DNA of 64,000 nucleotides from Vibrio sp. Of7-15 (GTDB taxonomy: Bacteria > Pseudomonadota > Gammaproteobacteria > Enterobacterales > Vibrionaceae). The notes beneath the pieces were generated by a model that saw only the letters and a program-made list of their open reading frames with translations, did not search any database and was not told the DNA's origin. Both the position numbers and the translations under genes were made by a program. This document shows positions 1 to 64,000 of this stretch, piece after piece. The stretch spans positions 1-64,000 of the forward strand of contig NZ_JAKRGH010000025.1 of NCBI RefSeq assembly GCF_022347565.1. The letters are read 5' to 3'. Positions within the stretch are counted from its first letter, which is position 1. Every line of letters begins with the position of its first letter.

Positions 1-100
1 GTTCGTAAGATGGTCGTTATCCTAAACTCAATGCTACGAGATGGCGTCATGTGGGATGAAAGCACAGCTAAAAATTAGTTATTGACGCCATAGTCGTTTG

Positions 101-1258
101 TTATATGCGTGTTTGGGATACTGCATTAAAAACAGATAGCCCAATGACTTCAGCCAACTTAGCAGGTACTGCATTACCTAACTGTCTCATAATTTCACCC
201 CACGCCCCCTCAAACAAATAATCGTCGGGAAACGTTTGTATGCGAGCACTTTCGCGGACAGTAAAATAACGAACACTACCATCTTCATATCTGATCATAT
301 TTTCTCCACCAGGAACGCCGTGAGCTCCAGCTTTTAAAGCTTTAGATGGCTCATCAATATAACTTCCTGTATGCCCTGGATAGATCTTTGCACCATCCTT
401 GAAGATATGCTGGTCATGCTGAGCAGCTACGGGAGATTTTGGATCTGGAAGATCTGAAGTTGCGTCACGTACAGTAACCCAAGGACTTTCAATAGGTCTG
501 AAAAGACCATATTTTTTATGTAGTTTCGCAACTTTCTTGTCTGTACGTTCATCTATACATGGTTTATCTATATTGTGACGTATCCAATATTCACCCGTCA
601 CCCACTTATCCCAGAGCAAACTATCTTCCGAATGAGTTGCCTCAGGAAAAGCCCACTCGGCATCAACGTCAGAGCGAAAGCCAATAATAAACACCCTTTC
701 TCGTTTTTGGGGTACACCGTAGTCAGCTGCATTAACAAGCCTATAAACTACTTTATACTCTAACTCTTCATGCTGAAGCTTTGTATGATACTTTTCTAAA
801 CGACTTCGATGCTCTTCCCAAGTTTCACTTTCTTCTTTCACTACAGATGGGTATTGCAGTTGAAAAATAATGTACTCGAAATACTCTGAAAAATTCTTTC
901 TCAATAAACCCTTAACGTTTTCAAAAATAAACGCTTTCGGCCTCTTTTCTCTGATAGCTCTAACAGCTTCAGGAAACATATCGCGAGAGTCATCATTTCC
1001 TTTAGCCTTTCCCCCAATTGAAAAAGGCTGACATGGGGGGCCACCTGATACTAGATCAATAGCTTCATTGACTTGCTTATAATCAAAGTCAACAACATTA
1101 CCCTCGAACAAACTTTCGCCATAGCCAAAAATAGAGTTTTTTTTCAAAGTGTTACAAGCATGCTTGTTTAGTTCAACAACTGCTTTTGGATTAAAACCAC
1201 TCTTACTTAAACCTATCGCAAGTCCTCCAGCGCCGGCAAAAAGTTCGACTGAATTCAT
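101..1258 (-). CDS. DNA (cytosine-5)-methyltransferase, the type II R-M modification subunit
   Basis: Translation carries the C5-MTase motifs: FAGAGG (motif I, AdoMet binding), GGPPCQPFS (motif IV, catalytic Cys), ENV (motif VI), QKRERVFIIG (motif VIII) and RQLGNAVP (motif X). It sits immediately downstream of a restriction endonuclease gene on the same strand. Confidence 0.9.
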   Translation of the reverse strand: MNSVELFAGAGGLAIGLSKSGFNPKAVVELNKHACNTLKKNSIFGYGESLFEGNVVDFDYKQVNEAIDLVSGGPPCQPFSIGGKAKGNDDSRDMFPEAVRAIREKRPKAFIFENVKGLLRKNFSEYFEYIIFQLQYPSVVKEESETWEEHRSRLEKYHTKLQHEELEYKVVYRLVNAADYGVPQKRERVFIIGFRSDVDAEWAFPEATHSEDSLLWDKWVTGEYWIRHNIDKPCIDERTDKKVAKLHKKYGLFRPIESPWVTVRDATSDLPDPKSPVAAQHDQHIFKDGAKIYPGHTGSYIDEPSKALKAGAHGVPGGENMIRYEDGSVRYFTVRESARIQTFPDDYLFEGAWGEIMRQLGNAVPAKLAEVIGLSVFNAVSQTRI

Positions 1259-1278
1259 TATTAACCCCCAAGTTATCT

Positions 1279-1884
1279 CTATTTTTTGACCGAGTAGTTT
1301 ACCACTTTCTCCATGATGATGTCTTTATCCCTTGGTTCACCAGTAAGCATTTTAACGTAGCTTCGACCAGGGTGGAGAGTGTCCCATTCAGATGGTTGTT
1401 GGTTATACCGCCCCTTACCTGGGGCGTTAATGCCAAAACCATCGATGTAAGAATTCCACAGTGGATTATACTCTCGGATTAAATATGATTCGATTGTACT
1501 TATCATCTCTGTAGCATTACCTTGCAAAATTATAAATCGGCATAGAAAATCATTTTCATCAAGATTTTCCGCCTGAGTAATACTATTACGATGTTTCGCT
1601 AAACGATTCTTAAGTTGGCTGCCAACTTTAGTCGTAAGCCCCTGCCTAGAACCTGTTGGGACAGCTTTACCAACATAGATTGGATACATTGCAGGTAGCG
1701 CTCCTTGGTAACAAGTTTCGTCCGTTGATTTCAAATATAGAGCATAAACACCAACGCCATTAAAGGAAGGGATGTTTGTCATCTGGTAAAAAGGGGTTTG
1801 TTCAAAGAAATCAATAGTAGGTTTAACTATTGCGTCTATCTGTTGATCTGAAATACTTGCGATATGGTTATTAATATCAAACAA
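1279..1884 (-). CDS. Eco29kI-family (GIY-YIG) type II restriction endonuclease
   Basis: The GIY-YIG core GVYALY...PIYVGKAVP is present. Conserved blocks FLCRFIIL, MISTIE, YNPLWN, DGFGINAPGKGR and WDTLHPGR match my recollection of the Eco29kI/Cfr42I family (recognition CCGCGG). Its size of 201 aa fits, and it is coupled to the C5-MTase 20 bp downstream. Confidence 0.8.
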   Translation of the reverse strand: MFDINNHIASISDQQIDAIVKPTIDFFEQTPFYQMTNIPSFNGVGVYALYLKSTDETCYQGALPAMYPIYVGKAVPTGSRQGLTTKVGSQLKNRLAKHRNSITQAENLDENDFLCRFIILQGNATEMISTIESYLIREYNPLWNSYIDGFGINAPGKGRYNQQPSEWDTLHPGRSYVKMLTGEPRDKDIIMEKVVNYSVKK

Positions 1885-2083
1885 TTATACATCCTCATTA
1901 ATTGCTAATTTTATTACTTGCATACTAGAGTGATTCTATACGTTTCGCGACAGAAAAGCATATAACGCCGCATTAAGTTGTGAGCAACGCTGCCACATTA
2001 CCTAAACACTTCACCGTAATCACCAAACCAATTGAAACCAAAAGTGCCGAGCGTTGCGAATCAGCTTGAATTGCTTGTTAGCA

Positions 2084-2731
2084 CTATTTTCCTGATTTGG
2101 CTAAAGAACTATAAACCAGATCTACAAAGAATGAACCGTGCCAGTCCTCTTCTAACGAAGGATTCACTGTATCTGGAGCTTTTCCAAGAATTTCTCTAAC
2201 TTGTCGATAGGCAATTGAACGCTCACCCAGCATCAGAACTTTTTGTTGATGCTCTGGGGGCAACATTTTGTATTTTTTCCAAGTATCAAATATATGCTCA
2301 GCCAACGATTGACTACACGAAAACCACTCACCTTGACGACGTAAACTAGCAAATTGCTTATGAAGCTCAGCTTCTCTTTCACTACCTCCAGGTTCAAGGG
2401 CGTGAATAACCAAGTCGCCATAAGTGCCCGTCTGTAGGTTTTTAAGACGTTGAAGAACATTTTTAGAACGACCAATTTTAACAAACAAACCATGATATGG
2501 ATGAGCGTCAACAGCTGGTCCAGGCCATGTGTCAGGAACTTGAATAATATAGTAAATGCTATCGACACCACCGTCGGCGACGCGGTTAGCCCAATTACAC
2601 CAATCTTCAGCCCACTGCACTGCTTTGGAGCGAGAGCCAAAATGTTCTGTCGTGAAGTAAAAGTCACCATCATCATGGTAAATATCTGCTACGAAACGAC
2701 CACATTTACATTTTCGTACTTCTGAATCCAT
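2084..2731 (-). CDS. T5orf172 (GIY-YIG superfamily) domain protein with an N-terminal Cys-rich element
   Basis: The segment GLFVKIGRSKNVLQRLKNLQTGTYGDLVIHALEPGGSEREAELHKQFASLRRQGEWF is the characteristic T5orf172/MUG113 signature (KIG.S.N..RL..LQTG...L......E..LH..F...R..GEWF). The N-terminus has CKCGRF and more Cys/His. It lies directly upstream of the R-M pair on the same strand. Confidence 0.65.
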   Translation of the reverse strand: MDSEVRKCKCGRFVADIYHDDGDFYFTTEHFGSRSKAVQWAEDWCNWANRVADGGVDSIYYIIQVPDTWPGPAVDAHPYHGLFVKIGRSKNVLQRLKNLQTGTYGDLVIHALEPGGSEREAELHKQFASLRRQGEWFSCSQSLAEHIFDTWKKYKMLPPEHQQKVLMLGERSIAYRQVREILGKAPDTVNPSLEEDWHGSFFVDLVYSSLAKSGK

Positions 2732-3154
2732 TTACTATCTCCGAATAGTGCTAACATTAACTATATGGCTTAGATCCGTATATATCTGGGTTTTGGGGGA
2801 GATATACGGATTTGAACCATATATACCGAACTCAGAATAGGTTCACAAAAATAGCCATAAATGTATCATTAATTGTACATACAAATGGAAGTAATCTGAA
2901 CTATACACATAAGAAATCAACTTTCATTCTGTAAAACTTCGCATCTATCCCATTAGCCTACCCATTCTTCCAATTTCAGGAAGTTTTATCTGTTCCAATT
3001 CAGGATTTGTTGATCTTAATGTACATGATTATAAAAACGAAAAGATGATGAGGGTTGTGTATTTTCCCCACCAAGTAGAGAGGCGGAAGTGCCGGATGAA
3101 AGCGTGTTGTACCTTTTAGTTGAAACAAACTAAACACAGTAATTCAATTAAATA

Positions 3155-3179
3155 ATGGGGCTCTGATAGTAAGCCCCAT
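3155..3179 (-). terminator. Rho-independent terminator candidate downstream of the MCP gene
   Basis: A perfect 8-bp inverted repeat ATGGGGCT / AGCCCCAT with a 9-nt loop sits about 55 bp after the MCP stop. The minus strand reads stem then TATTTAATT. Confidence 0.5.
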
Positions 3180-3232
3180 TTGTGGTTTTAAGCTCTCAAA
3201 CTTCAAGAGCATTTTCTAATATAGCCTGTCAA

Positions 3233-5113
3233 TTACACGTCGAAACGTTCCACAGATTGTTGTAACTCTTTCGCCATGCCTTGTAGCTCGCTTGCGCGCT
3301 GAGTATTTTGGCTAGACACATCAAAAGTGGTTTTCGCCATGTCGTTAATGTCCATGATGCTTTGATTGATCTCATTGGCTACGTGGCTTTGTTCTTGAGC
3401 CGATGTCGCAATGTGATCATTCATGTCATTGATCATCGATACCGCCACCAAAATCGAATCCAAAGCCGCATTTGCTTCATCGGATTTTGACGCCGTTAAC
3501 TGGGCTTCTGTCATATTCTCACGCATTAAGTTCGTTGAGTTACTGGCTTTCACTTGCAAACTGCCAATCATTTCTTGAATTTCTTGGGTGCTTTGCTTAG
3601 TACGGTTTGCTAGGTTGCGCACTTCGTCTGCCACAACAGAAAAACCTCGACCTTGCTCGCCAGCACGTGCAGCTTCTATGGCCGCATTAAGTGCCAACAA
3701 GTTAGTTTGCTCTGAGATATCATCAATCACTTGCAAAATACTGCTGATGTTATGTGATTCTTGCTCTAATTCCGTGGTTACTTCCACTACCTTCTCAACA
3801 CCAGTGACAAGCTGAGACAATTCAGAGTTCATTTCTTTAACGATTTGAATACCATCTTCTGAACGTTCCGTCGCTTCGCGTGCAGAGCTCGATGCTTTTG
3901 AAGCGCTTTGAGCCACTTCTTCTACCGTTAGCGTCATTTCATGCATGGCAGTAGAGGTTTGCTCTAATTGGCGTAACTGACTTTCCGATGAACTGCGCAC
4001 TGTACCGGCTGAATCGGCAATGGCACTGGAGAACGATCCCAATGTACTTGACGCAGTGCGAATATCCACAATGATGGTTTTCAGGTTTTCAATCATAGAA
4101 ATTACCGCCCCATAAACACCACCACGTCGTTCAACATGAGCACTATCTAAACGAAGATCGCCATCAGCGGCATTTTTCACCATAGATTCGATATGACTTG
4201 GCTCACCACCAAGAGGCACATACATAATTTTATGAATGATGAAGTAGCTGCATACCAGAGAAATAGCAATCAATACTAAGGCCATGCTAAGAGTTGAAAC
4301 CAGGTTATCTGTCGACGCTTTAAAAATGTTATCTGATGCTTCAAAAGCCCAGATGCTCCACCCCAAAGTCGGAGAAATGCCATTCACAACAAAAAATTCT
4401 GTGCCATCAAACTCATAGTAGTGGCTAGAGCCATTTTGATGACGATATTCTGCATAACTAGGACGAATATCAAAAATGTTTTTACCAATATTGCCTGAGT
4501 CTTGTGATGACATGATGAAACCATCTTGTCTCACCGCAAACAAATTATTTTCTTTTGATAAAGTGCCAACAAACTTAGTAATGCCATTAATGCCAATATT
4601 AACACCCAAGATGCCTTTAACTTGGAAGCCATCTTTAATAGGTACCACCAGCGACATCACAATGTCACCCGATTTCGAGGCATAAGGGGTTGTGATCACA
4701 TAATCTTCAGCTGCCATACCACGTGTGTACCACTCTCGATTCTGCGTTTTGGCATTAAAATTTGGTACGACGCCAGAAGAGAAATACGCGATGCCGTCAG
4801 CTCGGCCATAAAATGCGTTCACAATATCAAAGTCTTGCTCCAGCTTTTTTAATGTCGCAAGTAATGAGCGCTCATCCACACTTCCTTGACCATCAAACTC
4901 AATAGCATACGATGCAGATTTCAACGCATCAAATCGACGCAAAACACGTTGTTCAACACTGGAGGCAATAAGAGAGGCTTGATTCGTCAAACTCTCATGG
5001 AAATTACCCACTGAAGAGGCTTGAAAAGATCGGTAGCTAAAAGTAGCAATAAGGGCAATGATAATGGCAGACAAAAGGCCATAGGAAGTCAGTAACTTAT
5101 ATTTAGCACTCAT
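3233..5113 (-). CDS. Methyl-accepting chemotaxis protein with a Cache-type periplasmic sensor
   Basis: It has an N-terminal TM, a periplasmic region, a second TM, a HAMP domain and a C-terminal MCP signalling domain ([29 protein letters not shown], highly conserved hairpin). Length is 626 aa. Confidence 0.9.
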
Positions 5114-5493
5114 TTAAGTTCTCATTTTATTGGACAATAATTGCACTTATTATACAAAATAATGATATGTAGATCACACTTTATATTATGATTGTATGAA
5201 TTTACTTCCAAAATACCGGTGTAAAAAGACGAGGGTAATACTTAAACTCTAATTTGATGACTATTTAAAAACAATTAAGTTACCGAATTGGAACACCGCT
5301 TTTTGCTGGTTAACTTAAGAATAACGACAGTAATAATTTAAATAATTGCACTGGTTCCCATTCTGCGATTTCATCTGTAAAGTACGCGCCACCCTCCGTA
5401 TGCATCGTATGTGTAATCATGGAAGGTAAGATAGGAGCAAGAATGCTTTTTTGCTCTATGCTTGAAGCAAGTAGCCAAATGTAGCCACACAAT

Positions 5494-5805
5494 GTGATTA
5501 TGATGGCCTCAAGCAAGTCAATAAATGAAGTAAATAAGAGTATTAAACACATGAATAGCGAACTTGATGTAATTGATAACCTCGAAGAGTTAGAACGTTT
5601 TCTGATCTCAGTGGAAGACGGCGGTTTTGGTTTAGAAGACGTTTCTGGCGTCGGTATGGCAACAAACAACTCCGATGGACGTCATTTTGTTGCGGTATTC
5701 GACAGTAATCAGAAGCTACTGCTCGCACGCTGGGTAACTCAAGAAGTGTTTGAAAATGGTAAAGACATGGTGCGTAATGGGCCAAAACGTACCCTCAATT
5801 CATAA
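5494..5805 (+). CDS. Hypothetical small cytoplasmic protein
   Basis: A 103-aa ORF of non-repetitive composition. The real start is possibly ATG at 5552 (MNSELDVIDNLEEL). The overlapping minus-strand ORF 5310..5669 is low-complexity and less plausible. Confidence 0.35.
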   Translation: MIMMASSKSINEVNKSIKHMNSELDVIDNLEELERFLISVEDGGFGLEDVSGVGMATNNSDGRHFVAVFDSNQKLLLARWVTQEVFENGKDMVRNGPKRTLNS

Positions 5806-6000
5806 GCGAACATAGCCTCTGCTAGCCATTCCTATTTTACAGCTTTCAACAAACTCAACATCTGCTGAAGGCTGTTCTCTCCTCTGTTTCTAGGTTTCCT
5901 CGAAATACACCTCGTTAGCAGGTTACTCCAGCTATTTTCATTCTCTATTGAAACCTAGAATGACGAATGAAATCAGCAGACCTAACGGTAGACTATCAGA

Positions 6001-7038
6001 CTATTCCACTACGTATACATACCACAGTACCTCATTACGTTGTTCTATCTTGATTTGAATTCCCGTCATTTGCTCAATCACCTTCGCATTGGTGATGGTG
6101 TGTAAGCTAGGTTGGGTGGTTGTGAAACTACCGCTTCCTGCCAGCGCGATCAGCAATAACAATTGATCCGCTAAATGTTCTTCGACAGCCGCTTGAGAAT
6201 GAAGGAATTTATTCACTCGACCCGCCGCTCGTTTTGCTACTCTTTCGGCAGAGACTCCCAACTCGCCAACGACTTCAAACACATTACGATGAAAACTACT
6301 TTGAATGCTTAATTGAAAACTGTTACCAGGCCCTGGGCTTACAACATCTTGCACTTGGCTTGTGGCACCTTGCCAATTCAAGATGCTCTGAGCAGTGCGT
6401 ATTTCGCGTCGCCCAATACTCTCAGGGAGTGAGCAGATCAAAGCATGAAGGGAACAATTATGCAGATCTTGAGCAAAACCACTCCCCGATTCTAACAAAT
6501 GAACTGGCCTTAGCTTTTCAGTTGGCTCAATACCAAGTCGCCACTTACCGCCACCAGCAGGGTAAAATCCAAAGCGTATCGTTTTTATGTCACATTTACC
6601 CCCCATATGCCTCAATATGGGCAGATACGACTGCTCTAAAAAACTTAACGAAGGCGACATGCCATTATGGGTTCCCCCTTCAAAGGTGACCGTCGATTTT
6701 TCTTTAGCCAAAGCCAACACAGGTAAGATAGTCTGACAAACTAGCACCGTACTGCCCGCCGTGCCAATGGCAAAATGAAAATGACCTGCTTTTACTCGGC
6801 CGGGAGAAAATCGAATGCGTGTAGATCCAAGCTCTACTCCTTCTGTTGTAGCACCACAAATCTCTTGAGCCGCCAACACCGACGTTAGATGCTGACGCAA
6901 GAGCCCTGGTTTTTTTCTTTTTGATCTAAGGTTAATTAATTCAATATTTGTCTGAGTAAGAATGGATAGTGTCAGTGCTGTTCTAAGTATCTGACCGCCA
7001 CCTTCCCCTTGAGAACCATCAATCACTAAATAAGACAT
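6001..7038 (-). CDS. rtcA: RNA 3'-terminal phosphate cyclase
   Basis: N-terminal DGSQGEGGGQILRTALTLS is the RtcA signature. Length is 345 aa, and it is the last gene of an operon with rtcB. Confidence 0.9.
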   Translation of the reverse strand: MSYLVIDGSQGEGGGQILRTALTLSILTQTNIELINLRSKRKKPGLLRQHLTSVLAAQEICGATTEGVELGSTRIRFSPGRVKAGHFHFAIGTAGSTVLVCQTILPVLALAKEKSTVTFEGGTHNGMSPSLSFLEQSYLPILRHMGGKCDIKTIRFGFYPAGGGKWRLGIEPTEKLRPVHLLESGSGFAQDLHNCSLHALICSLPESIGRREIRTAQSILNWQGATSQVQDVVSPGPGNSFQLSIQSSFHRNVFEVVGELGVSAERVAKRAAGRVNKFLHSQAAVEEHLADQLLLLIALAGSGSFTTTQPSLHTITNAKVIEQMTGIQIKIEQRNEVLWYVYVVE

Positions 7039-7056
7039 GCTTCTGCCCTTTGTTGT

Positions 7057-8280
7057 TTAACCTTTCACACACACCACTTGTTTTAAGGTGTGCACCACCT
7101 CCACCAAGTCTTTTTGGGCGTCCATCACCTTCTCAATGTCTTTATACGCATGAGGGATCTCATCAATCACTGAAGCGTCTTTTCTGCACTCGACACCAGC
7201 CGTAGCTTTTACCTGATCATCAATGTTATACACCTTTTTGGCCTGAGTACGAGACATCACTCGGCCTGCCCCATGGCTACAACTGTTAAAACTATCAGGA
7301 TTTCCTAATCCGCGGACAATAAACGATCGCGCCCCCATACTACCTGGAATAATGCCTAACTCACCTTTTTCAGCGCGCACCGCTCCTTTGCGGGTAACAT
7401 AACACTCTTTGCCAAAATGCTTTTCCCGCGAAATGTAGTTATGGTGACAATTCACCGCCAACTCAGCGGTGGAGAACTCGACCGGCAGCTGTTTCCTAAG
7501 TGCAGAAATGGCATTAAACATCATAATTTCACGGTTTTTAGCGGCAAAATCTTGTGCCCACTCTACCGCTTCAACGTAATCTTCAAAATACTCGCTTCCT
7601 TCTTCAAGGTAAGCCAAATCCATATCAGGTAAGTTCATCTGATGGCGCTGCATTTCTTTTTTAGCCAGCTCAATAAAATAAGTGCCAATTCGGTTTCCTA
7701 CTCCTCGGCTTCCTGAGTGCAACATGATCCACACGGCATCATTTTCATCTAAACACAGCTCTAAGAAGTGATTGCCCGTTCCCATTGTGCCTAGGTGCTT
7801 CACATGATTGCTTTTTTTGATGGCTGGATGTTTCGCGCATATTTTCTCAAAGCGAGCTTCTAACTTCAGCCATTCCTTCGCGACAACCTCGGGAACATTG
7901 TGCCATGCGCCCCTGTCTGCTCTTCCTCGCCCACTCGTTCTCCCATGAGGCACCGCAGCTTCAAAAGCGTGTCTAATCGCTGATAGGTTATCGGGTAATT
8001 GACTTGCCATTAGTGTTGTTTTGGTTGCGACCATACCACAGCCAATATCTACCCCGACTGCCGCAGGAATAACAGCATCAACCGATGGGATCACACTGCC
8101 AATAGTCGCCCCTTTCCCCAAATGCACATCAGGCATCACCGCAATATGAGAATGCACCAAAGGCATCTTCGCAATATTAGTTAACTGCTGCTGTGCTTTT
8201 TCATCAAACGGCACGCCTTTTGTCCATGATTTGATGGTTGCGTGCCCTTTTTTTTCAATAACATCATAATTTTTACACAT
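7057..8280 (-). CDS. rtcB: RNA-splicing ligase RtcB
   Basis: A 407-aa protein with RtcB hallmarks: HSGSRGVGN, NCHHNY and metal-binding His/Cys. It is 18 bp upstream of rtcA. Confidence 0.9.
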   Translation of the reverse strand: MCKNYDVIEKKGHATIKSWTKGVPFDEKAQQQLTNIAKMPLVHSHIAVMPDVHLGKGATIGSVIPSVDAVIPAAVGVDIGCGMVATKTTLMASQLPDNLSAIRHAFEAAVPHGRTSGRGRADRGAWHNVPEVVAKEWLKLEARFEKICAKHPAIKKSNHVKHLGTMGTGNHFLELCLDENDAVWIMLHSGSRGVGNRIGTYFIELAKKEMQRHQMNLPDMDLAYLEEGSEYFEDYVEAVEWAQDFAAKNREIMMFNAISALRKQLPVEFSTAELAVNCHHNYISREKHFGKECYVTRKGAVRAEKGELGIIPGSMGARSFIVRGLGNPDSFNSCSHGAGRVMSRTQAKKVYNIDDQVKATAGVECRKDASVIDEIPHAYKDIEKVMDAQKDLVEVVHTLKQVVCVKG

Positions 8281-8329
8281 TGTTTTACCTTTCTATCTGT
8301 TTATTTTTATAACTCAGAGCCCTGAAGCA

Positions 8330-9484
8330 TTAAGCAACTTTCACAACACCGTTCATCAAACCGTCTAAACCACCGTAAACCGTTAAGCTATCAATGCGCT
8401 CTGCGACTTTTTCGAGGGCTTCTAACTCTTTTAGTCGCATTAAGGTTGGGTTGTTTTCCATCACTTTTGCTGTGTTGTGTAAACTTCGTGTTGCGCTGGT
8501 TTCTTCACGCCTTTTGATCACGTTGGCTTCAGCGGCTTTTTGCGCTTCCACGACTTGATTGAGGATTGCTTTCATTTCGCCCGGTAAAATGATGTCTTTC
8601 ACACCAACGCTCAACAGCGCAATCCCTATGTTAGACAAACGCGCTACAACTAACTCTTTCACGGTTTCGTTGACGTATAATTTATCCAATAAGATATCAT
8701 CGAGTGACTTAGTCCCCACCGCTTCCCTTAAAGCCAGTTGCAAAGTTTTATAAATAAAGTCTCCTACGTCATCGACACTGCGCGCCGCCAGCTCAGCGTC
8801 ATTCACTTGGATACTGGCATTTAAATTAATACGCAGACTCACCCTATCTTTACTCAAGATCTCCTGACCAGAAATCTCCAACATTTGCGCTCGACAATCG
8901 AACGACTTCACTTCGACTGTATGATTGAATTGCCAAAAACCATGCTGACCCGGCGTTAGTTGCTTAACAAGCTGTCCGTTCACATACAGCAAGCCGATAT
9001 GATTTTTAGCCACATAAAGATCCGCAATCGGCTTAATGGCCACCGTTTGATCGTTTTTGATCAGCCTCGCCGCCGTATTTGCTCCAGCACGATTAATCAA
9101 AAAAAGAGCGTGCTCATCGACATTAATATTGTCTTCAATAGGCACTGTGTCTAACCGTATTTCACCGCTCTCCTTCCACAGATATAAATGAGTGCTGGGG
9201 GCAACCACTCCTCTTAGCAAATCATTCACATACAATAAGCCAGCTTCTGTACTTCCTAGCTGGTAATGAGAAATGTGCTCACTTAATTCCGGATAATGAC
9301 GATATAATCTTTCTGCATTCTTTTCTTTAAAGTACAAATCATTAATATCAAAAGTTATGCATTCCAATTCATTTTTTATGTCCCACATGTGGTACTTACC
9401 CGGAGTTAATACCCTGTCTAGTGCTTGGTTCTTAAACACCAATACTCGTTGGTTTTCAGCCACTATTTGCGTTTTTCTCAACAT
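8330..9484 (-). CDS. SPFH/band-7 (slipin-like) domain protein, first cistron of the rtcBA operon
   Basis: The C-terminal half shows a band-7 pattern (LSKDRVSLRINLNASIQV...IGIALLSVGVKDIILPGEMKAILNQVVEAQKAAEANVIKRREETSA...). It lies 49 bp upstream of rtcB on the same strand. Confidence 0.6.
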   Translation of the reverse strand: MLRKTQIVAENQRVLVFKNQALDRVLTPGKYHMWDIKNELECITFDINDLYFKEKNAERLYRHYPELSEHISHYQLGSTEAGLLYVNDLLRGVVAPSTHLYLWKESGEIRLDTVPIEDNINVDEHALFLINRAGANTAARLIKNDQTVAIKPIADLYVAKNHIGLLYVNGQLVKQLTPGQHGFWQFNHTVEVKSFDCRAQMLEISGQEILSKDRVSLRINLNASIQVNDAELAARSVDDVGDFIYKTLQLALREAVGTKSLDDILLDKLYVNETVKELVVARLSNIGIALLSVGVKDIILPGEMKAILNQVVEAQKAAEANVIKRREETSATRSLHNTAKVMENNPTLMRLKELEALEKVAERIDSLTVYGGLDGLMNGVVKVA

Positions 9485-9654
9485 CGTTAACCTCTGCGCT
9501 TAAATGGGGTGTTAGTAAGGGTGATATGCGTATTTAACAAAGGCCCAAGACTGCATTACAGCGGGGAGCGTCCTGCTTGCCACTACGTATTCGTACTCGG
9601 CATTCATCAAACATTGGCACTCACGACTTACTAACTCTTTTACTTACAAATGAA

Positions 9655-9715
9655 AAATGATTGGGATTTGAACCCTAACAATCCGAAACCATTGTTCGGT
9701 GTTTTACCTGTATGT
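9655..9715 (-). ncRNA. Second, partial tRNA-like module (stem-loop plus T-arm)
   Basis: Minus-strand CCGAA-CAATGGT-TTCGG ... GGGTTCAAATCCC gives a 5-bp stem with a 7-nt loop, then a T-arm-like GGGTTCAAATCCC. It sits directly 3' of the complete tRNA-like element. Confidence 0.4.
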
Positions 9716-9789
9716 TTTTAAGATGGGAATCGAACCCATGACAAACGAACCTTTAGTTCGCCGCTCTACCAAACTGAGCTACTTAAATG
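9716..9789 (-). ncRNA. tRNA-like RNA (complete cloverleaf mimic); candidate Y-RNA/YrlA-like module, not a canonical tRNA
   Basis: Minus-strand read: ATTTAAG-T-A-GCTC-AGTTTGGTA-GAGC-G-GCGAA-CTAAAGG-TTCGT-TTGTC-ATGGG-TTCGATT-CCCAT-CTTAAAA. The D-arm (AGCTCAGTTTGGTAGAGC) and T-arm (GGGTTCGATTCCC) are canonical. Against a real tRNA: the acceptor stem is AT-rich with an A1-A72 mismatch, no CCA is encoded, and the anticodon loop reads AAA. Confidence 0.55.
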
Positions 9790-9885
9790 GTTGTTTGACC
9801 CATTGATTCGGCATACGCCTTTGCATGGCTTGGCGCACCGAAGTGACTTTTTGAATCACACCTCATGAATCAGACACTGAAGTAA

Positions 9886-9903
9886 TTACAAGTCACGTGC
9901 CAA
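9886..9903 (-). promoter_or_regulatory. Sigma-54 (-24/-12) promoter candidate for the tRNA-like RNA and SPFH-rtcB-rtcA transcript
   Basis: Minus strand reads TTGGCACGTGACTTGTAA, i.e. TGGCACG-N4-TTGT against consensus TGGCACG-N4-TTGCW. The GG and the spacing are preserved; the -12 element is GT instead of GC. It lies divergent from RtcR, a sigma54 activator, and about 90 nt upstream of the tRNA-like element. Confidence 0.5.
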
Positions 9904-10051
9904 CATAGATAAAAACCCTCAAATTAATTTATAAGCCTTTGTTAATGATGAGAAATAAATAGATCTAGATGGATTTTCTATAAAATAAGATTGAAAATGA
10001 AATAGCAGAAAGTTACCTTTAAAGATAGGAGTATATCTATTTGGATAGGGC

Positions 10052-11653
10052 ATGAAGAAGAATACCATCGTTGTTAGTTTGCTGGGCACACAGTTAGACT
10101 ATGTAGGGAAAAGAGCTGATCGGTGGGAAAAATGGCGACCCAACGTGAGCCTGTGTAGCCAAGAAAACTTTCTCGTCCATCACCTGCACCTACTGCACGA
10201 TCACCATAAGAACAACCTCGCGAGTACAATCAGCGAAGATATAAAGTCGGTTTCCCCTGAAACCACCACTCATTTGCATACCATCAACTTTACTGATCCT
10301 TGGGATTTTGAAGAGGTGTATGCCAAGTTATTCGATTGGTGCCAACAACAAGAGTTTGATACGGATAACAACGACTATTTATTTCACATCACCACTGGCA
10401 CTCACGTGGTTCAAATATGCAGTTACTTACTCACCGAAAGTCGCCATTTTCCGGGTCGTCTTATTCAAACTGCACCGGACAGTAAAAATAAGAACAAATC
10501 GGTTGGTTATGTTCAAATTATTGATTTGGATTTATCGAAATACGATCAGCTGGCCACACGTTTTGACGTAGAGCACCTTGAAGGTAAAGAGTTTCTAAAA
10601 GATGGTATTGAGACTAAGAACAAAGCCTTTAACAAGCTGATCACTCAAATAGAGAAAGTGGCGATTCGATCCCATGATCCAATGCTATTAACCGGGCCAA
10701 CAGGGGCAGGAAAAAGTCAGTTAGCCACACGGATCTACCAACTAAAGAAGAAGCGTTCCATGCTCACTGGCCCTTTAGTTTCTGTCAACTGTGCCACGTT
10801 AAAAGGTGACAATGCCATGGCTGCGTTATTTGGCCATACCAAAGGGGCATTTACTGGCGCTCTAAAATCACGAGATGGCTTTTTACTGACCGCCCATCAA
10901 GGCGTTTTGTTTCTCGATGAAATCGGTGAGCTGGGGTTAAAAGAGCAAGCCATGTTACTGCATGCCATCGAAAATAAAACCTTTCACCCAGTGGGCAGTG
11001 ATACCCCTGTACAAAGTGATTTCCAACTCATTGCTGGCACTAACAGAAACCTCAAGCAAGACATTGAAAAAGGCCTGTTCCGAGAGGATTTACTGGCTCG
11101 CATCAACCTGTGGACGTACGAGTTACCCGCTTTAAAAGACAGAAAGGAAGACATACCCGCTAACGTAGAGTATGAAATGGAGCGATTTGCTAAAAATTCC
11201 GGGCAACGGGTGCAATTTAACAAAGAAGCCAAAAGTGCCTTCATTGATTTTGCCACTTCCGCCCAAGCTCTGTGGTCGGGTAATTTTCGCGATCTCAGCT
11301 CAGCCATCACAAGGCTCTGTACTTTGGCCGACTCTTCACGAATTACGGTTGATGACGTCACCGATGAAATAGCGAGACTAAAACAGTCTTGGTATCCTGT
11401 TAAGCCACAAACATCAACAAGGCACCTAGACAAATACCTCTCTGATAATCAGCTCACTCAACTGGATCAATTTGATGCCAACCAGCTTAATTATGTACTC
11501 GGTATTTGTCAGCAACACAGCAGCATGGCATCTGCTGGCAGAGAGCTATTTAATGTCAGCCGTACAATGAAGTCGCAGCCGAACGATTCCAGTCGATTAC
11601 AAAAATACTTGGCTAAATTTGGGTTAAAATGGAAAGACATATCCAGCCATTAA
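10052..11653 (+). CDS. rtcR: Sigma-54-dependent transcriptional activator RtcR (CARF-like N-domain, AAA+ sigma54-interaction domain, C-terminal HTH)
   Basis: GPTGAGKSQLA is the Walker A and GAFTGA-like HTKGAFTGA is the sigma54-contact motif; GVLFLDEIGEL is the Walker B. Length is 533 aa, and it is divergent from the rtc operon. Confidence 0.9.
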   Translation: MKKNTIVVSLLGTQLDYVGKRADRWEKWRPNVSLCSQENFLVHHLHLLHDHHKNNLASTISEDIKSVSPETTTHLHTINFTDPWDFEEVYAKLFDWCQQQEFDTDNNDYLFHITTGTHVVQICSYLLTESRHFPGRLIQTAPDSKNKNKSVGYVQIIDLDLSKYDQLATRFDVEHLEGKEFLKDGIETKNKAFNKLITQIEKVAIRSHDPMLLTGPTGAGKSQLATRIYQLKKKRSMLTGPLVSVNCATLKGDNAMAALFGHTKGAFTGALKSRDGFLLTAHQGVLFLDEIGELGLKEQAMLLHAIENKTFHPVGSDTPVQSDFQLIAGTNRNLKQDIEKGLFREDLLARINLWTYELPALKDRKEDIPANVEYEMERFAKNSGQRVQFNKEAKSAFIDFATSAQALWSGNFRDLSSAITRLCTLADSSRITVDDVTDEIARLKQSWYPVKPQTSTRHLDKYLSDNQLTQLDQFDANQLNYVLGICQQHSSMASAGRELFNVSRTMKSQPNDSSRLQKYLAKFGLKWKDISSH

Positions 11654-11713
11654 CCATAACGCAATTTAAATTCAGCAAACAGAAACTAGACGACTGGTCT
11701 AATTTGTTTTATA

Positions 11714-12313
11714 GTGCCCAACATGAACACAAAAACAAACGATACACGACAGCATATTCTTGATGTTGGTTACCAATTGGTGGTATCCAAAGGCTTCACC
11801 AGTGTGGGCTTATCTGCACTATTAAAAGAAGCGGATGTCCCAAAAGGCTCTTTTTACCATTACTTTAAGTCTAAAGAGCAATTTGGTGAGGCATTGATCC
11901 AAGATTACTTCCAACAATACCTAGAGCGTATTTCTGCTTTGCTGATAGATGCACCGGGGACAGGATTGGAACGAGTGACTGATTATTTCTCTCGCTGGAT
12001 GCAAGTAGAAAATGGCGTATGCAACGCCAACAGATGCTTAGTTGTTAAGCTGAGTGCGGAAGTCTCTGATCTTTCTGATCCCATGCGATCAGCCCTACAA
12101 ACGGGTGCCGATAAGGTAATAAACACCATTGCGACTTGTATTGAAACGGGTATTCAAGATGGCTCAATCGCAAGTATAGATAGCAAAACAATGGCCCAAA
12201 CACTATATCAGCTTTGGCTTGGGGCCAGCTTACTGAATAAACTAAACCAAGATTTATCAGGCTTGCAACAAGCACTTGAAACAACCAAAAAGATCTTAAC
12301 GAACCGTATGTAA
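11714..12313 (+). CDS. TetR/AcrR family transcriptional regulator
   Basis: N-terminal HTH GFTSVGLSALLKEADVPKGSFYHYFKSKEQ. Length is 199 aa. Confidence 0.85.
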   Translation: MPNMNTKTNDTRQHILDVGYQLVVSKGFTSVGLSALLKEADVPKGSFYHYFKSKEQFGEALIQDYFQQYLERISALLIDAPGTGLERVTDYFSRWMQVENGVCNANRCLVVKLSAEVSDLSDPMRSALQTGADKVINTIATCIETGIQDGSIASIDSKTMAQTLYQLWLGASLLNKLNQDLSGLQQALETTKKILTNRM

Positions 12314-12440
12314 ACCTGACCACCAGCAGATTGACACCCGTTCGATTAAACAGCTTACAACCCGCCAATTGCTGGCGGGATTTTTTGAAACAAACACTAG
12401 ACGACCGGTCTAATCAATAAAATACACATAAGGACTCTCC

Positions 12441-13469
12441 ATGACAGAAACAAACCGTAGAATTGTGCTCGCTTCTCGTCCTGTGGGTGCACCAACGACA
12501 GACAACTTCCGTTTAGAGCAAACCGCTATCCCTTCACCACAAGCAGGGGAAATGTTGCTGCGTAGTGTGTACCTGTCGTTAGATCCCTATATGCGTGGCC
12601 GCATGAGTGAGGCAAAATCCTATGCAGATCCCGTAAAAATAGATGAAACCATGGTCGGCGGCACCGTGTGCCAAGTGGTGGAATCACACCACCCTGATTT
12701 TGCTCAAGGTGAATGGGTATTGGCGTTCACGGGTTGGCAAGACTACGGCATTTCCAATGGCGAGGGCGTTATTCGTCTTGGTATGAACCCAAGTCACCCT
12801 TCTTATGCCTTAGGCGTAATGGGCATGCCCGGTTTTACGGCCTACATGGGGCTGCTTGATATTGGTCAGCCAAAACCAAACGACACCATTGTTGTCGGTG
12901 CTGCAACTGGAGCGGTAGGCTCTATGGTGGGTCAAATTGGCAAACTAAAAGGCTGCCGAGTTGTTGGCGTTGCTGGCGGCGAAGAAAAATGCCGCTATGC
13001 CAAAGAGGTATTAGGCTTTGATGAATGTATCGATCATAAAGCCGAAGATTTTGCCGACCAATTGGCCAATGCATGTCACAACGGCATTGATGTGTATTTC
13101 GAAAACGTGGGCGGCAAGATATTTGATGCTGTCATGCCACTGCTGAACACGGGGGCTCGCATTCCATTATGTGGCTTAATCTCTCAATACAATGCTACGG
13201 CGTTACCGGAAGGCCCAGACAGAATGTCGATGTTAATGGGGCAACTGCTGGTTAAGCGCATCAAAATGCAAGGTTTTATCATCTTTGATGACTATGCCCA
13301 CCGTTACAACGAGTTTGCGACTGACATGGCTCAATGGTTGGCAGAAGGAAAAATCCACTACCGAGAGCACCTTGTCGATGGGCTAAATAACGCACCTGAA
13401 GCATTTATTGGCCTACTTGAAGGCAAAAATTTCGGCAAGCTTGTTGTTCAAACCAATCAACCACTGTAA
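12441..13469 (+). CDS. NADP-dependent oxidoreductase (medium-chain dehydrogenase/reductase, YncB/CurA-like)
   Basis: Rossmann motif GAATGAVGSMVGQIGKLKGCRVVG on an MDR fold. Length is 342 aa. Confidence 0.85.
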   Translation: MTETNRRIVLASRPVGAPTTDNFRLEQTAIPSPQAGEMLLRSVYLSLDPYMRGRMSEAKSYADPVKIDETMVGGTVCQVVESHHPDFAQGEWVLAFTGWQDYGISNGEGVIRLGMNPSHPSYALGVMGMPGFTAYMGLLDIGQPKPNDTIVVGAATGAVGSMVGQIGKLKGCRVVGVAGGEEKCRYAKEVLGFDECIDHKAEDFADQLANACHNGIDVYFENVGGKIFDAVMPLLNTGARIPLCGLISQYNATALPEGPDRMSMLMGQLLVKRIKMQGFIIFDDYAHRYNEFATDMAQWLAEGKIHYREHLVDGLNNAPEAFIGLLEGKNFGKLVVQTNQPL

Positions 13470-13479
13470 GGGCACTAAC

Positions 13480-14097
13480 ATGATCACACTACACCATTTA
13501 AATCAATCTCGCTCAAAGCGTATTATCTGGTTGTTGGAAGAGCTTGGCGTTGACTATAACATCGTCCCTTATCAACGAGACAGTGTCACCTTTCTAGCAC
13601 CACCTGAGCTGAAAAGTATTCACCCGTTAGGTAAATCTCCGGTGATTGAAGATCAAGGCATGGTGATCACCGAATCCGGTGCCATTACCGAATATCTGAT
13701 CAACACATACGGCAAAGAGAAGTTTGCTCCAGAATACGGAAGCAAGGCCTACATTGAATATTCACAGTGGTTACATTTTGCTGAAAGTTCGGCCATTTTA
13801 CCCCTGCTTTTGAAGATGTTTGTCGCTAAAGACGGTGTGAAAACCAACTTCTTGGCAGATTATGCCGACGATGAAACCCAAAAAGTGATCAGCTACTTTG
13901 ATCAATCTTTGGAAGGGAAAACCTATTTAGTAGAAGAGCGTTTAACTGGTGCCGATATCATGATGTCGTTCATCGTTGAACTTGTTGAAAAATACGGCAT
14001 GTTCGAGCAATTTGCCAACATTAAACGCTACGCAGCCCAACTGGAAACGCACGATGCCTTCCATAAAGCAGAGCAAGTCGAAGCCCAACATGGTTAA
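13480..14097 (+). CDS. Glutathione S-transferase
   Basis: N-terminal thioredoxin-like GST fold (ITLHHLNQSRSKRIIWLLEELGVDY) and a C-terminal alpha domain. The track ORF begins at 13408; ATG at 13480 is the more likely start and sits just after the upstream stop. Confidence 0.8.
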   Translation: MITLHHLNQSRSKRIIWLLEELGVDYNIVPYQRDSVTFLAPPELKSIHPLGKSPVIEDQGMVITESGAITEYLINTYGKEKFAPEYGSKAYIEYSQWLHFAESSAILPLLLKMFVAKDGVKTNFLADYADDETQKVISYFDQSLEGKTYLVEERLTGADIMMSFIVELVEKYGMFEQFANIKRYAAQLETHDAFHKAEQVEAQHG

Positions 14098-14114
14098 CTA
14101 GAGTGCGTTGTTTT

Positions 14115-14160
14115 CAAAGGGGATTAACTGTCTGTTGATCCCCTTTGCATTTTGGTTTCA
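14115..14160 (+). terminator. Rho-independent terminator after the GST gene
   Basis: A 10-bp inverted repeat CAAAGGGGAT / ATCCCCTTTG with a 13-nt loop, followed by CATTTTGGTTTC. Confidence 0.6.
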
Positions 14161-14266
14161 GCTTTTACTTGTTAACTCCCTAGCTCAGTACCAAGCACGG
14201 CTTTTTCCGCAGCTTTTCCAATCGCCCGTGATCCCATTATGATTCGACATTATTCTTATATCTCAA

Positions 14267-14611
14267 CTAAATCTTCAACACTCTAAATAACCAAGCGGAA
14301 ATCTTTAGCATTAATATGAACACAAAGAAGGAAGCTAGCAAAGTAATCACTAGCATAGTTCCAGGAATCCAATGATTTTCAATTAGACGCCCAGGAGTAT
14401 CAATGTCTAACCCTAGCCATTTAGCCCACACTACTTGTAGAATAAACTCTGAAAATAAAACCATAATCACTGCACTTAAAACTACAAAGCATCCTCGCAA
14501 AAATCGATGGAAAGCATTTTTTCCTTCAGAGATTGAAATAATGTGTTTTGCTGCCATTTTACTTCCTATTTTATAAAGTCTATTTATCTTCTGATAACGA
14601 TGAAATTTCAC
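14267..14611 (-). CDS. Hypothetical small inner-membrane protein
   Basis: Two clear hydrophobic helices (VVLSAVIMVLFSEFILQVVW and MLVITLLASFFVFILML). There is no recognisable family. Confidence 0.4.
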   Translation of the reverse strand: MKFHRYQKINRLYKIGSKMAAKHIISISEGKNAFHRFLRGCFVVLSAVIMVLFSEFILQVVWAKWLGLDIDTPGRLIENHWIPGTMLVITLLASFFVFILMLKISAWLFRVLKI

Positions 14612-14842
14612 ATTGGCTGTTTGAAAATACAGGGAGATGAATCATGTTTTGTGTATAACCGCTTACAAATATGTACGCCAGTTTTTTCCTAAGTATTGGA
14701 ATTCTGGCTTTTCCGAATCGAGCAGATAAAAATAATAAACATCATTAAATTTGCTTCGTAAGGTTGTAATAAAAAGAGAAACAATCACCTTTCACCGCAA
14801 TTAAGGAGAAAAATGATTGCTTTCGATTTTAGGCTGGTGGTG

Positions 14843-15583
14843 TTAATACCAATTTACACCGACGTATTTAAAATCCGGTTTTTCAGTATCAATCAAGTCG
14901 TGATAGAACACATCGTTAAACACGTAATCTATCCAAAACTCTTTGTATGCGTGGTAATAGCCACGAGTGTCGTTGTAATTACTTTCAACATCAAGAGGCG
15001 TGCCATTTTTAACCAATATGTAATCAGCCACATTGATTCCTTTGTATGGCTGATTCGTTTTTATGGCCAAAGTCGTTTCGAAAGGGTTCGCAATCATAGT
15101 TGCAACTGTTGGTGACACGTAAGGTAGGTAGGTATTGAGCTTTTCTATCGTTCTAAGGTGGTAACCACGAGTGTATTGTGATTCTTTTATTTTGGTTGGA
15201 TCTTTTTCATCAAGGTAGGTGGAGCCAATGAAATACATGAGTAATATCATTGCATCCGCATCATTGATGATCTGGGTCTTAAATCGATCCAGTTTACTTT
15301 CCCCAAATCCTAAGACTTTACCTTCATCCCAGTTAACAGGGGCTTTGTGGTATATTCCTCTAGCCATAAAATAGTGAGTCGAGCGTGTATCCATTTCCTT
15401 GATGTGCTCTCTAGAAGGCTTAAGCAGCCGATTTTTCCAATCAACAACATGCTGATAGCTTTCGGCTTCATACTCAAGAGTTTGAGCATCGGGGGTGTTG
15501 GTAAACTGAAGTGCGGCGAGGGTGGAGGCAGTCAGTATGCCAGCGAGCGCTAGGCCGCCGACGATTTTCTTTATTTTTGACAT
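14843..15583 (-). CDS. Hypothetical secreted protein
   Basis: N-terminal signal peptide MSKIKKIVGGLALAGILTASTLAALQ. Length is 246 aa. Confidence 0.5.
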   Translation of the reverse strand: MSKIKKIVGGLALAGILTASTLAALQFTNTPDAQTLEYEAESYQHVVDWKNRLLKPSREHIKEMDTRSTHYFMARGIYHKAPVNWDEGKVLGFGESKLDRFKTQIINDADAMILLMYFIGSTYLDEKDPTKIKESQYTRGYHLRTIEKLNTYLPYVSPTVATMIANPFETTLAIKTNQPYKGINVADYILVKNGTPLDVESNYNDTRGYYHAYKEFWIDYVFNDVFYHDLIDTEKPDFKYVGVNWY

Positions 15584-15787
15584 GGTTATTTTTAAGCTTT
15601 TATTTTTATCAATATTACCGAATGGTCACACTCAGCCATTTAAAAGTCAACAATAACAAATTGATATATAATGAAATTTTACATATAAAAAACGGCTAAT
15701 GATAAATAAAAAGAGCCACCTAGCGCAAACTAAGCAGCTCTTATCAGCAAAGGCTGTAATTACTTCCCAATATTTACCAAGGGCCTG

Positions 15788-17752
15788 TTATTTCGCCAAA
15801 CCAGATAACGTGAACATGCCTCCTCTACCCGAAGACACGGTTACGGAGGTGGTTGACGCTTCTAAATTGAACGGAATTTCCGTGGTGGGATAAGACTCTT
15901 TTACGACTAGCTGACCAGCATAATCCAAACTAAAGGCTGTTACCGCAGCGGTCTGACCCACATAAACCGTGTCATTATTGCCATCTAATGACCAAACATT
16001 GTGATATTCGCTGGGTAAATTCACTTTAGAGATCTGAGTTGGGTTGGTAATATCCGTTAAATCGACCGACACGACCGCTCGGCCGTCGAGGTTATTACAA
16101 CCCAGTACACCCACTTTATCTTTTGCTCTCATCCAAACGCCCATTACCGCATCGCAGCCTTCAAAGTGCCCAACCACCTGAGGGTTGGAAGGATCCAACG
16201 TATCTACCATCATTAGGCCACTTGTCGTGCCAAGAAGTAAGGTCGAATCCACCGCATGTAAATCTTTCACTTGAGCAGACATACCCAAATTATACTGGCT
16301 CAGTAATTGGGGGCTTGATGGCTCTGTAATGTCATAAGTCCATAAAGTGCCACCATTGGTGGTTTGCCCTACGTATAAATTATTTCCGGCAATAGATAGT
16401 GAAGAAGGAAAGCCATTAACCCACAGATTCGTGAGCAGTGAAGGCTCCGTTGGATCAGCCACATCGACCACAGACAATGCACCCGCCCAATCGGCTAAAT
16501 ACACGGTATCGCCTTTCTTTTTAATATCTTCAACAACAGCGCTACGGAGGAAATTTAAACGGCCAACATCCTGCTTATTTTTCCCCATCACTCGTAAACC
16601 GTTAATATTATCGGCCGCATAAACATAACCCTCGTCAGATACCGTTGACATGCATGCGGTACATCCCGCAAGTTCCACGGTATGGTTAACAACGGTTTCT
16701 TGATCTGACACTTCACCCTGATACAAATAGCCCTTATCAGACATAGCAACGATATGCCCTTCTGCCCCTTTGGTGATGCTGGTGACTCTTTTCATGGGTG
16801 TTGGATCAAGACCAATCAAGTGATGAGTGAACGCATCATATTGACGAAGCCCCTCTTCACTGGCAGTGTAAATGCGCCCATTTTCAGAAAATATGGCCTG
16901 ACTCTTATTCTGAGTAGCAAACAATTCTACTGGCTGGTGAATATCGTCAATATTATACGCGATGTACCTTTCATCGACAGTTTGAATATGCGCCGTGATC
17001 GCACCATTTTCTAAGTTTTGCTGAAAGGTTGCGTCTTTCGCAAACGGAACTTGTCCGTAACCCATTGGGCGTAATGTGTTTGCGTCAAACTGATAAATAT
17101 AAGAGTACCCGCCAGTTATTCCTGTATTAAAGGTAAATAGAAAATCCCCTCTCTTTTCTATCGCTTGCCCCTTAGCAAAAGCCGCACTCGCAATCAGCTC
17201 TGGCTTTTTGGGGTAAGAAATATCAAAAGCAAACATACCCAAATTGCTGTCTAACAAATACAACGTATTCCCTTCGATGAAAATATCTTCTGGTACACGA
17301 AGGCTGCCTTCCACTCCGTACACAAGCTCTGTTTTGTATTTCAGATCATAGTCGGATTCCATATCGAAAATATGTACGCCGCCACTAAAATCATTGTATC
17401 CAGCCGATGCGACAAATAAGGTATCCTTTTTATGCTTCGCAATCGCCGTCACCACACCCGGTAACGCATCCGTTTGCCCTTTCCATTTCGGCTCTTTATT
17501 ACGCTTAATGTCTCGAATAACCACTTTAGGGCCTTCACCAGAGTAAATGACGCCATTTTTATCGATAAATGATGCAATAACTTCACCACCAGATTGCTCT
17601 ACTTCAATATGCTGTCTCAACGAAGTTCTGTTTTCTAATTGAAACTCCGCCAATACCGGTGCAGTAAAAGCCGCGCTAGAAATAACGCTGCACGTGATGA
17701 TTTGACTTAACAGTGTTGATTTAAATTGTGTCTTGCAAAAATCGATATTCAT
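15788..17752 (-). CDS. Secreted LVIVD-repeat beta-propeller protein
   Basis: A signal peptide, then repeated units of the LVIVD type (LYLLDSNLGMFAFDISYPKKPELIAS, VYLADWAGALSVVDVADPTEPSLLT, LYVGQTTNGGTLWTYDITEPSSPQLL). Length is 654 aa. Confidence 0.65.
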   Translation of the reverse strand: MNIDFCKTQFKSTLLSQIITCSVISSAAFTAPVLAEFQLENRTSLRQHIEVEQSGGEVIASFIDKNGVIYSGEGPKVVIRDIKRNKEPKWKGQTDALPGVVTAIAKHKKDTLFVASAGYNDFSGGVHIFDMESDYDLKYKTELVYGVEGSLRVPEDIFIEGNTLYLLDSNLGMFAFDISYPKKPELIASAAFAKGQAIEKRGDFLFTFNTGITGGYSYIYQFDANTLRPMGYGQVPFAKDATFQQNLENGAITAHIQTVDERYIAYNIDDIHQPVELFATQNKSQAIFSENGRIYTASEEGLRQYDAFTHHLIGLDPTPMKRVTSITKGAEGHIVAMSDKGYLYQGEVSDQETVVNHTVELAGCTACMSTVSDEGYVYAADNINGLRVMGKNKQDVGRLNFLRSAVVEDIKKKGDTVYLADWAGALSVVDVADPTEPSLLTNLWVNGFPSSLSIAGNNLYVGQTTNGGTLWTYDITEPSSPQLLSQYNLGMSAQVKDLHAVDSTLLLGTTSGLMMVDTLDPSNPQVVGHFEGCDAVMGVWMRAKDKVGVLGCNNLDGRAVVSVDLTDITNPTQISKVNLPSEYHNVWSLDGNNDTVYVGQTAAVTAFSLDYAGQLVVKESYPTTEIPFNLEASTTSVTVSSGRGGMFTLSGLAK

Positions 17753-18377
17753 GAGTAAACCTTTGATTCCTTGTATAACGTTGTCAACTAATTACTCGAA
17801 AACAACCTACTAATAATCAGCTACTTATAGATAAATGGTGTCTTGCTTTATCCGGTATAAAGTGAGAAGCATGAATGTTATTCTTTGTTTCTTAGGCTTT
17901 CATTTTTCCTAAAAACACAACCAAACAGCATGCATGACGGTATTATCATCCATAAACTTACTAAAGTTTATTCATTTCTTTAATTCCATTTACAGAATGA
18001 GATTCCAGATATAATGAAATGTAATAACAGTGAATTATCACTAGAGTTTAGTGTGCGTAGCATCAAAAGAAATGGCTCAATTACAAAAGGAGCTATGAAT
18101 AAAAGATATCGCCCTACCTTATTTCTGAATGGCACAACTGAGGATAACTCGCCAAACATGTCACGAAGGTTTCGTTCGTCTAGCGATGGACTGTGACTCA
18201 AATCGGCTCGTTTTTTATAAAACTGGCTTAACATCACCATACACAATGTGAACACTTGTCGACCCCAATCAAGTTTCGCATAATCCCCCTTTCTATTTCT
18301 AATTCCTTCAATCTCATAGATTTTCTTTCAAATAACACTATGGTTTGGAGTAACAATCATCAATAGCAGTAATTAAA

Positions 18378-19073
18378 ATGGCTAAAAAAAACAAATCTCG
18401 GGCTAACAGATCAAAGAAAACCAACAAACCACATCACCAAGGGCAACGTGCTACAACAAAAAATCAAAAAGAAAAAACGCGAGGCAAGTGGAAACTGCGG
18501 CTGGGGGTAGTTGCAGTGTTGGTTGTAGCCTTCTTAGGTTTAAGTTGGTACAACTCCCCAACTAACTATGTTTTTCGCATGAACATGTGGGATTTGGTCA
18601 ATGATGAGGCAAGATACGATCGTCCACGAGAATACCTGCACATGGTTGCTGAAGGTAAAACTGACGAGCTACACAATCGTATTACCACCATCATCGAAAA
18701 CAACGGTTTGTCCACAGATTTGACACTAAATACGCTCTTCAAAGATCACCCTCAAATCACTGATTTTGCCGTAAGGGAGATTGACTCTTTTCGCGATATC
18801 GATGGTGAAAGTAAACCCGTGACCGTAGTCAGCATTACATTCTATGAAAAAAGCCGCTATATCTATCGTGTGCTTGAATTCTCAATGTATAACCCATTCT
18901 TCTTGCCGATTCCACTCCACTATGAAATGGTCTCTGCCGCAGGGGTTCGATCGCACAAAGATGAAGAAGGTGAACTGCACGTAAATCGTGGCATAAACCC
19001 TTTCGCGATCATGGCTGATTTCTACAACGATGAGTTTTCCAGCGAAGGCTATCTCGCTCTTCCTGAAAACTAA
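18378..19073 (+). CDS. Hypothetical membrane-anchored protein with a highly basic N-terminus
   Basis: N-terminal K/R-rich tail (KKNKSRANRSKKTNKPHHQGQR), one TM (LRLGVVAVLVVAFLGLSWY), then a soluble domain. Confidence 0.45.
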   Translation: MAKKNKSRANRSKKTNKPHHQGQRATTKNQKEKTRGKWKLRLGVVAVLVVAFLGLSWYNSPTNYVFRMNMWDLVNDEARYDRPREYLHMVAEGKTDELHNRITTIIENNGLSTDLTLNTLFKDHPQITDFAVREIDSFRDIDGESKPVTVVSITFYEKSRYIYRVLEFSMYNPFFLPIPLHYEMVSAAGVRSHKDEEGELHVNRGINPFAIMADFYNDEFSSEGYLALPEN

Positions 19074-19093
19074 GAATAAAAGTAGATCATAAT

Positions 19094-19127
19094 GCAATCT
19101 AAGCTCGCTCGTCTGGGCTTAGATTGC
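19094..19127. terminator. Bidirectional hairpin terminator between convergent genes
   Basis: An 11-bp inverted repeat GCAATCTAAGC / GCTTAGATTGC with a 12-nt loop. Confidence 0.45.
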
Positions 19128-19153
19128 AATATAAACGATTCATTTTCCTCTTT

Positions 19154-19588
19154 TCATCCCGAAAAAGTGTATTCATAAAAGTCGGTTAATTCATGCTTGG
19201 GATTTTTACTCAAAAACCGCCAACCGCATTTTCTATAATGATTCAGTGCGCGTTCATTACTTCGACTTACCGACAAAATGACTCCTTGGCAACCTCTCGC
19301 CCGCAGTTGTGCCTCAATATAAGGCAAAATTGATGAGGCAACCCCAGTCCCTCGATAGTCAGGCACCACATAAACTAAGTGAACGTAGCCGTAATCAGGT
19401 TTAAACGAAAAGGTCTTAAACTCTAATTGACCGACTATACGGTCATGGTGCCAAATATGAACATAAAACCATTCAGGAGAGCCCATCCGCGTTGTGATTT
19501 TATCTTGATAACCAATAACACTTTGCTCGTACCCTTCCAGTGTACCGAAACTGCAAAAATACGAGTCTTTTCTAAACTCATAACACAT
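19154..19588 (-). CDS. GNAT family N-acetyltransferase
   Basis: Acetyl-CoA-binding motif RGTGVASSIL...GCQGVILSV. Length is 144 aa. Confidence 0.8.
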   Translation of the reverse strand: MCYEFRKDSYFCSFGTLEGYEQSVIGYQDKITTRMGSPEWFYVHIWHHDRIVGQLEFKTFSFKPDYGYVHLVYVVPDYRGTGVASSILPYIEAQLRARGCQGVILSVSRSNERALNHYRKCGWRFLSKNPKHELTDFYEYTFSG

Positions 19589-19645
19589 TTAAAAATGCTG
19601 TTCGGTATCGATATCTTTAAATGTAACGTCCATGTTTACCTTTAT

Positions 19646-20179
19646 TTAATAATGCAATTCACCACGGTAACACTCATAATGCTTTACCTTTCGCTCTACA
19701 CCAGAAGTATACGCAGTGACCTCCGAGATATACTGGAACCCTGACTTTATCATCACCGCACCAGATTGGGGGTTATGAAGTAAATGCCGGGCGTACAACA
19801 TGGGAAGATTGAGGGTTGTAAAAGCAAAATGCACCAAGGCCTGGCTGGCTTCTGTACAATACCCCTTACCCCAATAAGGAACGCCTAACCAATACCCCAG
19901 ATTACCATCCGTCTGAGTCATTTCCGTTAAGCTAATGGTGCCTATCAAGACACTGTCTTCTTTTCTTTCAATTGCAAATACGACGGCTTGGCGAGCAAAC
20001 CATAACGTTTGATGGGTCTCAATCCACGCCTCTGCCATGCCATCTTCATAGGGGTGAGGGATATTAGCCGTCATTTCGGCAATAAGCGTATGACCCGCTA
20101 ATGTCTGTACCTGTTTGGCATCTTCAAGTGTAAACGGCCTTAATCGTAATCTTTCTGTTTCAATCGTGGGCTGTTGCAT
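19646..20179 (-). CDS. GNAT family N-acetyltransferase (RimJ/RimL-like)
   Basis: GYWLGVPYWGKGYCTEASQALVHFAF is the motif A/B region. Length is 177 aa. Confidence 0.8.
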   Translation of the reverse strand: MQQPTIETERLRLRPFTLEDAKQVQTLAGHTLIAEMTANIPHPYEDGMAEAWIETHQTLWFARQAVVFAIERKEDSVLIGTISLTEMTQTDGNLGYWLGVPYWGKGYCTEASQALVHFAFTTLNLPMLYARHLLHNPQSGAVMIKSGFQYISEVTAYTSGVERKVKHYECYRGELHY

Positions 20180-20193
20180 CTATTCATTTCCCT

Positions 20194-20697
20194 CTACTCA
20201 AAATGACGTAAATCACACGTTAATTGCAACCTATCTTTATGTTGAATACCGTTTTCAAAAATAGGATCTTGGTAATGTTCCAAAAAGTAGTTTTTCACAA
20301 CGGACTCTACCCGAAAGCCTTGTCGCTGATAAAAAGCCAACTGATGGCCAAATGTCCCTGTACCCAGCTCCACAGTTACAATTCCTCGACTTTTCAATGT
20401 TTTTAGAGTGAATCTTAATAACTGAGCACCAATCCCTTTGCTTTGTAACGCTGGAAGAACCGCAATGTTCGCCAACTCCACTGTGGTATGAGAAAGTGGA
20501 CAAATAAGGCAAACACCGATCACACATTGATTTTCTATGGTGGCAAAACACCACGATTTATTAAGGTAACGTTGCACACTACATACCGATGGGTCGGCTT
20601 CTAACAATAAAGCCATTGGTACTTGTTCTGGTTCTATTTCAGTGAAAACCAAACTATCCCTCTCATACTTCATCCAGTTTTTTATCGTAGCTGGCAA
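20194..20697 (-). CDS. GNAT family N-acetyltransferase
   Basis: ALQSKGIGAQLLRFTLKTLKSRGIVTVELGT is the Q/RxxGxG/A motif. Length is 167 aa. Confidence 0.75.
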   Translation of the reverse strand: MPATIKNWMKYERDSLVFTEIEPEQVPMALLLEADPSVCSVQRYLNKSWCFATIENQCVIGVCLICPLSHTTVELANIAVLPALQSKGIGAQLLRFTLKTLKSRGIVTVELGTGTFGHQLAFYQRQGFRVESVVKNYFLEHYQDPIFENGIQHKDRLQLTCDLRHFE

Positions 20698-20998
20698 TAA
20701 TCACGGTACTGGCAACCGACTTTTGAAAGTACTGCTCTTTTATTTTGAGATACTCGGGATGGGCAAAGAACTGCTCCATCGCATGACGATCTTTAAAAAA
20801 GATAGTAAAAACCCGGTTAATATCCTCACTTCCAAGTGGCAATAAAACCTCAGACACTTTCCCATCAAAACCAAAACCACCGCCATAGCTTGCTAAAATT
20901 GGTGTCATGGCTTCTCGATACTGTTGATAAACTTCGCTATCAACCACATTCAAGCCCACTAACATTTCATAAGACATAACTAATACCCCCTGTGCCAC
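20663..20998 (-). CDS. DUF1330 domain protein
   Basis: A 111-aa protein with a dimeric alpha+beta barrel-like pattern typical of DUF1330 (VLVMSYEM...YREAMTPILASYGG). Confidence 0.6.
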   Translation of the reverse strand: MAQGVLVMSYEMLVGLNVVDSEVYQQYREAMTPILASYGGGFGFDGKVSEVLLPLGSEDINRVFTIFFKDRHAMEQFFAHPEYLKIKEQYFQKSVASTVIIASYDKKLDEV

Positions 20999-21325
20999 GT
21001 AAATACCTTCACCACTAACCTAACACGAAATCAAACTACCCTTTGATATTTATAATAAAATTATTTAAAAATGAAGAAGGCAAACAAAACTGTGCGTTCA
21101 AACACCTTTCATGTAATAAATGAAAGTAAGTCTTTACTTGCGCGATTAAGATAGGGAAATGACGAATATTTGAGGCTAAAAACAATATTAAGGTACAAAA
21201 AACAATCATAAAATAACCAACTCGATCTATTTTATGCCCTATGAAAAATAGGTACTTTTCAAAAATGATCGCTCCTGCACCTTTACTAATTGGATCTCAA
21301 AAGTGAAGATTTAGTGACGACTAAC

Positions 21326-21934
21326 CTACATGTAAGCCGAATCAATGGATGAAGTGATCAGCTCTTCATAGATCTCTTTTTGCCCTGCGGGAATAAGTTG
21401 CCTTAATACTTCTTGTCGTTTTGACTTATCGAACAAGCGTTCAGCCATCCAACCAATTAAGTAGATAGCAGATAAACACCCACCAGCGGTCGCAACATTG
21501 CCATTAACCACCAATGGCTTATCTTGCACATCTTCTCCCATGGCTTGTAGCGCTGCTTTGGCGTCTGGGTGAGTGGTTATTTTCTGACCCTTTAACAAAC
21601 CCAACTTAGACAAGATAAAAGATCCTGCGCACATAGAACCAATTAACTGAGTTTCAGGATGTAAACGAAACGACGACATAAACTCCTTATCTTCAAGAGC
21701 CATAGGGACTCCTTTATAACCACTGGTAAATAGAACAACATCAGCGTCATTGGCAGCAGATACATGACCATCCGTAGGTACCTTCATCCCCAATGTTGAG
21801 GTATGTACCTCTTTTGTGCCTAAAACCTTTACTTCCCAATCCGGTTTGGTTCGGCCAAGAATATCTCGCATCAGGAAAAAGTCGATATCCGTAAATTCAT
21901 CAAATATCACAATCGCCACAGTAACCACATTCAA
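21326..21934 (-). CDS. DJ-1/PfpI family protein
   Basis: Nucleophile elbow SMCAGSFIL. Length is 202 aa. Confidence 0.8.
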   Translation of the reverse strand: MNVVTVAIVIFDEFTDIDFFLMRDILGRTKPDWEVKVLGTKEVHTSTLGMKVPTDGHVSAANDADVVLFTSGYKGVPMALEDKEFMSSFRLHPETQLIGSMCAGSFILSKLGLLKGQKITTHPDAKAALQAMGEDVQDKPLVVNGNVATAGGCLSAIYLIGWMAERLFDKSKRQEVLRQLIPAGQKEIYEELITSSIDSAYM

Positions 21935-22228
21935 TTCCTTAACTTACAGAATAAACACCAAATTTATCATGCCATCAACACATTAAAGGTCGGTACTGTC
22001 ATGTTCTGAGATATTGTTTTTTAAATTTTTCTATTAGAAACATCAGGGGCATTCGAAAACATCCATCGCTTTTATGACTCTTTATTCTCCATTGCTAAGT
22101 TCTACTGTCGTATCCTTACCCACCACTAAACCTCTGATTTATAATAATTTAATTAGGTTTAGTGATGAGACTGTGTACCGGAATTACCTTGATATCAGAA
22201 CAAATGCCATTTTCTAATCCGAGTAATA

Positions 22229-22256
22229 AAAAAGCCGACTCAGTGCCGGCTTTTGG
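22229..22256. terminator. Hairpin terminator after the membrane-protein gene
   Basis: AAGCCG-N8-CGGCTT, followed on the minus strand by TTTTTTATT. Confidence 0.5.
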
Positions 22257-22324
22257 TTAATTGAATTCGTGATGCACAGGATAGAACACCTTTTATTATT
22301 CTACCCATGCTCAATGTGTCTAAA

Positions 22325-23110
22325 TTACTGCTCGACTTTGCTTATTTTCCCTGTCCCAACAGCCATCTGTTTTTCTTCTTCAGTATAAGGGCGGCATGAC
22401 ACGTCATAGACTTTTTGATACCACTGAAAGTACTTAAACAATGAGCGTAAGTTTCTAAAATAAACACCATAGCCTTTTGCATAACATGCCCCATCCTGTT
22501 GAGGGATATTCGCAAAAACATCTTCTTCAGGGTAATAAAGAGAGGGAAAAAAGTGGCTGGCCTCTATTTTATAATACTTACCGTTATCCGCTTGAGTACT
22601 GCAAGGTAAAGAGGTACAGCCCGTAAATTGATACTGTTCACCAGCTTCAATTTCTTGCTTACCCGTTGTATACACTAGCTCTTCAAATTGGGTACCATAA
22701 AAGTAACTGGCGATGACAGCAAAGTAGCCCGCAATGACTACACCACTGACACAACCTCCTCTTATACCCAAACGTCGAGAAGAAAAACGAAGTTCATTGT
22801 CTTCCTTATTACTCCCTTCTGGTACAGGCTCAAAAGCCAACCAAATTACAGCGGCTTTAAGCCAACGAAATACTCGATTACGCTCGCTAAAAACATCCTT
22901 TAGCCACAAAAAGGGGCGTAATAATACATCACGAATGGACGCAAAAAAGCGGAGCACACCAGCAATCGCAGTAACCAAAAATGAGGCGTTTTTATGTACT
23001 GGCTCAGGAGGCGGGGAGTTGTCGGCTACCGCTTGCTGAGCACGACGTAGCAGCTCATCTCGATCTAGATTAGTCTCATTCTCTTGCTTCATGGTGTGCC
23101 CTTCTTTCAT
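22325..23110 (-). CDS. Hypothetical integral membrane protein, last gene of the ClpB-like cluster
   Basis: Hydrophobic helices (SFLVTAIAGVLRFFASI, AVIWLAFEPV, VSGVVIAGYFAVIASYFYG) and a Cys-rich C-terminal soluble part. It is 21 bp downstream of the AAA+ gene. Confidence 0.5.
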   Translation of the reverse strand: MKEGHTMKQENETNLDRDELLRRAQQAVADNSPPPEPVHKNASFLVTAIAGVLRFFASIRDVLLRPFLWLKDVFSERNRVFRWLKAAVIWLAFEPVPEGSNKEDNELRFSSRRLGIRGGCVSGVVIAGYFAVIASYFYGTQFEELVYTTGKQEIEAGEQYQFTGCTSLPCSTQADNGKYYKIEASHFFPSLYYPEEDVFANIPQQDGACYAKGYGVYFRNLRSLFKYFQWYQKVYDVSCRPYTEEEKQMAVGTGKISKVEQ

Positions 23111-23131
23111 TTTTCAAGTTCTAACGACGAA

Positions 23132-25375
23132 TTAAGCCGGATCTAATACTGACGGTACGCCGGGAGCAGAAATATCCAGCTCTTTTGTGGTAGTGTCGTA
23201 CTTAATCACCATTTCTCCTTCCGCATTTGGCGTTTGAAGAAGCGTATTCGCCACCGCAGGCTTAATGCGTGTGGTGATGTAACCAGGCAAACCACGCGCA
23301 CCAATCGCTGGCACATAGATATCTTGACAAATATCGGCCAATGTTTGGTCGCTAATATTAATGTGAATGTTTTTACCACCAGCCTGAATTTGATGATTCA
23401 GTTTTTCAATTTCACGGCGAGCAATTTTTTCCACCACCGCAAGATCCAAGCGATTGAAACACACAATATTTTCACGACCGTTAAAGCGGTTCAAGAACTC
23501 AGGGCGATACACTTCATCCAGCTCTTCCATTGTTGCACTCACGGCTTCATCAAAGGTGAGGCTTTCATCTAGGAAGTTAGGTTGACCAATGTTAGTTGTC
23601 ATCAGGATAATGGCTTCACCGAATGATACCGTTAAACCACGGTTATCGGTTAAGCGACCATCATCAAGCACTTGAAGTAGTACGTTAAATACATCTGGAT
23701 GTGCTTTTTCCATTTCATCAAAAAGAATGATAACACGAGGGTTTGCACGCATTGAGTTGGTTAAAATTCCTCCCGCTTCATAACCTTCATAACCAGGAGG
23801 AGCACCGATCAGCTTCGCCACACCGTGTTTTTCCATGTACTCGGACATATCAAATCTAAGCAGGGCACGCTCATCATCAAACAAAGCCGCCGCCAGCGCT
23901 TTTGCTAATTCAGTTTTACCCGTACCCGATGGGCCTAAAAACATGAAAGAAGCTTGTGGTTTTTCAGGATCTTTTAAGCCTACACGCGCAACTCGTACCG
24001 CGTCTGCTAATTGATTCACGGCATGATCTTGACCATACACGCGAGAATTTAATACGGAATGTATTTTAAGTAATTTACTGCGTTCGTCTTGATTCAACTT
24101 ATCTGTTGCAATACCTGAAATGGCACTGAACTTCGATAATACGCTGTCTGTATCTAAAGACAAATTTGCATTAACTTGCGCTGTCAGCTGATCAAAGGCC
24201 GCTTTATTTTCTTGTACATAGGCTTCCATTTTCGTAATGTCAGCACGAATTTTACTGATCGCTTCCGACTCAAATCCAGCGGCTAATGAAGCAGAAAATG
24301 AACGGAATTGGTTAACGGTTTCTGGCTCAGCTTTTTTCTCGCCTTTTTGTTGTTCGATTTCTTGCTGTTTTAGCAACGCTTCTTCAAGCTCCAGCAGCCC
24401 TTCTTCACCATCACGTTGATTTTTATAACACTTACGCAATTGTTGTTGAACCGCTTGCCATTGCTCATGTTGCTGGCTAATTGCCTGAATAAGCTCATTC
24501 TTTTTCGCTAATAGCTGCTCAGCAGGTACATGCGTAAGTTCGCTGGTTTCATCTCCAGCTAAGGCGCTTTCAATCTGGCTCAGCTGTTGGTTTAATTCGG
24601 TTAATGCCGCTGGTGAAGCATGAGCTTGCTGACGGTAAGTTGTCAACGCACGGTCAAGTAAGTTCAAAGTACGCTCAGGCTGAGCACGACTTAAACTCAT
24701 TTCTCGTACACGATACTTATTGGTTAAATCGATAGCGGTATTAATCGCTTCTGCACTGATTTTGATTTTATGGTGCTGCTCTAATCGTTTGCTGGTGGTA
24801 GTAATGATGTCAAACAAAGAATCATCCGCCGGCTCTTTAATGTCGAGCATGGTGTAATATTCACGCATATCTGAGTGACATTTCAACACGACTTCTAAAT
24901 CTTCATCACGTGTTTCAAAAATAACCTGAAACTTACCTAAACGAACGTCTCGTACTAAGGCATTGATAAAGTTGGTGCAACCATTATTACGGGCTGCTTC
25001 AATAAAATCACGCGCGTCTTCAACAATCAAAATCGCTTCCGCTGAGCGCCCTAGCGTTCGCAATAGCTTTTGAAAGTGTTCATTCATGCTGTTTGGATCG
25101 CCCGATGAAAACAAACCATCGGTATCTAACCAGTAAAAACGTTTATTAATAATATCGAAAGACGCATGCTGGTCGCTTTTGCTGGCTTGCAAGCCTAAAC
25201 ACAACGCAGAGCAGCCAACACCGCCTGTACCAACCAATAAAACACTGTTGGCTTGCTTACGCATTAAAATACCCGTCAGCTGCTTTAATTCTTTATCACG
25301 GCCAACCAGTTGAAAATCTGTATGTTGGGCTAGCTTATCACGCCCACGAATTAAGTAGTTATGTTGTTGTGGCAT
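23132..25375 (-). CDS. ClpB/ClpV-like double-AAA+ ATPase with a degenerate D1 Walker A and a long coiled-coil middle domain
   Basis: D2 is intact: GPSGTGKT (Walker A), IILFDEMEKAH (Walker B), MTTNIG (sensor 1) and the VYGQDHAV signature. D1 reads LLVGTGGVGCSAL, with Cys where the Walker A Lys normally sits. About 200 aa of coiled coil separate the modules. Length is 747 aa. Confidence 0.75.
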   Translation of the reverse strand: MPQQHNYLIRGRDKLAQHTDFQLVGRDKELKQLTGILMRKQANSVLLVGTGGVGCSALCLGLQASKSDQHASFDIINKRFYWLDTDGLFSSGDPNSMNEHFQKLLRTLGRSAEAILIVEDARDFIEAARNNGCTNFINALVRDVRLGKFQVIFETRDEDLEVVLKCHSDMREYYTMLDIKEPADDSLFDIITTTSKRLEQHHKIKISAEAINTAIDLTNKYRVREMSLSRAQPERTLNLLDRALTTYRQQAHASPAALTELNQQLSQIESALAGDETSELTHVPAEQLLAKKNELIQAISQQHEQWQAVQQQLRKCYKNQRDGEEGLLELEEALLKQQEIEQQKGEKKAEPETVNQFRSFSASLAAGFESEAISKIRADITKMEAYVQENKAAFDQLTAQVNANLSLDTDSVLSKFSAISGIATDKLNQDERSKLLKIHSVLNSRVYGQDHAVNQLADAVRVARVGLKDPEKPQASFMFLGPSGTGKTELAKALAAALFDDERALLRFDMSEYMEKHGVAKLIGAPPGYEGYEAGGILTNSMRANPRVIILFDEMEKAHPDVFNVLLQVLDDGRLTDNRGLTVSFGEAIILMTTNIGQPNFLDESLTFDEAVSATMEELDEVYRPEFLNRFNGRENIVCFNRLDLAVVEKIARREIEKLNHQIQAGGKNIHINISDQTLADICQDIYVPAIGARGLPGYITTRIKPAVANTLLQTPNAEGEMVIKYDTTTKELDISAPGVPSVLDPA

Positions 25376-25450
25376 AAGGGATCTCTTTAAACAAACAAAG
25401 TAGAAAATAGCCCCAGAAAGGAGCTATTTTTAGGGAGCTAAACAGTTAGA

Positions 25451-27142
25451 TTAAAAGCCAAATGGGCTCTTTTCTGCTTGCTTTTGTGGTTGTTCCGCTT
25501 GTTTTTCATCATCAAACTTTCCAGCCGTAACGTCAGCGGCAACCGAGATAGAGTCTTGTACGCTCTCTTGTACGTCTTTTGCTGTGCTCTCTAAACGGCT
25601 TAATAGATCTTTCGTTTCAAGCAGACCATCGCGGGTAATGCCTGTCGCTGTTTCAATCACTTGGCCATATTGCTCTAAATCTTCAAGTGCTTTGCTCAGC
25701 TCATTGTTTTGCTCTTGTGTACCAAGGGCAACACGGATCACTTCTTTTTGGCCTAAGTTAGAAGTGGTTTGCTGCATACGCTCAAGGGACATACGCGCCA
25801 TTTCTGACGATTCGCCCAATGCCGCAGAAGACACTGCTTGCAGTACCGTGCTCAGCTGATCCGCAACGCCAGCGACGCCCGAGCTGTGCAGTTGGCGTGT
25901 TTTAGAAATTTGCTGATCATTGGCATCCTGCATCGACTTGATTCGGTGGCCTGAGCCCGTTAGCTCCGCCAGTACTGACGTCGTATCAATCGCCGAGTTA
26001 CCTAACGATTTAATGTGGTTTTCCAGATCACGCTTGTGACGCTCACGAGTCATACGCTCGATGTCACCTTCTGACTCTCCGCCTGGTTGCAGCGTGTCAC
26101 GTAATGCTTCGTTTTGAGCATCGGCTTCTTTAGTCGCATCGTTAATGATGGCGTACATTTCACGCATGCTGAAGTTTGCCTCATTAAGGTTCTCGATCTG
26201 ACCATTCATCATGTCAAAATGCTCAGAAACCGTACCCACTCGAACTTCCGTTGTTTCAATAAAGTCTTGCGCCGCCGTGACTAAAGCTTTTTGTCTGTCT
26301 TTGTGCTCGTTAGAAGAGATATCAAGCAGCTCGCGTAGTTTAGCTTTTTGAGCCGCATACTCGCTCAGGCTGGACTCTTTTGTTGGGTGTTGCGGAGTAT
26401 CTGCGATAGTTTGAGTTAACTGGGCTAACTCTTGGGTGTGTTTGTCCATTTCCATTTGTAAAAGCGCAATCTGTTCGCGCGATTTACGGGTTACATTACC
26501 AAAACCAAACCATGACTTATCTTCACCCAGTTTAGTAATGTACTTTTTCTTCTCATCCATCAGTGATGTTAGAGAAGATAGTTGCTCTTCTTGCTCGGCG
26601 CGCAGTGCAGCCAACTCAGCTTCGGCCTCTTTATCTTCAGCGATTTCTCGGAATACATCAAACGTCACGCCATTCATACGTAGGGTATATACCGCGTCAA
26701 CGATGTCGGTTAGTGGAGAGATCTTATCTTCAAATGACATCAACGCAGTATTGATGTCATCGTAAACGGTTTTTAGCTCAGAGAATGCACCAGTATCCGT
26801 TAGGGAAATGATTTCTTGTGCCATGCGCTTACGTTCATGCTGTAAGAATTCTTTGAATTGGTTGAATTCTTCCAGTTTCTCTTTAGCTTCGTCTTTGTTA
26901 TTACTGAACGTCAATGCTTTTGAAACGGCATTCTTCTTGTCCGTTGGCGTTAAGCTTGGATCTAAAATAATCCCATAAAATGTGTTCGCCTGAATATTGG
27001 CAAACTTTTGACTGCTCTCTTGCTGCGCTCTGGTCTCTGATTTTGAATTACTAGAGCGACGCTTCGACGTATTGACTGCCTGCTCTAACACGTTATTCAT
27101 TTCATTGGACTGTTTTCTTTTTTTACTCGAATTAGATGACAT
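25451..27142 (-). CDS. Hypothetical coiled-coil protein (possibly TelA-like), first gene of the cluster
   Basis: A 563-aa protein dominated by heptad-like acidic/Gln-rich segments with no TM and no nucleotide-binding motifs. The TelA/KlaA-like assignment is only an impression. Confidence 0.4.
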   Translation of the reverse strand: MSSNSSKKRKQSNEMNNVLEQAVNTSKRRSSNSKSETRAQQESSQKFANIQANTFYGIILDPSLTPTDKKNAVSKALTFSNNKDEAKEKLEEFNQFKEFLQHERKRMAQEIISLTDTGAFSELKTVYDDINTALMSFEDKISPLTDIVDAVYTLRMNGVTFDVFREIAEDKEAEAELAALRAEQEEQLSSLTSLMDEKKKYITKLGEDKSWFGFGNVTRKSREQIALLQMEMDKHTQELAQLTQTIADTPQHPTKESSLSEYAAQKAKLRELLDISSNEHKDRQKALVTAAQDFIETTEVRVGTVSEHFDMMNGQIENLNEANFSMREMYAIINDATKEADAQNEALRDTLQPGGESEGDIERMTRERHKRDLENHIKSLGNSAIDTTSVLAELTGSGHRIKSMQDANDQQISKTRQLHSSGVAGVADQLSTVLQAVSSAALGESSEMARMSLERMQQTTSNLGQKEVIRVALGTQEQNNELSKALEDLEQYGQVIETATGITRDGLLETKDLLSRLESTAKDVQESVQDSISVAADVTAGKFDDEKQAEQPQKQAEKSPFGF

Positions 27143-27969
27143 TTATTTTCCTAATCAGCAATGCTGAAGTTCAATATAGGGAATAGGTTCTAAATCCATG
27201 ACAGCCAGCTTATTGATGAGACTATAATTGCCAAGGATGTTTCAAATAGTAACAGGTAAAAAGGGTTGCAATCTCACCGAATAACTAGACAAAACGAGCT
27301 TTTTATATCGATAAATAAAAACAGCCCCTTAATAAACGAATTCTTAACGGAAAACTCCCTGTTTATGTAGCGTTTCACCTGTTGTAACCACTATTACAGG
27401 TTTACCTACTTGTGTAAATCTGGGGAATATTAAAGGCTGTCTGCTATCACAAATTTGATATGGGGATAAGATTTTAACCATTATTTTGACAGGATATTTA
27501 GTTTTATTGCCTTAAAAATAAAGAATGAAAGAAGAATAACACTAGGTGAAACAAAAAAACCAAAAGTCCATGTACATCAATAATATGACTAAAACCCACC
27601 AATAATGACAAAATAGTCATTAACGAGCTATTCTCAGTGGTCATCAGCTAGGCTAAAAACAAACTTTTTACCTTATTAAGCTCAGAAATGGAAAGTGAAT
27701 GACTATTTACATAAATGATTTAAAGTCAATTTAATGACATTAAAATTAGTAAGAAATATTGCTGCAAGCATGGAGAGTGGTAGCAACCATCGTTTTAAAT
27801 GAAAGAAAGAGAATTTCTGCAAAGAGAAAAATACATGGGAAAGTAATAAGCCATTTATTATGCAGAAGGACATGCATAAACGGTGTAAATAGCAGGCCAA
27901 GAGTAAACTTATTCTAAATACTTTAAGGCAGAGCCATGTAACAATGACTCTGCACAAATCTCTGACAAA

Positions 27970-28947
27970 TTAGAACTGATAAATCATACCAACACCAACT
28001 GATTTGTCACTTTCATTAAAAAAGGCGATATTAGAATTTCTTTTTTCGTACCCTAACGTGCCGACAAAAGACCAATCATCCCAGCCCAACATGTCTTCAT
28101 ATTGGTAGGTCAAAGTCGCATCATAGCTATTATCTGAACGCTCTTTACTAAATACAGGATGAGCAGCATCATAGTTACGATGAGCATACCCCATTGATAG
28201 CGAGATCTGATGGTTCTCGACAAATGTATGGAAATTCACCCCAACACCAACCTTATGGAACGCACTGGCTTTACCTTGGGCATCATAACGAAGGTAAGAT
28301 AGGCTAGGCTCTACATAAATGGCTTCAGCAGCTTCAAAAATAGCACTGCCTTCCACGGCATAAGATTTAGCATCCCGTTTTAATAACGCTTGCTGCGACT
28401 GAGATAAGTTCAGCCCAGACTGTTCCTTGTCTATCTCGGTATCTGCAAAGGCAGCTTCCAGTGATAATGGCATACCGAAGATATTTTCGGCCATCATCCT
28501 TATTCCATGTGTGCTCGCTTTAGATTTGGTCCGCAGCTTTTTATTTATATATGGGTCACTGTATACCTCACCACTGCCTATGGCAGGCAAATACGCAAAG
28601 CCAACAACCGTCCCATTATTAAGCTCTGTTTTATAACCTAGTTGGAACAACGATACCCCTTCAATGAGATCGTCTTCTGCAAGACCAGCATACACCTGAT
28701 GATCGTGCTCTTGGCCAAACGTATAATGCAGTTCACCAATCGGGCCCAAGCTACTTCCAGACGATTTATCATTTCCGGGCCCTGAGTGGTTTTCATTGCT
28801 CGGATCCATGTTAGATACACTACTAGAGTAACTCGTCACCACCCCAATATAACCACCAAAACCCTCATCAATGGCTAAATCAGCGGCCGCAGACACAGAA
28901 AAAAGAGAAGTAGAAGCCGCCATTAGCATCATAGGTTTAATATTCAT
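27970..28947 (-). CDS. Outer-membrane beta-barrel protein
   Basis: Signal peptide MNIKPMMLMAASTSLFSVSAAADLA, alternating amphipathic beta-strands, and a C-terminal aromatic residue (…MIYQF). Confidence 0.65.
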   Translation of the reverse strand: MNIKPMMLMAASTSLFSVSAAADLAIDEGFGGYIGVVTSYSSSVSNMDPSNENHSGPGNDKSSGSSLGPIGELHYTFGQEHDHQVYAGLAEDDLIEGVSLFQLGYKTELNNGTVVGFAYLPAIGSGEVYSDPYINKKLRTKSKASTHGIRMMAENIFGMPLSLEAAFADTEIDKEQSGLNLSQSQQALLKRDAKSYAVEGSAIFEAAEAIYVEPSLSYLRYDAQGKASAFHKVGVGVNFHTFVENHQISLSMGYAHRNYDAAHPVFSKERSDNSYDATLTYQYEDMLGWDDWSFVGTLGYEKRNSNIAFFNESDKSVGVGMIYQF

Positions 28948-28965
28948 AATAATTCCAATATTTTA

Positions 28966-29982
28966 TTAATTAGGTAAAAACTCAGTGACGAGGTTGTGAT
29001 CCAGTAGCTCATTTTTTTTCATAATATGAATATCATCAAAATCGGCAGCATTAATGGTGTAGAAATAAAAATCACTGCCATTAATAAGGATCTCATTAAA
29101 ATAAGTAATTTGTGACCAGTGGGCTTTATCTGATTCATTCAATAAATTGGCAGGTTTATCCCCTTTACAGCACCAAGAATGCACACCCAACTTGGCACCG
29201 CTTTGGTATTGGCGCACCTTTCCCGCAGCAAAAAGATCCACACCGCCAGAATACGCTTCACCTGTGGAAGAAATGTAAGTATTTAAGCCCGCATTTCTAA
29301 TCAGCCTACCTGTGTGCATATTAATGTCGTCATTCAACGAGCCCGGAACAAAATCAAACTCCAACGTTTTCACTTCTGGGTGCTGCTCAATCAGATCCTT
29401 AATTTGAATATAACTTTTTGTTCCTAATACCCCCGACAACACGGCTTTATTACCTTTCACTTTTAGCTCTGAATTACCTGCCTCAATAAAGCTGTCGTTA
29501 AACACGACTTTAACCCATTTCGAACTTTCCTCCTTTTGATCGTACAGATAGCCGTTAAATATCTGGTTACCCGCTTGATCTTCAAAGATCTTTATTCCCT
29601 TTTTTTTGCTATAAAAAGTAAGCGGCAGATTATGAAAGGAAGAGTCGTTGCTAGGTATGGTAAACACCACGTTTTCAGCTCTTGACTCATTCGTATTAAC
29701 TTCAAAGCGAATTGATTTATCATTGCACTCAGCGGTCAAATCCAGCATATCATCGCCAAAATCTAACTCGGTCAATGACAATGGGCAGGATTCACCGTCT
29801 ACCACCAACCTATTTCGGGCAAACTGTTTTTCAAATAACTTGATATAGCTCGATACTTTATCTGGCGCAATATGGTGTGTTTCAGGAACGCTGCTATTGC
29901 CAAATGCTAAGCCGTGAATAGTGGTTCCGAGTGCCGCAACAATAAAACCAGCCACTTTATTTTTATTTATAGGTAAAAGCAT
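28966..29982 (-). CDS. Hypothetical secreted protein
   Basis: A signal peptide (VAGFIVAALGTTIHGLAFG) on a 338-aa protein. Confidence 0.5.
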   Translation of the reverse strand: MLLPINKNKVAGFIVAALGTTIHGLAFGNSSVPETHHIAPDKVSSYIKLFEKQFARNRLVVDGESCPLSLTELDFGDDMLDLTAECNDKSIRFEVNTNESRAENVVFTIPSNDSSFHNLPLTFYSKKKGIKIFEDQAGNQIFNGYLYDQKEESSKWVKVVFNDSFIEAGNSELKVKGNKAVLSGVLGTKSYIQIKDLIEQHPEVKTLEFDFVPGSLNDDINMHTGRLIRNAGLNTYISSTGEAYSGGVDLFAAGKVRQYQSGAKLGVHSWCCKGDKPANLLNESDKAHWSQITYFNEILINGSDFYFYTINAADFDDIHIMKKNELLDHNLVTEFLPN

Positions 29983-30248
29983 ACTTCGCTCTGCGTGTAG
30001 TTTCGATGAACACTACTTTACAAAGCAAGCATGTACGCTTATACACCTAGGTCGTCAGGCTTTGTATAGAAAAAATACAAACTCGTACAATCAATTGAAG
30101 TTAGACGTATTAAAAATGATCTAAAGAAAATGAGAGGCTTTGACAGAATAAATGTGGAGTGTAATAAATAGAATTTTCCGATGTGACACTTATTTAAAAC
30201 CGGAGGGATGTAAGATACCACCTCCGGTATGTCTATATTACAGTAGAC

Positions 30249-31379
30249 TTACTTCTTTTTGATTCTTCGCATTGAGGCAAAGATAAATAAAGAAAGGAAT
30301 GATAATAAACCTGTCGACCCTCCTTCTGTTGAGAATAAGCTTTGGTTGGTTGAACTGTTATCACCAACAGTAACCACATCAGAGCCTATTTCATTTTTAA
30401 CAACAAAAGGATCGATATTAAACGTGTATTGATTAGCTCCAGTAAGTTGATTCACTGTAATGCCTGTTTTACTGGAAATCCAATTTAGATAATTCGATAC
30501 CTGAGTGTAAACTCCTGGATGTTCGCCTACACCGCACCCATTACTCGTGCCAAAGCTTACTACCCCCACCAAGCGCATTCCTTTATCGATATCAGCTGTA
30601 TTACTTGGGTCACGCCACACTAAAGGACCACCACTGTCTCCCTGACAACTGCTTGTGTTTGAATGTTGCACAGGTTTTGCCGCACATATCATTAAATCGT
30701 CAGGTAAACTAATTCCCCAAGTAGTTTCACACGCGTTATCTGGTACTCCAATCAGTAAAGCTTGCCTTAAACGACTGGACGTATCGTCTTCAGTTGCAGA
30801 TGAAAGAGGCACTGTATTACCCCAGCCGGAAACCAATAAGGTAGCTTCATTATCTTGATTGTAATTGTAATTATGACCACTCCATTGATTGGCAAAAGCC
30901 TTATCCATACTTTGCTGGCCTTCACTATCAAGTAGAGTAATAGGCGTTCCAGATTTAAGGTCGCCATTGATCTTAATAAGCGCAATGTCATTTACAACCG
31001 TAACTGGAGAGTAACTTTCGTGAATAATTAACTCACTCACCGCATGAGATACACCTTTGCCTTTAAGAGTACTGCCAGAGTAAATGGTAACGGTTCTTGA
31101 GGTATCAACGTAACTCTGGTTTTTATTGGCTAGGCAATGTGCGGCAGTCAGTACCCAGTTTGCATTGAGAATAATTCCACCACACAAGTAAGTCACGTTC
31201 ACACTTTCTCCATTGACTTGGAGCGTTTTTTTGCCTTCTACTTGCACTTGCCATGGAATAGCGTTTGTTTGGCTTATATTACCATCGACAACGTATGGCG
31301 ATATTCCATCTTGAGCAAACGCATTGAGTGAAACCACACACGCTAAAGGAAGAGAAAGAGGTAAGTATTTCGTTTTCAT
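30249..31379 (-). CDS. Secreted trypsin-like (S1) serine protease with a GlyGly-CTERM sorting signal (VesB-like)
   Basis: Catalytic triad motifs TAAHC, DIALIKI and GDSGGPL. The C-terminus GGSTGLLSFLSLFIFASMRRIKKK is GG, then a TM, then a basic tail. The likely start is Met at 31379, giving signal peptide MKTKYLPLSLPLACVVSLNAFA. Confidence 0.85.
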   Translation of the reverse strand: MKTKYLPLSLPLACVVSLNAFAQDGISPYVVDGNISQTNAIPWQVQVEGKKTLQVNGESVNVTYLCGGIILNANWVLTAAHCLANKNQSYVDTSRTVTIYSGSTLKGKGVSHAVSELIIHESYSPVTVVNDIALIKINGDLKSGTPITLLDSEGQQSMDKAFANQWSGHNYNYNQDNEATLLVSGWGNTVPLSSATEDDTSSRLRQALLIGVPDNACETTWGISLPDDLMICAAKPVQHSNTSSCQGDSGGPLVWRDPSNTADIDKGMRLVGVVSFGTSNGCGVGEHPGVYTQVSNYLNWISSKTGITVNQLTGANQYTFNIDPFVVKNEIGSDVVTVGDNSSTNQSLFSTEGGSTGLLSFLSLFIFASMRRIKKK

Positions 31380-31679
31380 CAAAGCTTTTTTCCTGCTTAT
31401 TAATTGCATATTTATAGTTATAATCAAGCAGGGATTATAATTTAACCTTTGATTTTATAAAGCCTTTTATCAGGAATCATTTCAATAAAGTAAGAACGTG
31501 ATTTGCCCCAAGTGCCGCGTATACCCTTCTTTTGGACACGAGGAATTAAGAAAGACTACGAAGAAGGTGAAAGGGAGCTATAACAATATGATAGGTATAA
31601 TATAAATCATTACATTAATGAAAAAGCCGGAGGCATAGAAAAGACTACCTCCGGAATATCTACACTATTGAAAACTTTA

Positions 31680-32801
31680 CTACTTTTTTACTCTTCTAAG
31701 AGAAGCAAGAATAAGCAGAGACAACATGGAGAATACGCCAGTAGAGCCACCTGATGTAGTGACTGTTCTATTGCTAATCGTTGTACCCGTGCCAGTATCC
31801 ACCTCAGTAGCTACTTCATTTTTAACCGCAAAAGGATCCGCGTAAAATACATGTTTATTGGCATCAGTAAGTTCAGAATTCAGCCCCGTGTTAGATCTAA
31901 TCCAGTCAAGGTAACTTGATACCTGAGTATAAACTCCAGGAGTGCTAGATCCACATCCATTACCATAACTCACTACCCCAGCTAAGCGCATACCTTTATC
32001 ACTATCAGAGACATGAGACGGATCACGCCACACTAAAGGCCCGCCACTATCACCTTGACAGCTGTCGGTTTTTGAATTTTTCTGGGGCTTCATCGCACAC
32101 ATAGAGAGAGTAGTATCAGGATCATACTGAAGGCCTCTGTATATAGCTCTCAGCTCCGCCCAGCTAGTATCACAGACAGTATCAGTCACTCCCACCAGCA
32201 AGGCTTGTCTTAAATTATTACTGGATATAGCTTGATCTTTAGTATCCCCCCAACCAGAAACCAGCAAAGTTGCTGCGTTATCTTGATTGTATTCATAATC
32301 AAAGCCACTCCACTGGTTACGAAAAGCGTCATCCATGCTTTGCTGCCCTTGGCTATCAAGCAGAGTGATAGGAGTACCAGATTTTAGGACACCATCTATC
32401 TTGATAAGAGCAATATCATTCAAGCCTGTTTTATTGGACGTTGAGTAACCAGAATGGATAATAGTTTCACTTACAGCATGGGCATCCCCTCCGTCTTTTA
32501 CATTACTGCCTGAATAGATGGTGATGTTATTATCAGTAATACGCTGTTCATCACTGTCGTAGAGGCAATGTGCCGCTGTAAGAACCCAATTATTATTAAG
32601 GATGGTACCACCACAAGTGTAAGTGTAGATATAAAAGCCTTGAATAGATTGACTTTTAATTTGCACTTGCCATGGAATAGAGCCCGTTTGGCTTGTATTA
32701 CCATCTACAATATAAGGCGAGATTCCATCTTGAGCAAAAGCATTGAAAGAAAACGCACACGCCAAAGAGAGGGGTAGAGTTAAAGCTCTAAATTCCATCA
32801 A
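31680..32801 (-). CDS. Secreted trypsin-like (S1) serine protease with a GlyGly-CTERM sorting signal, paralog of the preceding gene
   Basis: TAAHC, DIALIKI and GDSGGPL are present. The C-terminus reads GGSTGVFSMLSLLILASLRRVKK. The N-terminal region IPWQVQ is shared with the neighbouring protease. Confidence 0.85.
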   Translation of the reverse strand: MMEFRALTLPLSLACAFSFNAFAQDGISPYIVDGNTSQTGSIPWQVQIKSQSIQGFYIYTYTCGGTILNNNWVLTAAHCLYDSDEQRITDNNITIYSGSNVKDGGDAHAVSETIIHSGYSTSNKTGLNDIALIKIDGVLKSGTPITLLDSQGQQSMDDAFRNQWSGFDYEYNQDNAATLLVSGWGDTKDQAISSNNLRQALLVGVTDTVCDTSWAELRAIYRGLQYDPDTTLSMCAMKPQKNSKTDSCQGDSGGPLVWRDPSHVSDSDKGMRLAGVVSYGNGCGSSTPGVYTQVSSYLDWIRSNTGLNSELTDANKHVFYADPFAVKNEVATEVDTGTGTTISNRTVTTSGGSTGVFSMLSLLILASLRRVKK

Positions 32802-33002
32802 ATATAATTCCTGCTTATTAGTTAAGTATTTATAGAGATAAGTGATGAAGCATTTTAATCATTAAAAATATTTAATAAAGCAGTTATTGATAAAAGGCCG
32901 TAATATTAACCATCTTTTATAAAGACGCCAACCGATTGTTATAACTGTGTGTAATTTAAAGATTTTAAGTTAACAAACGAAAATTAAAGTCCGTAAAAAG
33001 CT

Positions 33003-34274
33003 CTAATGGATGGGCAAAGTAGCTACAAAAACCGCACCGCTTCGTTCATTAGATTCAATCACTATGGTTCCCAAATGGCCATGAATCACTTGCGCAACAA
33101 TTGCAAGACCCAGCCCATGACCACCACTTTGACGATCCCGTGCCGTACCAATTCGATAAAAAGGCTTGAATACGCTTTCTCGCTCAAACTCCGGAATTCC
33201 CGGACCGTCATCTTCAACTTGAAGCACAAATTGCCCATTATTTACATAAACTTTGACCTTTACTTCACTATTTGCATAACGAATAGCGTTACCAATCAAG
33301 TTCGACATCGCACGCTGAAGTTGAACATGATCCACATTCACCTCTTCATCAGTACACTCCAATAAAATGGGCACAGGGCTCACCACTTGGTGCTTTTTCA
33401 CCAAGAGATTAAGCCAATTTGATGGCGCTTCTAACGTACGACAGGGTTTCATATCAAGTCCTTCTAAACGCGCATAATAAAGCAGCTCCTCCACCAGTTC
33501 TTCCAATTCATCAATATCAGCGGCTAGTCCATCCAAATGGCGTTGAACATCTTCATTCACTTCCAACTCATCTAAAAGTGCGAGCTGACACTCCATCCTA
33601 AATAATGGTGTCCGTAGTTCATGAGCAACCGCATTACTAAGTTGCTTTTGACTAGTAATGAGCTGGCTCACCCGCTGTGCCATTCCGTTAAATTGCTCGT
33701 TAAGCGCCCCTAGCCGGATCCCTGCCTTTTCAGGAGCCCGGGCTGAAAAAACACCATTAGCGAACTCATAAGTCGCATTTTCCAAAGGTTTTAAACGACG
33801 ATGAAGAAGAAAAACAACCACTAAGCTATAAAAAAAGAAAACTCCACCAAACCAATAAAACGCAAATGAGTCTTCATAATCCAGCTCGCCCCAAATGGAA
33901 TACTGACGATCCGGAAATAAGTAATAAAGCCTTTCCCCGATGTACAACAAATATTCATTATCATCAATGCTTATGGCTCGCTTTTCCTTGAGCTCTGCAT
34001 GTTTGTGGCTACTCAGACCATTCACATCTTTCCAGTCAATCACTCTTACATCAAAAAAACTGTCTCTTACAAATTTTTCGATGGCGCTGGCCGCTTTTTC
34101 ATGACCGATAACGGTGACATCATCCACCACCCGGGCGAAAGAAGAAACATGTGTCGCCGCAAGTTGAGTATCGTAATCAGGCCTGATCTCTTGAAAATAA
34201 TACGACATTGACACCAGCCCCAAGAAGAAGCAGAGAAACGATCCAGCAAAAATCTCTAAAAAAATACGTCTCAT
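33003..34274 (-). CDS. Two-component sensor histidine kinase
   Basis: Two TMs, a HAMP domain, the H-box VAHELRTPL, and HATPase_c motifs N (NLIGNAIRY) and G (GLGLAIV). Confidence 0.85.
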   Translation of the reverse strand: MRRIFLEIFAGSFLCFFLGLVSMSYYFQEIRPDYDTQLAATHVSSFARVVDDVTVIGHEKAASAIEKFVRDSFFDVRVIDWKDVNGLSSHKHAELKEKRAISIDDNEYLLYIGERLYYLFPDRQYSIWGELDYEDSFAFYWFGGVFFFYSLVVVFLLHRRLKPLENATYEFANGVFSARAPEKAGIRLGALNEQFNGMAQRVSQLITSQKQLSNAVAHELRTPLFRMECQLALLDELEVNEDVQRHLDGLAADIDELEELVEELLYYARLEGLDMKPCRTLEAPSNWLNLLVKKHQVVSPVPILLECTDEEVNVDHVQLQRAMSNLIGNAIRYANSEVKVKVYVNNGQFVLQVEDDGPGIPEFERESVFKPFYRIGTARDRQSGGHGLGLAIVAQVIHGHLGTIVIESNERSGAVFVATLPIH

Positions 34275-34283
34275 AACTCCTCA

Positions 34284-35000
34284 CTACCATTGCTTTGAGA
34301 CAAACACATACCCTTTGCCACGCACGGTGATGAGCTTAAATGCGTTGCTTGGATCATCCCCGAGTTTCTTTCTTAAAATAGCAATTTTGTTATCGACTGT
34401 TCTGTCTAGCCCATCGTATTCAATACCTCGAGTTTCTGACACCAAAAACGATCTCGATAAAATTTGATCTGGGTTACATGCAAAGATCCACAATAAATCG
34501 AACTCTGCGTCGGTCAATTTCACGTTCACTTCAGCAAGGGTACACATTCGCTGGATTTGATTTAGGTACAGCCCACCAAAACGCCGATCGCTATTCACCA
34601 CTTTTTCAGTTTGGGTACTGGGGGCAACTTCTTCCGCGCGTACCTGACGACGTAATAAATTCCGAATACGGGCCATCAATACCCGAGGTTTCACAGGTTT
34701 AGATACAAAATCATCAGCCCCCACTTCAAGCGCTGATACATGATCAAAATCATCATCACTGGCCGTTAACATTAAAATTTGCCCTGAATACTGATGCCGA
34801 ACTTGACCACAAATCTGCAAACCATCCAGACCAGGAAGCATCAAGTCTAAGATAACGAGCTCTGGCCCCTGCTCTAAAATCACAGCAACGGCTTTTGCGC
34901 CATCGTAAACAGGAGTTACATCAAATCCACTACCAGAAAGGTACTCCGTCAACAGTGCACTGAGCTTCTCGTCATCTTCTACCAAAACTATATGGGGCAT
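34284..35000 (-). CDS. OmpR-family response regulator
   Basis: Receiver domain (HIVLVEDD...DLMLPGLDG...LTASDD) plus a winged-helix C-terminus. Met at 35000 (MPHIV…) is the likely start, not 35060. Confidence 0.85.
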   Translation of the reverse strand: MPHIVLVEDDEKLSALLTEYLSGSGFDVTPVYDGAKAVAVILEQGPELVILDLMLPGLDGLQICGQVRHQYSGQILMLTASDDDFDHVSALEVGADDFVSKPVKPRVLMARIRNLLRRQVRAEEVAPSTQTEKVVNSDRRFGGLYLNQIQRMCTLAEVNVKLTDAEFDLLWIFACNPDQILSRSFLVSETRGIEYDGLDRTVDNKIAILRKKLGDDPSNAFKLITVRGKGYVFVSKQW

Positions 35001-35362
35001 TTTCGTCATCAGCCTTAAAATCACTAATACAGCCAGAGGGGGAGGTAATCTAAGCGGCAAACTCGCTCTTTACTCTTTGTTAGCCTCACCAATACAAGCG
35101 TAGCCAAGCCTAGATCTCTTATCAGCGTAAAATACAAAACCACCATTAATCTGTATATAAAAAAACAGAGTTCAAATGTATGGATTTGTATGTGAGCAAC
35201 ATGCAATCTCCGACAATAGAACACTGTATTAATGAAAAATACTCACTTACTTTATAACTAAACAACCTGTTAATTGTCTGGCAACTTAGCACAAAGGACG
35301 AAGCATCTCGTATTTCAACAATTGCAGCGTTACATTTTATTTTCCAATCTAAGGCAATTGCT

Positions 35363-36416
35363 ATGAATACTAAACAACGTATCGTCAGTCTTGATTTCCT
35401 AAGGGGGCTCATGATTTTCATGGCGGTATTTGAGCACTACACTGGCTACCTAAATTACTGGTATATCGACTTTTTCATCCGTGAGCGCTCTTTTAGTACC
35501 TTGGGTGAGCCAAATCTACTTGGCTCTGGCGGGCTTTAACCTTGCGATAAAAAACCAACAACAGATCCGAGCTGGGCTCATAAAAAAACTGATGCTTTTT
35601 GGCTCTATCATATTAATTCTGTGCATTGAGGGCTTGATCGTCGCCCCAAATTTCGGTGAAGCGATCTCCTTTTACCCTGTCATGCTATGGATGATATTGC
35701 TTGCACTTTTTGCGATTGTTTACGCCTTTGCAGGGATCCGTGGCATGCTCGCTTTAACGTTAATCAGCTTGTTCATAAGCCAACTCGGCGTACCTAAAGC
35801 CATCAACAACCTTGAAATTGCCATCCGAACTCTGATCCACCCAGATTTTGAATTAGATGCCCGAGTTGAGCTGTTTATGGCCAGTGGTTGCTTTGGTTTT
35901 CTGTATGGTTGGGTATGGCATCACAAACCTGAAAAACAAGATCTCATCAATTATGTCGTCATCGCCACGTCGATCATCGCACTGATCGTTTATGTCATTT
36001 TTGGCGATGCGATCTCTATCAATTTAGCCAATATTTACGCAGAGGAACACTCCCTTGCAGAAGGTGTTTTGGGCCGCATTGGGATATGGAGCATGGAATT
36101 TTTGGTGATCAGTAGTGTGCTGATACTGCATCGACGAGGGATCCAATTAAACTGGCCTCCAATTAATTGGATTGGTATGTACTCACTAACGGTATTTATC
36201 TTCCATAAATCAATCTTTGTGTTCCTATGGGGACCATTAATGACACTGATCACTGCAAAACTGGGCATCACTCTGATCAACAGCTTTTCCCTTGTTTTTG
36301 CCTTGACGACGCTATCCATTATGATGATTTACGTTGTCAAACGCTCAGGCATTGTTTGCCACTTAATGGGAGATCACCAAGACAAAAATTGGCATGCATC
36401 GTACAAAAGCCCATAA
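35363..36416 (+). pseudogene. Multi-pass membrane protein (acyltransferase-3/DUF418-like N-terminus) interrupted by a frameshift
   Basis: ATG at 35363 encodes MNTKQRIVSLDFLRGLMIFMAVFEHYTGYLNYWYIDFFIRE, the RI.SLD.LRG…H N-terminal signature, and stops at about 35540. The long ORF 35481..36416 continues the membrane protein in another frame, so a frame change is needed between roughly 35480 and 35540. Confidence 0.5.
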
Positions 36417-36522
36417 CGACATCATGCCCATAATTTTTAACTTATCGTAGGTAGCAGTTTATAAATGGCAGCAAAGGTTTGCCTTTCATACGCACTGGGT
36501 GAGTATTCAATCACACTGAAAA

Positions 36523-37035
36523 CTAAGAAAGCAGTGCCTTTGCTAATTCAACCTCATGAAGAATGTAATCATCAAGTTGCTCAGAGTTAGTTTCTCCGGT
36601 GGCTTGATAACCTTGAGAGGAATAAAAACGAAGAGCGGATTCATTCGATTCTAGCGAAGATAATACAACCTTTTCATAATCGAGTCTGACGAGTTCCGAC
36701 TCACAACGCGCAAGTAACAATGAACCAATACCTTTTCTATAAAAATCAGGGCGTACATACAAGGTGCTCACTTTTGCTATTTTTCCCGTATCGTCACCTC
36801 GAAAATCATCAAAACACATAAAACCGACAATGTCATGATCATACGCCGCCACAAACACATGTGCTAATTGCTCGCCCACCATTCTAGTCCACAATTTATG
36901 TCGGCGCTCATAAGAAAACCGAGCAATGTAGCTTTCTGGCATCAATCCCTTATACGCAACAGCCCACGAATTAACATGTAAATTTGCTATGGCACTGACA
37001 TCTTCCATGACAGCTTTTCTGACGTTGTAGCTCAT
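36523..37035 (-). CDS. GNAT family N-acetyltransferase
   Basis: RKGIGSLLLARCESELVRLDYEKVVLSS shows the GNAT fold. Length is 170 aa. Confidence 0.8.
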   Translation of the reverse strand: MSYNVRKAVMEDVSAIANLHVNSWAVAYKGLMPESYIARFSYERRHKLWTRMVGEQLAHVFVAAYDHDIVGFMCFDDFRGDDTGKIAKVSTLYVRPDFYRKGIGSLLLARCESELVRLDYEKVVLSSLESNESALRFYSSQGYQATGETNSEQLDDYILHEVELAKALLS

Positions 37036-37275
37036 TCACTCTTTCCTTACCATGATCATTCCTTAATCTGTACCAAAGAAGGCATACAGAAATGCAAACT
37101 TCACAAAAAAGCCGAGCCTCAATATAGCTCGACTTACAAGAAACAATAACCGCCTTCTTAAGCAGTCTTAAAAATTTGTATTACAGTGTCTAGATAAGCT
37201 CAATTTTTGCGTTGAGTTTTTACTAACGCTACCAATAATGCTTCTTGCTTTCATATTAGAGCCCAAATGATGATC

Positions 37276-38190
37276 TTACTGCTTATTTGTGTTGCTGTAA
37301 TCGAATTGCGCATAACCAAACGCAGGGCTCAACAATTTATACAAACTCTTCAGTTCAAAAGTCGTTGCCATGTTGATATCTTCTGAGCTGTATTTGGATT
37401 CCAATTCAAATGACACCGTAATAGGAGTATTGAAAAAGACATCCGTAATTGAGTAATGATCGTTGCCAGTGCCGTAATACGGACTAAACGGTAACGATTC
37501 ATATCGGCCATTAAGCTGGATGAGGTCACTCTCTAACTTGGATACTGTTTTCTTATAGCAACCTTCATCGACACACTTTTTGAATGTGTATTTAACCTGA
37601 TTTACCGATTGATCTTCTAGAGAAGGATCCGTTTGAAAAACAATTTTAGGCGTTAGCGATTTTTTGTTAATTGTCTCTTTAGAAACCTTGAATATAAGCT
37701 CATAAGAGACATCGGATAGACCGCTTTTGAATTCCTGATCAACAATTATATCCATTTCATCCACACCAAAATGGCATGAAATATTATCTTTGTTGCAAGT
37801 CGCAATCGTTTCTTCATATGGCAGGTGATAAATGGCATCCATGGTGATCGCATTTTTCACAAGAAGAGCATGCTCTTTTGTGGATGAATTTTTGATCGGT
37901 TTTCCGCTCCTATCCACCACGATGATACGGCCCGTTTTACAATCAATAAGAGTGAATGTGCCATCACCATTAAAACCAACAGATCGAACTCTTTTACTTG
38001 GATCTTCATCAATCTGATAAGAGTTATATACCGTACATAACTGACTTGAAACAGACAGTTCTTGGTGATTAATGCTTGTCGGTATTTGTACTTTTCCTTG
38101 CCAATGAGCGCTCGTTTTTTCGGCACTTTCACTTTTATCACATCCTTGTAGTAATCCTATTACAGTTAATAGTATTGCTACGTTTTTCAT
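37276..38190 (-). CDS. Hypothetical lipoprotein
   Basis: Lipobox LLQGC after a signal peptide (MKNVAILLTVIGLLQGCDKS). Length is 304 aa. Confidence 0.6.
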   Translation of the reverse strand: MKNVAILLTVIGLLQGCDKSESAEKTSAHWQGKVQIPTSINHQELSVSSQLCTVYNSYQIDEDPSKRVRSVGFNGDGTFTLIDCKTGRIIVVDRSGKPIKNSSTKEHALLVKNAITMDAIYHLPYEETIATCNKDNISCHFGVDEMDIIVDQEFKSGLSDVSYELIFKVSKETINKKSLTPKIVFQTDPSLEDQSVNQVKYTFKKCVDEGCYKKTVSKLESDLIQLNGRYESLPFSPYYGTGNDHYSITDVFFNTPITVSFELESKYSSEDINMATTFELKSLYKLLSPAFGYAQFDYSNTNKQ

Positions 38191-38454
38191 CTTCCACTCT
38201 ATATTGAACAGTGTATTTAATTAAAGTGGAATTATATCGCCTTTTGCAAACGAATCACCATCTGTATTTGTGGTTTAAAAAGGAATTTTCTCAACGGCTA
38301 TCGCACAAAAAACGTCCCCTTTATCATATCAACTGAAGTATTAATATTTTTTATAAATTATGGGAGACACATCTGCTTATCTCAATGAAAGACATGGAAG
38401 CATTAATGAGCGTTATGGTTATTAGTCTGGAGTCTGTATGGTGGACTTAAATAA

Positions 38455-39456
38455 ATGTTGAAAATCGATAATTTGGCTTCGGAAATGGACTTCAAAGATC
38501 GTTATTTTACAGTATTAGACTCTCTACCAGATCATATTTTTGTTTTTTCTGAATCGGGCAGCTACGTTGATGTCTACGGCGGAGAAGAGAATGAAACGGG
38601 CTTTGATTGCAAATCCTTCATTGGTCGCTCGCTTTATGAAGTATCTCCCCCTGACATGGCAAAAAAGTTTCATGCTTATATTAGAGCAGCGCTAGAAAGC
38701 AATAAAATCCAAGTGATCAAATACAAATTTGATAAGCAAGAGATGATTGATTTGCCTGATCACGTCTCGACCCCTATGGAAATTTGGTTCGAAGGCATTA
38801 TTAAACCACTTACCCTTATAGAAAATAACGAAAGAACCGTTGTGTGGATGGCAAAGAACATCACGGAGCGTCATTACTTAGAGCAGCGCTTAAAAACACT
38901 TTCTGAGATAGATGAATTAACAGGGATTTACAATAGACGCTCATTCACCAGCTCTCTTTCAAAATCGTTAGAACGCTTCCACTCAGAGCAACGTTCTTTT
39001 TCCTTACTGATGATTGATATAGATAGATTTAAACGAATCAATGATTCTATCGGGCATTCATCTGGTGATGATGTGATTAACCATGTTGTCTCGATATTTC
39101 AGTCAGAATTAGCCCCAACACACTGTATTGGCCGGCTAGGGGGCGAAGAATTTTCGGTAATACTCGATGGCACCACACCATTAAACGCCCTATGTGTCGC
39201 CGAAAAAATCAGAGCAAAAATTGAAAAATCCCCCTGCAAAACAGGAGAGTATACAGTGCAAGCAACCGTCAGTATCGGCGTTACTGGTGTACTTAAAAAC
39301 GATGACGACATCAAAAATCTGTTATCCCGGGCGGATAAGGCCATGTACCATTCAAAAACTAGCGGAAGAAACCGAGTCAGCTTATATACAGAAGATATAG
39401 AGCGGAACAATAGACGCTCAACGGACGGAATACAAATATTAAACGACACAACTTAA
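38455..39456 (+). CDS. Diguanylate cyclase (GGDEF) with an N-terminal PAS-like sensor
   Basis: Active-site GGEEF within IGRLGGEEFSVIL, preceded by the RRSF I-site-like motif. Length is 333 aa. Confidence 0.85.
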   Translation: MLKIDNLASEMDFKDRYFTVLDSLPDHIFVFSESGSYVDVYGGEENETGFDCKSFIGRSLYEVSPPDMAKKFHAYIRAALESNKIQVIKYKFDKQEMIDLPDHVSTPMEIWFEGIIKPLTLIENNERTVVWMAKNITERHYLEQRLKTLSEIDELTGIYNRRSFTSSLSKSLERFHSEQRSFSLLMIDIDRFKRINDSIGHSSGDDVINHVVSIFQSELAPTHCIGRLGGEEFSVILDGTTPLNALCVAEKIRAKIEKSPCKTGEYTVQATVSIGVTGVLKNDDDIKNLLSRADKAMYHSKTSGRNRVSLYTEDIERNNRRSTDGIQILNDTT

Positions 39457-39506
39457 TCACGCTCACCTGTTCACTCAATCAGCATTTGTAATCAACGGAA
39501 AATTAA

Positions 39507-40676
39507 ATGGATTTAAGACACTGTTCGGGATTCACCTTACCACTCCAAAAAGGGCCATTTCAGAATAATGGAGCAACGCCTTGGTATTGCGAACTAGGGA
39601 TTGGCTCTCCTGCGCAAAAACTCAAAATGTGCTTTGACACTGGCAGTAACTTCAACTGGGTAACATCCAATCTCTGCTCAGATGATGGCTGCAAGCATTA
39701 TGCAAATGCTCGCTTTAATTTAAATTTGTCTTCAACGTTTGAATGGATAAACCAAGACGTACAATCGGTCAATTTTGGGCCATGGGGCACAATGCAAGTA
39801 GAAACAGGAAGAGATCGTTTATGCCTCCCCTACCATCACGGCCCCTCAATTGTTAGTGATCTCTTTTTAGCCTCTGAATATTCTGGCACTCAGTTTGAAG
39901 AACTCGACTGGGATGGTGGGATCGGCCTGCCAAGCTCTCAAGACATAACAGCGATTGCTCCAAGTGCTTCTTATCCTTTTAGGGGGCACCACACGAATAC
40001 CAATTCAAATGAAGACTTTAATTTTTTCTTAACACTACTAAAAATGGGGCTGGTAGGCACTTCTACCCCTTATATTTCAGTACAAACAGAGCCACTGTGC
40101 GATCACCCAACAGGCTATATTGGGTTTGGCACATTGGATAGGTCTTACGCCTCTTCTCTTGAATATTTGTTTCTGCCTTGGTCGTGTTACCAACAAGAGG
40201 CCAGTTATTTATGGACAACAGCCAACACAACCGTAAAAGTCAATGGCAACACCATTGGCACCAACATGTTTTTTGCCCTAGATACTGGTTCATCGCAATT
40301 TAAAGGGGACAACTCAGTGTTAACCCAAGTGTATAACTTAACAAAAAACGATGGTCCCCCTGTCTCTATTATGCTCTCAGATGAAAATGGCATTGAATAT
40401 GGTGAATTAAACATCACTAGAGATATATACCAATGCAAAATAGAGGCAGGAGAGAAAAAAGGCAAAGTAGTTTCACAATTCCAAGGACTACCTGGGGCAG
40501 ACGACATGCTACTGGTTGGCTCTGTGTTAATGGATCACCTTTACACTGTGTACGAATATGAAGTGATCTCCAACAATGATATTCGCCCTAAAGGCGTCTG
40601 GATTTTCAATAAGCCGAATGGCCCCAAAATTATAAAAAACAGACAAACTTCCACTGCCTCATTATTCTCTCGTTAA
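39507..40676 (+). CDS. Pepsin-like (family A1) aspartic protease homologue, no signal peptide
   Basis: Two catalytic DTGS motifs arranged as in bilobal pepsins: YCELGIGSPAQKLKMCFDTGSNFNWV in the first lobe (compare pepsin Y.G.I.IGTPPQ.F.V.FDTGSS..WV) and FFALDTGSSQF in the second. Length is 389 aa, with a hydrophilic N-terminus. Confidence 0.8.
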   Translation: MDLRHCSGFTLPLQKGPFQNNGATPWYCELGIGSPAQKLKMCFDTGSNFNWVTSNLCSDDGCKHYANARFNLNLSSTFEWINQDVQSVNFGPWGTMQVETGRDRLCLPYHHGPSIVSDLFLASEYSGTQFEELDWDGGIGLPSSQDITAIAPSASYPFRGHHTNTNSNEDFNFFLTLLKMGLVGTSTPYISVQTEPLCDHPTGYIGFGTLDRSYASSLEYLFLPWSCYQQEASYLWTTANTTVKVNGNTIGTNMFFALDTGSSQFKGDNSVLTQVYNLTKNDGPPVSIMLSDENGIEYGELNITRDIYQCKIEAGEKKGKVVSQFQGLPGADDMLLVGSVLMDHLYTVYEYEVISNNDIRPKGVWIFNKPNGPKIIKNRQTSTASLFSR

Positions 40677-40691
40677 AGGATACATCGATTC

Positions 40692-41465
40692 ATGAACACG
40701 TGTTTATCTGGAATCTGGACCAACTCTTTCGGCTCCAAAATGTCTCTCATCGTCGATGGTACTCAAATCATTGGTACCTATTCTTCTCATACTGGATCGA
40801 CTGGGGAATACCGCCTAATCGGTCATTGCTCGAAACTGAGTCCATCTGAGCAGTTAGGCCAAAGCATCGCTATCTCTATTTACTGGAAGAATATTCACGA
40901 TGGGGTTAAAGATGAAAGCTGGCATTGGTCTGGCACGATGTGTGGCCAACTACAACTAGATGGCACCATGACCTTAACCAACGCCATTGTGGTGTCAGTC
41001 GCATTTGAGCATTATCAGAAAGGAAATTACATTGATGAACTGGTATTTAGTAAAAATGGTCAACTCAGCCAACCCGAGATGGATGCGATCCACCAGCACT
41101 TCACGCTAAAAGAACCAACTTTGCCGTCTTATCCATTAGTCGGAAAATGGCAAAATAACACTCTCACGCTCGATATTAATCAGCCCCATCCCATCTCCGG
41201 CTACACACAAGCACACTTAATTACACCAGGTATCGAGCTCACCCTTTCTGGCTTTATCGATGTAGATGCACACAAAAATATGGCACAAAGTTTATCACTG
41301 TCAGGCTATAACCCCATTACAGAAGAAACCATATCCATGTCAGGTATGCTTGATTACAGCAGCCATCATTTAACCTTATATTCTTGGTCAGCACAACCAA
41401 CGTCACCTGAAGACAGCTTCATGCAAACACAAATGAGGGCCCTTCAGTTTGAAAAGAGCGGATAA
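40692..41465 (+). CDS. Tandem avidin/streptavidin-like domain protein, no signal peptide
   Basis: Residues 5-125 align with the streptavidin core: GIWTNSFGSKMSL..GTYSSHTGSTGEYRLIG...ISIYWKN...WHWSGT against GTWYNQLGSTFIV..GTYESAVGNAESRYVLTG...WTVAWKN...TTWSGQ. Several biotin-contact positions (Asn, Ser, Tyr, Ser, Trp, Trp) are retained. A second, weaker repeat (LVGKWQNNTLTL...ISGYTQ...LTLYSWSA) follows. It is 16 bp downstream of the A1 protease gene. Confidence 0.7.
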   Translation: MNTCLSGIWTNSFGSKMSLIVDGTQIIGTYSSHTGSTGEYRLIGHCSKLSPSEQLGQSIAISIYWKNIHDGVKDESWHWSGTMCGQLQLDGTMTLTNAIVVSVAFEHYQKGNYIDELVFSKNGQLSQPEMDAIHQHFTLKEPTLPSYPLVGKWQNNTLTLDINQPHPISGYTQAHLITPGIELTLSGFIDVDAHKNMAQSLSLSGYNPITEETISMSGMLDYSSHHLTLYSWSAQPTSPEDSFMQTQMRALQFEKSG

Positions 41466-41866
41466 AGAGGCTTTTCTTTAAGTAAGTTAGTTAATGGCAA
41501 AAACAGTGGTTCAGGTAGGTGGTTCACATCGCACCATTGCCACTGTTTACATTTATCGATTTCTTTTACTTCAGGCTCACCTGAATGGCACTCAGCAGCA
41601 ACAAACAGAGTAATATAATGCTTGCCTTCTTCTTTGAAAATGTCATTCGTAAAACTAAGCTTGGTTACGGATTCAATGGCTAACCCCGTTTCTTCAAAAA
41701 CCTCACGTTGAGCGCATTTCTCTATGCTCTCACCAACTTCCAAATGCCCACCCGGAGTAGCCCACGTGTTTGCACCATGAGAGCCAATTCGCTCTCCCAA
41801 TAAGATTCGATTATTCCTGATAATAATACACCTACCCCAACTCGAACTTCTTTCGTCATCGTTTAC
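41444..41866 (-). CDS. NUDIX hydrolase, N-terminus apparently frameshifted
   Basis: Nudix box GGHLEVGESIEKCAQREVFEETGL. The ORF as listed starts at Met 41800 inside the fold. A canonical N-terminus (MTKEVRVGVGVLL…) exists from ATG 41866 in another frame, and the two frames meet at a TTATTATTAT run. Confidence 0.6.
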   Translation of the reverse strand, partial: VNDDERSSSWGRCIIIRNNRILLGERIGSHGANTWATPGGHLEVGESIEKCAQREVFEETGLAIESVTKLSFTNDIFKEEGKHYITLFVAAECHSGEPEVKEIDKCKQWQWCDVNHLPEPLFLPLTNLLKEKPLYPLFSN

Positions 41867-41888
41867 ATTCCTTTTTATCCCTGATCGA

Positions 41889-42224
41889 CTACCAAACCAG
41901 CACTTTAAAAATACACAAAATGAGACTCACCGATATCAGCCCTATCCAGCCTAATATTTGGGTCACTTTTTCAGGTGAGGCCGGATTAAAATGAGGGAAC
42001 AATATCGCCCCGAAAGAAACTAAAGGAACATATTCATAAAGCTGGCCTGTCCTCACCGAGGTTCCATTTAATTGAGAAGGTAAAAATAAATAGACAACGA
42101 TATACAGCGCCATAAATACCATGGCACAATAGATTTGCCGTTCGACAAACTCACCGCGATTGACGTAAAAAAAGCACAGAGCTAAGCCCAGTGCCACTCC
42201 TATCAAAACCATAAAGGCCCACAC
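41889..42224 (-). CDS. Hypothetical small membrane protein
   Basis: Three hydrophobic helices on a 111-aa protein. Confidence 0.4.
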   Translation of the reverse strand: MWAFMVLIGVALGLALCFFYVNRGEFVERQIYCAMVFMALYIVVYLFLPSQLNGTSVRTGQLYEYVPLVSFGAILFPHFNPASPEKVTQILGWIGLISVSLILCIFKVLVW

Positions 42225-42277
42225 TCCCTCACTTTCAGAACTAAATCAGCTTCTCTGCCATAACACCACACCAAAGG

Positions 42278-42904
42278 TTAGCCATCACTCTTAAGCTGTT
42301 TATTAGCCGCAGATCTTACACGGAGCTCAGAGCCAAACAAAATTAGCGCCCCCAAGCTAAAACTAAGTACATGCCCGAGCTTAGGAAGGTGATACTCACT
42401 AAAAAACACATCTAAAGAAAAGGCAGGCAAAATGGTTAAGACTAAGACAAAAAACGCAATACGCCCGACCACCTCCCCTTTCAAGAATTTAACTAACCCA
42501 GCAGCAGCTAAACCTAACACAGCCTGAGATGCACCTGTACCCAAATTCCAAGGCTCAGGGACTGTAAACGTACTTGCGAATGTACCAATGGAACCCGCTA
42601 CAAACCAAATTGAAAGAAAGGTCATCGATCCAATTTTACATTCAAACAAAAAACCAAGAGCCACGAGAGACAAAACATTGTAAATCATATGAGGTTGCTT
42701 CACATGAATTAACTGGGAAGCAACCAGCCTCCAAAGTTCATAGTTCAAAAGATGCTTAAACGTATAGCCGCCATATGGCTCTAGCTCAGGCACTTTGATT
42801 TGTCCAAATAGCGAACCTGATATCTGATAATGAACCACTAATGACACTATCACCGTCGCTAATGCCAATAAAATAGTCACATATGGTAGACATCTGGATA
42901 CCAC
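42278..42904 (-). CDS. Rhomboid-family intramembrane serine protease, rhombosortase candidate
   Basis: Rhomboid TM2 motif WRLVASQLIHVKQPHMIYNVLSL (WR…H…H..N), a TM4 Ser motif GASQAVLGL (GxSx), and the TM6 His in GHVLSFSLGAL. Its small size (208 aa) is typical of rhombosortase. Two GlyGly-CTERM substrates are encoded about 10 kb upstream. Confidence 0.6.
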   Translation of the reverse strand: MVSRCLPYVTILLALATVIVSLVVHYQISGSLFGQIKVPELEPYGGYTFKHLLNYELWRLVASQLIHVKQPHMIYNVLSLVALGFLFECKIGSMTFLSIWFVAGSIGTFASTFTVPEPWNLGTGASQAVLGLAAAGLVKFLKGEVVGRIAFFVLVLTILPAFSLDVFFSEYHLPKLGHVLSFSLGALILFGSELRVRSAANKQLKSDG

Positions 42905-43060
42905 AGTTACCTCCTTTGTTGCTAACGGTCAATTAAGTAGTGTAAGAAATACTTCCATCTACGCTATTTCACTGTAAACACTACGTCGATTTAATTATTC
43001 CTTCGTTTGAAAAACAATTAAAAGAAGTGATAGTCAAAATAGAAAAAGCAATAACTCGCA

Positions 43061-43453
43061 TCACATCAAAACTTCAACCCCTAACAACTGTGCACCAACT
43101 TTTGAATTACAGTTACCTTTTTGCAAATACAGCATGACTTCTTTTTTTTGTGCCTGAGCGGTCATCAACAATGACTGCCACGTCGTAGTCCACCCCTCAT
43201 TCCATGCATTAGGGCTTGGAGAAGCATAGCCAACAATATTGTTCGCTTCTGTCACGGTGCAACTAGGTATAGAGATTGAACCGTTAAATTTAACGAATAA
43301 TTTAGATCTTGAGTGATTCCCAGCAGGCTGATCGACATAGTGCCCCATACTTGTCACAGTAACAGGGCCATACCACGCCCCCAATTCAGCATATGTCTTA
43401 GTAATCCCTAATGACATCATGATAATTCCAAATAACCACATTCTTTTTTTCAT
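43061..43453 (-). CDS. Small secreted two-Cys protein, orphan
   Basis: Signal peptide MKKRMWLFGIIMMSLGITKTYA. The mature part is about 110 aa with two Cys. A loose resemblance to AB5-toxin B-pentamer subunits (C-terminal MTAQAQKKEVMLYLQKGNCNS against LT-II B MTAEMRKIAMAAVLSGMRVNMC) is unverified. Confidence 0.4.
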   Translation of the reverse strand: MKKRMWLFGIIMMSLGITKTYAELGAWYGPVTVTSMGHYVDQPAGNHSRSKLFVKFNGSISIPSCTVTEANNIVGYASPSPNAWNEGWTTTWQSLLMTAQAQKKEVMLYLQKGNCNSKVGAQLLGVEVLM

Positions 43454-43699
43454 TTTAACGCCCTCCATTGTTAAAAACTTATAATTAACGCCAAATTAAA
43501 TAGCAAAATAAGGCTAACACTTACCCAAAATATCAAGTATAAATTCTGCCTAATTTTAGCTGATTCAGACCAATCAATTTTCCACTCCACCTCCGAAATA
43601 TAACGCTTAGAAAAACAGTGAAAGGTAACAGGCTAAGTTGACGAAAAGTTGGGTGTCGGCCAAGTACTTAACGCCATTTTTGATGTGTTTGCTATGTTT

Positions 43700-44185
43700 C
43701 TAACACTCGGTATCGTCAATAAATCCAACTAAGTCGGAAGCTAACTTACGATTACGCTGGCTTTCACCCACTAAGTTAGCTAATTCAAAAAACTTAGGGT
43801 AAAACTCTTCTATGTCTTTTTGTACATCGGATTTTAACTGCCCGTAAAGGTGAAAAGTTTCTTGAGTTAATTCTGGAACAAATGCGCAATAAATATCAGT
43901 TAATATTTCAAGAGCACAATTTTTTGAAACTTCGTAGCTCCCTTCAATAGCTGTAATTAAGATAAATCTTAACGCTTCTTTAATCGCAGAATAATATGTA
44001 CCTCCATGATTATTACCAATAGCGAATAACACTTGGTTATAAACATCTTCATTGATACTTTCATCATCCAAACTGACTAAAGCAATTAAAGCAGGAGCAA
44101 CATCATTAGGTTTGTAATACTCGATATCTTTGTATTTTTCCCAATCAATAGATTTAATTTCCTCTACTATGCTCAACGTACCCAC
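43700..44185 (-). CDS. Hypothetical cytoplasmic protein
   Basis: A 161-aa acidic protein with no recognised family, in an AT-rich islet. Confidence 0.4.
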   Translation of the reverse strand: MGTLSIVEEIKSIDWEKYKDIEYYKPNDVAPALIALVSLDDESINEDVYNQVLFAIGNNHGGTYYSAIKEALRFILITAIEGSYEVSKNCALEILTDIYCAFVPELTQETFHLYGQLKSDVQKDIEEFYPKFFELANLVGESQRNRKLASDLVGFIDDTEC

Positions 44186-44291
44186 CTTAGAAATATAACG
44201 TATTAATTAACTGCACAAAGATAGCAGGCTAAAATTAGTGGTGACCAAGCGAAAACCTACTGCTTTTTTTTAAAAAATTTTTATATTTCAA

Positions 44292-44666
44292 CTATCTCAG
44301 CGCTTGTTCAACTGCGCATTGCAGTAATCCCTCATTTTCATATAACTCTCGATACTCAGCTAAAGGTAAATTACCTTCATTATATTGTTTTTCAAAGAAG
44401 ATTCGTAAACGCCATTCGTCCGGATTTAACTTGTCGAAGTCAAAATCAATTCCCCCAACATCCGCTGTTCGATAGATGTCTACACCAATGCCATGGGTGC
44501 AATACATCCAGTTAGTCCCAGGAATCGGGTTTGCTCCGCGATATTTTTTTTGAAGTATGTCTTCAGCTTTTTCTAATTGGAAAGATTGAACCAGTAACTC
44601 TTCAGCCCATTTTCTTTGGGCATACCACAAAGGAATAATCTTCCTGATTTTCTCAATATTATCCAT
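44292..44666 (-). CDS. Hypothetical cytoplasmic protein
   Basis: A 124-aa protein with no recognised family, in the same AT-rich islet. Confidence 0.4.
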   Translation of the reverse strand: MDNIEKIRKIIPLWYAQRKWAEELLVQSFQLEKAEDILQKKYRGANPIPGTNWMYCTHGIGVDIYRTADVGGIDFDFDKLNPDEWRLRIFFEKQYNEGNLPLAEYRELYENEGLLQCAVEQALR

Positions 44667-45203
44667 ATGTTCCTACAACATAATGCCGTATTAACTTGTG
44701 AGTTACGTCAATCAAGTAACTTAAAACCATTACGCCTTACAAAATTGAGCTCGGAGCACTAGCGTCAGGATTGCTCTTGAAGCGTTTATTAGATTCCCTA
44801 GACGATCAACTCAAAGTTATTTCTATAAAACGGAGTGTGATTAAACTCCGCAACTACACCGCAGTCTAAATCTGAAAATTTAACTTTATAAGAAGGTCCA
44901 TCAGTGTCAAAGAATAACCAACCTTTATTTTCAATAAGTAGACTCGCATCTTACCTTCTAATCTAGTAGGTTCACTACAAACACAAAAGAGTGAAAGTAA
45001 AATGTGTGATATTCGTATACTACACGGGTCGTTGGAAAATCATTGTCCTAATATTCACAAAAAGAGACTCAAATCACTTATGCACTTACACTGACTGTAT
45101 TAAGGCATGCCTCACTGAATAAGCAAAGCACACCGAGCTCCTTACCAAAACCGCCGAGTGTAAAGCATCGCTTGGATTGTATTGTTAAATTTAACACACA
45201 AGG

Positions 45204-45497
45204 TCAAAGGCTGGATTTAATCTTTCCACTTATGTACAGAAAAAAAGCACTAACAATTGAGAAAAAAGCAATAATTGTCATAAGAGCAAATGATAAAGGA
45301 TTCGTTATATCCGATAATAATAAGTCAAAGCTACCATCTGGTAATTTCGTCAAATAATAGGCAATTGCTCCACCATACAAACCTGTGAGCCAGAACAAAA
45401 CAAACCTAAACGACCACCTTAGTGAGCTTTCCCATTTGTTCATTTGAGAGACAAAAAAACTACTCCAAATACCTGACCAAACTAAGACATTATCCAT
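45204..45497 (-). CDS. Hypothetical small membrane protein
   Basis: Two or three TM helices on a 97-aa protein. Confidence 0.35.
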   Translation of the reverse strand: MDNVLVWSGIWSSFFVSQMNKWESSLRWSFRFVLFWLTGLYGGAIAYYLTKLPDGSFDLLLSDITNPLSFALMTIIAFFSIVSAFFLYISGKIKSSL

Positions 45498-45706
45498 AAT
45501 AACACCATATGCAACTACAATAATTACAGTTGTTTTAACACATTTTTATTATGTATCAAAGGCCGGAACCAATAGTAATTGAGACTTCAACAATAAGAAA
45601 AATTCATCGTTTTGTTTTTCCTTATGCTTGATTCGACATTTATCTATGAGTTACCTCTCAATCAGATATGAGATCAAATTAGAAAGGTATCTAACCTGAG
45701 ATCGGT

Positions 45707-45995
45707 TTAAGCCATTGTCATTAGTTCTGCTTTTTCAACAGGCGTAATATTCAGCGATGGCTTTTCTGGTTTTAAACAGTAAGCGATAATGATGGTCATT
45801 ATTTCACTTTCGGGCATTCGCTCTTTCTGGTTGCGCTTACGCTCTCCACTTTCTAGCTGCCACTTTTGCCACTGGGGTAGAAAAGCCTGACAAAAATCAT
45901 CGACATGACAAAATAAGTCTACTAACTTACGCATAGCTGGTTCCTTTGTGATGAGTCCTTCTTGGTCGAAAAATCTGATCGCAGAACCAGCTTTT
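45707..45995 (-). mobile_element. Truncated IS982-family insertion sequence remnant (5' end with the N-terminal 75 codons of the transposase)
   Basis: ORF MRKLVDLFCHVDDFCQAFLPQWQKWQL…MPESEIMTIIIAYCL matches the characteristic IS982 transposase N-terminus. The terminal region carries inverted repeats AGCTGGTTC…GAACCAGCT. The ORF stops after 75 aa and the rest of the IS is absent. Confidence 0.65.
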
Positions 45996-46061
45996 AGTTC
46001 CGTTCAGTTTTTATCCCTAATGCTGATAGTAGCCGCCTCCCACTCAAATGGAAAAGTTGTG

Positions 46062-46496
46062 ATGAACCAAAAACCGCTCATTCTTTTTTTTCTTGGTTTT
46101 GCCTTTTTTGTCTTGATTGGGAACCAATTTAATTTATTTGGAACCAGTAATGCAGACTCCTTTCCAAAGCTTCCATCAAAGCCTGATTTCACCGTTTCCC
46201 ATCAATTTGATGGCCAATGGCTAGGGCGAAGGATCAACACCACCAATAACAACATGTGCGAACGCACCACCATCACCGGAAGGGTTGTCGATGGCAAAGT
46301 CTCTCTTTTACTGACTTATAACGGTACACCGCTTCAAGGGTGGATCACTGAAAGTGGCGACTTAAGGCTCTATGCCAACCATCAACAGTGGGACTATCGT
46401 TTCTCGGGGAAGGCAATCAACAATAAAATTCAAGGAAAATGGCATTTAACCAATGGCCCATGCCAAGGGATTTGGTACATAGAACGGAAAAGTTAA
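46062..46496 (+). CDS. Hypothetical secreted protein
   Basis: Likely start MNQKPLILFFLGFAFFVLIGNQFNLFG, a signal peptide. Upstream in-frame codons overlap the IS remnant. Confidence 0.45.
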   Translation: MNQKPLILFFLGFAFFVLIGNQFNLFGTSNADSFPKLPSKPDFTVSHQFDGQWLGRRINTTNNNMCERTTITGRVVDGKVSLLLTYNGTPLQGWITESGDLRLYANHQQWDYRFSGKAINNKIQGKWHLTNGPCQGIWYIERKS

Positions 46497-46551
46497 CAAC
46501 AATTATTCTCCGCCGATCATTCAGGCATTACCATTAAAGACAGGAGACAAG

Positions 46552-46938
46552 ATGATCCTTATATACGGAATTAAAGAACGGTTAAATCCCATCAAAGCTG
46601 ACCTATCCGAGGTTATTCACGCTTGTATGGGATCCGTTATTGGCTTACCAGAAGACAAACGTGCCCACCGCTTTATTCCCATGAACCGAGACGATTTTTA
46701 TTACCCCGGAGGAAGAAGTGATGTTTATACGGTGATTGAAATTAACATGATGGAAGGCCGTAAAGTTGAAACCAAAAAAGCCCTGATCAAATCTCTATTT
46801 ACCCATATTGAGAGTAAGCTGGGTATTTCACCGATCGATATCGAAATCACCATCAAAGAACAACCAGCACACTGCTGGGGCTTTCGTGGTATCACAGGGG
46901 ATGAAGTGAACGATCTCAAATACCAAGTTAATGTCTAA
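46552..46938 (+). CDS. Tautomerase-family (long 4-OT-like) protein
   Basis: Begins MI and has conserved basic residues in an approximately 128-aa, tautomerase_3-like layout. The assignment is by pattern only. Confidence 0.4.
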   Translation: MILIYGIKERLNPIKADLSEVIHACMGSVIGLPEDKRAHRFIPMNRDDFYYPGGRSDVYTVIEINMMEGRKVETKKALIKSLFTHIESKLGISPIDIEITIKEQPAHCWGFRGITGDEVNDLKYQVNV

Positions 46939-47507
46939 AAGATTTATCTCAGATAAGTAGACATACACCAAAACAGCAAAACATCACGGTATCTAGCATT
47001 AACCACTCGTGGCTCTGGGCATCCTGTTGTCGCGGACAACGGTTTGCTTATTCAAAAGTAAACGTCTAGCCTCATGGTTCTACCCTATGTTTTCACTGAT
47101 ATAGAATTGCAGTTGAGGCTATTCCATGTTCATCAACATAAACTATAGAGAAAATATAAATCAAAGAAAGCATTTATCACTCAAAAATATAATAATCTAG
47201 TTCGATATAACCTATAGCAAATATAAATAAAAGCCAATAAAGCAGGACTGAACTATAAGCCTAATTAAGCAACCACACCAATACAACTCCACTCTATCGG
47301 CTAAAAGTTAAATTATTCCAGCGATATATGATTTTGAGCCATAACTATAACCTCTAGATAATAAATGGTATTTTTATTTATTATGTACAATATTCAAAAT
47401 ATCAAAAACCGATATTGACATATATATAACTAATCATTCACTATGCACTAGAAAAAGCTATTCTCACAAAACATTCACCCACAAAACTAGATAGAAGGAA
47501 ATAAATT

Positions 47508-48443
47508 ATGCCAGTTGATGTTGGTCAAAAAATAAATCAACAGCTAAAAAAAGGGCCTATGGTTCCAGGGTTTGTAGCTGATCCAATTGGTGCCGAGTTA
47601 GATAGCCTTGTTATTAGTAAACTTGAACAGACGATGATTTTTAACAATGCCAAGATGAAGTTTTCTGCATCAATAAGTCAGGTTGCAGCTCAAAAAATAC
47701 AATCCGCGCTTGTACCTAAAATGAATTTTACTAACTCATTTGAACCCTCTTTTAAGTTTGACGCGAATAAAAATGAATTAGTTACTCGAAGCTACATGGA
47801 AACAACGAAATCGGCGTATGACATAGCAACTAGAAGTAAAGGCTACAGGATTAAGAAAAAACTTGTGCATATGATTCGCGAGCAAAAAAAGAAGCCACTT
47901 AAGATACTAACAATGCCTTTGACTCTCCTTCCCTATGGCAAGCTTGTCAGCAATACCATTAATGCAATAGGAGGAGGGGTAGATAAAGCAAGAAGAAAAC
48001 GTAAAAAAGAGCAGTATGGACACAATAATATAGAGCAGTTAACAGCTAGCTTAGGTGAAGAAAAAGCACTGAGAAAAGTAGCTAAGTGGCAGGCTAAAGA
48101 TATATCCGAGCTGGGACCGAAAATTCAACGAAATCTGCATAAGCTAAAACATGCTTCGGCCATGTTAAATCAACGTCAAAGTAAGCTAGAGCTTTTAATC
48201 GAAAGGCAATTCTCGATTGATAGTCATCTTCAAGCAAATAGCAGTACATGGGAAAGAAAAATAGAGACTGCCCGCGGAGAGCTCGCCATGAGTTACCATG
48301 AAGTGAGACATTATATTGATAAAATACAAGACATGAGCAAAACGATGCAAACAACCATGCTCGATATTAATGCTCATATGGCTTATTTAGATGCAGTAGT
48401 CGAAGGAAGTGAAGAGGTTATTGAATGGTCGCTGGATTACTAA
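47508..48443 (+). CDS. Hypothetical coiled-coil protein with a basic patch
   Basis: A 311-aa protein with a KARRKRKKEQ cluster, predicted helical, and no family recognised. It is preceded by about 550 bp of very AT-rich DNA. Confidence 0.45.
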   Translation: MPVDVGQKINQQLKKGPMVPGFVADPIGAELDSLVISKLEQTMIFNNAKMKFSASISQVAAQKIQSALVPKMNFTNSFEPSFKFDANKNELVTRSYMETTKSAYDIATRSKGYRIKKKLVHMIREQKKKPLKILTMPLTLLPYGKLVSNTINAIGGGVDKARRKRKKEQYGHNNIEQLTASLGEEKALRKVAKWQAKDISELGPKIQRNLHKLKHASAMLNQRQSKLELLIERQFSIDSHLQANSSTWERKIETARGELAMSYHEVRHYIDKIQDMSKTMQTTMLDINAHMAYLDAVVEGSEEVIEWSLDY

Positions 48444-48544
48444 TTGTTAACGAGCACCTTTTAGACTTTAAAGAGTTGATATAGATCTCTGTAAGTCATG
48501 GCGTCTTTTAATTTAGACCCTGTCATTTATGGTCGTTATTTCTA

Positions 48545-48735
48545 ATATTCAACCTTTGTGGTTATGCTTGCGCTCTTCATTTTTTAATTACCACTTTTTC
48601 CACTTAGGTAGAAAGGCCTGATAACAATCATCGACATAAAAAATTGGTCTACTCACTGACGGATAGCTGGTTCCTTGGTAATCAAGCTTTCTTAATCGAA
48701 AGTTCTGATCTTAGAACCAGCTTTTATTATCTAGA
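48545..48735 (-). mobile_element. Second, shorter and degenerate IS982 5'-end remnant
   Basis: About 75-80% identical to 45800-45995 (CCACTTTTTCCACTTAGGTAGAAAGGCCTGATAACAATCATCGACAT…TAGCTGGTTCCTTGGTAAT…AGAACCAGCTTTTA), including the AGCTGGTTC/GAACCAGCT inverted repeats. The transposase ATG is mutated (ATC). Confidence 0.6.
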
Positions 48736-48747
48736 ATTCAGGTTCAG

Positions 48748-50043
48748 TTACGATTGGCTAGCCATACAGTTGGCATAGTAAGTCACTGTTGCTGGCCAAT
48801 CACTGAATACCCCCATTACACCAACATCTTGAGCAAGCACGTCCAGCATTTTCATCATGTCACCATCATTATTAATACCCTGCTGAACACTTTTGTAATA
48901 CCAACCGCCACCTTGTGCTAGTGGGCCAGAACGCTCTAACGTCCACGCAATGATATCAAGATCTGCTTCTTTGGCTAACTTCGCATAGTGAGATGCCACC
49001 AGCTCATTTTTGTCATCCAATTCAACTAGAGCGAACAGCGGCGGCGCAATAATATTAACACCAGCATCACGCAGATCTTTCATATTCTCGGCTGACGCAA
49101 TAAAATCTTTTTGTTCATACATACGAGCGTCCAAATATACGGCTTGTTTACCGAAACTTGGAGTTTCATTAATCCAGTATTTCACATCACCTAAATCAAA
49201 AGATTGCAAATACGTTTCAGATGGCTTGAAACCAGCCGCTTTCAGCTCATCGACCAACTTTTGCGCATACATTTCCTGAGTAAAGCCATCAAAGGGCATC
49301 TCAACCGCGGCAGACTTCAATTCGGGAGTCACTTTTACGCCATGCTTTTTAAACAAGGCCGCACTTTCTGCGTGAGTCATCAATGTACCGTTTTGACTGT
49401 ACAAATCAGTTCGCCAACTCGGAGTACCATTCATGTATTCTTCAGCCGTGGTGGCTTTGGGGTTTGCACCATCCATTTTCCCTTTCAGCGTTTTAAACTC
49501 TGCTAAAGTAAAATCAGACGTGCGGCACTCTACTTGAGCCTCTTCCCCCGTCGCAGGGTTGGCTGGCTTAAATGGCACAGAACATTTTTTCGCAAGTTCT
49601 GGGTGAGCTAATACATCTGTTGTTGTATGAAGATCACTTTGCGAGTGGCGGCAAACGAGCTGTTTGTCTTTCGTGAAAGTCACGTCACACTCCACCACGC
49701 CTGCTCCCATTTGAATCGCCGCTAAGTACGACTCTTTAGTATGTTCAGGAAACTGCATAGCCGCGCCGCGGTGACCAATTGAAAATTCACTTCGATAAAA
49801 AGGCCCTTCACTGCAACTCAATAACTTAGATTTTAGCGGCCCTTCGTCCATATTATTCACTAAAAAAAGAGGACGAGGCCCTAAGTTTGCTGGTGGTTGA
49901 GCTGCCAACGCCGTCACCGAGCTCACTCCCAGCATAAGCGCAATAGAGCCTTTTACAAATTGCTTCACTTTGTATCTCCTTACACAAACCATTTTTCTTA
50001 TAAATATGCTATTCAACCCTACTTTACAGCGATGAATATGCAT
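48748..50043 (-). CDS. Glycerophosphodiester phosphodiesterase family protein (GlpQ-like), secreted
   Basis: GDPD catalytic motif [20 protein letters not shown] and E/D-rich metal site ECDVTFTKD. Signal peptide [18 protein letters not shown]. Confidence 0.8.
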
Positions 50044-50171
50044 TTACATTGATATCTTTAATGACCTGCGCCATGCTAACAGTAAAAGGCTCTTATTTAC
50101 AATGAGTTATATGTTATAACATGACTGTTAACCTACCTTATTTTACTCGAATGTTGATTAACACCGAATTT

Positions 50172-50648
50172 TTAAGCTTTCTTCTGCGTCGCTTCAACGA
50201 TGACACAACCCGCAGTCCCGATGAAATACGCTACTAAATCCATCCAATCAAATGTGGCCCCGAAGATCACTCGTAACGCAGGATGAGCTCCCCAGCCAAG
50301 CCAATTCAATACTTGGAAGTACTGACTAATTTCCACCATAAACGCGATCCCATACACTAATCCAGCCAACATCAAAGGCTGGCAGCGCCAGAAGCTACCG
50401 AGCAGACTATAAAGCCACACGACAACCAGCACATCTCCTACAAAAGGCCGAATAAAATCATCCCGCACAAACAAAGCAATAAAAACCAATATTCCCAGTA
50501 ATATAAGGCTGATCCCACTACGCTTATAACAAATACGAAAAACACCTTGTGACTTTGTCATCTCAGCACTTTGATTATGAGTACATCCGCTACGACTGCT
50601 CATCATCGCTCTCCTTATTTGCTTTTTGAGCCACTGCACGGCGCTCAT
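50172..50648 (-). CDS. Hypothetical small inner-membrane protein downstream of creD
   Basis: Four hydrophobic helices. It overlaps the creD 3' end by 59 nt, so the true start is probably an internal Met. Confidence 0.45.
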   Translation of the reverse strand: MSAVQWLKKQIRRAMMSSRSGCTHNQSAEMTKSQGVFRICYKRSGISLILLGILVFIALFVRDDFIRPFVGDVLVVVWLYSLLGSFWRCQPLMLAGLVYGIAFMVEISQYFQVLNWLGWGAHPALRVIFGATFDWMDLVAYFIGTAGCVIVEATQKKA

Positions 50649-51939
50649 ACCAATTCACATTTCGGGTTAATACCATCACTAGGCTAAGTACAGCAAAACA
50701 AAGCAACGTCCCCATCAATAACGCGTAACTTTCTGCCTGTAGCAAACCAAACAACAGGCCGTATAGCATCAGTAAACTCGCGCCAAAAAGAGAACCATGT
50801 TTATTATTGCTAAGCATCCCCGCCACATACACACTTAATAACCCAGTGGAGGACAAGGCAGACACAAGATAAGCCCAGTTAAACCCAATGTGCTCACTTA
50901 ATGAAATCAGCAGCAAATAAAACAGCGCTAGAGCCAAACCTACAAAGCCATATTGAACCGGATGAATTGGTCGTGCTTGAAACAACTCCAATAAAAAGAA
51001 GCTGGCAAAAATCAACGTCACCACCAGTAATGAATAATTCACCGCTCGATGTGATTTCAAGTAATGATCCACCGGATCAATCAGGCTAACGCCCATCTGA
51101 CGCCCATCCAGTTCATGGCACTGCGAGGTATCCGACATGCAAAGAGAAAAAAGCTGGCTGATATTACTAGAAAAATTATTTGTCGCCCAACTTGCTTTAA
51201 AACCAGATTCAGAAATATCAGACGCGATTGGAAGGTAATCACCAATAAAACTTGGATGTGGCCAAGCAGAAGACAATTCAACCCGAGTGGATTTCCCCAT
51301 TGGTGTCACCTGTAACTGCCCCATCCCTTGTAACATAAAATTAAAGTCAAACTGCAACGGCTTGGTAAGATCCAGCAAATGAAAAGGCAGTGTTTTGTGG
51401 AACCCTTGTGCTAGCTGCTTCAACCCCGTACCAGGTTCTACCGAGATCGACTGCTTGTTTAACTTCAACTCACCAATGTCAATTAACCCACGGCTATCAC
51501 TCACCGACACCACTAAATTCACATCCACAATTGAATCAGGATCAAAATCTTCCAGATCTGACAAATCAAAATGACCTGTTAACTGAGTATTTGCCTGATA
51601 TAAACGCGCGGTATAAATACTACGGTACTTCTCAAAGCTATTCAGTTCCGAAGTCAGGTTAAATCGTTCAGGTAAAATGAAGGCCTGGCGCGTTACCTTA
51701 TAGTCACGTTCATCTCCAGAGATTGTCTCTTTATATAAGACACTGATAAAAGGCCCCATAATGCGCTGTTCACCGCTACTGCTGCGAGCAATATCATTAC
51801 GTACCTCTTCCATACGATACGATCGCTCGGAAATCAGGCTTTCAATCATATTTACGGGGATCTGCAACAGCAGAAAAAGAAATAATACGAAGCCGAACTT
51901 AGTGCCCAGCTCATTGCTTAACCATTTTTTCATGACCAC
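50590..51939 (-). CDS. creD: Cell-envelope integrity inner-membrane protein CreD
   Basis: 449 aa. It has an N-terminal TM, a large periplasmic domain and a C-terminal TM cluster, in operon position after creC. Confidence 0.75.
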   Translation of the reverse strand: MVMKKWLSNELGTKFGFVLFLFLLLQIPVNMIESLISERSYRMEEVRNDIARSSSGEQRIMGPFISVLYKETISGDERDYKVTRQAFILPERFNLTSELNSFEKYRSIYTARLYQANTQLTGHFDLSDLEDFDPDSIVDVNLVVSVSDSRGLIDIGELKLNKQSISVEPGTGLKQLAQGFHKTLPFHLLDLTKPLQFDFNFMLQGMGQLQVTPMGKSTRVELSSAWPHPSFIGDYLPIASDISESGFKASWATNNFSSNISQLFSLCMSDTSQCHELDGRQMGVSLIDPVDHYLKSHRAVNYSLLVVTLIFASFFLLELFQARPIHPVQYGFVGLALALFYLLLISLSEHIGFNWAYLVSALSSTGLLSVYVAGMLSNNKHGSLFGASLLMLYGLLFGLLQAESYALLMGTLLCFAVLSLVMVLTRNVNWYERRAVAQKANKESDDEQS

Positions 51940-52004
51940 TCTCCTCAGTTTTCTTTTACTTTAAAAAAACAATTTGGAGAGTGGATGGAGGGAATGTGGA
52001 GTTT

Positions 52005-53447
52005 TTATGGAGTTGGCAAACAAAGCGTCACTTTGACACCCTCATCGACATTTTCCACACACAACTTTCCTTGGTGTAACTTCATCACCTGCTCAATAAA
52101 GTTAAGTCCAAGCCCAGTACTTTTTACGCCATTCTCTCTTGGCAAAGAATAAAACCGCTCGGTTAACCGGCTCAAGGCATAATCGGGAATATGTGGGCCC
52201 TGATTAAAAACCGATATTTCTACCTTATCTAACTTTTTCTGGATCCGCCAATGAATGACACCACCCTCGAAGACAAAATCGACAGCGTTATCCATTAAGT
52301 TAAACAGTGCCTGTTGCAAAAGAAAACGATCACCGTGAACCATAATATTCGCATCGGTAATGAGATCACTATTTACTGCCTTTTGACTTAATCGTGCCGC
52401 CGAAGATTCTAAGATCTCCTCCAGCATCATTTTCGGAGAAAGTGATTCAACCTGATCTAGCTGGGGCATTTTTTCTAATCGTGCTAACTCAAGTAGTTTA
52501 TCTATCAAGAGCTGCATTCGTTCACTTTCACGTTCGATATTACTGGCAAAACGTTGGGTTTTCTCTTCAGGCAGCGGCATTTGCAGAATTTCACTGGCCC
52601 CTTTAATAGCAGAAATTGGACTTTTTAACTCATGGGTCAGTGTTTGCACGTACTCTTCGACATATTGCTTGCCATCGAGCTGATTCCGCATTTTTTCCAA
52701 AGCGTTGCTTAACGTGGTGTACTCATAAAAAATACGAAAAGTGGGCTTAGCAACTTTTTCTCCTCGCCCCATCTTATCAGCGTAATTTTCCAATTTATGC
52801 AGAGCCGAATGAATACGCCACGCAATTAACGCCCCGACCATCAAAGCTAAAACGGTCATCAGTATCATCCAGAACAACACTTTACGCTTTGAAAGGTCAA
52901 TAAATGGCTGAACCGAACGGTTGGCTTTTGCAACAGTTACACTGCCTATGATTTCCCCTTCGTGATAAATCGGCGCGGCTACGTGCATCACAGTGGAAAG
53001 CGGATCTTGTGGATCTGACGCCGTACTGCGAGCGCCGTAACGCCCGCGTAATGTCAGGTATACGTCGTTCCATTGGGAATAGTCTTTACCGACATCTTGT
53101 TGCCAAGAATCTGCAACAACGATCCCCTGCTTGTCCGTAATATAAATACGGTGATTAATGACTTTTTTGCCTAGCTCCCAAATTCGCGCATTTGGTTCTC
53201 GAATACCATATGCCGTAAGCAGATCAGAAAACCGGCTGTCGCTCATATTCCCTTTTGCCATTTCTTCTTCAGCTAGGACTGCCAGTAAGTTCGCCATGTC
53301 AACTAAAGTTTCTTCGGTTGCTTGGCGAACTGTTGGTTTCATCTCTTGAATGACGGTTTTGCTCACAAAGTAAGCGGTCATTCCCACTAAAATGAAATAC
53401 AGGAAAAACAATCGGATCCCAAGTGGGATTCTGGGCCAACGATTCAT
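52005..53447 (-). CDS. creC: Sensor histidine kinase CreC
   Basis: 480 aa with two TMs, H-box LTHELKSPISAI and HATPase motifs (NLMDNAVDF, GLGLNFIEQV). Its start overlaps creB by 4 nt. Confidence 0.8.
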   Translation of the reverse strand: MNRWPRIPLGIRLFFLYFILVGMTAYFVSKTVIQEMKPTVRQATEETLVDMANLLAVLAEEEMAKGNMSDSRFSDLLTAYGIREPNARIWELGKKVINHRIYITDKQGIVVADSWQQDVGKDYSQWNDVYLTLRGRYGARSTASDPQDPLSTVMHVAAPIYHEGEIIGSVTVAKANRSVQPFIDLSKRKVLFWMILMTVLALMVGALIAWRIHSALHKLENYADKMGRGEKVAKPTFRIFYEYTTLSNALEKMRNQLDGKQYVEEYVQTLTHELKSPISAIKGASEILQMPLPEEKTQRFASNIERESERMQLLIDKLLELARLEKMPQLDQVESLSPKMMLEEILESSAARLSQKAVNSDLITDANIMVHGDRFLLQQALFNLMDNAVDFVFEGGVIHWRIQKKLDKVEISVFNQGPHIPDYALSRLTERFYSLPRENGVKSTGLGLNFIEQVMKLHQGKLCVENVDEGVKVTLCLPTP

Positions 53448-54169
53448 TCTTGATCCTGACGACTATAATAATAACCAAAACCACGCTTGGTTCGGATCCG
53501 ATCTGCCATACCAATACCCTTGAGCTTATTGCGAATGGCCTTAATGTGAGAGTCGATATTTCTTTCATACACCGCTTCTGGAGCCATGTCTGCTGCTATC
53601 ATTAATTGCTCACGGCTGAGAACATTCGCCGACACCTGGATCAATTTATGTAATATTTTGAACTCCACCGCTGTTAACCCCAGCATTTGGCCTGCAAAGC
53701 CATAATCGAAGTTTTCTACGTACAAACTCTCAGCGCTATTTTCGACTGTGGTTGCCATTGGAGTGACGGCTGGAGAACCAACGAGCTCATGCTCAGAAAT
53801 GGCTCGGGATTTAATACGCAGCTTTATACGAGCCAACATCTCTCTTGGGCTAAAAGGCTTTGTAACATAGTCATCGGCTCCTATTTCTAACCCCACAACT
53901 CGATCTATTTCGTCATTTCTAGCAGTGAGAAAAATGATGGGAATGGCGGAAAACTCACGAATGGTTTTACACAATTCAAAGCCATTACCATCTGGCAAAC
54001 CCACATCCAACACCAATAACGCAGGGTTGTGCTCTTTAAGGTAAGCTAACCCTGCTCCAGCGGTAGTAAACCAGCTAACTTGGTAACCATCCACCTCTAA
54101 AACGTGGATCAGATTCTCTGCAATGGCGGGTTCATCTTCAATGATCAATATATTCAAAATGTTACTCAT
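53444..54169 (-). CDS. creB: Response regulator CreB (OmpR family)
   Basis: Receiver domain (ILIIEDEP…DVGLPDGNG…LTARNDE) and a winged-helix C-terminus. Length is 241 aa. Confidence 0.8.
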   Translation of the reverse strand: MSNILNILIIEDEPAIAENLIHVLEVDGYQVSWFTTAGAGLAYLKEHNPALLVLDVGLPDGNGFELCKTIREFSAIPIIFLTARNDEIDRVVGLEIGADDYVTKPFSPREMLARIKLRIKSRAISEHELVGSPAVTPMATTVENSAESLYVENFDYGFAGQMLGLTAVEFKILHKLIQVSANVLSREQLMIAADMAPEAVYERNIDSHIKAIRNKLKGIGMADRIRTKRGFGYYYSRQDQE

Positions 54170-54358
54170 TTATTGCTTATTTTTAAGGATTATACGCAAA
54201 GCGTTAAAACATGCTTGCCGCATTAGTCGTTTTATGACTGTATTTCTTATCATACAGCAGCATATTACAAGTAAGTGATAAAGCCACACACTAAACAATC
54301 AAGACAGGGGATGCAGAAGGAAGAAATAAATGAGGGAAATTATAGTACCGAACAAGCA

Positions 54359-55147
54359 CTATTCTGCCGCGGTTGTGTGCCGGGTAATCTCCGCCTCGAT
54401 ATCCACCGTATCATAATATTCACGAATTGCCGAAATCAATAAACCTGAATATCTGGAATATTGTTCAGAATTTTTTCCCATTACATAATACGCTGGTGTT
54501 TCTCTATGTATTTCCAGTACTTTATTGAACTTAACGTGAGCAAGTTCTGGAAATAGCACAATGCTCTCCGTTACCGCTTCATCCAGCTCAACTTCCAGAA
54601 AGAAATAATCAATCCGGTTAACGCTCGTCATTTTTAGGATTTGCGCTTGTAAACTTAACTCAATCACCCGTCTACTGGAAATACTATTAATATAACCATC
54701 AATTTCAACCCCAAGAGAATTCCCTTTGATGACACCAAGCTTATAATTTCTCAAATCATCGAGGGTACTGACCTTACCCACCTTATTATTACCTTCTAAC
54801 GTATAAACACCTACAGTCGACTTATTTATCAAAGCGGTTTCTTCTAGATAATGGAGTACGGCTTCACGAGATGGACTTTTGTAAGCCCCTAAAATTAAAC
54901 TCACTCTCCCTCTTTCTACTTCTGCCTGACAGCGCTTCCAGTTTTCGATTACACGGACTTCTACCTGAATATCTGGGTTGCGTTTCTTAAAAATTTCTAG
55001 CTGATCGATCAAAATACCAGCATAGCTACCTTTACTCGGATAGATCCAAGGAGGCCAATTGTAAAAGGCGCACCATGTTATTGTATCTGCAAAGCTTTGC
55101 GCACTAAAAAGTATTAAAGAGAATAAAATAGCGACTAATTTATTCAT
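54359..55147 (-). CDS. Periplasmic substrate-binding protein (SBP family 3-like)
   Basis: Signal peptide MNKLVAILFSLILFSAQSFA on an SBP_bac_3-like layout. Length is 262 aa. Confidence 0.6.
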   Translation of the reverse strand: MNKLVAILFSLILFSAQSFADTITWCAFYNWPPWIYPSKGSYAGILIDQLEIFKKRNPDIQVEVRVIENWKRCQAEVERGRVSLILGAYKSPSREAVLHYLEETALINKSTVGVYTLEGNNKVGKVSTLDDLRNYKLGVIKGNSLGVEIDGYINSISSRRVIELSLQAQILKMTSVNRIDYFFLEVELDEAVTESIVLFPELAHVKFNKVLEIHRETPAYYVMGKNSEQYSRYSGLLISAIREYYDTVDIEAEITRHTTAAE

Positions 55148-55505
55148 AATTTCACCAACGAAAAAGCTCTCTCTTTAACCCTATATTCAAAAGATAGAAA
55201 AGGGAAAAACAAAATACAACGTAGATAATCAGTCAGCCTCTGCCTCTATTTTCCCCTGAATAAATTCACGAATGTCAAACATGACAGAAAGGCCTGATAT
55301 TTGATCTCTTCTTCGCCAGACTTTTCTAATCACTCAACCAATGCAATCAAATCACGAATTTTAATATTGTCTCCACAGCCCGAATACTAATTGATATGCA
55401 TATTTATAAGTTATATTAAGTTGGTTAAACTGAAACCATCATAAAATGAGTTTCACAACCTTACATTGATACATGGCGAACTATTAATAAGGAACCGCAA
55501 TACAA

Positions 55506-55991
55506 ATGACGCAACAAAAAAAGCAAGAACTTAACCTGTCTGATGAGTCTCAACTTGCATCACGATGGTCTCGACTCAGCGCAGCCTTGATCGACATGAT
55601 CATTTCACTGATTTTCCTGCTACCTTTAATCTACTTCACTGGTGGCTTTGATGGCTTTTTTCAAAATCCCCCGGTAGCAATGCCTCTTTCCTACCAAATA
55701 TTGCTCTCAATTCTAAGCATAGGGCTTTATTGTGCGATTAACTGGAGTCTTCTGGCCAAGAAAGGGCAAACAGTCGGTAAAAACGTCATGGATATGCGAA
55801 TTGTGAACCTAGACGGAACCCAGCCAAGTCGTACTGATATTTTAGTCAAACGCTATGCCCCTTACGTATTGATCCCCTATATCCCGTTTATTGGAACAAT
55901 AGTGAGTTTCATCGGTATAGCTATGATTTTTGGTAAGCAGAAACGTTGTTTACATGAAAGAATCGCGGGTACAAAAGTCATCAAATGCTAA
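55506..55991 (+). CDS. RDD family membrane protein
   Basis: RWSRLSAALIDMIISLIF carries the R..D..D motifs and three TMs. Confidence 0.7.
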   Translation: MTQQKKQELNLSDESQLASRWSRLSAALIDMIISLIFLLPLIYFTGGFDGFFQNPPVAMPLSYQILLSILSIGLYCAINWSLLAKKGQTVGKNVMDMRIVNLDGTQPSRTDILVKRYAPYVLIPYIPFIGTIVSFIGIAMIFGKQKRCLHERIAGTKVIKC

Positions 55992-56393
55992 ACCATGTTG
56001 ATAATATGCGCATTTACTGAACACCAAGAATTAAAACAGTCTCCAAAAACCTGTTGCCCTGTAATGACAAAATAACCAACGATATCCCCTCTAGCGTTGT
56101 AACCTTTTAAATAAACAACAATGGAGGGGCTCACCTGCTTCATACACTCTTTTGTCACTTCACCGAACTGCTTTTACCTCATTGAAAATCCGACATACCC
56201 CATTACCAAAACTCCCTCATTAACCGCGACGAAAAATGACTCCAACAGTTATGCACGGTATGAACTGGCCCATTAACTTGCTGTTTTAGGCTGTTATGGC
56301 GAACTTGAATAAGCCCATCCATGATATCGACAAAATTGATAACTTAAGTAAGATAATAAACCCACGGTATTCATAAAAATAAGTTGATTAAAC

Positions 56394-56891
56394 ATGGAAG
56401 TCTCGTTAGTCGAAATTGATCTGTCCTCCCGTCCAGTACTGGAAAACCTATTTCAATATTACGTTTATGACATGTCTGGCTTTCTCGCTTTATCAACAAA
56501 TGAAATGGGTCAATATAACGTGAATCACTCTCAGCTAGACATATACTGGCAAAGAGACGATCACACCCCATTTTTTATTTATGTGGACTCAGAAATCGCA
56601 GGGTTTGCTTTAATTCGGCGCTACCCTACTCAATTATCTACTTATGATATCGAGCAATTTTTTGTCTTGAAGGCATTTAAAGGAAAAGGCGTTGGCAAAA
56701 AAGCGCTAAAACTTTTGACGACACAGTTTAGCGGAGAATGGCAAGTACGGGTGTTGGTTGAAAACAGCGACGGTCTACAGTTTTGGTTATCCGCGATTAC
56801 CAACATAGTCGAGCAAGAATACGTCTTATCTCAAGAACTCGATATTGATCTGATGATGCATTTCATTCGATTTACCACCAGCGAAAAATAG
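56394..56891 (+). CDS. GNAT family N-acetyltransferase
   Basis: FKGKGVGKKALKLL motif. Length is 165 aa. Confidence 0.75.
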   Translation: MEVSLVEIDLSSRPVLENLFQYYVYDMSGFLALSTNEMGQYNVNHSQLDIYWQRDDHTPFFIYVDSEIAGFALIRRYPTQLSTYDIEQFFVLKAFKGKGVGKKALKLLTTQFSGEWQVRVLVENSDGLQFWLSAITNIVEQEYVLSQELDIDLMMHFIRFTTSEK

Positions 56892-56903
56892 GAAGGCTTC
56901 TCA

Positions 56904-57344
56904 ATGAACCTTAAACCAGTACGAGATAGTGAATTTGAAGCGTTATTTTCAACGGTAAAACAGGGGCTTTACCCTTATGTGGATGCCGTCTTTGGCTGGG
57001 ATGATAATTTTCAACGTGCTAGGCTAAAAAAAGACTACAAACCCTCTTGGTTTTATTGGATTATCATCAACAATACACGTGTTGGCTTGCTCTGTTTCAA
57101 ACCCTATAAAAACGCATACCATGTTCACTTATTACTGGTTTTTCCTGACTACCAGAATCAGAACATTGGCTCAAAAGTGATGAGGCATGTTCATCAGCTC
57201 ACTTTAACTGAACAACGCAGTCGCGTAACGTTATCCAGCTTTAAAGTGAACCATAAGGCGATTTCTTTCTATCAGAAATTAGGCTATCAAGTTTATGATG
57301 ACAGTGACGCTGATTTCGTTTCTTTATCTCGTGAGCTAATTTAA
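56904..57344 (+). CDS. GNAT family N-acetyltransferase
   Basis: YQNQNIGSKVMRHV motif. Length is 146 aa, 12 bp after the previous GNAT. Confidence 0.75.
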   Translation: MNLKPVRDSEFEALFSTVKQGLYPYVDAVFGWDDNFQRARLKKDYKPSWFYWIIINNTRVGLLCFKPYKNAYHVHLLLVFPDYQNQNIGSKVMRHVHQLTLTEQRSRVTLSSFKVNHKAISFYQKLGYQVYDDSDADFVSLSRELI

Positions 57345-57368
57345 ATACTACCTACCCACAACAACTTT

Positions 57369-57998
57369 TTAGCTTTGCGTCGACACAAGTAACCTGATCC
57401 CAAACACACCAAATAGGCTGGCAGTAAATCGATTCAACCACTTACGCACTGCTTTATTGACTGACAGCTTTCGGCTCATTGAAGAGGAGGCCCACGCAAT
57501 AAAGTGACACCATATCATGCCATTAACATTAAAAATCAAGCCAAGCACGAAGAAAGCTAATGCCTTATTCTCGCTCGACTCGGAAATAAACTGTGGCATA
57601 AAAGATAGGAAGAATATCGCAACTTTAGGGTTAAATAAGTTTGTGATTACCCCTTGGGTGTAGATTTTTTTCAGTGGCGTAGACCCAAACGTTTTTGTTG
57701 TACCGTCACCTTGTTGGTCTTTAAACATGCTTATTGCCATATAAATCAGATAAACGCCCCCAATGACCTTCACGACCGTAAATGCAGTGGCAGACGTCGC
57801 TAAAATAGCAGACAGCCCTAACGCCGCCGCAATAATGTGAATCAAGGTACCTGTTCCTATACCGAGTGCTGCCGCAGAGCCAGCTCTAAACCCTTGACTT
57901 GCCGCTCTACCTGCAATGAGTACTGAATCCGGGCCTGGGATCAAGTTAAGCAAAATACCTGAAGCAACAAATAACCATAAGTTTTCTATACCGAGCAA
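57369..57998 (-). CDS. LysE/RhtB family amino-acid exporter
   Basis: N-terminal LFVASGILLNLIPGPDSVLI is the LysE family hallmark. It has six TMs over 209 aa. Confidence 0.85.
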   Translation of the reverse strand: MLGIENLWLFVASGILLNLIPGPDSVLIAGRAASQGFRAGSAAALGIGTGTLIHIIAAALGLSAILATSATAFTVVKVIGGVYLIYMAISMFKDQQGDGTTKTFGSTPLKKIYTQGVITNLFNPKVAIFFLSFMPQFISESSENKALAFFVLGLIFNVNGMIWCHFIAWASSSMSRKLSVNKAVRKWLNRFTASLFGVFGIRLLVSTQS

Positions 57999-58277
57999 TG
58001 TAAATACTCCTTTTTACACTTTAAAAATAAACGCTTACTCTATAGCGGCTAACTATCATAATTACTGTAAATCCCTCTAAACACTGAAGCAATTATTCTT
58101 TACGATTAAAAAACAATAATTACGTTATTGCGATCACCGCAGTATTTATATTCAACCAGCTCGATGAGGAAATGCCGTGATTTAATGAAATGCTTTTTCA
58201 AATAAGAAAGGTATCAAGAAAGAAAAGTGAGGAATAACCTGTATCACCATAGGATACGCTGACACAGGTTTTATAGA

Positions 58278-58721
58278 TTATAATGCTTCAGATTGGGCTA
58301 GCTTGCTCTCAAGTACCCCATTTTTGCCTTCTTCTTCATCCACCAATTGCAGTTTGCTGCGGGCTGAAATAATGCCCATTTTTACTTCCTGCCAAAGATA
58401 ATAAAGGCTGCCTTTTTTCACATCCAGTTCAACTTCGGATGTATTTTCAGCGATAGAGCTAATGGTATGCTTGCCTTCTGGCAACTCAGTATAAAGGTAA
58501 GTGTGTGATCCTGTGCTACCAAGCTGTTTATCGTTCACTTTAACATCCATAGATACCGCACCGCCAAACAGCTCATTACGATAAATATAAACACCCGCTT
58601 TATCATCGGGAGCAATAAACTCTTTACGCTGTTCATCTTGTGCTGAGTCTGCCATCTTGATGCTTGAACAGCCTGTCATGAACACCGCTAAACTTGCCGC
58701 AATGAAAAGTTTCTTAAACAT
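58278..58721 (-). CDS. Lipoprotein (DUF2846-like)
   Basis: Lipobox FMTGC on a 147-aa protein. Confidence 0.55.
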   Translation of the reverse strand: MFKKLFIAASLAVFMTGCSSIKMADSAQDEQRKEFIAPDDKAGVYIYRNELFGGAVSMDVKVNDKQLGSTGSHTYLYTELPEGKHTISSIAENTSEVELDVKKGSLYYLWQEVKMGIISARSKLQLVDEEEGKNGVLESKLAQSEAL

Positions 58722-58912
58722 GAATTTTCCCTAATAATTGCAATGAGTTAAATAAAAATCACTGGAAAAGGAAAATACCATTCATTAAATAAATATCAAT
58801 GCCATTTATATATTAATCATTAAGGTGTTTAATTATTGAGGCAAATAGCACATAAAACAATCAATAAGCAACCAGCAGCAACGCGATGTTATTTCACGTT
58901 GCTGCTTGTTAT

Positions 58913-60093
58913 TTATCCATTTGTACTAGGCGAGCTCATAACATTGTCCAGCGCTGCCATACTTTGCTCAAAGTAGGGATTATAAGTGAGCCGAGCGTGA
59001 ATTTTACCCGCTTCTTGATAGCCCCATGATGAATACCACACATCTTCGCCTTTCATGCATAAAGCTTCGGCCTCTTCTCCTTGGCCATTACTACAGATTC
59101 TCTCAGTACCATTTACACCGTATTCTGGGTTATCTGGTGAAAAGAGTAACCCCATGTGCGAGCCATTCGAAATGCGTTGTTCATTTAATTTCATGCTGAC
59201 CGAAATCGAACGAGGTTCATTCAAATCGGCTTCCCCTTGCCAGACCAACTTATTTTTCGGGTTTGTCATGACATGAGTGAACGTATGACGCACATATTGC
59301 GTATCAATCACACTGTCACCTTCACTCATCATCACAAAAACAGGTTTATCATACGTTTGCCCAGTAATATCGTTACGTACCATTTCAGACGTCTGGTAAT
59401 ACACCGCAGCCCCATTCATTGGCAACGAGTTATAACGTAAGTAGCTATCTTCCGGGTCTTGGTCAGCCCATGTCATGAAATAGCTGGCGATCTCAGCATA
59501 CTTTACGGCTTCCGAGTTAGGCTTAAATGCAGGGGAGAACAATAAAAGCCCTTCAATGTCAGGATCTTTCATTGCTTGAGAAGTCACTAAATTAGCCCCT
59601 GTTGAATAGCCTCCTAACCATACTGTCCCAAACTCTTTCTTCAATAGTTGAGTATGGTGATCCACCACACCTTGCCAGTCTTGTAATGTCGGTAACTTCA
59701 AATCGCCCACTTTACTACCATGACCAGGTAATAAAACCGTACGAACCACATAACCTTGCTCCGACAAGTGCGTGGCTACGTCTTTAAATGAATAAGGAGA
59801 ATCCCCTAACCCATGCACCAATAACACTGCCTCACCGTTGGGTTGCGAAGGTAAATATTCCGTTGGCATGTTAGCGGCCAATTCTCTGTTTTTATCTTTG
59901 CCGATGAACACACGGTTTTCAGACAACCACTCTCGTGTTTCTTTTGTGTATTGTTCAAAGGTTGGCTGAGTATATTCTGGCAGAGTTTGAGAAGCTTGAT
60001 AGCTCGGTTCAGAAGGTTGCGTGGAGCAACCCAATATCCCTGTTGTTACAGCGGCTGCAACATAAAAAGTGATGGCCGTAATTTTTCTCATTC
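58913..60093 (-). CDS. Alpha/beta-hydrolase fold lipoprotein
   Basis: LLVHGLGDSPYSF (oxyanion region) and nucleophile elbow GGYSTGANL. The likely start is the internal Met with lipobox (MRKITAITFYVAAAVTTGILGC). Confidence 0.75.
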
Positions 60094-60453
60094 TGTATTC
60101 CTTGGCTTCAGAATGTTGAACACTGTGTTCTAATTTACTCATTTTATGATAAAAACTCATCTTCAGCACCACCCTTTATCGCTCACTCTTTTTACTAGGG
60201 TACCTTAAGCTAGATGAATCAAGTATGAACGAAGTATTATGATGCGAATTTAATCTTCCGGTGAAGAAAAAGCACATATTTTCATCATTTATATAGCATG
60301 GTTACCATTTATCAATGGGCGAAAAGAAAATACAGCTCATATTAGTTCTATAATAGTAACAAAGTTATTTCCACATAATAATTTATAAAAACAGACAAAC
60401 CTGATTATATGCAGTTATCGAAATATCTCGAAAAATAAATCAACGACGTTTTC

Positions 60454-60533
60454 ACCCTTACACCCTTACACCCTTACACCCTTACACCCTTACACCCTTA
60501 CACCCTTACACCCTTACACCCTTACACCCTTAA
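60454..60533. repeat. Perfect octanucleotide tandem repeat (CCCTTACA) x ~10
   Basis: CACCCTTACACCCTTACACCC… runs uninterrupted for about 80 bp, 120 bp upstream of ORF 60651. Confidence 0.95.
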
Positions 60534-60650
60534 ATGACAATAATATCAATATTATATTAGAACCGCTGTTTTCAAAGATTATGTTTTAAATTTAAATAAG
60601 ATCAGTTAAATTTAGCCCCACTCTAAATTAACCATAATTAAAAAACATTT

Positions 60651-61220
60651 ATGTTAAAGCGTTTTATTATCTTACTATTTATATTTTCTGCCAATCTTTC
60701 TTTTGCAGCTTCAACAGAGCATAAAGAATTTGAGCTCAGCCTTTTTCAAGAGGGCATCGAGATCCCACTCAACAGTGATACCATTAGCTTAAAAAAAGAA
60801 CCATTTGTACTTCAGTTTAAATTTAAGAAAGAATTATGGATGCTGGTAAATGCATACCATGATGAAGAATCTTTTCTTCAAGCTAAAAAAGGGCTTCCAT
60901 ATAAAGAAATCATTGGCTTCACCTATACTGGTATGGCCGAAAGTAAATATAATCCAAACGAGTATTTTACTCCAAGCAAAAAGGGACCACACTTTTGGGG
61001 CTATGACTCTCCTTCACGTCACCGATGTGATGCAAGAACTATAGGAATAAAAGGCGATGAAACCATATGCCGACGAACAATTAGCCAATTTACCAATGAA
61101 AACGGTGATTACACCCCGCTAAAAGACTACCCACACGATGAGCTTAACTTTGTATTTATACCCTTTAGTCAAAGAGAAGATGTAACAGCAAGACAATTAT
61201 TAAAAATCCAGTTTAAATAA
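60651..61220 (+). CDS. Hypothetical secreted protein
   Basis: Signal peptide MLKRFIILLFIFSANLSFA. Length is 189 aa. Confidence 0.5.
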   Translation: MLKRFIILLFIFSANLSFAASTEHKEFELSLFQEGIEIPLNSDTISLKKEPFVLQFKFKKELWMLVNAYHDEESFLQAKKGLPYKEIIGFTYTGMAESKYNPNEYFTPSKKGPHFWGYDSPSRHRCDARTIGIKGDETICRRTISQFTNENGDYTPLKDYPHDELNFVFIPFSQREDVTARQLLKIQFK

Positions 61221-61373
61221 TTAGATTACCCTATTAAACATACACAGTGTCCCCGTGATTATCTTGGTTTCACCTCTGCAACGAACCCATTCAATAATTA
61301 AGGGGCACTGCATAGTCTATAGTGTAAAGAAGATTTTAAACAGGACTGGCCTTTCTAAAAAATAGGGGCATAA

Positions 61374-61829
61374 GTGATGAACATGAAGATAAACACGTCT
61401 TTTGTGGCTGGCGTTGCTCTTGCCTTTTTTAACCATCAACCCAAAATGTTGTTACTCAAACGCGCTAAAGAAAGCTACTGGTGCCATATAGCAGGAGAAA
61501 TAGAATCAGAGGAAACCGGGTGGCAAGCCCTATTACGAGAGGTAAATGAAGAAACACAGATCTCTGTTCACAAACTCTACAACGGAGATTACCTCGAACA
61601 ATTTTATGATCCACACCAAAATCAAATCATGATGATCCCATGCTTTGTTCTCTTCTGCTCAGCAGACCCCCGAGTTATTCTTAACGAAGAACACACGGAT
61701 TATAAATGGTGTACATTAGAAGAAGCAAAAGCGCTTGCCCCTTTCCCTAACCAACACGATCTTTATGATCATATCTGGCGCTATTTTGTTCTAAAAACGC
61801 CCCCTTCATACCTAAACATTACTTTATAG
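61374..61829 (+). CDS. NUDIX hydrolase
   Basis: Nudix box GEIESEETGWQALLREVNEETQI. Confidence 0.8.
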   Translation: MMNMKINTSFVAGVALAFFNHQPKMLLLKRAKESYWCHIAGEIESEETGWQALLREVNEETQISVHKLYNGDYLEQFYDPHQNQIMMIPCFVLFCSADPRVILNEEHTDYKWCTLEEAKALAPFPNQHDLYDHIWRYFVLKTPPSYLNITL

Positions 61830-62165
61830 AAACAACGACAAAGCACCTCACAGCGTAGAATTTTATTAAAGTGTGCTTTCAAACACCTTTCACTGTTTAA
61901 AGCTCAATCATAGTTTTGAAAACAATTATTGCGAGTCACTTCAATAAAAAAGCACTATCAATATGCACCTAAAAACCTATTTTTTGCGGTCATTAAGTAA
62001 AAATTGCTCAAAAATCCACTTTTCAAATGCTTTTTCTGTCTAGTTTCATCATTTTTACTCTTAAAATAAGGTGTTTTAACGATCAGCCACATCTAAAAAG
62101 AAATAGTGTGATCGTTTAAACACCCTTAATTTAACCAATTGATTTAATTAGTCATTATTAAAAAG

Positions 62166-62930
62166 TTAAAAGTCGTACGTAATATTGACCGTGCTATAGA
62201 GCTCATCATTGTTCTGCTCTGCTGCCACTGTGCTGTTATAGATATATTCGGTATCAACCAATAAGGCGAGTTTATCCATGAGCTGGTTTTTAATGTAACC
62301 CTTCACATTTGTGCTGGTATTTTCTTCGCCATAATCCACATTTACTTTCCCACCAACTTCAAGGCTCTCCGTTAGCAATGATGTGCCTTCAATAAAACCA
62401 TTGGCAATCAATTCCTCTTGGATCTGGCTAGGGAAGTCGGGATCATCACTTTGACGCTGCGAGAAACGATAACCCGGCCCCGCACCAATGTTCACGGTAG
62501 TTTGATCATTACTGGTAATGATCGCACCAAAGCCTGCAACGACCACCACTTGATCCCGATAAGTACCGAACTGATCGTATTCATACTTGTTATGACCAAA
62601 TACAAAATTATCGTGAGTGAAATCATATTTAGCCCCATAAGTTGCGGAATACTTTTGGGTCCCATCACTTTCACTGTTGGAGTTGGTGTAATAGGTGGCT
62701 AAATCCGCTTTATGATGCCAATCCGACGGTTGGTAAACCAAAGTGGCACCAGAATTAATGGACAAAGAGGTATCGGTATTTTGTGAATAAATAAAGCCTA
62801 ATTTAACACTGCCACTATAAGGGCTTGGGTCTTGCCCATCTGTTTGGTTGTCAGTTTGGCTGTCTGTTTCTGCAAAAACAGATCCTGTGATTAAACTGCC
62901 ACATAACGGCAATAAAAGATGATATTTCAT
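62166..62930 (-). CDS. Outer-membrane beta-barrel protein (DUF481-like)
   Basis: Signal peptide MKYHLLLPLCGSLITGSVFA, alternating beta-strands and a C-terminal …ITYDF. Confidence 0.6.
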   Translation of the reverse strand: MKYHLLLPLCGSLITGSVFAETDSQTDNQTDGQDPSPYSGSVKLGFIYSQNTDTSLSINSGATLVYQPSDWHHKADLATYYTNSNSESDGTQKYSATYGAKYDFTHDNFVFGHNKYEYDQFGTYRDQVVVVAGFGAIITSNDQTTVNIGAGPGYRFSQRQSDDPDFPSQIQEELIANGFIEGTSLLTESLEVGGKVNVDYGEENTSTNVKGYIKNQLMDKLALLVDTEYIYNSTVAAEQNNDELYSTVNITYDF

Positions 62931-63154
62931 AAAATAGCTACTATTGTTTTTTCGCCATTGTAGAAACCCAAACCAACAAAATGTCATGACTTTGTTAATT
63001 CATAAAATACCATTAAAATTCAAATAACTAGTCTTTTAGCCCTTATATATACGGCCTTGTGCCACTTTGGTCATGTATTAACACCATCTATACAACAACC
63101 CTTTTGAAACCATTTTCGACCAAAGTGGCTTTCCGCTAGTACAAGATTAAGAAA

Positions 63155-64000
63155 TCAAAAAGGGCGAGGGAAAAACGTCGGTTTTCCATTAAGCATTGCA
63201 GCATTAAGCAACTGATACGTCACAAACACATCAAAACTCATGTCGCCTTCTATAACGGCGTCCAGTAACACGCTGTCTGCGAACAAACTCACCTTGGCAC
63301 TCTCTGCACTAGCTGCGAATTGCAAACTTATATCGACCTGGCTGTTCGACATCGAGAGAAAATCAACCACCTCATCTACTAGCTGGGCATTATCTAACAC
63401 CAGTGTATCCGCTTTCACATTGGCTGAAGAACGGATATTCAAACTGCCTTTAAATTCAAAAAGCGTCTCTTCAATATCTAGCATTTCATCCATCAGCTCA
63501 CCATTTGTGATTTTCACGCTGCTACCAAGTTCTGAGCTAGGGGTAAAATTAGCAGTATTTTCAACGCTCAATTCCAATAAAGAATAACTGCCCGCTGTCG
63601 CATCGACAATTTCATCAACCAACTCGCCTTCCAAAATATCTAATTGATGCCCTGAAACATTAGCGCTGTTATTTATGCCAATATATAAATCACTGCGAGT
63701 AAAATGATCTTCAATGTCAAGCGCTTCATCAATCAGTTCCCCGCCAGAGACCCTTAACTGATCAGATTCTACGTTACCAACCTGATCAAAATTCAAGTTA
63801 ACACGAATATCAGACAACATTTCACCATCTAACACCTCATCGACCAACTCCCCCTCTTCAATCTTCAATGCATCGCTAAACACATTGGCAGAAGCATCGA
63901 AATGAATGTCAAACACAGTATCTTGATATTGCTCTCCGTCGATACTTTCATCGATGAGCTCCCCTTCCTTCACCGATACAATTGGCGCAGTCACGTTTGC
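63155..64000 (-). CDS. C-terminal part of a large acidic tandem-repeat protein; the gene continues beyond the window end
   Basis: At least six roughly 35-38-aa repeats, each beginning G-E-L-[IVM]-D-E-x-[LIV]-D and rich in D/E/S/N. There is no stop before position 64000. Confidence 0.6.
   Translation of the reverse strand, partial: ANVTAPIVSVKEGELIDESIDGEQYQDTVFDIHFDASANVFSDALKIEEGELVDEVLDGEMLSDIRVNLNFDQVGNVESDQLRVSGGELIDEALDIEDHFTRSDLYIGINNSANVSGHQLDILEGELVDEIVDATAGSYSLLELSVENTANFTPSSELGSSVKITNGELMDEMLDIEETLFEFKGSLNIRSSANVKADTLVLDNAQLVDEVVDFLSMSNSQVDISLQFAASAESAKVSLFADSVLLDAVIEGDMSFDVFVTYQLLNAAMLNGKPTFFPRPF

What the first reader, a model, noticed from the sequence alone, without database searches (positions are those of the whole stretch)
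40692..41465. Candidate new avidin-family member with an internal duplication
The first approximately 120 aa thread onto the streptavidin beta-barrel and conserve several biotin-contact residues (Asn, Ser, Tyr, Ser, Trp, Trp equivalents). A second, weaker avidin-like repeat follows. Known avidins are single-domain and secreted; this one is double-domain with no leader peptide.
Basis: partly seen in the sequence, partly recalled or inferred. Interest (0 to 1): 0.65.

Follow-up and report, generated by a model that had tools for sequence, protein, structure and literature searches.

The report
Leaderless two-barrel avidin beside bacterial pepsin
The gene encodes an avidin-family protein built from two fused avidin barrels, only the first keeping a biotin-type pocket, made without a secretion signal and co-encoded with a bacterial pepsin-like protease; the protein family was catalogued in 2021, but its second barrel and its function are undescribed.

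Summary
ORF 40692-41465 (+), 257 aa, passes the Pfam Avidin threshold. It has no room for a leader peptide.

The N barrel keeps the streptavidin contacts N23, S27, Y43, S45, W79 and W92. They are 89-100% conserved in 159 family representatives. The C barrel has lost them all, but keeps an aromatic at the W120-equivalent position.

It is not a new family:
- NCBI already names this exact protein avidin/streptavidin family (Vibrio sp. Of7-15).
- It belongs to the "Extended" avidin clade of Laitinen et al. 2021, who found no domain in the extension and noted pepsin-avidin fusions.

That pairing is kept in 13 of 14 distinct loci, and about a quarter of the pepsin homologue clusters are natural fusions.

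Best reading: a monovalent pseudo-dimeric ligand-binding subunit of the bacterial pepsin, with biotin or a biotinyl group the likeliest ligand. Binding and role are untested.

The parts
40692..41465 (+). Whole ORF, 257 aa plus stop: leaderless tandem-barrel avidin-family protein, called avidin2 here.
   Evidence: ORF. Pfam Avidin above threshold. 100% identical to the NCBI 'avidin/streptavidin family protein' of Vibrio sp. Of7-15. AF2 pLDDT 87.3, pTM 0.87.
40704..41060 (+). N-terminal barrel, residues 5-123: canonical avidin barrel with a conserved biotin-type pocket (N11, S15, Y30, S32, T34-G35-S36 loop, W65, S76-W77-H78-W79, D115).
41061..41141 (+). Inter-barrel linker, residues 124-150, with a helix at 127-135. 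It is poorly conserved.
   Evidence: Its length of 27 residues is close to the 26-residue linker of engineered scdSav (PMC7411666).
41142..41459 (+). C-terminal barrel, residues 151-256: degenerate avidin-like barrel. All biotin-contact equivalents are lost. G151, W153, G187, D190, G218 and an aromatic at 243 are kept; residue 243 is the W120 equivalent by transitive alignment.
40676..40680 (+). Shine-Dalgarno-like AAGGA, 11 nt before the ATG. It overlaps the last base of the protease stop codon.
   Evidence: Read directly from the sequence.
39507..40676 (+). Upstream partner gene: leaderless pepsin-like (MEROPS A1) aspartic protease with both D-T-G-S catalytic motifs. Its stop lies 15 nt before the avidin2 ATG, in the same reading frame.
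   Evidence: Pfam Asp at 61 bits. Sequence. Adjacency is conserved. Natural fusions exist.
38455..39456 (+). PAS-GGDEF diguanylate cyclase, 50 nt upstream of the protease gene. It is the first gene of a three-gene module in the Vibrio-like clade.
   Evidence: Pfam and NCBIfam matches. Conserved upstream in L001 and L006-L009, and in V. cholerae L013, which lacks avidin2.

Best explanation
The protein is a natural single-chain pseudo-dimeric avidin that serves as the ligand-binding partner of a leaderless bacterial pepsin-like protease.

Shown or strongly supported:
- It has two homologous avidin barrels in one chain.
- In the model they are packed like the two streptavidin subunits that are linked in engineered single-chain dimeric streptavidin.
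- It has no signal peptide.
- It is co-encoded with, and in many bacteria fused to, an A1 protease.

Inferred:
- Only the N barrel binds a ligand. Its hydrogen-bonding residues for the biotin ureido ring and two pocket tryptophans are near-invariant across the family.
- The C barrel is a dead subunit kept for architecture. It may lend its conserved aromatic residue (F243, the W120 equivalent) as a lid over the N-barrel pocket. That would make the protein monovalent.
- The ligand is most likely biotin or a protein-bound biotinyl group.
- The module docks on the protease, as in the fusions. It then either brings biotin-bearing substrates to the protease or makes protease activity depend on the ligand.
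For: Fold and duplication:
- Pfam Avidin at 29.7 bits, above the 24-bit cut-off.
- AF2 model with pLDDT 87.3 and pTM 0.87, two 8-stranded barrels.
- Foldseek gives TM 0.75-0.79 to scdSav chains.
- hhalign of the N half against the C half gives E 2.3e-9.

Pocket:
- Conservation in 159 representatives: N11 99%, S15 98%, Y30 100%, S32 98%, W65 100%, W79 89%.
- These residues map to streptavidin N23, S27, Y43, S45, W79 and W92.
- The C barrel has none of them.
- The aromatic at 243 aligns to the W120 insertion point (combined).
- scdSav links the subunit pair whose pockets share an interface (PMC8341917).

Protease link:
- A pepsin homologue is adjacent in 13 of 14 distinct loci. It lies upstream in most and downstream in the Woeseiaceae loci L010 and L019.
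- 29 of the 120 best pepsin-homologue clusters are 630-680 aa pepsin-avidin2 fusions. Avidin2-pepsin fusions in the opposite order also exist.
- In the fusion model the inter-domain linker is ordered (pLDDT about 90) and pTM is 0.78.

Leaderless state:
- 116 of 126 stand-alone representatives have 12 or fewer residues before strand 1.
- Shewasin D, a bacterial pepsin homologue, is cytoplasmic (PMC4814920).
Against: - No binding data exist for any member of this clade (PMC8033661).
- The equivalents of the strand 7-8 contacts W108 and D128 are uncertain. The HMM alignment places L117, not D115, opposite D128.
- The sea-urchin fibropellin avidin-like domain does not bind biotin, according to the title of a work cited in the 2021 paper. 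The 2021 authors add that binding cannot be judged from contact residues alone.
- A tight cytoplasmic biotin binder should be harmful to its host. This rests on general knowledge.
- No biotin metabolism or transport gene was seen in the annotated neighbourhoods I examined.
- I could not inspect model coordinates or predicted aligned error. The lid role of F243 and the docking site on the protease are therefore inference only.
- Each partner can occur alone. V. cholerae has the protease without avidin2. L012 has avidin2 without the protease.
Confidence: 0.55

Rival explanations
1. It is a dedicated latency factor or inhibitor of the co-encoded protease. It would resemble staphostatins, which are beta-barrel proteins encoded next to staphopains, or a pro-segment substitute. 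It would act through protein-protein contacts and bind no small molecule.
For: - The operon and the fusions with a protease that lacks the usual pro-peptide (PMC2761423).
- The shewasin D authors suspected an unknown mechanism that keeps the cytoplasmic enzyme latent (PMC4814920).
Against: - The near-invariance of buried, ligand-type pocket residues is not explained by a surface inhibitor.
- Fusions occur at either end of the protease. Both pepsin termini lie in the sheet opposite the active-site cleft, which is general knowledge of the pepsin fold. That argues weakly against cleft blocking.
- V. cholerae keeps the protease without avidin2.
Confidence: 0.15
2. The N barrel binds a ligand other than biotin, and the protein is a sensor or carrier for it. 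One candidate is a cyclic ureide or lactam handled by the hydantoinase/caprolactamase-like enzymes encoded upstream in one clade. Another is a cyclic dinucleotide made by the neighbouring GGDEF cyclase.
For: - hyuA-hyuB genes, closest to caprolactamase but below the family cut-off, lie directly upstream of avidin2 in L002-L005, L010, L012 and L019. In L012 no protease is present.
- PAS-GGDEF is conserved upstream in the Vibrio-like clade.
Against: - The conserved residues are those that hold the biotin ureido ring in streptavidin.
- Avidins score higher than Cap15, which scores like generic 8-stranded barrels.
- GGDEF stays with the protease when avidin2 is absent. It is absent from the other clade.
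- hyuAB is absent from the window.
Confidence: 0.17
3. It is an ordinary biotin-sequestering, antibiotic-type avidin, released by lysis or by a non-classical route. The protease neighbour is incidental.
For: - This is the function proposed for bacterial avidins in general (PMC8033661).
- Signal-peptide-bearing relatives exist, for example P0243 from Ekhidna and P0260.
Against: - 116 of 126 stand-alone representatives are leaderless.
- Adjacency to the protease survives gene-order changes, and the two genes are repeatedly fused.
Confidence: 0.06
4. It is a decaying remnant of a broken pepsin-avidin fusion gene and is not expressed as a functional protein. The two ORFs are in one frame, separated by one TAA and five codons.
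For: - The ORFs share a frame and are collinear with natural fusions.
- In one Marinomonas genome an IS element splits the avidin2 gene.
Against: - The ORF is intact with its own AAGGA and ATG.
- All family-invariant residues are present.
- Split gene pairs with different junctions occur in many genera: an overlapping ATGA in L001 and a 49-nt gap in L002.
Confidence: 0.03

Closest known systems
'Extended' clade of putative bacterial avidins (Laitinen, Kuusela, Kukkurainen et al. 2021, BMC Ecol Evol 21:53, PMC8033661)
   Same: - Same family. The paper's ENTE_CALV sequence is a close relative of P0010, which is 50% identical to the window protein.
- WP_035480156.1 from Aliagarivorans marinus is family representative P0163.
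- Same ~150-residue C-terminal extension and the same link to A1 peptidases.
   Different: - The paper found no domain in the extension and modelled only one barrel. Here the extension is shown to be a second, degenerate avidin barrel.
- The paper reports fusions only. Here the usual state is a separate gene in an operon with a stand-alone pepsin homologue.
- The leaderless state was not discussed.
- Nothing in this clade has been tested experimentally.
Streptavidin and avidin (Pfam PF01382)
   Same: Eight-stranded up-and-down barrel. Equivalents of N23, S27, Y43, S45, W79 and W92 are conserved, as is a glycine-rich loop between strands 3 and 4.
   Different: - About 16-22% identity.
- Two barrels in one chain rather than a homotetramer.
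- One pocket per chain.
- No signal peptide.
- Strands 7-8 diverge, so the W108 and D128 equivalents are unclear.
- It is coupled to a protease.
Engineered single-chain dimeric streptavidin scdSav (PDB 6s4q, 6s50; Wu et al. 2019) and dual-chain avidin (2c4i)
   Same: - Linker length is similar, 27 against 26 residues.
- The monovalent scdSav variant also has one live and one dead site (PMC7411666).
   Different: - scdSav is man-made from two identical barrels.
- The window protein is natural, its halves have diverged strongly, and the asymmetry is ancient and conserved.
Bacterial pepsin homologues shewasin A and D (Rawlings and Bateman 2009, PMC2761423; Leal et al. 2016, PMC4814920)
   Same: The upstream gene belongs to this group. 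It is a leaderless A1 peptidase without a pro-segment, from marine gamma-proteobacteria.
   Different: - Those papers never mention an avidin-like partner.
- I could not check whether the Shewanella loci carry one.
Natural dimeric avidins (rhizavidin, shwanavidin, hoefavidin)
   Different: They are secreted homodimers with two live sites and separate chains. They have no protease link.
Staphostatin-staphopain pairs (functional analogy only)
   Same: A small beta-barrel protein is encoded next to a protease and stays in the cytoplasm. This rests on general knowledge.
   Different: No detectable structural or sequence relationship was found here. The staphostatin barrel has no ligand pocket.

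Membership tests
Avidin/streptavidin family (Pfam PF01382) | Match to the family HMM above the curated threshold | tested here: met
   29.7 bits against a 24-bit cut-off, residues 5-86. The family profile finds streptavidin and tamavidin chains in the PDB at E 1.6e-7 to 1e-5.
Avidin/streptavidin family (Pfam PF01382) | Eight-stranded antiparallel up-and-down beta-barrel | tested here: met
   [not shown]
Avidin/streptavidin family (Pfam PF01382) | Biotin contacts of strands 1-6: N23, S27, Y43, S45, W79, W92 | tested here: met
   The equivalents are N11, S15, Y30, S32, W65 and W79. They are 89-100% conserved in 159 representatives. This applies to the N barrel only; the C barrel has none of them.
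Avidin/streptavidin family (Pfam PF01382) | Biotin contacts of strands 6-8: S88, T90, W108, D128 | tested here: inconclusive
   - The alignment is unreliable beyond residue 87.
- The conserved S76-W77-H78-W79 segment differs from streptavidin S88-A-T-T-W92.
- I99 aligns to W108, D115 to G126 and L117 to D128.
- D115 faces the same way as D128 would, two residues earlier.
Avidin/streptavidin family (Pfam PF01382) | Aromatic lid (W120) lent by the neighbouring subunit | tested here: inconclusive
   - C-barrel F243 is aromatic in 99% of representatives.
- It sits at the W120 insertion point by transitive alignment.
- The barrel pair matches the scdSav pair, whose pockets share an interface.
- I could not read model coordinates, so contact is not shown.
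Avidin/streptavidin family (Pfam PF01382) | High-affinity biotin binding | not testable with these tools
   This needs recombinant protein and a binding assay. No member of the clade has been tested (PMC8033661).
Avidin/streptavidin family (Pfam PF01382) | Secretion signal (typical of the family, not strictly defining) | tested here: not met
   Strand 1 starts at residue 7 and an in-frame stop lies 18 nt upstream. 116 of 126 stand-alone relatives are also leaderless.
'Extended' avidin clade (Laitinen et al. 2021) | Avidin domain followed by a conserved C-terminal extension of about 150 residues | tested here: met
   Residues 124-257.
'Extended' avidin clade (Laitinen et al. 2021) | Full-length sequence relationship to listed clade members | tested here: met
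   - 50% identity over 98% of the length to P0010, the Enterovibrio protein.
- The paper's ENTE_CALV sequence differs from P0010 at only a few positions.
- P0163 is WP_035480156.1, which the paper lists.
'Extended' avidin clade (Laitinen et al. 2021) | Association with an A1 aspartic peptidase | tested here: met
   Here the peptidase is the adjacent gene 39507-40676 rather than a fusion partner. Fusions occur in relatives.
Single-chain tandem avidin (engineered scdSav type) | Two avidin barrels in one chain, packed like a streptavidin subunit pair | tested here: met
   [not shown]
Beta-barrel protease inhibitors (staphostatin, Inh/APRin type) | Closest structural neighbours are inhibitor barrels | tested here: not met
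   [not shown]
Beta-barrel protease inhibitors (staphostatin, Inh/APRin type) | Inhibits the co-encoded protease | not testable with these tools
   This needs an enzyme assay.

The most novel reading that the evidence does not exclude
The pair is a biotin-directed proteolysis system. A naturally monovalent single-chain avidin recognises the biotinyl group of carboxylase carrier proteins, or of biotinyl-peptides, and hands them to a pepsin-like protease. That would give bacteria a route for turnover, salvage or breakdown of protein-bound biotin.

In the Woeseiaceae-type loci the ATP-dependent hydantoinase/lactamase-like HyuAB and an M24 peptidase would carry that route further. HyuAB might even open the ureido ring.

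A by-product would be a ready-made natural monovalent single-chain avidin scaffold for biotechnology.
Probability: 0.12. Interest if true: 0.85.

Novelty: new member of a known kind. Interest (0 to 1): 0.5.

Why it matters
Three things would follow if the inferences hold.

1. Engineers spent two decades building monovalent and single-chain avidins (monovalent streptavidin, dual-chain avidin, scdSav). This family appears to be nature's own version, with one live and one dead barrel in a single chain. If it binds biotin, it would be a useful scaffold.

2. The function and control of the cytoplasmic bacterial pepsin homologues (shewasins) are unknown. The shewasin D authors suspected an unidentified latency mechanism. 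A conserved, often fused partner gives a concrete, testable lead.

3. A leaderless avidin contradicts the usual view of avidins as secreted biotin-sequestering antibiotics. It raises the question of what a biotin-type pocket does inside a cell.

Against this, the family and its protease fusions were already catalogued in 2021, and everything beyond architecture and gene linkage is untested.

Tried and rejected
- The genome scan with the 18-sequence alignment failed because no stretch was conserved enough. I repeated it with the 12 closest sequences and got 7 loci.
- The metagenome scan added only 3 loci.
- The AlphaFold-database fold library was not available. I therefore saw no annotated predicted structures of relatives.
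- The primary scdSav paper (PMC6805045) is not held. Which streptavidin subunit pair scdSav links was taken from two reviews.
- PADLOC defence models: nothing for the GGDEF or protease proteins, and one weak match for avidin2 (PDC-S15, E 0.005), which I treat as noise. I found no support for an anti-phage system.
- NCBIfam has no model for the protease or for avidin2.
- A 5032-aa protein (P0228) appeared to carry 17 copies of the C barrel. Each stretch scores only 5-15 bits inside cadherin-like repeats of a giant adhesin-like protein. I rejected it as a composition and repeat artefact.
- The promoter and terminator scan found fewer promoter-like sites than the shuffles and only slightly more terminator-like sites (5 against a mean of 3.0), with no clear signal between the three genes. 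It neither proves nor refutes an operon.
- I could not obtain model coordinates or predicted aligned error. The pocket geometry, the F243 lid contact and the docking surface on the protease could not be examined.
- I could not check the Shewanella (shewasin A and D) loci for an avidin2 gene.

Full report
**1. The observation**

The window holds an ORF at exactly 40692..41465 on the + strand, 257 aa with an ATG start. An AAGGA lies 11 nt upstream of the ATG.

Pfam's Avidin model PF01382 matches residues 5-86 at 29.7 bits, above the 24-bit gathering score. The single sequence finds tamavidin 2 in the PDB only weakly, at E 0.022. A profile of the family finds tamavidin and many streptavidin chains at E 1.6e-7 to 1e-5.

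That alignment gives these equivalences with streptavidin:

| Window protein | Streptavidin |
|---|---|
| G7 | G19 |
| W9 | W21 |
| N11 | N23 |
| S15 | S27 |
| Y30 | Y43 |
| S32 | S45 |
| T34-G35-S36 | V47-G48-N49 |
| Y40 | Y54 |
| W65 | W79 |
| W79 | W92 |

Strand 1 begins at residue 7. The codon 18 nt upstream, in the same frame, is the TAA that ends the preceding gene. A leader peptide therefore cannot be encoded.

**2. The second repeat is a real duplication**

With only the 18 closest sequences, a profile comparison of the two halves was weak (P 0.0024) but in register.

I then aligned 159 full-length family representatives to the family model. They came from a search of 1.84 billion cluster representatives, which found 281 proteins at E 1e-3 or better and 94 at 1e-30 or better. 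Residues 1-124 against 146-256 now gave probability 96.2% and E 2.3e-9 over 105 columns covering the whole barrel. A reversed control gave P 0.37.

AlphaFold2 on the 18-sequence alignment gave a confident model, with mean pLDDT 87.3 and pTM 0.87. It has eight strands in residues 7-123, a linker with a helix at 127-135, and eight more strands in 151-255.

Structure searches with that model:
- Foldseek agreed. TM was 0.75-0.79 to four scdSav chains and about 0.37 (query-normalised) to single streptavidins.

Both barrels, and their mutual packing, therefore resemble a streptavidin subunit pair.

**3. The two barrels are not equivalent**

Conservation of the N-barrel pocket residues across the 159 representatives:

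| Residue | Conservation |
|---|---|
| W9 | 99% |
| N11 | 99% |
| S15 | 98% |
| Y30 | 100% |
| S32 | 98% |
| T34 | 94% |
| G35 | 98% |
| W65 | 100% |
| S76 | 85% |
| W77 | 86% |
| W79 | 89% |
| D115 | 79%, plus 16% E |

In the half-to-half alignment the C barrel has unrelated residues or gaps at every one of these positions. It keeps mainly glycines (G151, G170, G187, G218), W153 and D190. It also keeps an aromatic at position 243, which is Y in 78%, F in 14% and W in 6% of representatives.

Streptavidin W120 is the tryptophan one subunit lends to its neighbour's biotin site. It is an insertion between family-profile positions 109 and 110. F243 is an insertion at the same place relative to the N barrel. 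By transitive alignment F243 is therefore the W120 equivalent, and the N barrel lacks one.

According to a review figure legend, scdSav links the two units whose biotin pockets lie at a shared interface (PMC8341917; also PMC7411666).

From this I infer that the C barrel is a dead partner that may cap the single live pocket of the N barrel. I could not read coordinates, so this is not shown.

The equivalents of the strand 7-8 contacts W108 and D128 are uncertain. The HMM alignment puts I99 opposite W108 and L117 opposite D128, with D115 two residues earlier on the same face.

**4. Genomic setting**

The gene upstream, 39507..40676 (+), is a pepsin-like A1 aspartic protease. It scores 61 bits on Pfam Asp and has both D-T-G-S motifs. 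It has no signal peptide and no pro-segment.

Its stop codon is 15 nt before the avidin ATG, in the same frame. A PAS-GGDEF diguanylate cyclase (38455..39456) lies 50 nt further upstream. A consensus scan showed no clear promoter or terminator between the three genes.

The pairing is conserved:
- Among 14 distinct loci that carry the two-barrel gene, 13 have a pepsin homologue directly adjacent.
- The 14 loci are the window, Vibrio sp. DW001, Vibrio sp. F74, Motilimonas, Psychromonas, Enterovibrio, Celerinatantimonas, Marinomonas, two Woeseiaceae MAGs and four metagenome loci.
- In two Woeseiaceae-type loci (L010, L019) the order is reversed.
- One Woeseiaceae MAG (L012) lacks the protease.
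- One of the 14, Marinomonas, was found through the protease, so it is not an independent test.

Searching with the protease showed that 29 of the 120 best homologue clusters are 630-680 aa fusions. They have the protease at the N terminus and the two-barrel module at the C terminus. Examples come from V. tapetis, V. vulnificus, Pseudomonas cedrina and P. nabeulensis. Fusions in the opposite order also exist (P0225, P0251).

The window's two ORFs are collinear with such fusions and differ only by one stop codon and five codons.

Each partner can also occur alone. V. cholerae keeps PAS-GGDEF plus the protease without the avidin gene.

**5. Breadth of the family**

The 159 full-length representatives divide as follows:

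| Type | Count |
|---|---|
| Stand-alone, 12 or fewer residues before strand 1 | 116 |
| Stand-alone with an N-terminal extension | 10 |
| Fusion with the protease at the N terminus | 31 |
| Fusion with the protease at the C terminus | 2 |

Six of the ten extensions look like signal peptides or a lipoprotein signal. One of these proteins is from Ekhidna, a member of the Bacteroidota.

Some fusions also carry signal peptides, and one relative carries a type IX secretion tail. The module is thus mostly, but not only, cytoplasmic.

**6. Prior knowledge**

- The identical protein is in NCBI as 'avidin/streptavidin family protein [Vibrio sp. Of7-15]'.
- Laitinen et al. 2021 (PMC8033661) surveyed bacterial avidins. 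They defined an 'Extended' clade with a C-terminal extension of about 150 residues. The members include Enterovibrio calviensis, Marinomonas species and Aliagarivorans marinus.
- They state that InterPro and CDD found no domain in the extension. They reported A1-peptidase fusions in a few species and judged the clade to 'look potent biotin binders', without experiments.
- Their supplementary ENTE_CALV sequence is a close relative of P0010, the 50%-identical homologue. Their Aliagarivorans accession is my representative P0163. The window protein is therefore a member of that clade.
- The papers on bacterial pepsin homologues never mention avidin or neighbouring genes (Rawlings and Bateman 2009, PMC2761423; shewasin D, PMC4814920). 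The shewasin D paper shows cytoplasmic localisation and speculates about an unknown way of keeping the enzyme latent.
- A search for later work on avidin together with aspartic peptidase found nothing further.

**7. How it most likely works**

Shown:
- a tandem avidin fold
- a true duplication
- strongly asymmetric conservation of the two barrels
- no leader peptide
- tight genomic coupling to, and frequent fusion with, an A1 protease.

Inferred:
- The N barrel binds one ligand per chain in the canonical pocket. The ligand is most likely biotin or a biotinyl group, because the conserved residues are those that hold the ureido ring in streptavidin.
- The C barrel replaces the second subunit of a dimer.
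- The module docks on the protease. In the fusion model the connecting segment is ordered, with pLDDT about 90.
- The module either recruits biotin-bearing substrates or gates protease activity.

I put the architecture and the protease partnership at about 0.85-0.9, biotin-type binding at about 0.5, and any particular role at no more than 0.25.

**8. Rivals**

- A different ligand (0.17) is suggested by two contexts. One is hyuA-hyuB, a caprolactamase-like ATP-dependent ring-opening enzyme pair, directly upstream in the Woeseiaceae-type loci; one locus also has an M24 peptidase. The other is the GGDEF gene in the Vibrio-type loci.
- Against the GGDEF idea, that gene stays with the protease when the avidin gene is absent. 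The Cap15 cyclic-dinucleotide receptor scores no better than generic barrels.
- A classical secreted biotin-sequestering avidin (0.06) and a decaying fusion remnant (0.03) are poorly supported.

**9. Verdict**

The parts I did not find in the searched literature are these:
- the extension is a degenerate second avidin barrel forming a natural single-chain, probably monovalent, pseudo-dimer
- the family is mainly leaderless
- its usual state is an operon with a stand-alone pepsin homologue.

All functional statements remain predictions. The models come from shallow alignments of 18 and 29 sequences, and I could not inspect their coordinates.

Noticed in passing
window 39507-40676 (+) and 40692-41465 (+): The pepsin-like protease ORF and the avidin ORF are in the same reading frame, separated only by TAA and five codons. 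They are collinear with natural 630-680 aa fusions in V. vulnificus, V. tapetis and Pseudomonas. This looks like a recent fission, or a fusion one mutation away. Stop-codon read-through would give a protein of about 652 aa.
   Followed up: partly
window 38455-39456 (+); L001, L006-L009, L013: A PAS-GGDEF diguanylate cyclase lies directly upstream of the bacterial pepsin gene in Vibrio, Enterovibrio, Psychromonas and Motilimonas. It is also there in V. cholerae, where the avidin gene is missing. The flanking genes differ between genomes, so the module seems to move as a unit.
   Followed up: partly
L002-L005, L010, L012, L019: In Woeseiaceae-type genomes the two-barrel avidin gene follows hyuA-hyuB, an ATP-dependent hydantoinase/caprolactamase-like pair that scores below the family cut-off. 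In L002 an M24 peptidase or creatinase-like gene sits between them. In L012 no protease gene is present at all. This suggests a link to cyclic amide or ureide metabolism.
   Followed up: partly
L015 5225-7296: In one Marinomonas genome the avidin gene downstream of the pepsin homologue is split by an IS element. A DDE transposase lies on the opposite strand. The two gene fragments match family-profile positions 2-183 and 185-257.
   Followed up: yes
window about 39950-40030 (protease residues about 150-175); P0075 residues 151-173: The bacterial pepsin homologues of the Vibrio type carry an insertion that the model leaves disordered (pLDDT below 50). It holds a short recurring R-G-H/M-H motif: PFRGHH in the window, ALRGHH in V. 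tapetis, NYRGMH in V. vulnificus. The motif is absent from the Pseudomonas fusions. Its role is unknown.
   Followed up: no
window 41444-41800 (-): A NUDIX hydrolase gene converges on the avidin gene and overlaps its last 22 nt. No terminator separates the two.
   Followed up: no
window 42278-42904 (-): A rhomboid-family intramembrane protease gene lies about 800 nt beyond the end of the avidin ORF, after a small membrane-protein ORF (41889-42224). It is not conserved next to the module in other genomes.
   Followed up: no
P0228 (5032 aa, metagenomic): A giant repeat protein scores E 5e-31 against the family profile through 17 weak stretches of 5-15 bits each, all against the C-barrel half. 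The repeats look cadherin-like and the C terminus autotransporter-like. This is probably an artefact of summed repeat scores.
   Followed up: yes
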